Assembly (NCBI RefSeq): GCF_003918875.1
Contig: NW_025767635.1
Coordinates: 1,426,001-1,490,000 of the forward strand
Direction: 5' to 3'
DNA: 64,000 nt
Source: Haliotis rubra
Taxonomy: Eukaryota
Part shown: piece after piece, positions 1-64,000 of the stretch
Layout of the letters: the number at the start of each line of letters is the position of its first letter
Numbering within the stretch: position 1 is the stretch's first letter
Position numbers and translations under genes: made by a program
The notes under the pieces: generated by a model
What the model saw: only the letters and a program-made list of their open reading frames with translations
What the model was told of the DNA's origin: nothing
The model's database searches: none

Positions 1-29
1 CCAGGAGGTCCGCTTCCGAGTTACCGTCT

Positions 30-1300
30 GTGCATGCAGTGAGGGAGGAGTGGATCAGAATAAAGGAACTGGAGCGACTTGTTGCTAGATTTGACCATGA
101 ACCATGTATGACCGATGTCTATGCCAATGAGGAGCGTTTACAGGCAGTGACTGCTGCAATATCAGAAATGGAACTAGATGACTACTATGACATTGACACT
201 GATGAAGAGCTGAGACTATGGAATTACCTGCTAGAGCTTCTTCACACTCGTTGCATGAATTTGGAGTTGACACTGAGCCTGCAGAAGATCTTCCAGGAGA
301 TGCTGTGCAACTTGGACTGGATGGAAGGGACCACAGCCTGGCTTACATCTGAGGGTGATGGTTGGCACCTGATGGAGGTGGAGGAGTTGCAGCAGCGACT
401 ATTGGAAGCCTGACATCCATGTAGTGGCAGAGAAGGTGGAAACTGTGAACAGTTCAGCCTCCCGTTTTACTGAAGCGACTTGTGGGACTTCTGTGACCCT
501 GATGTGGGAAAAAGCTAATGCTTATTTTGGGGAATCGGCTTATGATGAACTGAAAAAACTTGTTGAGCAGAGAGCGATCTCGTGTGGAAGAGGATGCAGC
601 TCTACAGGAACATGAAAGATGAGGAAGGATGGATCAGGGAGAAGAAACAACTTATGTCATCACTTGACTTTGGACTTAACCCACCAGTACTTCGCCTGCT
701 GCTGAACAAGCATGACACGATGGAGGAGGAGATGAATGCCCGCCACAGCCATCTCCAGTCAGTACTACAAGTGGGAGACATCCTCGTTGCTGCAGGCAAT
801 TTCTGTGCTGACAAGATTCAGCAACACATCAATGAGGTCAAACAGCAGTGGCGCAGCCTGGTGGACCTAAGCTGATGAAACGAGCTTGAAAGAAAGCGAC
901 TGTTTGTTGCCATGGATTTCCACCCAGTTCGTTGATTCTGGCAAGGTGGCGCCTTGACACTTGGATGAAGGACACTTTACAACTAGGGTCCATGGAAGAC
1001 GTGATTCAAGATGATGAGGCCAGTGTTCAATCAGCTTTGAAGCAGAAACATGGAGGAGGTGACTGAGGAGCTCAAGAGCTATCAGAATGTTATTGTGAAC
1101 CTGCATAAGCAGGCCATCGGTCTGGGAGAGGAGTACTGTGAATGTCATTTGGTCAGGAGTCGATTGAATAATATTGACTATTGTTACCAGAGACTTCTGG
1201 AACTCGCTGAATGGCGGAAGCAGAGACTGGTTAATGCACTGTATCAGTACAAAGTCCTCATTGAGAGTGAAGGTGTGGAAACAATGATTGATGAGAGTGA
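30..1300 (+). pseudogene. Intronless beta-spectrin fragment (about spectrin repeats 1-6), broken by stops, frameshifts and internal deletions
   Basis: ORFs 30..413, 582..875 and 1050..1610 match beta-spectrin as I recall it: LERLVARFD, LRLWNYLLELL...LQKIFQEML..LDWME, EEGWIREKKQLMSS, LLELAEWRKQRLVNALYQYKVLIESEGVETMI. The pieces are collinear and no introns lie between them. Confidence 0.85.
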
Positions 1301-1422
1301 ACACACTCAGGATGATGCAGTCCTGGACCTCGGGGATAATGATGGTTCAGTAGACTTGGATGAGGGGGATGTTGTAGATTTTGAAGAAGTGAGGGAGGGT
1401 TTGACTGTCCCCGAAGTACCCT

Positions 1423-3462
1423 TTGTTCCTGCCCTTGCTACACCTACTACACCAGCAAATATCAAGACTGTTCCTCCGGCAGTCAAATCAACGCGTTCTG
1501 CAGCAGCTAAAGCGACACGATCACCCACCCACCAAAAGTGCTTTGGCAGCAAAGTCACAGGCGACACAGGGAGTTCCTGCTGGGAATGCTACTCGATCAT
1601 CTTCACCTAAAGTAGCGGTATCAGCAAACACAGCAACAGAAAAAGGGAACATTCCTAAGCATCCGGTCACTCTGTTCGACCAAACAGATGATTCTTTTGA
1701 GGTGAGTCTTGATGACACTCAGATGAATGAGATTGTTGCGGACCAGAAGGAGAACGATGGAGAAAGAAAGACTGCTGACAGAGACACCTCAGCAACAACT
1801 GATGAGGTTGTGAGAGGTTGCGGAGAGAATATCAAAGCGAGAACAGGGGGCTTAAGCATGATAGCAGAAGGGGGTCTACCCCCCTGGCCACCAGATGGCG
1901 CCCTAGTGAGCTGTGGTAAGGAGGATGCAGATGGTGTTCTCCTCAGCAACACAGGTCTGAACGTTAAATGTTTGCCGCTGTGGATACCCGACGGTCACAC
2001 CAGGGAGGGTGGTCAATCTCCCGTTTTGGAGATGGGGGCTTCGATAACAGGTAAGGCACGCCTCCAAATGGATGGAGAGACGAACCGGCAGGACGTGCTG
2101 GTGGCACAAATCAGCAATCAGCTCATCCTGGGACTTCACTTAGCCGACAGGCACTGCACAAACATTGATGTGCAACCAGGGACAGTTACCATTGGCGGGT
2201 GTGAGATCCCGGTAACGTTCAGGACCAGAGAGTCTGTTGTATGCCAAGGGGCCATTCCAAGGGCAGTGTCGTGTGGACCGCACACAGCTACCAGACTACC
2301 ATGCCATGACCATGTTGACAGTCAAGAGTTGAACCAATCCCCGGTGGAGCCTGTTTCAGAAACCAGGCGGTGTGCATTAAGTTTGGGGAACCTACATCAA
2401 GGGCAATGCTCTGCTTTGGTGTACTTGATCAACACGGCTGACCCCTTAGTGAAGGTACACAAGGGTCAGCACATTGGCAATGCAGTTGAAGACAGACAGG
2501 GTGAGGAGACCAACAGCGTTATCTGTAGGGCCTCTTCCATTGCGAAGGTAGGGGAGGGTGTCCTACGGAAACTTCCATTGCTAGACATGCCCAACGAGAT
2601 GGACATGTGTATTTTGGACACAGACGGCTCTGGCCTAGCTGTCAGGATTGAGCTACCCTTAGGGCAAGAGAGAGGGGCCAGTTGTGGTCGTTGCTCATTA
2701 ACCCTAGAGCAGCGGGGGTATGGCCAAACTCACAAGAAGATGCTGGTGGATGTTCGCCTTCCAAGACAGTATTGCCACTACCTGTTGGGGCATTATTTTC
2801 TGATGCGGATGGACCACAACAGTTGGAGGTGGTCGCTTAATTTCGAATCGTCTGACAGACAGCTGGCCTGCTGGCCTGAGACACTGAGCCCTTATGACAT
2901 GAAGGTTGAATATCGTCCAGGGACCAAAGAAATGGCCGATGAAGCAGACTGTGACAGCTGCCAGAGGTTGGTTGAGTTACACAAGCTCCCATGCGGGGGC
3001 TGTCAAAATGCTCGCCAACGAGGGGATCAGTTCCACAAGGACGTAGAGTACATCCTTCCATTAGCTGGCCGACCTTGGACAGTCAGGGGGGTAACAGGGG
3101 TGGAAGATAACAGCTACTTGGGAGAGATCCCTACCAGGTGGGACCCCGGTGGGATGAGCAAGAATCAGGCAGAAGATCAGGGGCATTCTCTTGAACAGAG
3201 TGACCCCAAATCCTACCCGGAGAAGATTCACACTGATCCCAAGTGTAGGACAGTTGTGGGATTGCACCCCAGAGTGGGCGCCAATCTGGTTGTGAGGCGT
3301 GCCCGCCTGCCGCTTCGCTCTTTGGCGGGGCGTCCTCTGCGTGGTGGGGCTAGACGACACCGCAGAGGCCAACGAGTGGAGAGGACAGGAAAAAGTTTTG
3401 AGGGAGCTGGCACCGAACATCCCGGCTGGGTGCCCGGTAGTGGTATGGGTTCGTGGGCCTGA
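1423..3462 (+). CDS. Chimeric degenerate Gypsy pol ORF: protease remnant, linker, RNase H and TatD N-terminus; RT and integrase cores absent
   Basis: 679-codon ORF with RNase H at about 2608-2925. No YxDD RT motif and no integrase DDE region. The ORF runs into DPKSYP...GLHP (TatD-like). Confidence 0.65.
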   Translation: MFLPLLHLLHQQISRLFLRQSNQRVLQQLKRHDHPPTKSALAAKSQATQGVPAGNATRSSSPKVAVSANTATEKGNIPKHPVTLFDQTDDSFEVSLDDTQMNEIVADQKENDGERKTADRDTSATTDEVVRGCGENIKARTGGLSMIAEGGLPPWPPDGALVSCGKEDADGVLLSNTGLNVKCLPLWIPDGHTREGGQSPVLEMGASITGKARLQMDGETNRQDVLVAQISNQLILGLHLADRHCTNIDVQPGTVTIGGCEIPVTFRTRESVVCQGAIPRAVSCGPHTATRLPCHDHVDSQELNQSPVEPVSETRRCALSLGNLHQGQCSALVYLINTADPLVKVHKGQHIGNAVEDRQGEETNSVICRASSIAKVGEGVLRKLPLLDMPNEMDMCILDTDGSGLAVRIELPLGQERGASCGRCSLTLEQRGYGQTHKKMLVDVRLPRQYCHYLLGHYFLMRMDHNSWRWSLNFESSDRQLACWPETLSPYDMKVEYRPGTKEMADEADCDSCQRLVELHKLPCGGCQNARQRGDQFHKDVEYILPLAGRPWTVRGVTGVEDNSYLGEIPTRWDPGGMSKNQAEDQGHSLEQSDPKSYPEKIHTDPKCRTVVGLHPRVGANLVVRRARLPLRSLAGRPLRGGARRHRRGQRVERTGKSFEGAGTEHPGWVPGSGMGSWA

Positions 3463-3830
3463 GGGGGATGAGCTGGCTGGATCATCCCACACCCGGGTCA
3501 TCCGGGTGTTGAAGGAATGCCTTCCCCAAGATAAACCCTTGGTAGTCCCCAACTTCACCAGAGAGGAGGGGACGGACCAGGAATGGTTGGAGGGGTTCTC
3601 ACAATCTTGTTTCAGTTTCACCTCCCGGGTGGTGGAATTTCCCCAGGGCCAGATGGTGTGGTTAAGGGCGGTGCCAGAGGATAGGGTGCTGATGGGGACA
3701 GACTGTCCCGACACTGGGCCGGGAAGGTTGCACCCTGAACTCCAGTGTTGCTGTGCTATGTGACGCAAGTGGTAGCAAGAAAGAGGGACTTCTCTTGACC
3801 ACAAACGTCAACGCGGCTCGGCTGTTCACT
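3193..3830 (+). pseudogene. TatD-family (TIM-barrel nuclease)-like domain, frameshifted and with substituted metal ligands
   Basis: TatD-like motifs in order across frames: GLHP; VVGLD (GExGLD); PVVVWVR (PVVxH.R); PNF (HCF); WLEGF; VPEDRVLMGTDCP (IP.DRLLLETDxP); C-terminal TTNVNAARLF at about 3798-3827. Confidence 0.7.
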
Positions 3831-4317
3831 CTGGGGGACGCCGTGGGTCTCATCCAATGGTAGGGTGAGGCTCGTGTAATGCCTAATGTTTTCTGGGCTC
3901 CACCCAAGACGGGGGTGGGGTCTGTGTGCGCCAGTAGCAGCCAGTTGGCCCCACCTAATGGCTAGGTGGGGTTGGATGGCCTTTGGCAGGTCATCAGTGT
4001 CGCTCCGAAGTGGAGTGGGACTTTCCTAGAGACTGTAAAAGACTGCGGGTCTTACTTGATGGTACGAGTGGGACCTGAACCCTATATGATATGGACGATT
4101 GGTCCCACCGAGGATACGGTGGAATCCACACCAGAAAGCCGGAAGCTAGGTGCTTGCGGAATCAGGGTGACTGAGGGGAGGACCCCTTGGTGTGCCGCGC
4201 AGAAAGGATACCCCTCGGGAGACAGTTACGAGAAGACCCCTTGGCTGAGGACGGCATGGTGTACTTCCTATGGAGGGTGTACTTCCTGTGGAGGGGGCCT
4301 TTTAAAACGGGGAGGAA

Positions 4318-4545
4318 TATGGTGATCACCGGTCACCCTTGCTAGAGATGGTGCTAATGACCGGTGTCGGGAGGTAATAGGAACAGCCGGAAAAACAGCG
4401 AGTCTATGCCAGCCATTCTGTGAGTACACAACGCCTTATCTGGGGTCTACCTAAATCCTTAGGTTAGGGCTATATTACCGCAGAGTGCGAGCCATAGCTA
4501 ACTCCATAGGTGTTCCGCCGTAGTGGTGAACTAGTTTTCACTACA
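4318..4545 (+). repeat. Putative 3' LTR of the Gypsy-type element
   Basis: Follows the PPT directly. TATGGTG at the start is a two-mismatch inverted match to the terminal CACTACA. The sequence becomes AT-rich after 4545. The partner LTR is not in the window. Confidence 0.55.
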
Positions 4546-4932
4546 GTACCAAAAATAAAATCAACCTGTGGAACAATGACCAAGACCAACAATAAAACTA
4601 TGATTAAAATCAGTATTTAGTTAAAACAAAAGGATCAAAGCACAAAAGCGATTAATTGAAACCATCACATGTCATTATCAAAGTAGAGTGTCATTTCACA
4701 TATGAGATTTCTAACCTTTCCAAGCAGAAACAAATTCTGAAATATTTTTTCACATCTTGTAGCAGATGGGAGCCCCTCCCGTGTTAAGTCACAAGCCGTT
4801 TTGGGGGAAACGAGCGCGGTGTTGGTTATTGTGTTGCACTTGTCCATCAGTTGTATTCCAGTCGTTTTTCGTTTACCAACAACGTGTATCATTATATTTC
4901 AATACAAACAGTGTGTCATCAAACATACATAC

Positions 4933-5100
4933 CTTGCTTCTCTTCGACCTCTTCTCTCGCTGCTTCTTGTCATCATCGAAGTCGAAGCTTGGTGGCTGCG
5001 CTGGCGACTTGAAACCGAACGCAAAAACAAGGAAAGCACAGAAAACAACGCCTAAAACTGGCAAAGCAACGTGGAGAGACACCACCTCCGTGACTTCCAT
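4933..5100 (-). CDS. First coding exon of a single-pass membrane protein (N-terminal TM helix, then a basic/acidic segment); remainder lies left of the window
   Basis: MEVTEVVSLHVALPVLGVVFCAFLVFAFGFKSPAQPPSFDFDDDKKQREKRSKRSK, 56 codons, ending at a phase-0 AAG|GTATGT donor (4932-4931). Confidence 0.75.
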
Positions 5101-5149
5101 TTCAAAACAATGTCATTTACTGCAAGATACTTGATAAAGACAGTAAAAT

Positions 5150-5430
5150 ATGGGACAACAGCAAAGTAAACCAATTTTCTATCACCACATGCTGACGTAG
5201 CTACTGCTGATCACGTCATCACTTTCTGTGTGCTTTTGAAGCAAATACAAAGAAACCACAATTTCTTAAAATAAATCATACAAAGTATTTTTAGAGTGTT
5301 TATCGTTGAAAATAATGTTCTAGCTTTTAACTTTGTAGAATTAGGCCTATTATTGCACTGACACATTGCGCTCTATTTATGACGTCATCACAGTGGAAGT
5401 TCAATATGGCGTCGTTGGTGTTTTGGCAAG
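5150..5430. promoter_or_regulatory. Bidirectional promoter between the membrane-protein gene and OSER1, with probable OSER1 exon 1
   Basis: Head-to-head arrangement. Palindromic CRE TGACGTCA at 5380-5387, CRE-like half-sites near 5193 and 5211, ETS-like GGAAGT, YY1-like AATATGGCG, and donor CAAG|GTGATA at 5431. Confidence 0.6.
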
Positions 5431-6429
5431 GTGATAATCCGAACATTCTTTTCTGTAAATGATGCATTTGACACGTGCTTGACTGTATTATGTTCTTGTT
5501 TGATACAGTGTAAATGTAAAATTGATAACACTATGTTAAATGTATAAATATTAAATTTATGCAGGCAATATGCGCAGTCGAAATGATGAATCACTCTGAC
5601 CTGCTTGATCTCCTGGCCTATGATGTAAACAGACGAGGAAATCACATATTTTGATAACTCTTTTTAAACATAGTTTGTGTAACATATTTTCTCTTGGTTT
5701 AGACACAGTAATGGCAATAATCATGTCACTATCTTTGATGACTTTCCATTGACTGAGTGGCCAAATGTACGATGAGAGGCCAAGGGTGTGTGTTTAGCTT
5801 ATATTTATAGTTAGTCGACCTGTTTATCCTAGATAGAGGGAGTAACACGTATTCAGTGGATGGATCATTATCATTTATCTACCTGTCACTAATAGGTTTT
5901 AGATTCTAAAGGTTTCGTTGAGAATTTTAAGCATTGTCATGTTTCAAGCATGTTTTGAGAATATCCTTCAAGATGTATGTTTTTTATTTAATGTTCCTAC
6001 TGTGTAATGGTGACCAAGAGAAAACCATATTTAGTAATTACCTCCCGCTCCATGTGTGTACATCATCACAAGAATATAACAGCATCCATAGAAACTTAAA
6101 AGAGAAGATCACACAATATTTTACTATGAACACATTTTTGTTACACAGTTTCATGACATGATAGATAGTTATAGTTTCCAATAACATCACAAATGTATGT
6201 CATTGTTTAAATACAATAGTACTGTAGTAGTTACCAGTAAGCATCCATGTTATTATATTGCTGATTTGTTATGACACTGTTTCAGTATGTTGCCAATTAC
6301 TATACATGCTAATGCTGAAAAGTTGTCTTTTGTGTAAAAATTTGATCAGGATAAATATAACTTTATATTTGGCTGAAATTATTAACCTGATTAAATTGCT
6401 CACAGGAGATTGAGAATTGTTTGGAGAAA

Positions 6430-6515
6430 ATGACAAAAGAAGAAGAAAGCGAATGCAGTGACAGTGAACCCGGCCTCCACCTGGCCCTAAAGAAACTCAA
6501 GGTGGACCCAAACTG
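6430..6515 (+). CDS. OSER1: OSER1 coding exon 1
   Basis: Acceptor CACAG at 6405. MTKEEESECSDSEPGLHLALKKLKVDPN resembles the OSER1 N-terminal L.xAxKKLxVD motif. Phase-2 donor TG|GTAAG. Confidence 0.85.
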
Positions 6516-6737
6516 GTAAGCTGATGTTGTTATATTTTAACAAATCTGCAGCCAATGTCAGTGCTTTGATTAATAGTTTGCCAATTTATGTAGTCTTATA
6601 ATCAATTAAATCAATGTAAAAGCTTTGCAGATGTGACTTTGGAGCACCTTTAGAATACAGCACCACAACTTCTCATGCGGACAGTCTCTGTTGTGGGTCA
6701 CATGTTACTAACTCAATCAACCAGTTTTGTGAGAATA

Positions 6738-7045
6738 GGTCTCGGGTTCGATTCCCAACCGCGTCATACCAAAAGACGTTAAAATATGGTACTTGTTGGT
6801 CCCTGCCTGGCGCTCGGCATTAATGGGTACAACAAGGACTGGTCTGCTCGGAGTCAGTATAATGTGTCTGAGTTGGGTATAAATTCTTCACTGTGGCATG
6901 GTATCTCAGTGGGCTAGCACTATAAACCCAGCTTCAGTCTGGGCTAGTACAAGCAGCCGCACATACACATACACACGCATGCACGTCGTCATATGAGCGA
7001 AATATTCTCAAGCACAACGTTAAACCCAATTTCACCTCACCTCAC
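6738..7045 (+). mobile_element. tRNA-derived SINE, 5'-degraded, with a conserved core and (CTCAC)n tail
   Basis: B-box GGTTCGATTCC, core GTCATACCAAAAGACGTTAAAA..GGTAC..CCTGCCTGGCGCTCGGCATT, and a 3' AATATT...CGTTAAA tail ending in CACCT repeats. Confidence 0.65.
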
Positions 7046-7086
7046 CGTCAGACGCGAATCCATGATCTTCTGATTGTTAGCCTTAC

Positions 7087-7282
7087 TGAAAAATCTATCA
7101 GGGCACTTCTCAGTCAAGTGGTTGTCAACTTCAAGGCAAAACAGGACACGTGCTCTCATCTCTCGTGTATTACCCATAATGTACAGTACCAAAAGAAAAA
7201 ATCCGGAAAAACAACACAGTCCTCAGTTAACCGGACGAGTCGCAGATAAATTGAAATCCGGGCATAGGGATGCTTCTCGACA
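7087..7282 (-). repeat. BEL/Pao 3' LTR
   Basis: Direct repeat of 13299-13494 with one A/G difference (AAAAGAAAAA versus AAAAGGAAAA). Confidence 0.95.
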
Positions 7283-7368
7283 GCCGCCCCCAAATTTGAC
7301 ACAAATTTGAAAATAAACGATTACCTAATAATGTCTCTATTATCAGCACAGGACATGTCCATGATCTG

Positions 7369-10020
7369 TTATTCGTCAGGGCACACAGGTAGTAGGATAA
7401 GTCGACAGACAGGTCTCAGGATCCGCTGACCATCAACCTGAACAGCAGCTGATCGAATCCTACCGTCAACCCCTGGGAAAGTCTCATTTACTCTACCGAC
7501 TTGCCATGCAGCTCTAACACTCTGCGGGTCTAAGGCCATCACAACATCTCCACACTCAATGTCCTTATGATCCTTGCGATCGTTCTGCCATTTCTGCCTC
7601 AACTGTAGCTTGGGTAAGTAGTCACGAATAAAATGTTTCCAAAAATGATCAGCAAGAACTTGACTGTGCCGCCATCTGCAGCGACCAAGTATCTCGTCTT
7701 CTGGATACACAACCTGTGGCATAGAACTGTCTCTGCGACCGTTCAGAAGTATGTTTGGAGTCACCGGGTCAATGTCACTTACATCTGACGACACATAACC
7801 CAAAGGCTTTGAGTTTAGGATTCCTTCTACTTCGGCCAATACAGTCTGGAGTACTGGTTCTGTGACACTTTGATCTCCGAGGGCAACTCTAAGCCCATAC
7901 TTCACAGATTTAATTTCTCTCTCCCATACACCTCCAAAGTGTGGGGCACTTGGCGGGTTAAAGTGGAAGCGAATCTTCTGTTTAGCAAGTTGTGTTGTTA
8001 ATGATGGCACCATTACTGCCCATGCCTCATTGAGTTCCTTGACTCCTCCTTTGAAATTGGTTCCATTGTCTGACCAAATCTCAAATGGCTTCCCTCGACG
8101 AGCTATGAAACGCCGTAGTGCCATCAAGTAGGCATCAGTGTCCATTTTGTCAAGCAGGTCGATATGAACTGATCGGGTTGTCATGCATTTGAATATGATA
8201 CCCCATCTTTTCTCCAAACGTCGTCCAACTGTTACGTGCATAGGTCCAAAGCAATCAGTTCCCGAGGAAAAAAAAGGCGGTTTGAAGAGTCTCAAGCGTG
8301 CTGGTGGCAAATCCGCCATTTTGGGAACTTGTGGATTTGCCCGCCATTTCTGACAGACTACACACTTTCTCTGGTGGGAACGAACAGCTTCTCGTCCTCG
8401 TAAAATCCAATAACTTCGCCGAATCTCGGCAAACACACGCTCCGCTCCACAGTGTAACAAGTCAGTGTCATATTTGCTGATGAGCAGACGGGTTGTCGGA
8501 TGTTTAGGGTCAAGCACAATAGGGTGTTTGGTGTCATCTGAAAGTTCCTCAGAGCGACGGAGTCGTCCACCAACACGGATTAGCTGTAATTGCTTGTCGA
8601 ACACAGGGTCGAGCTGCATTAGTCGACTCTTTGAAGGTAATCTCTCACCATTCTCAAGTGCTGCAAGATCACCAGGGAAACATTGCAATTGTACATCTCG
8701 CAGTAATTGCAGTTCTGCGGCTTTTCGCTGTTCAGCAGGTTCGGCCGCCCCATCAAAACCCTCCATGGTTTTTGTCACAAGTTCATCCCAACTGGTACAT
8801 TCAGCTGGATCTACTGTCTTCAGATCTGATACCACAGCATTAGCACAGAATGTTGACTTCAGCTCCACTGTGCCATCAATTATCTCAGAACCTTCTTGGT
8901 CGGGCCACTTATGGCGTGGCAATGACAGGAAGGGTGGACCTAGTTTCCAACGTGAGTCCACACTGAGTTCTGTGAGTGTTTTCCCTCGTGTGACGTCATC
9001 TGCTGGATTGTCCTGAGTGTCCACATAGTGCCACTGTGTCACGTTAGTTAGGGTCTGAATCTCTGATATCCTAGTACCGACAAACACTTTGTATCGACAC
9101 GACTCAGACTTCAGCCATGTCAACACTGTTGTGGAGTCGCTCCACAGAATCACATTGGCAATTGGAAGGATTATTTCTTTCTGGAGCACACTTGCAAGTT
9201 GTGCACCTGTCAAAGCAGCACATAATTCAAGTCTTGGAATTGACTGTTGACGTTTTGGTGCCACTCTGGAGCGGGACTGAACGAAACTCACAAATATCTC
9301 TCCATCTTCAGTCTCTGTTCTCAAGTAGGCAACGGAACCATACAATCTCTCAGAAGCATCACAGAATACATGGAGTTCTCTGGATGCAGTTCTTGGGTCA
9401 ATGTGCAACGGTGTATAACATCTGGGTAACCTGATGTGTACTATGTCCTTCAGTTCACTTTCCCAGACTGCCCACAGATCACGTAGGGTTCCTGATTCTA
9501 GTGGTGCATTCCAGTCCCTTTTCTTGTTCCAAAGGTCCTGAACAATGCACTTTGCTCGTGCAGTGTATGGTGCGATGTACCCAAGAGGGTCGTATTGACT
9601 GGCCATGATCCGGTAAATGACCCTCATGCTCAAGCAGTCATATGGTATGTCCCTGTACTTGAAGCTCAGTTCATCAGATTCACAATGCCATCTCAGACCA
9701 AGGGCACCCTCACAGGGCTGACAATCATCAAGGGTCAACCACAATTCACAATCCGAGGACCTGTCTTCAGGAAGCACTCCTGATACCACATCGGACATAT
9801 TACTTGCCCATTGTCTGAGATGGAATCCTCCTTCGTCGAGCACGGAACTCATTCGGTGGACAAGGTCTTTAGCTTCAGCTATGGTAGGCACACTCTGGAG
9901 GCAATTGTCAACATAATAGGCATTTGCGATGGATTGGTAGACATTTTCATTTCCATCTCTGTGATCAGTTACATGTTTCCTGAGTGCGAAAGTAGCACAA
10001 CAAGGGCTACATGTTGTTCC
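7369..10020 (-). CDS. BEL/Pao RT C-terminus, RNase H and integrase, separated from the upstream ORF by a 1-nt frameshift
   Basis: GTTCSP, YVDN, FCDAS, IPRLEL, WSDS, NPAD, CVVC, DCFGP, SDNGTNF, GGVWERE. Confidence 0.93.
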   Translation of the reverse strand, partial: GTTCSPCCATFALRKHVTDHRDGNENVYQSIANAYYVDNCLQSVPTIAEAKDLVHRMSSVLDEGGFHLRQWASNMSDVVSGVLPEDRSSDCELWLTLDDCQPCEGALGLRWHCESDELSFKYRDIPYDCLSMRVIYRIMASQYDPLGYIAPYTARAKCIVQDLWNKKRDWNAPLESGTLRDLWAVWESELKDIVHIRLPRCYTPLHIDPRTASRELHVFCDASERLYGSVAYLRTETEDGEIFVSFVQSRSRVAPKRQQSIPRLELCAALTGAQLASVLQKEIILPIANVILWSDSTTVLTWLKSESCRYKVFVGTRISEIQTLTNVTQWHYVDTQDNPADDVTRGKTLTELSVDSRWKLGPPFLSLPRHKWPDQEGSEIIDGTVELKSTFCANAVVSDLKTVDPAECTSWDELVTKTMEGFDGAAEPAEQRKAAELQLLRDVQLQCFPGDLAALENGERLPSKSRLMQLDPVFDKQLQLIRVGGRLRRSEELSDDTKHPIVLDPKHPTTRLLISKYDTDLLHCGAERVFAEIRRSYWILRGREAVRSHQRKCVVCQKWRANPQVPKMADLPPARLRLFKPPFFSSGTDCFGPMHVTVGRRLEKRWGIIFKCMTTRSVHIDLLDKMDTDAYLMALRRFIARRGKPFEIWSDNGTNFKGGVKELNEAWAVMVPSLTTQLAKQKIRFHFNPPSAPHFGGVWEREIKSVKYGLRVALGDQSVTEPVLQTVLAEVEGILNSKPLGYVSSDVSDIDPVTPNILLNGRRDSSMPQVVYPEDEILGRCRWRHSQVLADHFWKHFIRDYLPKLQLRQKWQNDRKDHKDIECGDVVMALDPQSVRAAWQVGRVNETFPGVDGRIRSAAVQVDGQRILRPVCRLILLPVCPDE

Positions 10021-12991
10021 CGAAAGGCAGGACTTCCCATTGGTATACATCCGGGTCTCTATCACCTTCTAGATCACGCCATATGAACCTCAAGAGAGGT
10101 TTGTCCTTGTCCAGCAGTCTCACTTGGTGGAACATACCTTTAATATCTCCTGAGATTGCCACAGGGCTCTGTCGAAACCTCAATAATACACCAAGTAGAG
10201 ATGATCCGATCTGGGGACCTCGCAGGAGCTTCTTGTTCAGGTTCTGTCCATTAACCTCGTACGAGCAGTGAAACACAAGTCTGTATTTATCGTTGTGATG
10301 TACGAGATGGTGTGGGATGTACCAGGACTCTTTACTACCTTCTGCTTCATCATTGGAAATCACTTTCACAGATCCTGCATCAATTAAGTTGTGGATAAGT
10401 CGGTTGTGCACTTCTGCTAAATCAGGCTGATTTCCCAAACGTTTCTCAGTCCTTCTTAGGTTTGGCATCATTGACTCGGCAGTTGCATGGAATTGTGTAC
10501 CATCTTTCACTCGAAGCAAGGGTGTGGCATACCTCTTTACTCCATTCACACTGATCCTCTCAGTTTCAGTGTCAAGGGTTTGTATTGCCTGTTCATCATG
10601 TTTCGATCTGGTGAAGTCCTTAGTACTGTAAGGCAGGACATCCATTTTCCATAGTTTCTCAACATCCTGGTGGAAGTCACTGAAACTGGGTTCTTGTGCA
10701 ATAAAGAAGCTATGTTGATCCAACTGGCAGGCTGAATGTGCGGGACCTTGGAGAGACCATCCGAGTTTGGTATGAACTGCTACTGGGGTTGATGGTGGTC
10801 CAGACATGATTGGCTGATCAGGCACTATCAGCTCAGTACAGTCTGAGCCTATCAAGATCACAGGCTTCACTTTGTCGATAACTGGCAATGGTTGTTCACG
10901 AAGATGGGGCCATCTGTTCCGAAGACTCTCAGTAGGGTAGGTATATTCCGAAAGGGCAAGTTTGTCAGAGGCAAAGGCTCCCTTGACAGGGAATCGCAAA
11001 AGCTGATTACTCCTTGGGGAGATTTCAAGGTCAACAGATAAACCATTACATGTAAATGGTTCTCGTCTGATAGTGGTCAACAGGATTTTATCCCTTGTTG
11101 CATCAAGTCCTAATTGCCTCACAACTGGAGCCATAAGCATAGTCCTTTGAGACCCATCATCCAGAATGGCATGAGCATCCAAACAACTGTCATTTGGTCC
11201 ATGAAGTGGAACTTCTACAATCTTCAGCATTGTCAAGTATGGCCTTGAGGGTTGATCGATGAAAGCAGGAGGCTGGTCTACCTTTGTACAGAAAACTTTC
11301 TGCTCCATTTGACTGTTGGCATCATGAAGAATAGTAAGGTGAAGATCATTACATGTACGACATGGTTTCTTCAAATTACAGTCTTCTATTTTATGTTTGC
11401 GGCCACACCTTCTGCATCTCCCATTCAACCATTTCAAGATATCATCAAGATTCATCTTCTTGATCTCAACGCAAGAACTAAGGAAATGATCCGAGGACTC
11501 GCACTTCGGACAATAACCCTTCGGACCTGGTTCAGACGTCTCTTTCCTTTGGGGTTTCTTGGGCTCCGAGTGAAGAGATTTAGATTTCCCAAAGAATGCC
11601 ATGGTAGGGACATGATCTCTCCTCGAAAGATGAGGTTTTGTCTTGTCTTGTTTCTCGTAAGAGCTGACAGCATTACTGGCTATTCGTTTAGCCCGACTCT
11701 TTATTTGCAGCCAGTCATTAAAACTCATCAAGTTGTAGGATTCATGAATGCCGAGTTTCAAACAATGTTCAATAAATCCATCCCTCATACTAGGTGCTAG
11801 TTTGCTTAGCAGCCTGTCAACATGTGATCCGCAATTCAGTTCTGATCCATACACACTTTCAAGTGATTTTAACATTCCAACAAGCGACTGGACTGCTAAT
11901 GCTAAGTTATCGAAACCTTCACTGTCACTATGACGAACAGCTGGCAGGGCCAGTATTGAACCAAGTTCACTCTGTATGAGTTGCCGGGGTTGGCCATACT
12001 TTTCCTGGAGAGCTTGTAAAGCCACCGTGTAGGGGCTGGTTTCATACATGTAAGATTCAGCTAATTTCTTAGCCTTTCCTCCTAATTGACCCATCAAAAC
12101 CTGGTATTTGTACCTTTCATCCAAATGCGGGTGGATGTTGACTAGGTGCTGTAACGCCATCTTCAATAGGGCAAAGTCACGCTCACGTCCGTTGATGAAA
12201 GTTGGCAACGATGGTCTAGGGACACCATAAGATGAAGAGATTAACAACTCTGTCATATTTGGCACTGGTGGCTGAGCATGTGGCAAAACAGGAGGCACAT
12301 ATTGTGATTGTTCAACATAAGGGGAGGACATAGTATTTGGCATGGTATTTGTATATATTGGCATGGCAGAATAAGGCATGGCAATGTTATTAGGTGTGAC
12401 AGGGTTACCAACAGAATGACTGACCGGCATGGCATACTGGCAGGGCAAGGTAGGCTGGGAAGGCATGGCAGGTTTACTTGTCATTACTGTTTGTGGCACC
12501 TTATTTCCTGTCTGATCAGTTGCATAAACAGTAACAGAGTCATTATCGCAACCTACAGAAGTCTGACAAAGTACCTGGTTTCTAGTTTGGCCACCTGGCA
12601 GAGGGGTTGTCCCGTGATCACACTCTTGCACAGACATACTTGTAGATTTGGGCACAGGATTGGTGGATTCCCATGGATTCTCTTGTTTCACGATATTAGA
12701 AATGAGTTCTGCCTCGAGAAGTTTTCTCTCAGCCACACGAATATTTCTCTGTCGCTCAATGTCTCTCAACTGCTGCTCACGTCGTTGAGCAACCTCCCTT
12801 TCCACCTTCTCTGTCTGTCTTCTTAATATCTCAGACTCCATATCTAATTGCATTCGAGCTGAATATGCCTCATCTTCAAGTTTCTTTATTTCAGCATCGA
12901 TCAATTTATCTTCTTCTAACTGTCGTCGCATTTCGTCTAACTCGGCCTGGCGTGTCAGTCTGTCAATCTCGGCGAGCTGCCTATCACTCAT
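10007..12991 (-). CDS. BEL/Pao gag, protease and RT N-terminus
   Basis: Three Cys/His knuckles (CPKCESSDHFLSSC, CRRCGRKHKIEDC, CRTCNDLHLTILH), protease ILDDGS, and RT WYIPHH, DIKGMFHQV, LPFG. Confidence 0.93.
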   Translation of the reverse strand: MSDRQLAEIDRLTRQAELDEMRRQLEEDKLIDAEIKKLEDEAYSARMQLDMESEILRRQTEKVEREVAQRREQQLRDIERQRNIRVAERKLLEAELISNIVKQENPWESTNPVPKSTSMSVQECDHGTTPLPGGQTRNQVLCQTSVGCDNDSVTVYATDQTGNKVPQTVMTSKPAMPSQPTLPCQYAMPVSHSVGNPVTPNNIAMPYSAMPIYTNTMPNTMSSPYVEQSQYVPPVLPHAQPPVPNMTELLISSSYGVPRPSLPTFINGRERDFALLKMALQHLVNIHPHLDERYKYQVLMGQLGGKAKKLAESYMYETSPYTVALQALQEKYGQPRQLIQSELGSILALPAVRHSDSEGFDNLALAVQSLVGMLKSLESVYGSELNCGSHVDRLLSKLAPSMRDGFIEHCLKLGIHESYNLMSFNDWLQIKSRAKRIASNAVSSYEKQDKTKPHLSRRDHVPTMAFFGKSKSLHSEPKKPQRKETSEPGPKGYCPKCESSDHFLSSCVEIKKMNLDDILKWLNGRCRRCGRKHKIEDCNLKKPCRTCNDLHLTILHDANSQMEQKVFCTKVDQPPAFIDQPSRPYLTMLKIVEVPLHGPNDSCLDAHAILDDGSQRTMLMAPVVRQLGLDATRDKILLTTIRREPFTCNGLSVDLEISPRSNQLLRFPVKGAFASDKLALSEYTYPTESLRNRWPHLREQPLPVIDKVKPVILIGSDCTELIVPDQPIMSGPPSTPVAVHTKLGWSLQGPAHSACQLDQHSFFIAQEPSFSDFHQDVEKLWKMDVLPYSTKDFTRSKHDEQAIQTLDTETERISVNGVKRYATPLLRVKDGTQFHATAESMMPNLRRTEKRLGNQPDLAEVHNRLIHNLIDAGSVKVISNDEAEGSKESWYIPHHLVHHNDKYRLVFHCSYEVNGQNLNKKLLRGPQIGSSLLGVLLRFRQSPVAISGDIKGMFHQVRLLDKDKPLLRFIWRDLEGDRDPDVYQWEVLPFGNNM

Positions 12992-13298
12992 TCGTGACCG
13001 AATGGACGACTGTTGTGACCGCTGAGAGTGTTTAGTTGCATGAGAATGTCTACTGGGTGCATTTGAGGCTTTGCGATCGTGTTATCAATACTGACGATTC
13101 CTCTAATTGTGACTCGTTTAAATATCTGTCCAAAACATAGTCAGAAAGATACCTCGGAGGTCGTCTGTCGCGCGACGAAAACCGAGCACCTCTCTCGGCT
13201 GGCTGACGAATTTCATCACTGTCGTTCTTACCGGCAATGGCACCGTTCATATTCAATGGCAACGTAAGACTGGGGTTACCATCCGGCTCGCGGGACCA

Positions 13299-13494
13299 TG
13301 AAAAATCTATCAGGGCACTTCTCAGTCAAGTGGTTGTCAACTTCAAGGCAAAACAGGACACGTGCTCTCATCTCTCGTGTATTACCCATAATGTACAGTA
13401 CCAAAAGGAAAAATCCGGAAAAACAACACAGTCCTCAGTTAACCGGACGAGTCGCAGATAAATTGAAATCCGGGCATAGGGATGCTTCTCGACA
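13299..13494 (-). repeat. BEL/Pao 5' LTR
   Basis: Direct repeat of 7087-7282 that abuts the PBS. Confidence 0.95.
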
Positions 13495-13979
13495 GAAAAT
13501 GTTGTAGGGAACACTGTAGGACAATGTGGATTGAACTAAGGAATGAGGGAGACATTAGCATGTCTGATGATGCCACGAGTGAGTTAGCCTTCAGAGCATT
13601 GCTGAACAAATGTAGTGTGTGAAAGTGGCTTAAATGCAAGTACCAGGACAGTTTCCATTTGCCAAAGTTTTTTGCATCAAACTATTTCATCGTGTACTTT
13701 GGCCTTATTTGTGTGAAAAAGTATTAGAAATGCAAAAGGAAAAACAACAACTAAAAATGGATCACATGCATTACACAAGACATCTGCTTACCATATTGGA
13801 TTAGCTACCTAACCTTAAATTGAAACCCTAACCCGAAACCTAAACCCCTAAAAATAATCCTAATAAATGAAATACATTGATGAAGCAGCATGAAAAATTT
13901 AAAAATGGCTGACAAGTCCAGTGTAATGCATTCTTACCGCTTCAATATGTATGATTTGAATAAATAAACTCCATTCTAA

Positions 13980-14502
13980 GTAGGGCTGCGCAATATAACC
14001 GGTTTACCGGTATTTACTGGTTCAGACATGAAAACGATATGTCTTGCAATATGATGATCGAAAACCGGTATCTTGACATGTATTCGGAAAACTTCGTAAC
14101 ATTCGGAAATCTTCGGATATTTCCGTTTTTCACACCGGAAGTCATGTGTTTGTTGTAAAATGGCGACCCCCCAACATGAACAATTTATTGTGGTGCCAAA
14201 TACTAGGGCAAAGGCTTCAGTATTGCAGCATTATGGGTTGAAAAAGTTCACGGTAGATGGAACTATTGATAAAGAGTAATGTGGTTTGTAATATATGGAA
14301 TGGTAAAGTAAATTAAGAGTTTTTATTAAAGCTTAATCAAGCATAGTGATTTTGTTGTTTTGGCTTTATAAATCAAGCATTAACTCGATTATAAGTAGGG
14401 TTTTTTTTTGTTAATTTAAAACTTCTTGCCATCTATTGCAAAACATATTGCAATATATGCTTTCGCATCGCAATATGAAAATTCTTTGCAATACCCACCC
14501 CT
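13980..14502 (+). mobile_element. Possible hAT-like non-autonomous DNA transposon remnant
   Basis: Starts TAGGGCTG and ends CCCACCCCT, with subterminal GCAATA/ACCGGT repeats and a short decayed reading frame (KASVLQHYG) resembling a BED-finger start. Confidence 0.35.
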
Positions 14503-15605
14503 CCTGTGTAATGATGCAGTTACTGAATGAAAACAACATATATCTATATTAGTTCATTATTTATAATTCATTTTGTCCTAAAACTTATGCTGAAAGCGAA
14601 ATAGAAAATATATTTAGAATAAAAGTGCTTTCATAAACTGACTCCTGCTTTAAGATGTGCCGCTGCCTTCTGTGTTTAGCACTCAAACTACATACAGCAC
14701 TTGGCTTATTCAATGACAGTGCATATAGAGACGACAAGACACTGAGAGGAGCTTAAACATACTTGATAACCCAGCAACAGTTTGATGTCACAGAGCATTG
14801 TTTTTGGTAACAAAGTTTCACAAATTACGTCATAAGGTATTGTGATGTCATTTGTAATGTTTGTGAAGCTGTATTCTAACAGTAGGCCATGACTTGTATT
14901 TTACTTATAACAGGAACAACAAAGGTCGCGGGAAAGCATTATTGCTACTCTGTTGCATTGAATGTAATGTTAAGATACCGCCTGTTTATTAAAAACTCAC
15001 AGTTTTTAAAATAATTACTTGATTTTCGCAGTTTGTAGTCTGAGAGTGCTTAGTTTATTTTCCTAGATTAGTCCCTTTAGTGAGTCAGTAGCAAGTTTGG
15101 GCAAGCTCTACGGGTCATTGAAGGTGATCTGGAATAGTATGTTATACAAGGGAAACATACTGTCTAGTCTAGATGCTGTAACTGAGGATGAGGAATGTGT
15201 CACAAAGCTAGTGGTTTTACCTGTCCTGCCAATAGTTTCATTGTTGAATAGCATATTAGAAATGAAACTTTAGGCTTGGGAGAGCTAGCATCAGTTTCTA
15301 ATGTTGTGGAAGTGGTATCTCACACTCACATTGTGTGAGATAATATTGTAATGAGTGATTTATTTCTCAAATTCAAGATTATGATTATGGCCTCAGATCT
15401 TGGTATTCTTTGGGGAAATACTCAGGCTTTCAAGGTACATTTGTAGCAAGCATGAAATGATGACTTCATTGTGATGGTGGGGTTAAAATCCTGCTCTGCT
15501 TGTTGCCCTACAAATGATATCGTAACCCAGATAGTAAACAGACACTCTGTTGACGATCACTGACTGATGACAAGTTGCCTCAAAGTGTAAACTTGTCTGT
15601 TACAG

Positions 15606-15665
15606 GGATGAGTCCAAAGTGTTGGAGAGCACGGTGTCCTACAAGCTGCAAGATCTATGGGCAGG
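15606..15665 (+). CDS. OSER1: OSER1 coding exon 2
   Basis: TTACAG acceptor and GG|GTAAGT donor; 60 nt, phase 2 to phase 2, open (W-DESKVLESTVSYKLQDLWA-G), joining exons 1 and 3 in frame. Confidence 0.75.
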
Positions 15666-17178
15666 GTAAGTATTATCACAAAAAAGGTTTTCACTGTTGT
15701 CTACAGTTTCATTGTTAAGTCCCAGTAATAAAGTTATGTCTAAAACATTCTTGCAGTGGGATTCAGTTTCAACCGAAATGTTCAGGTACCTGATCTCCTC
15801 TAAACCTTGCTAACTGAAGTGACAGTCCATTTAGAAGCAGATTATGACTTGATCTTTGGCAAGGGAGAGCCACCAGGCCCTGTAGCTCATTGGAATTATT
15901 TGAAAGTAATGTCTGTCAAAATCCAAACCAAATATGCCCAAACTTGTATGTTTTTCCAGATGGCATATACCTCCTGCACATTTACTTTCACTGTTTGAAT
16001 GTGGCAAGCATGGTGGCGGTATTATATTGAGATCAGTGTACACTTTGTAGACACTATTTAGCTGGGATCGTTCAGACAAAGTAAAAGTGCTGTAGGACTT
16101 GTAGCTTCAGGTGAGATGTGGAAAAAGTATATGTTGGAGAAATGTCTTATAATACACCAGTGGCTGTACCCTCAAAGGGGGTTGAAGTAGCGTAAAATTA
16201 TTGTCCTCCTGAGAGGGTACGTAAGTCCCAACACATTCACAGTAAATTTAAATTTGCCACTTTTTTAATCCTAGAATATGTGTACTTTTAATTTATGGTT
16301 AGATTTGTCTTCAATCACCAATGGCTGGAGGGATGGTGTAAATCCAGCTAGGGTCCATGCAGGTAGCAAAGGTACTGTAAGTCCTCATGGACCCTGGTAT
16401 GGTGATCTACCTTCAGCTGTTGGTGATCTATAGCAGTGTAGGAAAGATAGCTCGTCCCAACGTCCGAGACAGGTGAATTTTGTGGAGGACGGGTTAAAAA
16501 AATATCTAGTCCGTCCTCATGTCGGGTCAATTTTAGCAAACCAATGACATATATATAATGATTATAACCTTTTTGAATATTTACTGCCGAAGGTGTTTTA
16601 TTTATATTTGGAGGACAGACTAGATTTAGGCAGGACTGGTAAAAAATTTGACCTGCCAGTCCTGTGGACATGCTAGATTTTCTACATCTTTCCTACACTG
16701 TCTATAGCCCGTTTTTATTTTGTACTGTCTATAGTGATTTAATTTTACATTAGCGTACTAGTTTTAAATTTATATAGCTGTGATGTTCTAGTATTTTTAC
16801 TGTCCTTCGATGACAGGTATTTATGTTCCAACCTCATTGATTTTCATATTCATATAAACTAGATTGTTCTCGTCACGATATGGCTGAAATATTGCCGATG
16901 TGACGTTAAATAATAACTCACTCACTATAATACACCATGACATAAACTAAATTGACTTTCCATCAAGTGAGCTAAATACATAACAAGACCATCCACTTTT
17001 GAGTGTGAGACATTATAACTGTTTTGCCACACAAATACTTTGCCAAGTATGAATATCTGATAGCAGTTGTAACAAGTGTAGTGGCAAAGATAAGTTAGAG
17101 CAATGTAAGTCTTGGCAGAGACTGGGTATAAAAGCAGTGTGGAGTGTTTAACTAACCTGAACTTGTGTATGTTCGTAG

Positions 17179-17998
17179 GGAGACAGAGAGCAGAGCAGAT
17201 CATGAAGTGTCCCCCAAGCGTATGAAGCATCAGAGGTTGAGTCCAGAGAAGCCTCGAGTTGACCCCTACCCTGTAGACTGTGTCACCTCACTCCAGAAAC
17301 TTTGCCTCAGCAAGGAAAAATGTACCAAGAAGTTTTGCACTTGTGTGATCAATAAAACCAGTCCATCAACTTCTGGCTCACCAAGACACAAGCAAAATCT
17401 GGCCCATGTCGCTGTTCAGCAGAGGAAGCTGATTCGTGAGGCACGTTTTAAGCTGCACAATGCACAGAAAGATAAGCGTCAAGTTATCCGTGCTGCCCGG
17501 CTCCAGCTAAGCCAGAAGACTGTTGTCACAGCACCATCACGTGAAAACAGCCCTAAGAAAATTCTTCCCAAATGCATTAGAGTTTCTTGTGCTTCATCAA
17601 AGGTGTTCGGATCAAATGCATCTCAATGTCTTGAAAACTTTTCTAGTCTTTCATCTAACCCTGCAAATACACCTGAGGATGCCACCAGTTCCCATTTTGA
17701 GTTCAACGGATATCGAGAGCTGCAGATGCCTTCAACATCTGGCCTGGTACTCCCGCCTGCTACCAAGTGTTGTGTAGATTCTGTTGCCAGTGCTGTGTCA
17801 GACACCAGGAACTCCCTGCCGGATCCCGAGCGGGACACAGTGACCAGGGACACCATGGGTGAAGTACCCACTGCCAAGAGTTGCTCCCAGGAAGCACGCC
17901 TCGATGATTTGAGTGTCAACGAACTTGCCGGATACTTCGAAGATTTTGTACACATCCCAAAGAAAATGTCTACCATGGCTGAAATGATGTACACGTGA
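17179..17998 (+). CDS. OSER1: OSER1 last coding exon (oxidative stress-responsive serine-rich protein 1); spliced CDS 966 nt, 321 aa
   Basis: Acceptor CGTAG at 17178. C-terminus SCSQEARLDDLSVNELAGYFEDFVHIPKKMSTMAEMMYT* is the OSER1 signature. Candidate AATAAA at 19244-19249. Confidence 0.92.
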
Positions 17999-19477
17999 CT
18001 TGTTCACACTCATTGTTAAAATTACTTTATGAAGTCAGTGTGGATTCTACATATTCTCTTTCAATTAACACTAACAAAGGAAGTATTTGAAATCCTATTG
18101 TATGGGTAAAGTCATAAAACTCTCTACACTAGCTTAAGAAGAAGTAAATTGCAATAATGACATTAATGTGCTCTTTGAAAGAAGTTAACTTGATGCAGTT
18201 CAAAGTCATATGCAACACAATGTGTTTTGGTTGTATGTTTAGAATTATGTAAAATTACTTTTGAAGTTTACAGATGTCATCTCTTTGATTTCATAATAAG
18301 TGAATAATGTGAATATATGAAAATCTATTTCAATTTTCCCTCTCAGGAACAATTTGTACTAATTTAGTTTCAATTATGTTAAAAAGTTTAGGTGTCACGA
18401 TCTTGTTGACAAGTGTGTTGTTGTAGCATAGGACTGTTCCATTATGCACATGTATATTCAAGGGACATTGTTACGCTGTGGTTCTGTTTCAGTTTGCAGT
18501 ATTTATTAATATTTATCCCCTGTTCCAGCAATCTTGCAACTGTGCATTACTATAGAATGTATTACCAGTAGTGTGCCCTACTGTACATGGAGACTCCTGT
18601 GACCAGTTCTCAGGTTCTCCAGCTGCTAGGGAATCATGCTTAAGAGTGAGTGACTCACACCTTCTGTCACACACTGGTGTGGCCACACTGATGTGACCAG
18701 ACTTCCCTGCTGGGAGTGCTGCCTCACACATCCCACAGGTCATGATATTTTGGGTACAACTCTGCTTTTGAAGCAATAGCTTTGCTAACTGTACATGTTG
18801 CTATGTTATGCACCAGTTTTTTCGAATTTGGAATATTTATAAATAGAAAATCGTCATTACATCAGATATTGAAGTGTCTTCACTTACACATGTTGCCCAT
18901 ACAGTGATACATTCAGCAGTTCAACAGGCAGTGGCTCAGTTTGCAAGCTGATCTGTAGAATATCAAGTGTAAGTAAGGTCTCCTACTGATCAGCTGATCT
19001 GTTGCATGTTCTTGTCCGCATAGTCATACACTATGTCAGATACTTTCAGCATCAGGTATCATCCTGACGACTCAACCTGCTTCATCCTTCCTCATGGTAA
19101 TGTTAGTGCTGCAGCCTGTGTGTCAGAGCCAGCTGTATTACTAGCTCAGTGTCCCATCACCCACCTGGGCTCACTTCCAGCACTGGTCGCCCAGCAACAC
19201 CTGTAACTAAAGTTCTCATAGCTGTAGTTACATTGATAATTAGAATAAAACTTGTTTTATTTCAAATTTGTCTCATTTGGTATGCTGGTTCAGTTAATGT
19301 AAATACTTTTCAGTTTTGTAACTTCAATTTAATTATCAATATATTTATAATTGTAAATAGTTAAATATTCTGTTATCATTTGTTTCTTTTTCTGTGAATT
19401 AAACGGTTTATATGAATTTTTTTATATTCTGTTGTTTGTATCTGTGGAGTCATTGGATGCCTTTACTCCTGGATTTT

Positions 19478-19628
19478 GAGTGAGTGAGTATGGTTTTACG
19501 CCACTTTTAGCAATATTCCAACAATGTCATGGTGATGGATACCATAAATAGGCCTCACACATTGTACCCATGTTGGGAATGGAACCGGTGTCTTTGGCGT
19601 AATGAGTAACACCTGGGCTAGCCCTACC
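19478..19628 (-). mobile_element. Diverged copy of the (ACTC)n-tailed tRNA SINE family
   Basis: GAGTGAGTGAGT..TTTTACGCC..TTTTAGCAATATTCC...ACACATTGTACCCATG, shared with the copies at 38312, 53713 and 63222. Confidence 0.8.
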
Positions 19629-20019
19629 GATTGACATAATCTTGTCACAAGTAACAAGTGGCTTCCCTACATACCTGACACAAGTCATTCTTTGTTTAGT
19701 TTTGCTCTCAGCAACATTATGAGGGCAGTGTGTAAATAATCAGATCTATCCCAGACAATACACAACCGATGTCGGGCCACTGGGTCTTGTAAGTTGCCCT
19801 TCACAGCATGCACGGGCCCACCCCACCCAACCCCACCCCACCTGATCTTGATGAAATGCGAGTTGACCAAGGCAAAAGTGCCTTATTTATTATATATTTA
19901 AAGCTTCCAGAAGTTTCTGTATGGAATATTCTGGATGCTCAAGGCCCAGCTAGGCCAGTCTTGCTCCCAGTCTAAAGCAGCCAAATTACCATGGTTTTTC
20001 TCCTCAAAACCCAGCAGAG

Positions 20020-20340
20020 ATTCTAATTCCACGTGCATAAATAAACAGATCCCCAAATTTTACAAAGCTGTTATCAATGAGGAAGTCCAGCATTTCACAT
20101 ATTGTGTTCTAAGTACATTTGTCTCATTTTTGTCCTGAACCCTTAAGATCGATATGTAAGTATATCTTTGCTCACCACGTGCCCCATTGGTCAAAGAATA
20201 AAGGTATTCCTTCAGCTTGTCATGTGGGATAGTAGAGTACAAAAACCAAATGTTTCGAAAGAATTTAACTCGGTCCGTTTCTGAGATTGTAAAAATTTAT
20301 ACAAATACAATGGTTATTCTATTTGAGGCCTTGTCACTGA
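20020..20340 (-). mobile_element. Penelope-like reverse transcriptase fragment
   Basis: Decayed frames read LYSTIPHDKLK and FLIDNSFVKFGDLFIYARGI, typical of PLE RT motifs (LYTxIPH; FLIDNxFVxFG...GIPMG). Confidence 0.65.
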
Positions 20341-20403
20341 GAGCAACTACAACGTTTTCATGCAGGGCAGCTGGCTGAGACAGAATGGGATTATTCTTAC
20401 TAG

Positions 20404-21090
20404 TCCCTATACAGCTTTAACTAGCGTACGTGTAGCTTGTAATAATCCATATACAGCTGTAACTATCGTATGTATAGCTCTTACTAGTGCATATACAGCT
20501 GTGAAAACCGTACGTATAGCTTGTAGAATAGTCCATATACAGCTGCAACTATCGTATGCATAGCTCTTAATAGTCCATATACAGCTGTAACTATCGTATG
20601 TATAGCTCTTACTATTCCATATACAGCTGTAACTATCGTATGTATAGCTCTTGCTAGTGCATATACAGCTGTAACTATCGTATGCATAGCTCTTAATAGT
20701 CCATATACAGGTGTAACTATCGTATGCATAGCTCTTAATAGTCCATATACAGCTGTAACTATCGTATGCATAGCTCTTACTATTCCATATACAGCTGTAA
20801 CTATCATATGCATAGCTCTTGCTAGTGCATATACAGCTGTAACTATCGTATGCATAGCTCTTAATAGTCCATACACAGCTGTAACTATCGTATTTATAAC
20901 TCTTGCTAGTGCATATACAGCTGTAACTATCGTATGCATAGCTCTTAATAGTCCATATACAGCTGTAACTATCGTATGTATAGCTCTTGCTAGTGCATAT
21001 ACAGCTGTAACTATCGTATGTATAGCTCTTGCTAGTGCATATACAGCTGTAACTAACGTATGTATAGCTCTTGCTAGTCCATATACAGCT
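20404..21090. repeat. 42-bp minisatellite, about 16 copies
   Basis: Unit ATACAGCTGTAACTATCGTATGCATAGCTCTTAATAGTCCAT. Confidence 0.95.
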
Positions 21091-21294
21091 ATGAATAGCG
21101 ACTTGTTTTGGAAAATAACTCCAAAGCACCATATTTGTACGTTTTTGTAGGTGAGTTTGCTTAAACTTCTCAGTGGGGTTTGTCTACAACTTGCGTACAC
21201 AAAGCTTGAACTAGTTTGTGTTCAGCTTTAACTTGTGTGATTATAGATTTAAATGTATATAATAATGTGTGTACTTATATTGCATACTTGAAGA

Positions 21295-21512
21295 TTCGGG
21301 TTAGAATTCAGCCACCCATGTGCTTGTAAGAGGCGACTAACTGGACTCGCTCACTTGGATGACACGACACATGTCATCATATCCTAGTTGCGTAGATCGA
21401 TACTCATGCTGCTGATCACTGGATGTTTTGGTCCAGACGCGATTATTTACAGACCGCCGCCATACAGCTGGAATATTGCTGAGTGTCGCTCTAAACAGCA
21501 AAGAAATAAACA
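21295..21512 (+). mobile_element. SINE-like interspersed repeat; a second partial copy lies at about 37960-38065 on the minus strand
   Basis: CACTGGAT..TGGTCCAGAC..GATTATTTACAGACCGCCGCCATA.AGCTGGAATATTGCTGAGTG recurs inverted near 37985-38063. Confidence 0.65.
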
Positions 21513-21639
21513 AACCTCGCATTGCGTTAGCTTCCACACACCCACACATTATTTGCAAGATATCATCTGCAACACTCACTCACTCATTATGTCTCCCATG
21601 TTGATTATTGTCACTGTTTCTTCATGGAATGCTATGCAA

Positions 21640-21862
21640 TAAATATCTTATCTTTTCGCTTTGGTGAAAGTGCTTCAGAAGTTGTAGAAAGCTGAGAGGA
21701 ATAAGTTGGTGCAGATGTTGCACGGCACCCGTCCCCCACCCCGTAAGAGGATCTACACAAAGATCGACCCGAGACTCGCGGGACTGGTGGACCAGCTGAC
21801 AACTGGAATCACCACCACCATGGAGTTCCTCTCAGCTGCTGGACATGTCAGTTACCTTAAAT
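21640..21862 (+). mobile_element. Mutator-like (MULE) transposase C-terminal remnant
   Basis: Decayed frame LVQMLHGTRPPPRKRIYTKIDPRLAGLVDQLTTGITTTMEFLSAAGH resembles the C-terminal tails of MULE transposases. Confidence 0.5.
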
Positions 21863-22729
21863 GACTCAAACAGCTCGAATGACTTCAGTTTAGTCAAAAT
21901 TTGTGTTTCATTGTCAGAAGAAATGTATATTTGTATATTTGTATGTTTGTATATTTGTACATATGTAAATAATTCATGTTGATTAATGATGTAATATATG
22001 ATTTATAATGCAATGTAATGTCATCTCAATTAATAATTCAATAATATGTAATGTAATGTAATTTTGTGTGACGAAATGAAAATGATGATATGATTAAATC
22101 TTATAAAAGGTCATTTAAAAGTCTGTATTTTGTATTCCTTGTAGGCAGTAGTGCACAATGAAGTGATACCTACTAGCTACCACTTTAGTGAAAGGGTAGA
22201 GGCAGTACAATTTGTAACCACTGGTGCGTAAAATTGTTTATTTAAGACTGTAGGCGTTATTCCCTGTAGGCATTAGTAGGCTCGACCGCTCACTTATCTT
22301 GTCATGCAGAATGTATTGACAATATGGTGTAAATACTTCATATATTCCAAGTTCGGGGACGTACGGTTGGGATAAGGCTTTCCTGGATTTGTTGTCGTGT
22401 TTTCATGTAATCCACTTTGTTAAGTTTTCGGGGAACTGGAGTACATCATTTCATTCACCTTTTATATGATTGTGGTGTTGTTTCTGTGTTGTTTACTGAT
22501 TTAGTTTTCATTTTCTTTCCTTTATTTTCAAAAGACCAATCTCAGTGAATGTGATCTTCCAAAGTTGATGAACAGAGACAATTTGAGAAGATTATGTTAT
22601 TGCATATAATTTCATAAACAAAACGTTCTGGAGATGCCGAAAACTTTTACGATCAATCCAATAATGATGTTTTTGTACGTTGAAACAGCCCCGCACAGCC
22701 ATGTTGTTTTTGAGAAAGACGGGCCTTTC

Positions 22730-22805
22730 CGTCGTTCCGGAAATTAACGTTTGTCGCTGATTGGTCAGGTTATCAGAGCGGGCGTGGCCACACACGGAAG
22801 CGACC
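22730..22805 (+). promoter_or_regulatory. Promoter of the CS-domain gene
   Basis: TTCCGGAA and CGGAAG (ETS-like), an inverted CCAAT (GATTGG) and a GC box GGGCGTGGC just upstream of ACCATGG. Confidence 0.55.
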
Positions 22806-25800
22806 ATGGAGGAACCTGAATGCGGTAAGTTGGGGACATTTGTTCCCGTTTACGCTCATTAAAAAAATAAAAATGGTCGCGAGAATGTGTTACTGTATGC
22901 GATTTGGAAATGGGGATTAATATGTTATACAATAATAATATAAGCCAGGTGAAGCGCACCGTGTACAGTTAGGGCTTCCCATGTAAACAGCGGCATCTTC
23001 TCACAGTGTAGGCAGTGCCCGTGGCTTCCCTGCTAGCTGATGTACTTTTACTTTCGTTTTGTCATAAATATAAGTAGCTCCTTGTCATATAGTAACAACA
23101 AGATGGAAAACGAAGTTCCTATTCAAACATGAAAACTGCAATCCACTTTTTTTCATTCTCTGTAAACAAATGAAACTGAAAATGTACTGTGTGCCTTTGT
23201 AAGTACACTCATGTTTACATTATTTGCGTGATAATCTGCAGCATTTGCTGGCATGAAAAGTGAAAATGCCAGAAATTGCCAGAGGCAAGAAATTCTACTC
23301 ATCCTCTAAATGGATGTAACTAAGGAAATAAAGGTCAATGAATACACAATGGCATGTGGAAAGTGTAACACGTTATATATTGGGATTACACTTTCTTAGT
23401 ATACCAGTAGTACAGATTCTAGTACTTTTTGGGTTGAGTTCCATCTGTTATTCGAACCCACACCCTCAGAGTCAGGCACCTAACCGCCAGCACACAAAGT
23501 CAGCCATCTAGCTAATCCACTCAGTGGAAGCCGTGCATGGTAGCTGACTATTCGTACTCCTAGACCACTGTCACTGACTAAATAACCGCCATAAAAAAAA
23601 TGACATTTAACAAATGAGACCTATAGGTAGAGAAGTCTTCTTCAAACTGCTCACTAGTAAGAGCTTGAAGAACTGTTGTTTTCTAGACTTCGACGAGACG
23701 ACCAAGGCAGGATTCGTCCGTGTTCGGATGAGGATCCCAGGCATCAAGCCAGGAAAAGGATCCAAACCAGAGAAGGGGAATGCAGAGTTTGAGGGACCTT
23801 TCTATGGCAGTGAGAACCTGTAAGATAAACCCATTCATGTTCATGGATAATTTAGCATTTATATATTAAAATGACATTTTGTGTATTTATCATGTACTGA
23901 AGTAGATATATTTTATGAATAAAAGTAGCTGCAGGAGATCACCTGCAGGAAACGTTCATGGTGTGCTTTAAAGGAAGTGTTGAGTTGCCTATGCTTGTAC
24001 TAGGCCGCTTCATGGATGGAATGCTCAGAATGTGTGACTTGGTTCACTATACACAAAGAACTAAATTAAGCACCCCATGGATTTTTGCAATGAAAGGTTT
24101 TCAACATGTACATAAAATGTCTTGTGGTGACTTCGATGGAAAACATGTTTTTTCTGACCCGTATGATCCTTTGACTCATAACAAAATGACAAAATGCAGA
24201 GCTCCAGATAAGATATATTTTCCGTTATCCACTGCTTTCAAATATGTGTGTATTTCAGTGATTTTACTCACCTAAGTATATGTGACTGAGTAAGTTTACT
24301 AAGCAGGTATGCTCTGACTTATGTCATACCTAATCAAAACCAACTTAAATATAATGGAAATGATTTCATAAAAAATCACTCATCCTATACTGACAGTACA
24401 ACACTTGTCCTATACTAACAGTACAACTTGATAGCAATCGATGTCTTTTTCATTATGCAAGTGAGTTTTTATAAATATATTCCGTATGCATTGTTTTAAA
24501 CTTGTTGCGTATCTAACATTTTAAATGCGTAATTGGTACGCAACAATTATTTCTTTCAATGCGTAATTGGAAAATTTCTATGCGTATTTTACCCAGATAC
24601 GCAGCTTATCTGGGCCTCTGAAAATGATTGCAATCCATGTTGATTTTATGATGATAATTGCGCATTTAAAAAAAAACACACTGATTTTTATACAAAATCA
24701 TGTCTGTACAAGTATTGCCCCGGATTGTTTAGTGTTGAATATAGTGGGTGATTGTGAACATTCAAAACGTCATTTTGCATGTCTTGCACGATTCAAGGTC
24801 AATACCGAGTGTAGCCTCCATGTGACTATGACAGCCAGCACTTTCCTCCTCATACCCCCTGTCAGCCTCCTGATCCTCTTAAGTGGGAGTCTACGTCATT
24901 TCTCATCTAAAGCAGCTTCCAGTTGGGCCAGGTTCTGTACAGAAGGATCCCTTTGTTGCACACGACGACCAATCATGTCCCAGATATGCTCCAAAGGGTT
25001 AAGATCGGGGCTCATTCAATCGTGAGATATGTCAGGGGGTGCTTAACTAAGTTCTTTGTGTATACTAGTATATGTCAAACGATGATGCTCACTATTTCAA
25101 TCACTAGTTTGACTAGTTAGAACTTGATTATTTGAAGGCTGTTGCCATTGACCTAGAATATATTTAATGACAAGGTGTGGAACGGTTGCAGCATGATACA
25201 AACCTCCATACACAGGTAGCAACCCAGGGGCCCTGGACTGAAGGAATGGACCCGGCTTGTTGTCAGGCTGCTGTCATACAGCTGGAACCTTGCTGCATTA
25301 AATAAGAAAGGAACCAGTCACATTGAGGCTTAGTTTCTACCAATAGAACCTGGGGCACATGTAGACTGACAACTGGCAGACCTAAAGTTAGAAACACACA
25401 TTTTGTATCTTCAACATGTTCATTTCTATGCATGTTGGCTTGTATCAGGGGCCATGTATTAAAACTCACAGTTTCCATGGCATTTCATCCTTCGTGTTCA
25501 TGGTTTGTATTTTCTCCTACAAGTGAGAACTTAATGTGCTCCATTACCAACCAGATCCATCACCTTGAAGATCCTGGATAAGGGTGGGCTGGATGACCAC
25601 AACTACCAATATCACGTCAATCATCTCCCAGGTGCCATCAACCCTGAAAAGACCAAATTGAAGGTAAACAATCATCGTCTCTGTAACACTAACAGTGTGA
25701 GGAGTCTTGTGCTGTAACACTAACAGTGTGAGGAGTCTTGTGCTGTAACACTAACAGTGTGAGGAGTCTTGTGCTGTAACACTAACAGTGTGAGGCGTCT

Positions 25801-28194
25801 TGTGCTGTAACACTAACATTGTGAGGCGTCTTGTGCTGTAACACTAACAGTGTGAAGAGTCTTGTGCTGTAACACTAACAGTGTGTGAGTCTTGTGCTTG
25901 TGAGGCGTCTTGTAACACTAACAGTGTGAAGAGTCTTGTGCTGTAACACTAACAGTGTGAGGCTTCATGTGCTGTAACACTAACAGTGTGAGGAGTCTTG
26001 TGCTGTAACACTAACAGTGTGAGGAGTCTTGTGCTGTAACACTAACAGTGTGAGGAGTCTTGTGCTGTAACACTAACAGTGTGAGGCGTCTTGTGCTGTA
26101 ACACTAACAGTGTGAAGAGTCTTGTGCTGTAACACTAACAGTGTGAGGAGTCTTGTGCTGTAACACTAACAGTGTGAGGCTTCATGTGCTGTAACACTAA
26201 CAGTGTGAGGCTTCTTGTGCTGTAACACTAACAGTGTGAGGCGTCTTGTGCTGTAACACTAACAGTGTTAGGAGTCTTGTGCTGTAACACTAACATTGTG
26301 AGGCGTCTTGTGCTGTAACGCTAACAGTGTGAGGAGTCTTGTGCTGTAACACTAACAGTGTGAGGAGTCTTGTGCTGTAACACTAATAGTGTGAGGCGTC
26401 TTGTGCTGTAACACTAACAGTGTGAAGAGTCTTGTGCTGTAACACTAACAGTGTGAAGAGTCTTGTGCTGTAACACTAACAGTGTGAGGCGTCTTGTGCT
26501 GTAACACTAACAGTGTGAGGAGTCTTGTGCTGTTACACTAACAGTGTGAGGAGTCTTGTGCTGTAACACTAACAGTGTGAAGCGTCATGTGCTGTAACAC
26601 TAACAGTGTGAAGAGTCTTGTGCTGTAACACTAACATTGTGAGGCGTCTTGTGCTGTAACACAAACAGTGTGAAGAGTCTTGTGCTGTAACACTAACAGT
26701 GTGAGGAGTCTTGTGCTGTAACACTAACATTGTGATGCGTCTTGTGCTGTAACACTAACAGTGTGAAGAGTCTTGTGCTGTCACACTAACAGTGTGCGGC
26801 TTCATGTGCTGTAACACTAACAGTGTGAGGAGTCTTGTGCTGTAACACTAACAGTGAGGAGTCTTGTGCTGTTACGCTAACAGTGTGAAGAGTCTTGTGC
26901 TGTAACACTAACAGTGTGAGGAGTCTTGTGCTGTAACACTAACAGTGTGAGGCTTCATGTGCTGTAACACTAACAGTGTGAGGAGTCTTGTGCTGTAACA
27001 CTAACAGTGTTAGGAGTCTTGTGCTGTAACACTAACAGTGTGAGGAGTCTTGTGCTGTAACACTAACAGTGTGAGGAGTCTTGTGCTGTTACACTAACAG
27101 TGTGAGGAGTCTTGTGCTGTAACACTAACATTGTGAGGCGTCTTGTGCTGTAACACTAACAGTGTGAGGAGTCTTGTGCTGTTACACTAACAGTGTGAGG
27201 AGTCTTGTGCTGTAACACTAACAGTGTGAAGCGTCATGTGCTGTAACACTAACAGTGTGAAGAGTCTTGTGCTGTAACACTAACATTGTGAGGCGTCTTG
27301 TGCTGTTACACTAACAGTGTGAGGAGTCTTGTGCTGTAACACTAACATTGTGAGGCGTCTTGTGCTGTTACACTAACAGTGTGAGGAGTCTTGTGCTGTA
27401 ACACTAACAGTGTGAGGAGTCTTGTGCTGTAACACTAACAGTGTGAGGAGTCTTGTGCTGTAACACTAACAGTGTGAGGAGTCTTGTGCTGTAACACTAA
27501 CAGTGTGAGGAGTCTTGTGCTGTTACACTAACAGTGTGAGGAGTCTTGTGCTGTAACACTAACAGTGTGAGGCGTCTTGTGCTGTAACACTAACAGTGTG
27601 AAGAGTCTTGTGCTGTAACACTAACAGTGTGAGGCTTCATGTGCTGTAACACTAACAGTGTGAGGAGTCTTGTGCTGTAACACTAACAGTGTGAGGAGTC
27701 TTGTGCTGTTACGCTAACAGTGTGAGGAGTCTTGTGCTGTAACACTAATAGTGTGAGGCGTCTTGTGCTGTAACACTAACAGTGTGAAGAGTCTTGTGCT
27801 GTAACACTAACAGTGTGAAGAGTCTTGTGCTGTAACACTAACAGTGTGAGGAGTCTTGTGCTGTAACACTAACAGTGTGAGGCTTCATGTGCTGTAACAC
27901 TAACAGTGTGAGGCTTCATGTGCTGTAACACTAACAGTGTGAGGCTTCATGTGCTGTAACACTAACAGTGTTAGGAGTCTTGTGCTGTAACACTAACAGT
28001 GTGAAGAGTCTTGTGCTGTAACAGAGTGGTATTAGGATTGTGTTGTAACAGAGTGGTATGTTGATATTGTCTCACATTGTCTGTTCCAACTGTTACAGGT
28101 GGAGAAGGGCTGGGTCATTATGTTTCTGAAGAAGAACAACAAGGACAAGTCCTGGGAGTCAAACTTCAGAAACGGCACCCTGGAGACAGAGTAG
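22806..28194 (+). CDS. Small stand-alone CS/p23-like (HSP20-like fold) protein, 118 aa; join(22806..22824,23687..23819,25555..25663,28099..28194)
   Basis: All four exons have GT/AG boundaries and compatible phases (357 nt). Product: MEEPECDFDETTKAGFVRVRMRIPGIKPGKGSKPEKGNAEFEGPFYGSENLSITLKILDKGGLDDHNYQYHVNHLPGAINPEKTKLKVEKGWVIMFLKKNNKDKSWESNFRNGTLETE*. NY...L...I.PE.T..KV....V...L.K.....W is the CS-domain pattern. AATAAA at 29814. Confidence 0.82.
24798..25015 (-). mobile_element. Tc1/mariner transposase C-terminal remnant
   Basis: SPDLNPLEHIWDMIGRRV and terminal GGYTRY*, with an internal stop. Confidence 0.85.
25681..28022. repeat. 31-bp minisatellite, about 75 copies, filling intron 3 of the CS-domain gene
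   Basis: Unit CTGTAACACTAACAGTGTGAGGAGTCTTGTG. Confidence 0.97.
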
Positions 28195-29899
28195 CATACA
28201 GCGTGGGGGGCACCACTGCTCAGTGAGCACCAGTGGGTATCTAGGTCCTCGCACAAGAACATGTTTCATAACTTGTTAAAGAGTCAAATCTTATTGCTTT
28301 GCTGCTGTTTTAACAGTATTAATTCATCATGGTAGATTTGCATTCTGTAGGCTATCTGTGTTCTGGTTTATGCTTCATATTCAAGAATCTCACACACTAT
28401 GACTTGGAGCCTAAGATGTATTTACTACATTTGATTTTACATTGAGGAAGTAATTATACGCGATCACTCCACATGACATGCTCTGACACAGGAACAGTGA
28501 CCCATTGTACACAGAGGTGGGTGGGTAGGGTGGGTTGTGTGAAGGACAGCAGAATCTTGAACATGTAATGAAGGTCATCTTCAAGGGCAAGGCTGAAAAT
28601 GATTTTTTATGGGTGAACAAAAACAAAATTGTTTTTGAGTTCTTACTTTACATGCCCCCAAAGCAACATTTTCCAGTGTTAGCATCGTGGTATGATGCCA
28701 TGTTTAGTAAGGCTCTGATGCTGTGTCTCCCTGTGAAATACAACATGCAGAGCTTGTACTGGTAATGGTTGAGTTGGAACCATGTTGTGTACAGCTGCTG
28801 CTGCTGCTGCTGTGAAAACGCTCCTGGACTGTCAGACTTCAGCTGATGTTGAGGGAGGGTCCACATGGTACATATGCTGATGCCGTGATGTAGATACTAC
28901 TTTATATCCTGTACCTCATGAGGCTTGAGAGGTCGTCAGTGACCAGGAAGCTTCATTCATGCTGAGCAGAGTAGTGTCCCTTTAGCAGCAAGACTTGTAC
29001 ACGAGACCGGACCTATCCCGCACCTATTCTGATCCATCAGCTCTGTTCCTGTGGTGATCATTGCCAACCGGCATCAGTTTTGTCTTTCTTTCCACAAAGC
29101 TGATGTGAGGCTTGGGAATCCTGAAAGAGTTGAAGCTCAGGCTGGTTCAGTTTCAATCAGTAATCCAACTACCAGAAACATTTTGGTCATATTGTCACGT
29201 GTGGAATGATGTTCGGTTTTATCTTGCAGTGAATGTTTATTTGGCAGACATTTTATTCTATCTGTTGTATGTTTCTGAACAGTACTAAGCTGTACCATAT
29301 ATCCTGTTACTTTATACAGACTGTTGCCTGATCATGTTAATTACCCTCTCGATCAATTGTAGTTCCATCAGATCATGTGATATGTTTTTACTGTGGTAAC
29401 CCATGTTGTTTATGTTTTAAATGTAAACACAGCAATATCAGTGTATGGTCTGTGAGTTTAATAGTATTTGATGACTGTTTATGTTGTAATACTTTATGGG
29501 AACATGCTAGACAGATCATATTAATTTAATATTTTTTTAAAAACTGTAAAATATGCATTATGATAATATAGAAACTGGACATTCCTCACAGAGAATGTTT
29601 TGTTCTGAAGATTTCTTAAGTTATCCTTACAGGAATTTGTAAACAGTCTCCAACAGGTGTTGATCCACTGACCAACTGAACAAAGCTGTATATGTTGTAG
29701 GTAAGATCCAAGTGAATGTCCTACTGCAGACATGTGTCCATCGGATACCATGTTCAGTCAACTGTTGACCTGTAGGTTACTCAGATACTAGTACTTATCT
29801 TGTCATATTTCTCAATAAACATAATTACTGCTTCTGTTGTGTGTTTTACCAACATGTTTTATGGCTTAGTTTGTTAAATCCTGATCATAACATGCAGCC

Positions 29900-30870
29900 C
29901 ATGTATTGAACACCACATGAACATCATGTGTTGAACACCACATGAACATCATGTTATGAACACCACATGAACGTCATGCACTGAACACCACATGAAGGCC
30001 ATGCATTGAACACCACGTGAACATCATGTATTGAACACCACATGAACATCATGTGTTGAACACCACATGAACGTCATGCATTGAACACCACATGAACGTC
30101 ATGCATTGAACACCACATGAACATCATGCATTGAACACCACATGAACATCATGCATTGAACACCACATAAACGTCATGCACTGAACACCACATAAAGGCC
30201 ATGCATTGAACACCACATGAACATCATGCATTGAACACCACATAAACGTCATGCACTGAACACCACATGAAGGCCATGCATTGTACACCACATGAAGGCC
30301 ATGTATTGAAGGCCATGCATTATTGCATTGAACACCAACATGAACCATTGAACGTGAACGCCATGCATTGAACACCAGGTGAAGGCCATGCATTGAACAC
30401 CATGTGAAGGCCATGCATTGAACATCACATGAAGGCCATGTTTTGAACACCACGTGAACGTCATGCATTTAACACCAGGTGAAGGCCATGCATTTAACAC
30501 CATGTGAAGGCCATGCATTGAACACCACATGAAGGTCCTGCATTGAACACCATGTGAAGGCCATGTATTGAACACCACGTGAACGTCATGCATTGAACAC
30601 CACGTGAAAGCCATGCATTTAACACCATGTGAAGGCCATGCATTGAACATCACATGAAGGCCATGTTTTGAACACCACATGAAGGCCATGCATTGAACTC
30701 CACGTGAAGGCCATGCATTGAACACCACGTGAAGGCCATGCATTGAACTCCACGTGAAGGCCATGCTTTGAACACCACGTGAAGGCCATGCATTGAACTC
30801 CACGTGAAGGCCCTGCATTGAACACCACGTGAAGGCCATGTTTTGAACACCACTTGAAGGCCATGTTTTC
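29900..30870. repeat. 25-bp minisatellite
   Basis: Unit GAAGGCCATGCATTGAACACCACGT and variants. Confidence 0.95.
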
Positions 30871-30954
30871 ATCTTGAAGAGATGCCCACATACACAGCAT
30901 AACAGGAAAGCCATGTAGAAGATTGGTACGTCTTGTGAAGGTCAGAATGAGGAG

Positions 30955-31840
30955 TGTCAACACAAGGCTACACTCCCGTAAGCGATCTTAGTACGTCTGA
31001 TATCAACACAAGGCCCTGCTCCCGTAAGCAATCTTAGTACATCTGCTGTCAACACAAGGCCCCACTCCCGTAAGCGATCTTAGTACGTCTGCTGTCAACA
31101 CAAGGCCCCATTCCCGCAGGCGAACTTAGTACATCTGCTGTCAACAAGGCCCCACTCCTGTACGCAATCCCTGTACGTCTGCTGTCAACACAATGCCCCA
31201 CTCCCGTAAGCGATCTTAGTACGTCTGATGTCAACACAAGGCCCCACTCCCGTAAGCGATCTTAGTATGTCTGCTGTCAACACAAGGCCCCACTCCCGCA
31301 GGCGATCTTAGTACATCTGCTGTCAACACAAGGCCCCACACCTGTACGCGATCTCAGTACGTCTGCTGTCAACACAAGGCCCCACTCCCGTAAGCGATCT
31401 TAGTACGTTTGCTGTCAACACAAGGCCCCACTCCCGCAGGCGATCTTAGTACATCTGCTGTCAACACAAGGCCCCGCTCCCGTAAGCGACCTTAGTATGT
31501 CTGCTGTCAACACAAGGCCCCACTCCTGTACGCGATCTCAGTACGTCTGCTGTCAACACAAGGCCCTGCTCCCGTAAGCGATCTTAGTACGTCTGCTGTC
31601 AACACAAGGCCCCATTCCCGTAAGCGATCTAAGTACATATGATGTCAACACAAGGCCCTGCTCCCGTAAGCGATATCAGTACGTCAGGCCCCATTCCCGT
31701 AAGCGATCTCAGTACATCTGCTGTCAACACAAGGCCCCGCTCCTGTAAGCGATCTCAGTACGTCAGGCCCCACTCCCGTAAGCGATCTCAGTACATTTGC
31801 TTTCAACACAAGGCCCTTCTCCTGTAAGCGATCCCAGTAC
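30955..31840. repeat. 46-bp minisatellite
   Basis: Unit GTCAACACAAGGCCCCACTCCCGTAAGCGATCTTAGTACGTCTGCT. Confidence 0.95.
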
Positions 31841-31849
31841 CTTTCGGTA

Positions 31850-32190
31850 TTTACTTTGCCACTTTAGGAAGATTTTTTGTTTTGATAGGCTGTTTATTTC
31901 GTTTTTAGATAATGGTATGCTAAGGTTAACTTCTGGGAGTTTAGGTGCCGCTTTGGCTGCTTGGTCACACACCAACATGGGCAGGGATCGATAGGAACTC
32001 CACCTTATTGCCTCAGGCGTGTAGGTCCTGGGTGGTTTTTAGAATCTCGTTTATTAGTTTAGGTTGGTGTTTGATGTTTTTATTGCTTGCAGCCAACTGA
32101 GTGAGTCTGTTAGAATTAAGATGTTGTGTTGTTTGACGAGCGGGTCTTGGAGTGCATCTTTGAGTGAGTCTTGTTCATTGAAGAACATGC
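31850..32190 (-). mobile_element. Non-LTR retrotransposon (LINE) RNase H fragment
   Basis: Decayed frames LILTDSLSWLQAIK and PAHVGV..DQAAKAA match LINE RNase H motifs (xDSxS; PxHVGxxGNExAD). Confidence 0.7.
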
Positions 32191-32350
32191 AGTTTCTAAC
32201 ATCTGTCATTTTCAGATTTCGACGAAGATAGGCCAGGGTCGGTTCGGATTAGGCTTAGAATTGATGGGATAAAGCCCGGCAACAAGGCATCAAGTGTCCC
32301 TGCATCTGTGGATGTCATCCGCCCCAGGCTGCACGTGACAACGCCAGGGT

Positions 32351-33350
32351 CAGCCACCGCTCGGACAGCAGGTGTGGGGCGCTCACCTTCAGTAAACATG
32401 TACATAGTCCACTATCAGGATGTAGACAGCCACCGCTCGGACAGCAGGTGTGGGGCGCTCACCTTCAGTAAACATGTACATAGTCCACTATCAGGATGTA
32501 GACAGCCACCGCTCGGACAGCAGGTGTGGGGCGCTCACCTTCAGTAAACATATACATAGTCCACTATCAGGAGGTAGACATGCTGCAGCCACCGCTCGGA
32601 CAGCAGGTGTGGGGCGCTCACCTTCAGTAAACATGTACATAGTCCACTATCAGGATGTAGACAGCCACCGCTCGGAAGGCAGGTGTAGGGCGCTCACCTT
32701 CAGTAAACATGTACATAGTCCACTATCAGGATGTAGACAGCCACCGCTCGGACAGCAGGTGTAGGGCGCTCACCTTCAGTAAACATGTACATAGTCCACT
32801 ATCAGGATGTAGACAGCCACCGCTCGGACAGCAGGTGTAGGGCGCTCACCTTCAGTAAACATGTACATAGTCCACTATCAGGATGTAGACAGCCACCGCT
32901 CGGACAGCAGGTGTAGGGCGCTCACCTTCAGTAAACATGTACATAGTCCACTATAAGGATGTAGACAGCCACCGCTCGGAAGGCAGGTGTAGGGCGCTCA
33001 CCTTCAGTAAACATGTACATAGTCCACTATCAGGATGTAGACAGCCACCGCTCGGACAGCAGGTGTAGGGCGCTCACCTTCAGTAAACATGTACATAGTC
33101 CACTATCAGGATGTAGACAGCCACCGCTCGGGCAGCAGGTGTAGGGCGCTCACCTTCAGTAAACATGTACATAGTCTAGTATCAGGATGTAGACAGCCAC
33201 CGCTCGGACAGCAGGTGTAGGGCGCTCACCTTCAGTAAACATGTACATAGTCCACTATCAGGATGTAGACAGCCACCGCTCGGACAGCAGGTGTAGGGCG
33301 CTCACCTTCAGTAAACATGTACATAGTCTAGTATCAGGATGTAGACAGCC
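32351..33350. repeat. 76-bp minisatellite, about 13 copies
   Basis: Unit CAGCCACCGCTCGGACAGCAGGTGTAGGGCGCTCACCTTCAGTAAACATGTACATAGTCCACTATCAGGATGTAGA. Confidence 0.95.
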
Positions 33351-34079
33351 AGTTTCTACTAAATGACGTGTACTCACACCTTACGATGTAACTGTAGGTC
33401 TCTCACAGTGACGGTAGACAACTCCGGCGGATTGGACGGGAACTACAGATACGATGTCCGGGAACTCCCTCACGCCAATGTCCACGGACAAACCAGATTT
33501 GACGTAGGTTAGATTAACACTGAAGTGGAAGAAATAATTTCACATAATTAAGTCAGATAAATCCATGCAGAGTATCGTCTCTTTTAGCTTCAAAATTAAC
33601 TGATCTGTTATCTTAATGATTTCTATTTATCTGTCATCTGCAATAGAATAAGTAAGTTTTATTTATTTCTGTGCTGGTACATTATATCCACTATGACAAT
33701 AATAATCCTGGGGGTAGATGGAATGCTTGAACCATATACTGGCGTTGCCACTTACCGCACACGTCCGTGTGGAACCACGGGTTTAGAAGGGATGAAGCAC
33801 ATGAAGAAGACGGACCCAGGCATTTCGTTGGAGAGGGACTTCCGAGAGGTCAACTCAACCCTCTATCCATATTAGTGATGAACTGTAGTGGCTCTTAATC
33901 TGTACATCGTATCTAACCAAATCAGTAGATTTGCTCTTATCGCCTCAAACATTTCTAACACTGGAGGGACCATGAGGTTGCAAATTCAACCTTCAGTTGC
34001 CTTCTTTAGGAACCAACGTAGCAGCTAAGTGTTCAAGCCAGTTTCCGGAATGTGTGATGCTTAACAGATATTATCAACG

Positions 34080-34080
<1 letters not shown>

Positions 34081-34137
<57 letters not shown>

Positions 34138-34930
34138 AACAGATGTCCAGTGCATATGACGTTCGGTATGATGTAACCAGACAGAATGGTTGTCTCTGGT
34201 GTATTGAACAGGTGTACAGTGTATATGACGTTCTGTACGATAAAACCAGACAGAATGATTGTCTCTGGTGTATTGAACAGGTGTACAGTGTATATGACGT
34301 TCGGTTTGATGTAACCAGACAGTATGATTGTCTCTGGTGTATTGAACAGATGTACAGGGTATATGACGTTCGGTACGATATAACCAGACAGTATGGTTGT
34401 CTCTAGTGTATTGAACAGGTGTACAGGGTATATGACGTTCTGTACGATAAAACCAGACAGAATGATTGTCTCTGGTGTATTGAACAGGTGTACAGGGTAT
34501 ATGACGTTCTGTACGATAAAACCAGACAGAATGATTGTCTCTGGTGCATTGAACAGGTGTACAGGGTATATGACGTTCTGTACGATAAAACCAGACAGAA
34601 TGATTGTCTCTGGTGTATTGAACAGGTGTACAGTGTATATGACGTTCGGTACGATATAACCAGACAGTATGGTTGTCTCTGGTGTATTGAACAGGTGTAC
34701 AGGGTATATGACGTTCGGTACGATATAACCAGACAGTATGGTTGTCTCTGGTGTATTGAACAGATGTACAATGTATATGACGTTCGGTACGATATAACCA
34801 GACAGTATGGTTGTCTCTGGTGTATTGAACAGATGTACAGGGTGTATGACGTTCGGTATGATGTAACCAGACAGAATGGTTGTCTCTGGTGGATTGAACA
34901 GGTATACAGAGTGTATGACGTTCGGTACGG
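34081..34930. repeat. (CTA)n microsatellite joined to a 69-bp minisatellite of about 11 copies
   Basis: CTA run at 34081-34137, then unit AACAGGTGTACAGGGTATATGACGTTCTGTACGATAAAACCAGACAGAATGATTGTCTCTGGTGTATTG. Confidence 0.95.
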
Positions 34931-36046
34931 TATGCAAACTTTCAAGGGTGATGATATAGGACAAGTGAATGTGGAAGTAAGAGTATAGATAATTTATTCA
35001 CTTTCTCTATTAGCAGATTATAACACTTGAGTAGAAAAAATGTCTTTGGCAAAAAATAACAACAATTACTATTGACTGAACAGCAGTGTGGAGTCTGTGG
35101 TTGTAGTGGTTGAGTTCGGTTTAATGTCTCCTTGATATTATTTCACCAATATCACGACTCTTATTGATTTGTAAAAAAGCAAGATGACATATTGACCAAC
35201 AAAAGTAACAGAAAGTTATTCCAAACTGACAACCAGAGAATGAACACAAAGGTATTTGCTCATATCACAGATAACGTTCGTGAAAGCTTTCGTCAGTGTC
35301 CTCCCGAACCGAAAACAGATTTGTTTACTTTTGAGACTAACCCTAATCAGCTTAGAAATCAGAGTTACCTCCCGTTGCAAACCTTATATTCATTTACGGC
35401 GCTTCTATAGATTTTTACATAGAGCATTTTTATATTGGTCACAAAATATCCTATATAATCATAAATATCGGGTCATAATTCGTAGATCGTGCGAAACTGT
35501 ATCATGAGCTGAAAGTCAGCAATCATTAAACTATACCGCTACATCCTGAACATGGCGGGTGATATTCTATCAGCGTTGACTACAGGCACGCGTGAGTCGA
35601 TAACGTGCATTGCTACAGTAGCCCGCGTCACAGCTCCGTCAGGAACTGATGTTACATTATTGGTGACAAAAGCTAAAAACATCCGTGGTGTTGGTAATGA
35701 TGGTGGCAACAGTCAGCTACAATATACAAGATTATCCTGGGATACATTCCATGTGTACAACCCCGACACTGTTCACTCAACTGCAGTTCCAAGTACACTG
35801 GCGCCTACAGGAAGATTTCCTTCACACAGTACATGATTCTATCATCACAAGACCCATGATGGCGCCCATATACAGATACACGTATATAATAACATACTAA
35901 CTTAAGCGAATTATGTACATGGATGTCTGCTGCACTGACCACTACGGCGGAATGTCGGCTTGAATCACAGTCCTGCTTCTCATAGCAGATACAGGGGATG
36001 CCATGACACCCATTGTATAAACACAGCACTTGGTGGTCAGGTTGAT

Positions 36047-64000: not shown

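What the first reader, a model, noticed from the sequence alone, without database searches (positions are those of the whole stretch)
30..1300. Processed beta-spectrin mRNA apparently captured inside the LTR element
Seen: about 1.3 kb of collinear beta-spectrin-like repeats without introns, with internal deletions, on the same strand as and running directly into the pol remnant. Established: animal beta-spectrin genes are intron-rich, and LTR elements can capture host mRNA by template switching. Inference: the element transduced host spectrin, giving a spectrin-protease-RNase H-TatD chimera. If multicopy, it could be a source of spectrin-matching small RNAs.
Basis: partly seen in the sequence, partly recalled or inferred. 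Interest (0 to 1): 0.7.

Follow-up and report, generated by a model that had tools for sequence, protein, structure and literature searches.

The report
Spectrin gene fragment captured by retrotransposon
A jumping element with long terminal repeats has picked up intron-free pieces of two host genes (beta-spectrin and a SAFB-like gene), fused them to its own coding sequence and spread the chimera to at least nine places in this genome; this is a clear new example of a mechanism already known from flies, fish, birds, mammals and maize.

Summary
Window 36-1296 is a collinear beta-spectrin fragment (PDB beta-spectrin residues about 405-870). It matches the host gene on contig C2245 exon by exon, and seven introns of 229-586 nt are precisely absent.

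- **Element limits.** The 5' LTR lies 1.57 kb left of the window and is 99.1% identical to the 3' LTR at 4318-4545. A perfect 4-bp target duplication (GTAC) brackets the whole 6.35-kb element.
- **Second host gene.** The spectrin piece does not run directly into pol. A fragment of a SAFB-like gene (window 1289-1877) lies between them, joined through an 8-nt microhomology.
- **Copies.** The chimera occurs at least 9 times. Six copies carry this LTR type at five distinct loci, four of them with their own perfect TSD.
- **Second family.** Three more copies sit in a second LTR family that shares only the spectrin-SAFB-protease module. That family's 5' half matches about 11-kb elements with long open frames.
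- **Coding state.** In the one sampled copy with identical, gap-free LTRs, the module is part of an open 802-codon frame. The window copy is broken by 18 private frameshifting indels, and no read contig shows the ones the tool listed.

This matches LTR-mediated retroposition (Tan et al. 2016) and the maize Bs1 element, so it is a new member of a known kind. Small RNAs were not tested.

The parts
1..15 (+). Last 15 nt of a 35-nt stretch (C2745:1425981-1426015) that is also present in the gag region of the abundant B-type elements. It forms the left edge of the module shared by both LTR families. Left of the window lie the 5' TSD (C2745:1424195-1424198), the 5' LTR (1424199-1424426), the leader and a 204-codon gag-position ORF (1425083-1425697).
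36..1296 (+). Intronless beta-spectrin fragment covering parts of 9 host exons, with internal deletions. In this copy it is broken by 18 private frameshifting indels.
1289..1296 (+). Switch point from spectrin to the SAFB-like gene. The 8 nt TTGATGAG are present in both donor genes.
1289..1877 (+). Fragment of a SAFB-like transcription modulator gene. The donor-like locus is C1957:983849-986879 on the minus strand. The fragment lacks 1.8 kb of donor DNA that starts at a GT (apparently an intron) and most of the donor's PAAKxTPS tandem repeat.
1878..2484 (+). Retroelement protease-region remnant, reading LLSNTG where D[T/S]G is expected, with an ILGLH motif. The module shared with the second LTR family ends at 2484.
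   Evidence: Pfam finds no family, so the protease call rests on motifs read by eye.
2611..2895 (+). RNase H domain remnant. No reverse-transcriptase domain lies between the protease remnant and this domain.
   Evidence: PF17917, E 5e-7. A relative, L036, keeps RT, RNase H and integrase in that order.
3299..3763 (+). TatD-like ORF between pol and the 3' LTR. It is the subject of another finding and is shared with diverged relatives.
4304..4317 (+). Polypurine tract AAAACGGGGAGGAA.
4318..4545 (+). 3' LTR (TATGG...CACTACA), with 2 mismatches to the 5' LTR.
4546..4549 (+). 3' copy of the target-site duplication GTAC.

Best explanation
The window holds the right-hand three quarters of a 6.35-kb non-autonomous Ty3/gypsy-type LTR retrotransposon (C2745:1424199-1430545). 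Its internal region is a chimera. The N-terminal part of the element's gag-position ORF is followed by an intronless fragment of host beta-spectrin mRNA, then a fragment of a host SAFB-like mRNA, then a protease remnant, an RNase H remnant (reverse transcriptase is missing) and a TatD-like ORF.

The host pieces were most likely copied in during reverse transcription, by template switches from element RNA to co-packaged cellular mRNAs and back. This is LTR-mediated retroposition. The capture itself and help in trans are inferred. Later transposition as one unit is shown.

The spectrin-SAFB-protease module was also exchanged by recombination between two related LTR families. The master lineages kept it as part of one long sense ORF. 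The window copy is a recent insertion whose spectrin part is no longer readable.
For: Shown:
- LTR pair 99.1% identical, with polypurine tract and perfect TSD GTAC around the whole unit.
- Seven host introns are precisely absent.
- The fragment is an internal piece of the coding sequence, without poly(A).
- An 8-nt microhomology, TTGATGAG, sits at the spectrin/SAFB switch point.
- Six copies carry this LTR type, at five distinct flanking loci. Four loci have their own perfect 4-bp TSD (GTAC, ATAG, GAAG, TGTT); a fifth copy has a cut 5' LTR.
- Three copies in a second LTR family (223-bp LTRs, PBS TGGCGC, TSD GCCC) share only L038 3980-6484.
- Internal deletions and junctions are shared by all copies, which points to a single capture.
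- DNA-run contigs of two organism labels cross both host/host and host/pol junctions.
- A relative with the same gag but without the module keeps RT, RNase H and integrase.
- The second family's LTR, leader and gag match about 11-kb elements with open frames up to 1501 codons.

Inferred: template switching inside particles, help in trans, and the direction of module transfer.

The mechanism and its hallmarks are described in PMC5131818.
Against: - Nucleotide identity to the best host gene is only 72-86% (dS about 0.3-0.5). Either the capture is old or the true donor paralogue is not the one found.
- No closer protease was found in the genome than 52-55% amino-acid identity, so the original captor lineage is unidentified.
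- No RNA evidence is certain. Run X7 is only guessed to be RNA.
Confidence: 0.9

Rival explanations
1. The captured module is not just cargo. The gag-spectrin-SAFB-protease fusion protein is made and is needed by the element, for example as a coiled-coil scaffold standing in for the lost capsid part of Gag or as a protein that exploits helper particles. On this reading the master copies are kept open by selection.
For: - Copy L047, whose LTRs are identical and gap-free, has an open 802-codon frame through the whole module.
- A sister copy is open for 505 codons from gag into spectrin, and an A-type copy for 517 codons.
- Every copy is almost fully tiled by long sense-strand stop-free stretches.
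- No substitution-type stop appears in the window copy when it is read in that frame.
- Under neutrality P(no stop) is 9e-3 at 6% divergence and 4e-4 at 10%. dN to the host gene is 0.23-0.28.
- dN/dS between the two families is about 0.6.
Against: - dN/dS of 0.5-0.9 is close to neutral, and my rough chi-square on the counts gives only P about 0.05.
- The divergence used assumes that C2245 is the true donor.
- Copies with broken frames still have 98-100% identical LTRs, so a broken frame did not stop transposition or arose after it.
- Non-autonomous elements in general need no ORF.
- There is no transcript or protein evidence.
Confidence: 0.2
2. An ordinary LINE-type processed pseudogene of spectrin landed inside a pre-existing LTR element, and the nested pair was then copied.
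For: Nested insertions in LTR elements are common. This is general knowledge and nothing specific here supports it.
Against: - There is no poly(A) tract and no separate TSD at the fragment ends.
- The fragment is an internal piece of the coding sequence, roughly residues 405-870, not a 3'-anchored copy.
- It is fused in frame to gag on one side and to a second host fragment on the other.
Confidence: 0.03
3. The multicopy state comes from DNA-level segmental duplication or from assembly redundancy, not from retrotransposition of the chimera.
For: Two copies (C790 and C2608) do share flanks and TSD at 99.5-99.9% identity. They are probably haplotigs or a recent duplication.
Against: The other copies have unrelated flanks and different perfect 4-bp TSDs. 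LTR pairs are 98.2-100% identical within copies, while copies differ by 5-10% from each other.
Confidence: 0.03

Closest known systems
LTR-mediated retrocopies of metazoans (Tan et al. 2016, PMC5131818)
   Same: Partial intronless mRNA copies lie inside a discontinuous LTR element. [quoted passage not shown]
   Different: [quoted passage not shown] The only named relative found here is from an abalone, so this is probably a mollusc.
- Here the chimera reached at least 9 copies.
- It is shared by two LTR families.
- It is far more diverged from its parent gene (about 76-86% identity) than the young cases studied there.
Maize Bs1 (Elrouby and Bureau, as summarised in PMC5131818)
   Same: A non-autonomous LTR element that lost RT and carries fragments of several unlinked host genes. 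It is present in a few copies that all share the same switch points. From my own knowledge, not checked here, Bs1 also has a chimeric gag-host ORF.
   Different: Bs1 is a plant element with different donor genes. No exchange of the captured module between two LTR families has been reported for Bs1, to my knowledge.
Replication-defective transducing retroviruses with gag-onc fusions (my own knowledge)
   Same: A host mRNA segment replaces part of gag-pol and is fused in frame to Gag. The element depends on a helper, and it arose by recombination during reverse transcription.
   Different: There is no env and no sign of an infectious virus. The cargo is a structural repeat protein and a nuclear-matrix protein fragment. 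It is a germ-line multicopy element.

Membership tests
LTR-mediated retrocopy / chimeric pseudo-LTR retrotransposon | Host-derived sequence lacks the parental introns | tested here: met
   Seven spectrin introns (229-586 nt) are precisely absent. The SAFB-like part skips 1.8 kb of donor DNA that begins with GT after the upstream block.
LTR-mediated retrocopy / chimeric pseudo-LTR retrotransposon | Host fragment lies between the two LTRs of one element, and the TSD flanks the whole unit | tested here: met
   LTRs lie at C2745:1424199-1424426 and window 4318-4545, with GTAC on both sides.
LTR-mediated retrocopy / chimeric pseudo-LTR retrotransposon | Partial mRNA, with no poly(A) tail and no own TSD | tested here: met
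   The fragment is an internal piece of the coding sequence, about residues 405-870. Its ends are fused to gag and to the SAFB-like fragment.
LTR-mediated retrocopy / chimeric pseudo-LTR retrotransposon | Microsimilarity at the switch points | tested here: inconclusive
   Met at spectrin/SAFB, where the 8 nt TTGATGAG occur in both donors. The gag/spectrin and SAFB/protease junctions could not be judged without the native element sequence.
LTR-mediated retrocopy / chimeric pseudo-LTR retrotransposon | Secondary retroposition: several copies with the same switch points at different sites | tested here: met
   At least 9 copies. TSDs are GTAC, ATAG, GAAG and TGTT in the A family and GCCC in the B family.
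LTR-mediated retrocopy / chimeric pseudo-LTR retrotransposon | Co-transcription with the flanking element | tested here: inconclusive
   One 1361-nt contig of the B-type form comes from run X7, whose RNA nature is only a guess.
Ty3/gypsy (Metaviridae) LTR retrotransposon | pol order PR-RT-RNase H-IN | tested here: inconclusive
   The window copy has a PR remnant and RNase H but no RT or clear IN. Relative L036 has RT, RNase H and integrase core in that order.
Ty3/gypsy (Metaviridae) LTR retrotransposon | LTRs with TG..CA ends, a PBS after the 5' LTR, a PPT before the 3' LTR, and a short TSD | tested here: inconclusive
   PPT and 4-bp TSD are met. The LTR starts TA (TATGG), not TG, and the sequence after the 5' LTR (GTGACGCCGCG) lacks the usual TGG. 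The second family is canonical, with TG..CA ends and PBS TGGCGC.
LINE-type processed pseudogene | 3' poly(A), own 7-20 bp TSD, 3'-anchored copy | tested here: not met
   None of the three is present.

The most novel reading that the evidence does not exclude
The spectrin-repeat and SAFB-like insert has taken the place of the capsid/nucleocapsid part of Gag. It is kept open by selection because the fusion protein does something for the element, such as acting as a scaffold or a helper-exploiting protein, or for the host. Its spread into two LTR families by recombination would then reflect that advantage.
Probability: 0.18. Interest if true: 0.65.

Novelty: new member of a known kind. Interest (0 to 1): 0.45.

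Why it matters
This is a well-documented case of an LTR element capturing two host mRNAs, which is one route to exon shuffling. It probably comes from a mollusc, a group in which I found no described example.

It shows three things that are seldom seen together. The chimera amplified to about nine copies. The captured module moved between two LTR families. One long sense frame survived despite about 24% divergence from the parent gene.

It also gives annotators a concrete warning. The 'spectrin-like' ORFs at these loci are transposon cargo, not genes.

Tried and rejected
- **Naming the second host fragment.** Pfam and the protein atlas found nothing, and the word-based protein search was blank. 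Only the full HMMER search named it.
- **Fetching more genome sequence.** The native gag/protease sequence at two switch points therefore could not be read.
- **The C1702 relative (L050).** It shows no 5' LTR within 7.6 kb and was not pursued.
- **Left end of the spectrin homology.** I first placed it at window -20. That was rejected, because the 35 nt from there on are also present in B-type gag. Clear spectrin homology starts at window 36.
- **Exon-boundary coincidence.** The end of the spectrin fragment coincides with a host exon end. I considered this a sign of a spliced fusion transcript. The 8-nt microhomology with the SAFB-like gene explains it more simply.
- **The window copy's 18 private indels.** The read contigs do not show whether they are real or assembly errors. 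Contigs show only the in-frame form, but contigs drop rare variants.
- **Complex prediction and structure prediction.** Neither was run, because no claim here depends on them.

Full report
**Coordinates.** The window is G000:C2745:1426001-1490000. Locus L038 is C2745:1422001-1431000, so a window position equals the L038 position minus 4000.

Yes.
- Pieces of the sense strand between window 30 and 1300 hit the Pfam spectrin repeat. The best is E 2.9e-18 for window:582-875.
- They also hit a solved beta-spectrin chain. 8iah_M scores E 1.4e-19, with window:30-413 aligned to residues 409-569.
- A search of the window's own genome finds a host gene on C2245 that matches block by block: window 110-198, 209-325, 336-481, 531-712, 720-868, 954-1037, 1054-1129 and 1157-1296, at 72-86% identity.
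- One more upstream exon, ending ...ALREELIR, accounts for window 36-60.
- I printed each of the seven junctions between the eight blocks. The host has GT...AG introns with 229-586 nt between blocks, and the element is contiguous there.
- At three junctions the number of exonic bases between the blocks is exactly the same in host and element: 10 = 10, 27 = 27 and 'CCAG|TTC'.
- At two junctions 15 nt are missing.
- About 33 codons are missing inside one exon (RKAGMRETW...ATKK).

I compared the host gene exon by exon. I built no joined (spliced) model for any search tool.

**2. What surrounds it?**

*LTRs and target duplication.*
This lies 1.57 kb left of the window and has 2 mismatches in 227 nt.
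- The LTRs read TATGG...CACTACA.
- The polypurine tract AAAACGGGGAGGAA abuts the 3' LTR.
- GTAC flanks both ends.
- The element is therefore 6,347 bp long, and the spectrin fragment lies inside it in sense orientation.

*Between the 5' LTR and the spectrin part.* There is a leader and a 204-codon ORF with no Pfam match. Homologues of this ORF sit in the same position in many LTR elements of this genome. I call it the gag-position ORF.

*After the spectrin part.* The sequence does not go straight into pol.
- Window 1289-1877 matches a locus on C1957 at 79-82% identity.
- The large exon at that locus is collinear with the N-terminal 319 residues of a protein that NCBI names 'SAFB-like transcription modulator' of Haliotis rubra. 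Identity is 59-65% and E is 6.8e-34. That protein carries an RRM domain.
- The element skips 1.8 kb of donor DNA between two matching blocks. The skipped DNA starts with GT, as an intron would. The element also lacks most of the donor's PAAKxTPS repeat.
- At the spectrin/SAFB switch point both donor genes read TTGATGAG.

*Downstream of the SAFB-like fragment.*
- A protease-region remnant follows, reading LLSNTG... and ILGLH. This call rests on motifs read by eye; Pfam finds no family there.
- Next comes an RNase H remnant (PF17917). No reverse transcriptase lies between the two.
- A TatD-like ORF comes next.
- Relative L036 on C2097 has the same gag (78-90% identity) and keeps RT, RNase H and integrase in gypsy order. 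It lacks everything from L038 3980 to 6387.

**3. Copies**

The spectrin part occurs at least 9 times.

*A family.* Six copies carry the same LTR type:
- C2745, C790, C266, C509, C2616 and C2608.
- Four have unrelated flanks and their own perfect 4-bp TSDs: GTAC, ATAG, GAAG and TGTT.
- C2616 has a cut 5' LTR.
- C790 and C2608 share flanks at 99.5-99.9% identity. They are probably two haplotypes or a recent duplication.

*B family.* Three further copies (C641, C1490, C2289) belong to a different LTR family:
- Its LTRs are 223 bp and read TGTGG...CACTACA. The PBS is TGGCGC... and the PPT is AAAACAGGGAGGGA.
- The TSD of the C641 copy is GCCC.
- A and B copies share only L038 3980-6484, that is window -20 to 2484. 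This stretch holds spectrin, the SAFB-like fragment and the protease remnant, in the same orientation.
- All copies share the internal deletions and the junctions. One capture event therefore explains them all.

*Origin of the B backbone.*
- The B family's LTR, leader and gag match a large family that includes LTR pairs about 10-11.7 kb apart. These elements have open frames of up to 1501 codons over the protease region. They are plausible helpers. This is an inference.
- The module's protease is only 52-55% identical in amino acids to theirs.
- Homology to B-type gag reaches 35 nt into the shared module.
- After the module, the B copies resume with B-type sequence that normally lies upstream of the protease.
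- The module was therefore moved between families by recombination. The direction remains open.

*Age of the insertions.* LTR pairs are 98.2-100% identical in every copy, while copies differ from each other by 5-10%. The family has replicated for a long time, and the extant insertions are young.

**4. Coding state**

- The C641 copy (L047), whose LTRs are identical and gap-free, has an open 802-codon frame. It runs from B-type gag sequence through the whole spectrin fragment and the SAFB-like fragment into the protease remnant. Pfam Spectrin scores E 1e-41 on it, and PDB beta-spectrin scores E 1.5e-98.
- A single stop separates this frame from the gag-position ORF in the same reading frame. 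The sister copy on C1490 is open across that point for 505 codons.
- An A-type copy (C266) is open for 517 codons from gag into spectrin.
- Every copy is almost fully tiled by long sense-strand stop-free stretches.
- The window copy differs from the open frame by 25 indels. Eighteen of them shift the frame, and 16 of those lie between window 409 and 1052. None is shared with another copy. No stop was created by substitution.
- Contigs built from short-read DNA runs do not show the window's version at any of the 12 indel sites the tool listed; 30 more rows were not shown. Contigs drop rare variants, so I cannot say whether these indels are real or assembly errors.

*Selection tests.*
- Against the host gene, dN is 0.23-0.28 and dS is 0.33-0.50, giving a ratio of 0.48-0.87.
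- Between the A and B modules the ratio is about 0.6. My own rough chi-square on the counts gives P of about 0.05, which is marginal.
- A random substitution in this frame makes a stop with probability 0.0415. The chance of staying open is 9e-3 at 6% neutral divergence and 4e-4 at 10%.
- This favours some selection against stops in the master lineages. It depends on C2245 being the true donor.

**5. Independent support from reads**

- DNA-run contigs of two organism labels cross both the spectrin/SAFB and the SAFB/protease junctions (table 8). The junctions are therefore not an assembly chimera, and the module exists in a second organism label.
- One run that is only guessed to be RNA holds a 1361-nt contig of a B-type form. 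This contig still has the 126 nt that extant B copies of this genome lack. It is weak evidence for transcription, and I do not build on it.

**6. Comparison with what is known**

- The anatomy fits the LTR-mediated retroposition described by Tan et al. 2016 (PMC5131818). The shared traits are partial intronless copies inside discontinuous LTR elements, microsimilarity at switch points, chimeras of several parental genes, sense orientation and further retroposition as pseudo-LTR elements.
- It also fits maize Bs1, as summarised in that paper.
- I found no paper on a spectrin capture or on such a case in molluscs.
The only named relative found is from an abalone, so 'mollusc' is an inference.

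**7.

It was not tested, because no small-RNA run was available. The longest exact matches between the copies and host spectrin exons are 24-27 nt. Cross-targeting is therefore conceivable but would rest on very few sites.

**8. Limits kept**

I only state where copies are broken. I did not rank the copies for any purpose.

**Verdict.** It is a new, unusually rich example of a known mechanism.

Noticed in passing
L042 (C790:36501-45000) versus L046 (C2608:23401-31500): The two loci have the same flanks, the same TSD (ATAG) and 99.5-99.9% identical outer parts. The central 2.3 kb is only 93-95% alike. In C2608 this part is 98.7% identical to the B-family copy on C641 and lacks L038 3878-3980. 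This could be gene conversion by a B copy, allelic recombinants or a misassembly.
   Followed up: partly
L036 (C2097:1100676-1104198), positions 1-560: This relative has the same gag and retains RT, RNase H and integrase. It jumps from the equivalent of L038 3980 to 6387 with about 18 nt in between. Its left breakpoint coincides with the left edge of the spectrin module. No explanation so far accounts for this coincidence.
   Followed up: partly
window 386-1052: A cluster of private small indels lies here: 22 in all, of which 16 shift the frame. The copy's LTRs differ at only 2 of 227 positions. Short-read contigs show only the other, in-frame form at the sites listed. These may be long-read assembly errors inside a repeat.
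   Followed up: partly
window 3239-4547; L050 (C1702), L034 (C2486), L037 (C546): The TatD-like ORF together with the 3' LTR is 70-77% identical to elements on other contigs. The TatD-like part therefore looks like an old component of this LTR lineage, not a recent capture.
   Followed up: partly
L038 2427-2445 (C2745:1424427-1424445): The sequence right after the 5' LTR (GTGACGCCGCGAACACC) has no TGG of a standard tRNA primer-binding site, and the LTR begins TA rather than TG. The related B family is canonical.
   Followed up: no
L038 1130-1665 (C2745:1423130-1423665), upstream of the element: Self-comparison shows many overlapping direct repeats (77-88% identity, offsets of about 60-80 nt and multiples) in the flanking DNA, which suggests a diverged tandem array. 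Similar arrays flank the C1490 and C2289 copies.
   Followed up: no
L041 3775-5067, minus strand (C1957): The SAFB-like donor exon holds a long run of near-perfect PAAK(V/A)TPS repeats. These are collapsed in the captured copy.
   Followed up: no

Follow-up and report, generated by a model that had tools for sequence, protein, structure and literature searches.

The LTR retrotransposons Juno and Vesta of bdelloid rotifers encode a DEDDy 3'-5' exonuclease in ORF3, whose catalytic residues are intact and whose function is unproven according to the accessible part of the source (PMC5408684). They resemble the complete elements described here in being Gypsy-like and in carrying an extra enzymatic ORF after pol, whereas the DEDDy fold differs from the TIM barrel of TatD; the main text of that paper holds no mention of "TatD". 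The ORF3 described here differs further by an additional zinc-finger/helical domain, an occurrence in three phyla and clear purifying selection. In orchids, Gypsy elements with an ORF for an AlkB m6A demethylase resemble those described here, as the lineage has fixed a nucleic-acid enzyme of host origin in an added ORF; but, as far as the accessible text goes, they are recent and genus-limited, and involve another enzyme, whose activity was shown (PMC9289625). TatD is not recognised as a retrotransposon domain in the literature searched: no description of it in a retrotransposon was found in searches that included the accessible text of PMC6962438 and lay outside Repbase, subscription journals and supplements, which could hold one.

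The window analysed here (64,000 nucleotides of Haliotis rubra DNA) contains part of a 6.35-kb element, a non-autonomous derivative that has gained spliced host spectrin exons (Table 1). Non-autonomous LTR elements with spliced host gene fragments are known, e.g., maize Bs1. The derivative shares with them an internal pol deletion, spliced host exons, an in-frame gag fusion and intact LTRs, PBS and PPT; it differs in a frame that has stayed open through five or six junctions, and through drift of about 0.2 substitutions per site, and that ends in a dead TatD. In the account that we judge moderately probable, the derivative arose by deletion within an old Gypsy lineage, of which the complete members encode, downstream of integrase, a zinc finger with a TATDN2-type TatD, likely an RNase that serves the element by acting on RNA:DNA hybrids or R-loops, and the TatD of the window is a remnant that is likely carried along.

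Table 1. Features of the derivative, in window positions unless a contig coordinate is given
Feature	Position	Strand	Remark
Element start	G000:C2745:1424199		1,802 bases before the window
5' LTR	C2745:1424199-1424426		outside the window, ~1.8 kb before its start
Start of the chimeric ORF	G000:C2745:1425116		upstream of the window
gag N-terminal region, end part	1..109	+	not followed by capsid or zinc knuckle
Spectrin piece, intron-less	110..1296	+	8 exons, ~3.5 spectrin repeats; in-frame insert in gag
Low-complexity linker and pol N-terminus remnant (GLPPWPPD repeat region)	1297..2025	+	~31% match to the pol start of full-length relative C2270
Protease remnant, C-terminal half only, and linker	2026..2574	+	57% to residues 73-140 of the protease query
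RNase H remnant and linker	2575..3201	+	Pfam RT_RNaseH E 5.2e-7; 49% to relative
TatD remnant	3202..3863	+	~residues 53-271 of the intact domain; stop 3861-3863
Polypurine tract	4304..4317	+	read from sequence; same position in relatives
3' LTR, 228 bases	4318..4545	+	ends TA...CA; TG...CA in full-length relatives
Target-site duplication GTAC, 4-bp	4546..4549	+	identical 4 bases precede the 5' LTR

The LTRs of the window element are 99.1% alike over 230 bases, a PBS-like TGRCGC...GAACA follows the 5' LTR, and 4-bp target-site duplications occur in 12 of the 16 elements examined. The initial annotation was right about a Gypsy element with an RNase H remnant, a polypurine tract and a 3' LTR around the TatD segment; however, the limits that it drew (1423..4545) omit both the upstream start and the spectrin piece, which belongs to the element. 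It had also placed TatD after pol, but this copy has no real pol: deletions have removed capsid, RT, integrase and the protease half with the catalytic motif. Matches to gag core, RT or IN are absent from all six copies of the window family. RT is missing after the protease remnant with its linker; integrase, the PHD finger and the ORF3 N-terminus are missing after the RNase H remnant, and the PR and RH remnants keep the Gypsy order. C2608 and C790 share flanks and were counted as one insertion; C2608, whose middle is 98.7% like the second spectrin family, was excluded from the five-copy alignment.

The TatD motifs lie where they had been read: GLHP in frame +1 (3259-3270), GLD (3347-3355), PVVVWVR (3434-3454) and VPEDRVLMGTDCP (3671-3709) in frame +2, and NAARLF (3810-3827), followed by the stop, in frame +3. 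The frame +2 piece matches the Pfam TatD_DNase profile (PF01026; E 1.1e-5) with 25.3 bits, slightly below the curated cut-off of 27. The domain is indeed crossed by frameshifts, two in number and both private to the window copy. The E/H/H/E sites, earlier read as V, W, N and G, correspond to V or a gap, W, P and G: alignments differ on the first Glu, which either reads V or falls into a 3-residue gap, and the third ligand, His, aligns to P, N being matched to the Cys after it. The Asp of ETD remains, whereas the HxH motif has gone with the first ~50 residues of the domain.

Nine full-length relatives in the same genome (LTR pairs 92-100% alike) encode gag-PR-RT-RH-IN and then an ORF with a zinc finger and TatD, the layout being LTR-gag-pol(PR-RT-RH-IN-PHD)-ORF3-PPT-LTR. 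A Gypsy lineage with TatD cargo between pol and the 3' LTR, as had been proposed, is thus present in many copies and several hosts. Context was fetched for 27 TatD loci outside the window family, 17 of which have integrase upstream on the same strand and four more gag or protease; nine of the 27 are complete between LTR pairs. A second host provides an 11.7-kb contig (L201) with the same layout, the same PR-RT-RH-IN order, open ORFs and an LTR pair, and in a gene model (P0122) of the brachiopod Lingula the same ORF3 is joined to protease and a piece of integrase; the pol linkage outside this genome consists of this one contig and one gene model. ORF3 homologues span molluscs, a brachiopod and sea urchins. 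A search for longer proteins gave three matches, i.e., one fused element model and two host TATDN2 proteins. In metagenomes, a scan with a single intact TatD domain gave no match, and an alignment-based scan gave at least 80 loci, none with a gag, RT or IN match, whose use was limited to a bacterial outgroup.

The TatD of the complete elements matches Pfam TatD_DNase with E-values of 1e-31 to 3e-33 (110-116 bits against the cut-off of 27), and all seven metal-site residues (HxH, E, H, H, E-x-D) are retained in nine of nine. Among 118 homologues, E, H, H, E and D are found in 113 and all seven sites in 110. The dN/dS ratio is 0.09-0.14 in four of the five finite comparisons (0.35 for the closest pair), and these values show purifying selection on the TatD of complete elements. 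The predicted model has pLDDT >90 over the barrel and superposes on TatD structures with Z 26-29 and rmsd 2.5-3.0 A over ~245 residues. The ORF3 N-terminus is Arg/Ser-rich and is accompanied by a C2H2 zinc finger and a helical domain, for which the predicted fold has pLDDT 95. This zinc-finger/helical domain has no match in Pfam or among solved structures (Foldseek against PDB and viral sets E > 0.7; best Z 3.4 in VIA; under 0.9 in Atlas), which does not show a new fold.

Phylogenetic trees unite the element TatDs (support 94) and TATDN2 (99) in one branch (99) against bacterial TatD/YcfH/YjjV. The trees (FastTree, and a 46-row LG+G4 tree with a short search, with long element branches) sample element, TATDN2 and bacterial TatDs, with TATDN1 and TATDN3 outside the sampling; in them the element TatDs are sister to, and outside, the 12-23 TATDN2 rows. 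The [FYW]CxP motif is present in 29/33 element, 23/23 TATDN2 and 0/25 bacterial rows, and the TATDN2 profile outscores the bacterial one for 28 of 33 element TatDs. The metal sites, this motif, the sister position and a long disordered N-terminus are common to both groups (for TATDN2, a class II TatD, the accessible parts of PMC10085689 and PMC10711561), whereas the element proteins are element-borne, intron-less, only ~30% identical and equipped with the C2H2 and helical domain. In the host, TATDN2 is encoded separately, by a gene with introns (C1224, i.e., P0129). It is hardly conceivable that TatD is a recently acquired piece of host TATDN2, neutral and useless to the element. The same elements do capture host mRNA, as for spectrin, but their TatDs are not nested in molluscan TATDN2, forming instead a group of their own across molluscs, the brachiopod and urchins; this tree, the conserved ligands and dN/dS mostly ~0.1 contradict a recent neutral capture.

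Human TATDN2 degrades the RNA strand of R-loops, as stated in the accessible part of PMC10711561. By analogy, the ORF3 TatD may strip the RNA strand from R-loops that the GC-rich, G-skewed transcript of the element forms, or clear RNA left on the cDNA, so that the element would have two hybrid nucleases, this one and the Gypsy RNase H; with the substrate borrowed from a human enzyme only ~30% identical, we place this proposal slightly short of even. Alternatively, the intact nuclease could have no direct role in replication and destroy stray element cDNA or structured RNA before host sensors or small-RNA pathways meet them. TATDN2 also cuts hairpin RNA (PMC10711561, in part), and the available text of PMC10085689 describes family members that act on ssDNA and AP sites, other TatDs that are 3'-5' exonucleases on ssDNA, and parasite TatDs reported to degrade host extracellular traps; ORF3 is, besides, a separate gene in an accessory slot, unfused to pol. 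The closest characterised relative nonetheless acts on R-loops in the nucleus, the Arg/Ser-rich N-terminus and the zinc finger would suit a nucleic-acid binder in both cases, and such counter-defence seems unlikely. That a nuclease acting on hybrids or R-loops should stay intact in molluscs, a brachiopod and sea urchins would suggest that RNase H alone does not deal with some step of the Gypsy cycle or with some host defence, and the function of the TatD is assayable on a single small domain.

The initial annotation had also offered a catalytically dead decoy, which does not apply to the lineage, given the metal sites of the complete elements. In the window family, the dead TatD is common to the six copies, from which the HxH strand is also gone. 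Four of the five remaining metal sites are changed in all six copies, as are 10 of 27 other highly conserved positions (Fisher p = 0.14); the ligand changes are thus fixed rather than copy-specific, but so are many others. Pooling nine degenerate copies, which are not independent because C509 and C1702 are related, gives p = 0.08 for ligand-biased loss, or 0.10 when residues with A at codon position 2 serve as the reference. Among the copies, dN/dS is 0.87-0.95. The stem of the remnant stands at 0.93, that of its sister at 0.27. This pattern looks like decay, and the truncated TatD of the window is likely just carried along. A selected decoy or nucleic-acid-binding pseudo-nuclease is quite improbable here and finds no support in the window family because the dead domain, lacking its first barrel strand with HxH, drifts almost neutrally. 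It would nevertheless accommodate the changes common to all copies and those in the relative C1702, which still has the zinc-finger domain and shares the E-to-V and E-to-G changes, so that ligand loss preceded the deletion. Ligand-dead derivatives of ORF3 also recur elsewhere, in C2410 of this genome and in 8 of 30 homologous proteins, which have lost 3-6 of the seven sites and kept most other conserved columns. On the other hand, short deletion derivatives often retain TatD (C811, C1846, C2486, C1889, and C1891) because it adjoins the PPT.

The spectrin stretch (Pfam Spectrin E 3.6e-18), which we take to be beta-type by sequence resemblance, corresponds to exon pieces of a host gene (C2245:2119.7-2123.2 kb) that are 72-86% identical to it; they are separated by gaps of 230-580 bases in the host and contiguous in the element. 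One frame of ~1,575 codons runs through all junctions of the derivative; every junction lies within an unbroken ORF in one or more natural copies, and the 1,576 codon columns contain one stop, the last. The 381 spectrin codons have no stop where 9.05 are expected (P ~8e-5), and ~15 further stops would be expected in the PR-RH-TatD tail if its decay was equally long. The same cassette is found in frame in a second family (C641 and C1490) with another LTR and another gag N-terminus. The dN/dS between C641 and C509 mixes non-homologous gag parts and was dropped.

A stop near the 3' end can let an RNA escape nonsense-mediated decay. The long frame (gag N-terminus, spectrin and the PR, RH and TatD remnants) would stay open mainly to put the first stop there, so that the RNA escapes decay while most of the protein sequence drifts, and a related family of complete elements, similar at the termini, would mobilise the derivative in trans. 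Taken jointly, these two proposals have a better than even chance; the helper is one that we infer, because no complete element found in the search carries the LTR of the window family (best other LTR, 77%). Among the best 15 of 89 literature matches, none was relevant to open frames and nonsense-mediated decay in non-autonomous elements. The dN/dS ratio rises from ~0.6 in the gag N-terminus (p 0.005-0.01) through 0.7-0.8 in spectrin to 0.8-0.95 further down, and new prolines in spectrin number 2 against 5.9 expected; because of the gag value and the few prolines, selection on the protein may contribute. Together with the in-frame cassette of the second family, these values would suit a useful chimera, in which the HhH-like gag N-terminus and the spectrin repeats anchor the RNA or the particle at the membrane skeleton or on helper Gag and the PR, RH and TatD tails are junk. 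This is doubtful: spectrin has changed at ~37% of its residues from the host gene, the changes are as radical as neutral ones (P = 0.15), and a useful chimera leaves the open frame through the drifting tail unexplained.

Young copies carry 4-22 frameshifting indels each. Only 2 of the 13 one-base indels of the window copy lie in homopolymer runs; if the indels are real rather than assembly errors, the open frame is not needed at each copying round. At several breaks of the window copy, all contigs of two sequencing runs show the state of the other copies, and assembly error is possible there but not shown, because contigs drop rare variants. Contigs of two other runs, guessed to be RNA, cover only 1-2484 and end in the junction of the second spectrin family, none of them extending over TatD.

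The derivative is a clean case of a reading frame that stays open while most of its protein drifts. In a wider picture, which we offer tentatively, an ancient and so far undescribed marine-invertebrate Gypsy clade would possess its own TATDN2-like R-loop nuclease with a zinc-finger domain of unmatched fold. Hosts would have received this gene repeatedly, in the form of a dead pseudo-nuclease. Derivatives with spectrin would in turn live as parasites on the clade, and selection for frame continuity alone would preserve their 1,575-codon ORF. If this is true, such derivatives amount to an experiment of nature on how nonsense-mediated decay filters retroelement RNA. Element genes probably account for many of the "TATDN2-like" or "uncharacterised TatD" genes in these genomes, and of the "TatD hydrolase" genes in symbiont MAGs.

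The proposal of the initial annotation that a Gypsy lineage has acquired TatD holds in the genome of Haliotis rubra, in which at least 39 matches were obtained with the TatD remnant of the window as query and at least 52 with the Pfam TatD family. Context of 8-28 kb was taken for 37 regions, mostly picked by score, and TatD was present in 33. Outside the window family, 17 of 27 TatD loci have an upstream integrase on the same strand and four more a gag or protease; neither was found upstream of the other six, some of which have less than 8 kb of upstream context. Nine elements are complete (gag, PR, RT, RH, IN, and TatD between LTR pairs 92-100% alike) and constitute at least three LTR families. 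Their TatD forms the end of a separate third ORF (ORF3), which also contains a low-complexity N-terminus and a single domain combining a C2H2 zinc finger with helices (the zinc-finger domain). The metal sites (H,H,E,H,H,E,D) are kept in all nine. Four comparisons between intact TatDs give a dN/dS of 0.09-0.14; the closest pair gives 0.35, and one comparison is saturated. TatD structures match the predicted barrel of an intact ORF3 TatD at Z 26-29. The zinc-finger domain is predicted to fold well, and structure searches with this predicted fold found no match to it; TatD is present in 26 of its 29 homologues with room downstream. In the complete elements on contigs C2270 and L201, pol ends in a PHD finger (Pfam E 3.6e-9), and the gag start reads as a helix-hairpin-helix-like motif with no Pfam hit. 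The deeply diverged TatD on contig C2067 clusters with the proteins P0113, which has a NADAR domain too, and P0115.

Enzymatic third ORFs in LTR elements are already known. As predicted for the abalone lineage, the additional ORF is enzymatic in bdelloid Juno/Vesta (DEDDy exonuclease and GDSL esterase; PMC5408684) and in orchid Gypsy elements (AlkB; PMC9289625), whereas the enzymes differ. A mollusc-wide survey sets its clades by RT/RH and leaves extra ORFs undiscussed in the available passages (PMC6238403). No description of TatD in a retrotransposon was found in the literature searched, the scope of which did not extend to Repbase, subscription journals, and supplements.

In a tree rooted on E. 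coli TatD, which included YcfH-like and YjjV sequences and left out TATDN1 and TATDN3, the element TatDs (support 94) are sister to animal TATDN2 (99); YcfH-like and YjjV sequences fall outside this joint branch (99). The [FYW]CxP motif occurs in 29 of 33 element, 23 of 23 TATDN2, and 0 of 25 bacterial sequences. Host TATDN2 of the abalone is a separate intron-containing gene. On this tree, the sister position and the separate host gene would mean that TatD was captured long ago from the TATDN2 line; both argue against a recent capture from the abalone's own TATDN2. The protein P0120 was dropped as an element TatD, being placed inside TATDN2, and is treated as host.

The data show the architecture, intact sites, selection, and kinship of ORF3, which is very probably an active nuclease. 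Human TATDN2 acts on the RNA strand in hybrids or R-loops (PMC10711561), and the chance that ORF3 would act likewise seems a little short of even. An alternative role, in which it would protect the nucleic acid of the element against host defence, appears rather unlikely. Within the window element, GC content and G-skew are highest in the ORF3 region (58% GC, skew 0.17), which fits R-loop formation and proves nothing.

TatD of the lineage matches 359 proteins of 438-1,397 residues; hosts named among the best 120 are Haliotis, at least eight bivalve genera, Elysia, Lingula, and three sea-urchin genera. Among 118 homologues, E,H,H,E,D is kept in 113 and all seven sites in 110. DNA context outside this genome covers one homologue, contig L201, with an LTR, gag, pol of 1,425 residues (PR, RT, RH, IN, PHD), and ORF3 carrying TatD. 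These are followed by a PPT and by the beginning of a second LTR, which is 99% like the first over 94 bases. The search for copies in other hosts, suggested at the outset, thus yielded the same pol-ORF3(TatD)-PPT-LTR layout with an LTR pair. Its TatD is labelled as a Sedimenticola protein. L201 is probably animal host DNA in a MAG bin, and several other MAG 'TatD family hydrolase' matches may be of the same kind. The split of its ORF3 could reflect read-through, a separate start, or splicing. In gene model P0122, the C-terminal part of which matches Lingula P0064, a protease and an integrase piece are fused to ORF3. In the remaining species, we infer the TatD-pol link.

Coordinates of the features discussed
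Feature	Location	Strand	Remarks
Window	G000:C2745:1426001-1490000
Spectrin repeat	window 588-869		Pfam E 3.6e-18
TatD motifs	window 3259-3827		frames +1, +2, +3
TatD stop	window 3861-3863
3' LTR	window 4318-4545		partner 1,802 bases before window; identity 99.1%
LTR start	window 4318-4319		TA, not TG, in five copies with readable 5' end
Diverged TatD	G000:C2067:2141257-2142009	-	27% to main family; gag and integrase remnants precede
Divergent TatD-like sequence	G000:C2481:352-378 kb		three exon-like pieces
C2410 ORF (L117)	G000:C2410:436871-438154	-	single-copy, unbroken, 447 codons; zinc-finger domain and TatD
Complete Gypsy in bacterial MAG	L201:1-11691 (JBEVXV010000655.1)		gag, pol, and ORF3 open
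L201 ORF3	L201:8209-11442		single in-frame stop divides Arg/Ser-rich part from zinc-finger and TatD part
Ligand-dead ORF3 derivatives			P0246, P0272, P0247, P0249, P0303, P0334, P0361

The window element (6,347 bases) is flanked on both sides by GTAC, a 4-bp duplication, and consists of a gag N-terminus, spectrin, linker, the C-terminal half of the protease, RNase H (remnant; Pfam E 5.2e-7), TatD, PPT, and LTR. All TatD motifs named in the initial annotation are present in order, and the middle piece matches Pfam TatD_DNase (E 1.1e-5). Five further copies show 93-95% identity, with LTR pairs 98-100% alike; because C2608 and C790 have common flanks, the family represents five independent insertions. 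Capsid, RT, and integrase are absent from all its copies. No complete element bearing its LTR was found in the genome (best other LTR 77% alike). Its termini and PPT are similar to those of the main complete family, which is likely its helper. A host gene on C2245 has eight exons matching the spectrin stretch (72-86%); the pieces are contiguous in the element and separated by 230-580-base gaps in the gene, so they were captured from spliced mRNA. TSDs of 4 bp are clean in the family despite the TA-starting LTRs. C2608 and C790 have identical insertion sites, yet over its middle 2.3 kb C2608 is 98.7% like a second non-autonomous family; either the two families underwent gene conversion or the assembly is chimeric here. 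This second family (C641, L081; C1490, L082; C2289, L083) has the same spectrin cassette. Its LTR (97-98%) and its gag N-terminus are those of the main complete family, its gag C-terminus is rejoined in frame after the cassette, and it has no RH or TatD.

Beyond the TatD ORF3, the spectrin chimera, whose frame stays open, is a second testable point. Every junction is spanned by an unbroken ORF in at least one natural copy: gag-spectrin in C266 (517 residues), spectrin-PR-RH in C509 (815 residues), and RH-TatD in C790 and C2608. Across 1,576 codon columns of five copies, the only stop as commonest codon is the last column; frameshifting indels number 4-22 per copy, nearly all private. Occurring in copies whose LTR pairs are 98-100% alike, these many private breaks either stem from assembly errors or speak against strict selection. 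Between element and host gene, spectrin dN is 0.15-0.24 and dS 0.36-0.48, and a neutral simulation yields changes that are just as radical (P = 0.15). With host exons taken as close to the captured state, 381 spectrin codons hold no stops versus 9.05 expected (P about 8e-5); thus stops and frameshifts were eliminated even as the protein sequence drifted. RNA translated to near its 3' end escapes nonsense-mediated decay, and we think that the simplest cause of the open frame would be that the RNA must be read that far. A rival cause is usefulness of the gag-spectrin fusion; weak protein-level selection is possible on the gag N-terminus, where dN/dS is about 0.6, and on spectrin, where it is 0.7-0.8 (not significant).

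The window TatD starts at about residue 53 of 271, and therefore the first strand and HxH are lost. The ligand changes at the E, H, H, and E sites, originally read as V, W, N, and G, are V or a gap, W, P, and G, so that the third differs. All six copies carry them, so they are fixed; the last Asp is retained. Loss of the first Glu cuts activity most in human TATDN1 and TATDN3 (PMC10085689), and by this analogy the remnant is very likely inactive. The suggestion of a catalytically dead decoy does not hold for this copy: other highly conserved positions are changed in 10 of 27 cases (p = 0.14 against ligand sites), dN/dS among family copies is 0.87-0.95, and the stem is three times its sister's. 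Decay is thus a better reading than a selected pseudo-nuclease. C1702, a relative retaining the zinc-finger domain, has two of the same ligand changes, which makes an earlier pseudo-nuclease phase possible.

Clearly ligand-dead ORF3 derivatives occur outside the window family. Among 30 near-full TatD domains reached via the zinc-finger domain, 22 have 0-1 changed sites, none two, and eight 3-6. The C2410 ORF has lost six of seven metal sites and only six of 30 other conserved positions, and no gag/pol match lies within 17 kb upstream; P0302, which comes from another data set, shares 85% identity with its product and has an identical seven-site pattern. The C2410 ORF is a candidate domesticated pseudo-nuclease gene. 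P0246, in whose cluster there is a gene of Ostrea edulis, shares one pattern with P0272, and P0246-P0248 contain two zinc-finger domains each.
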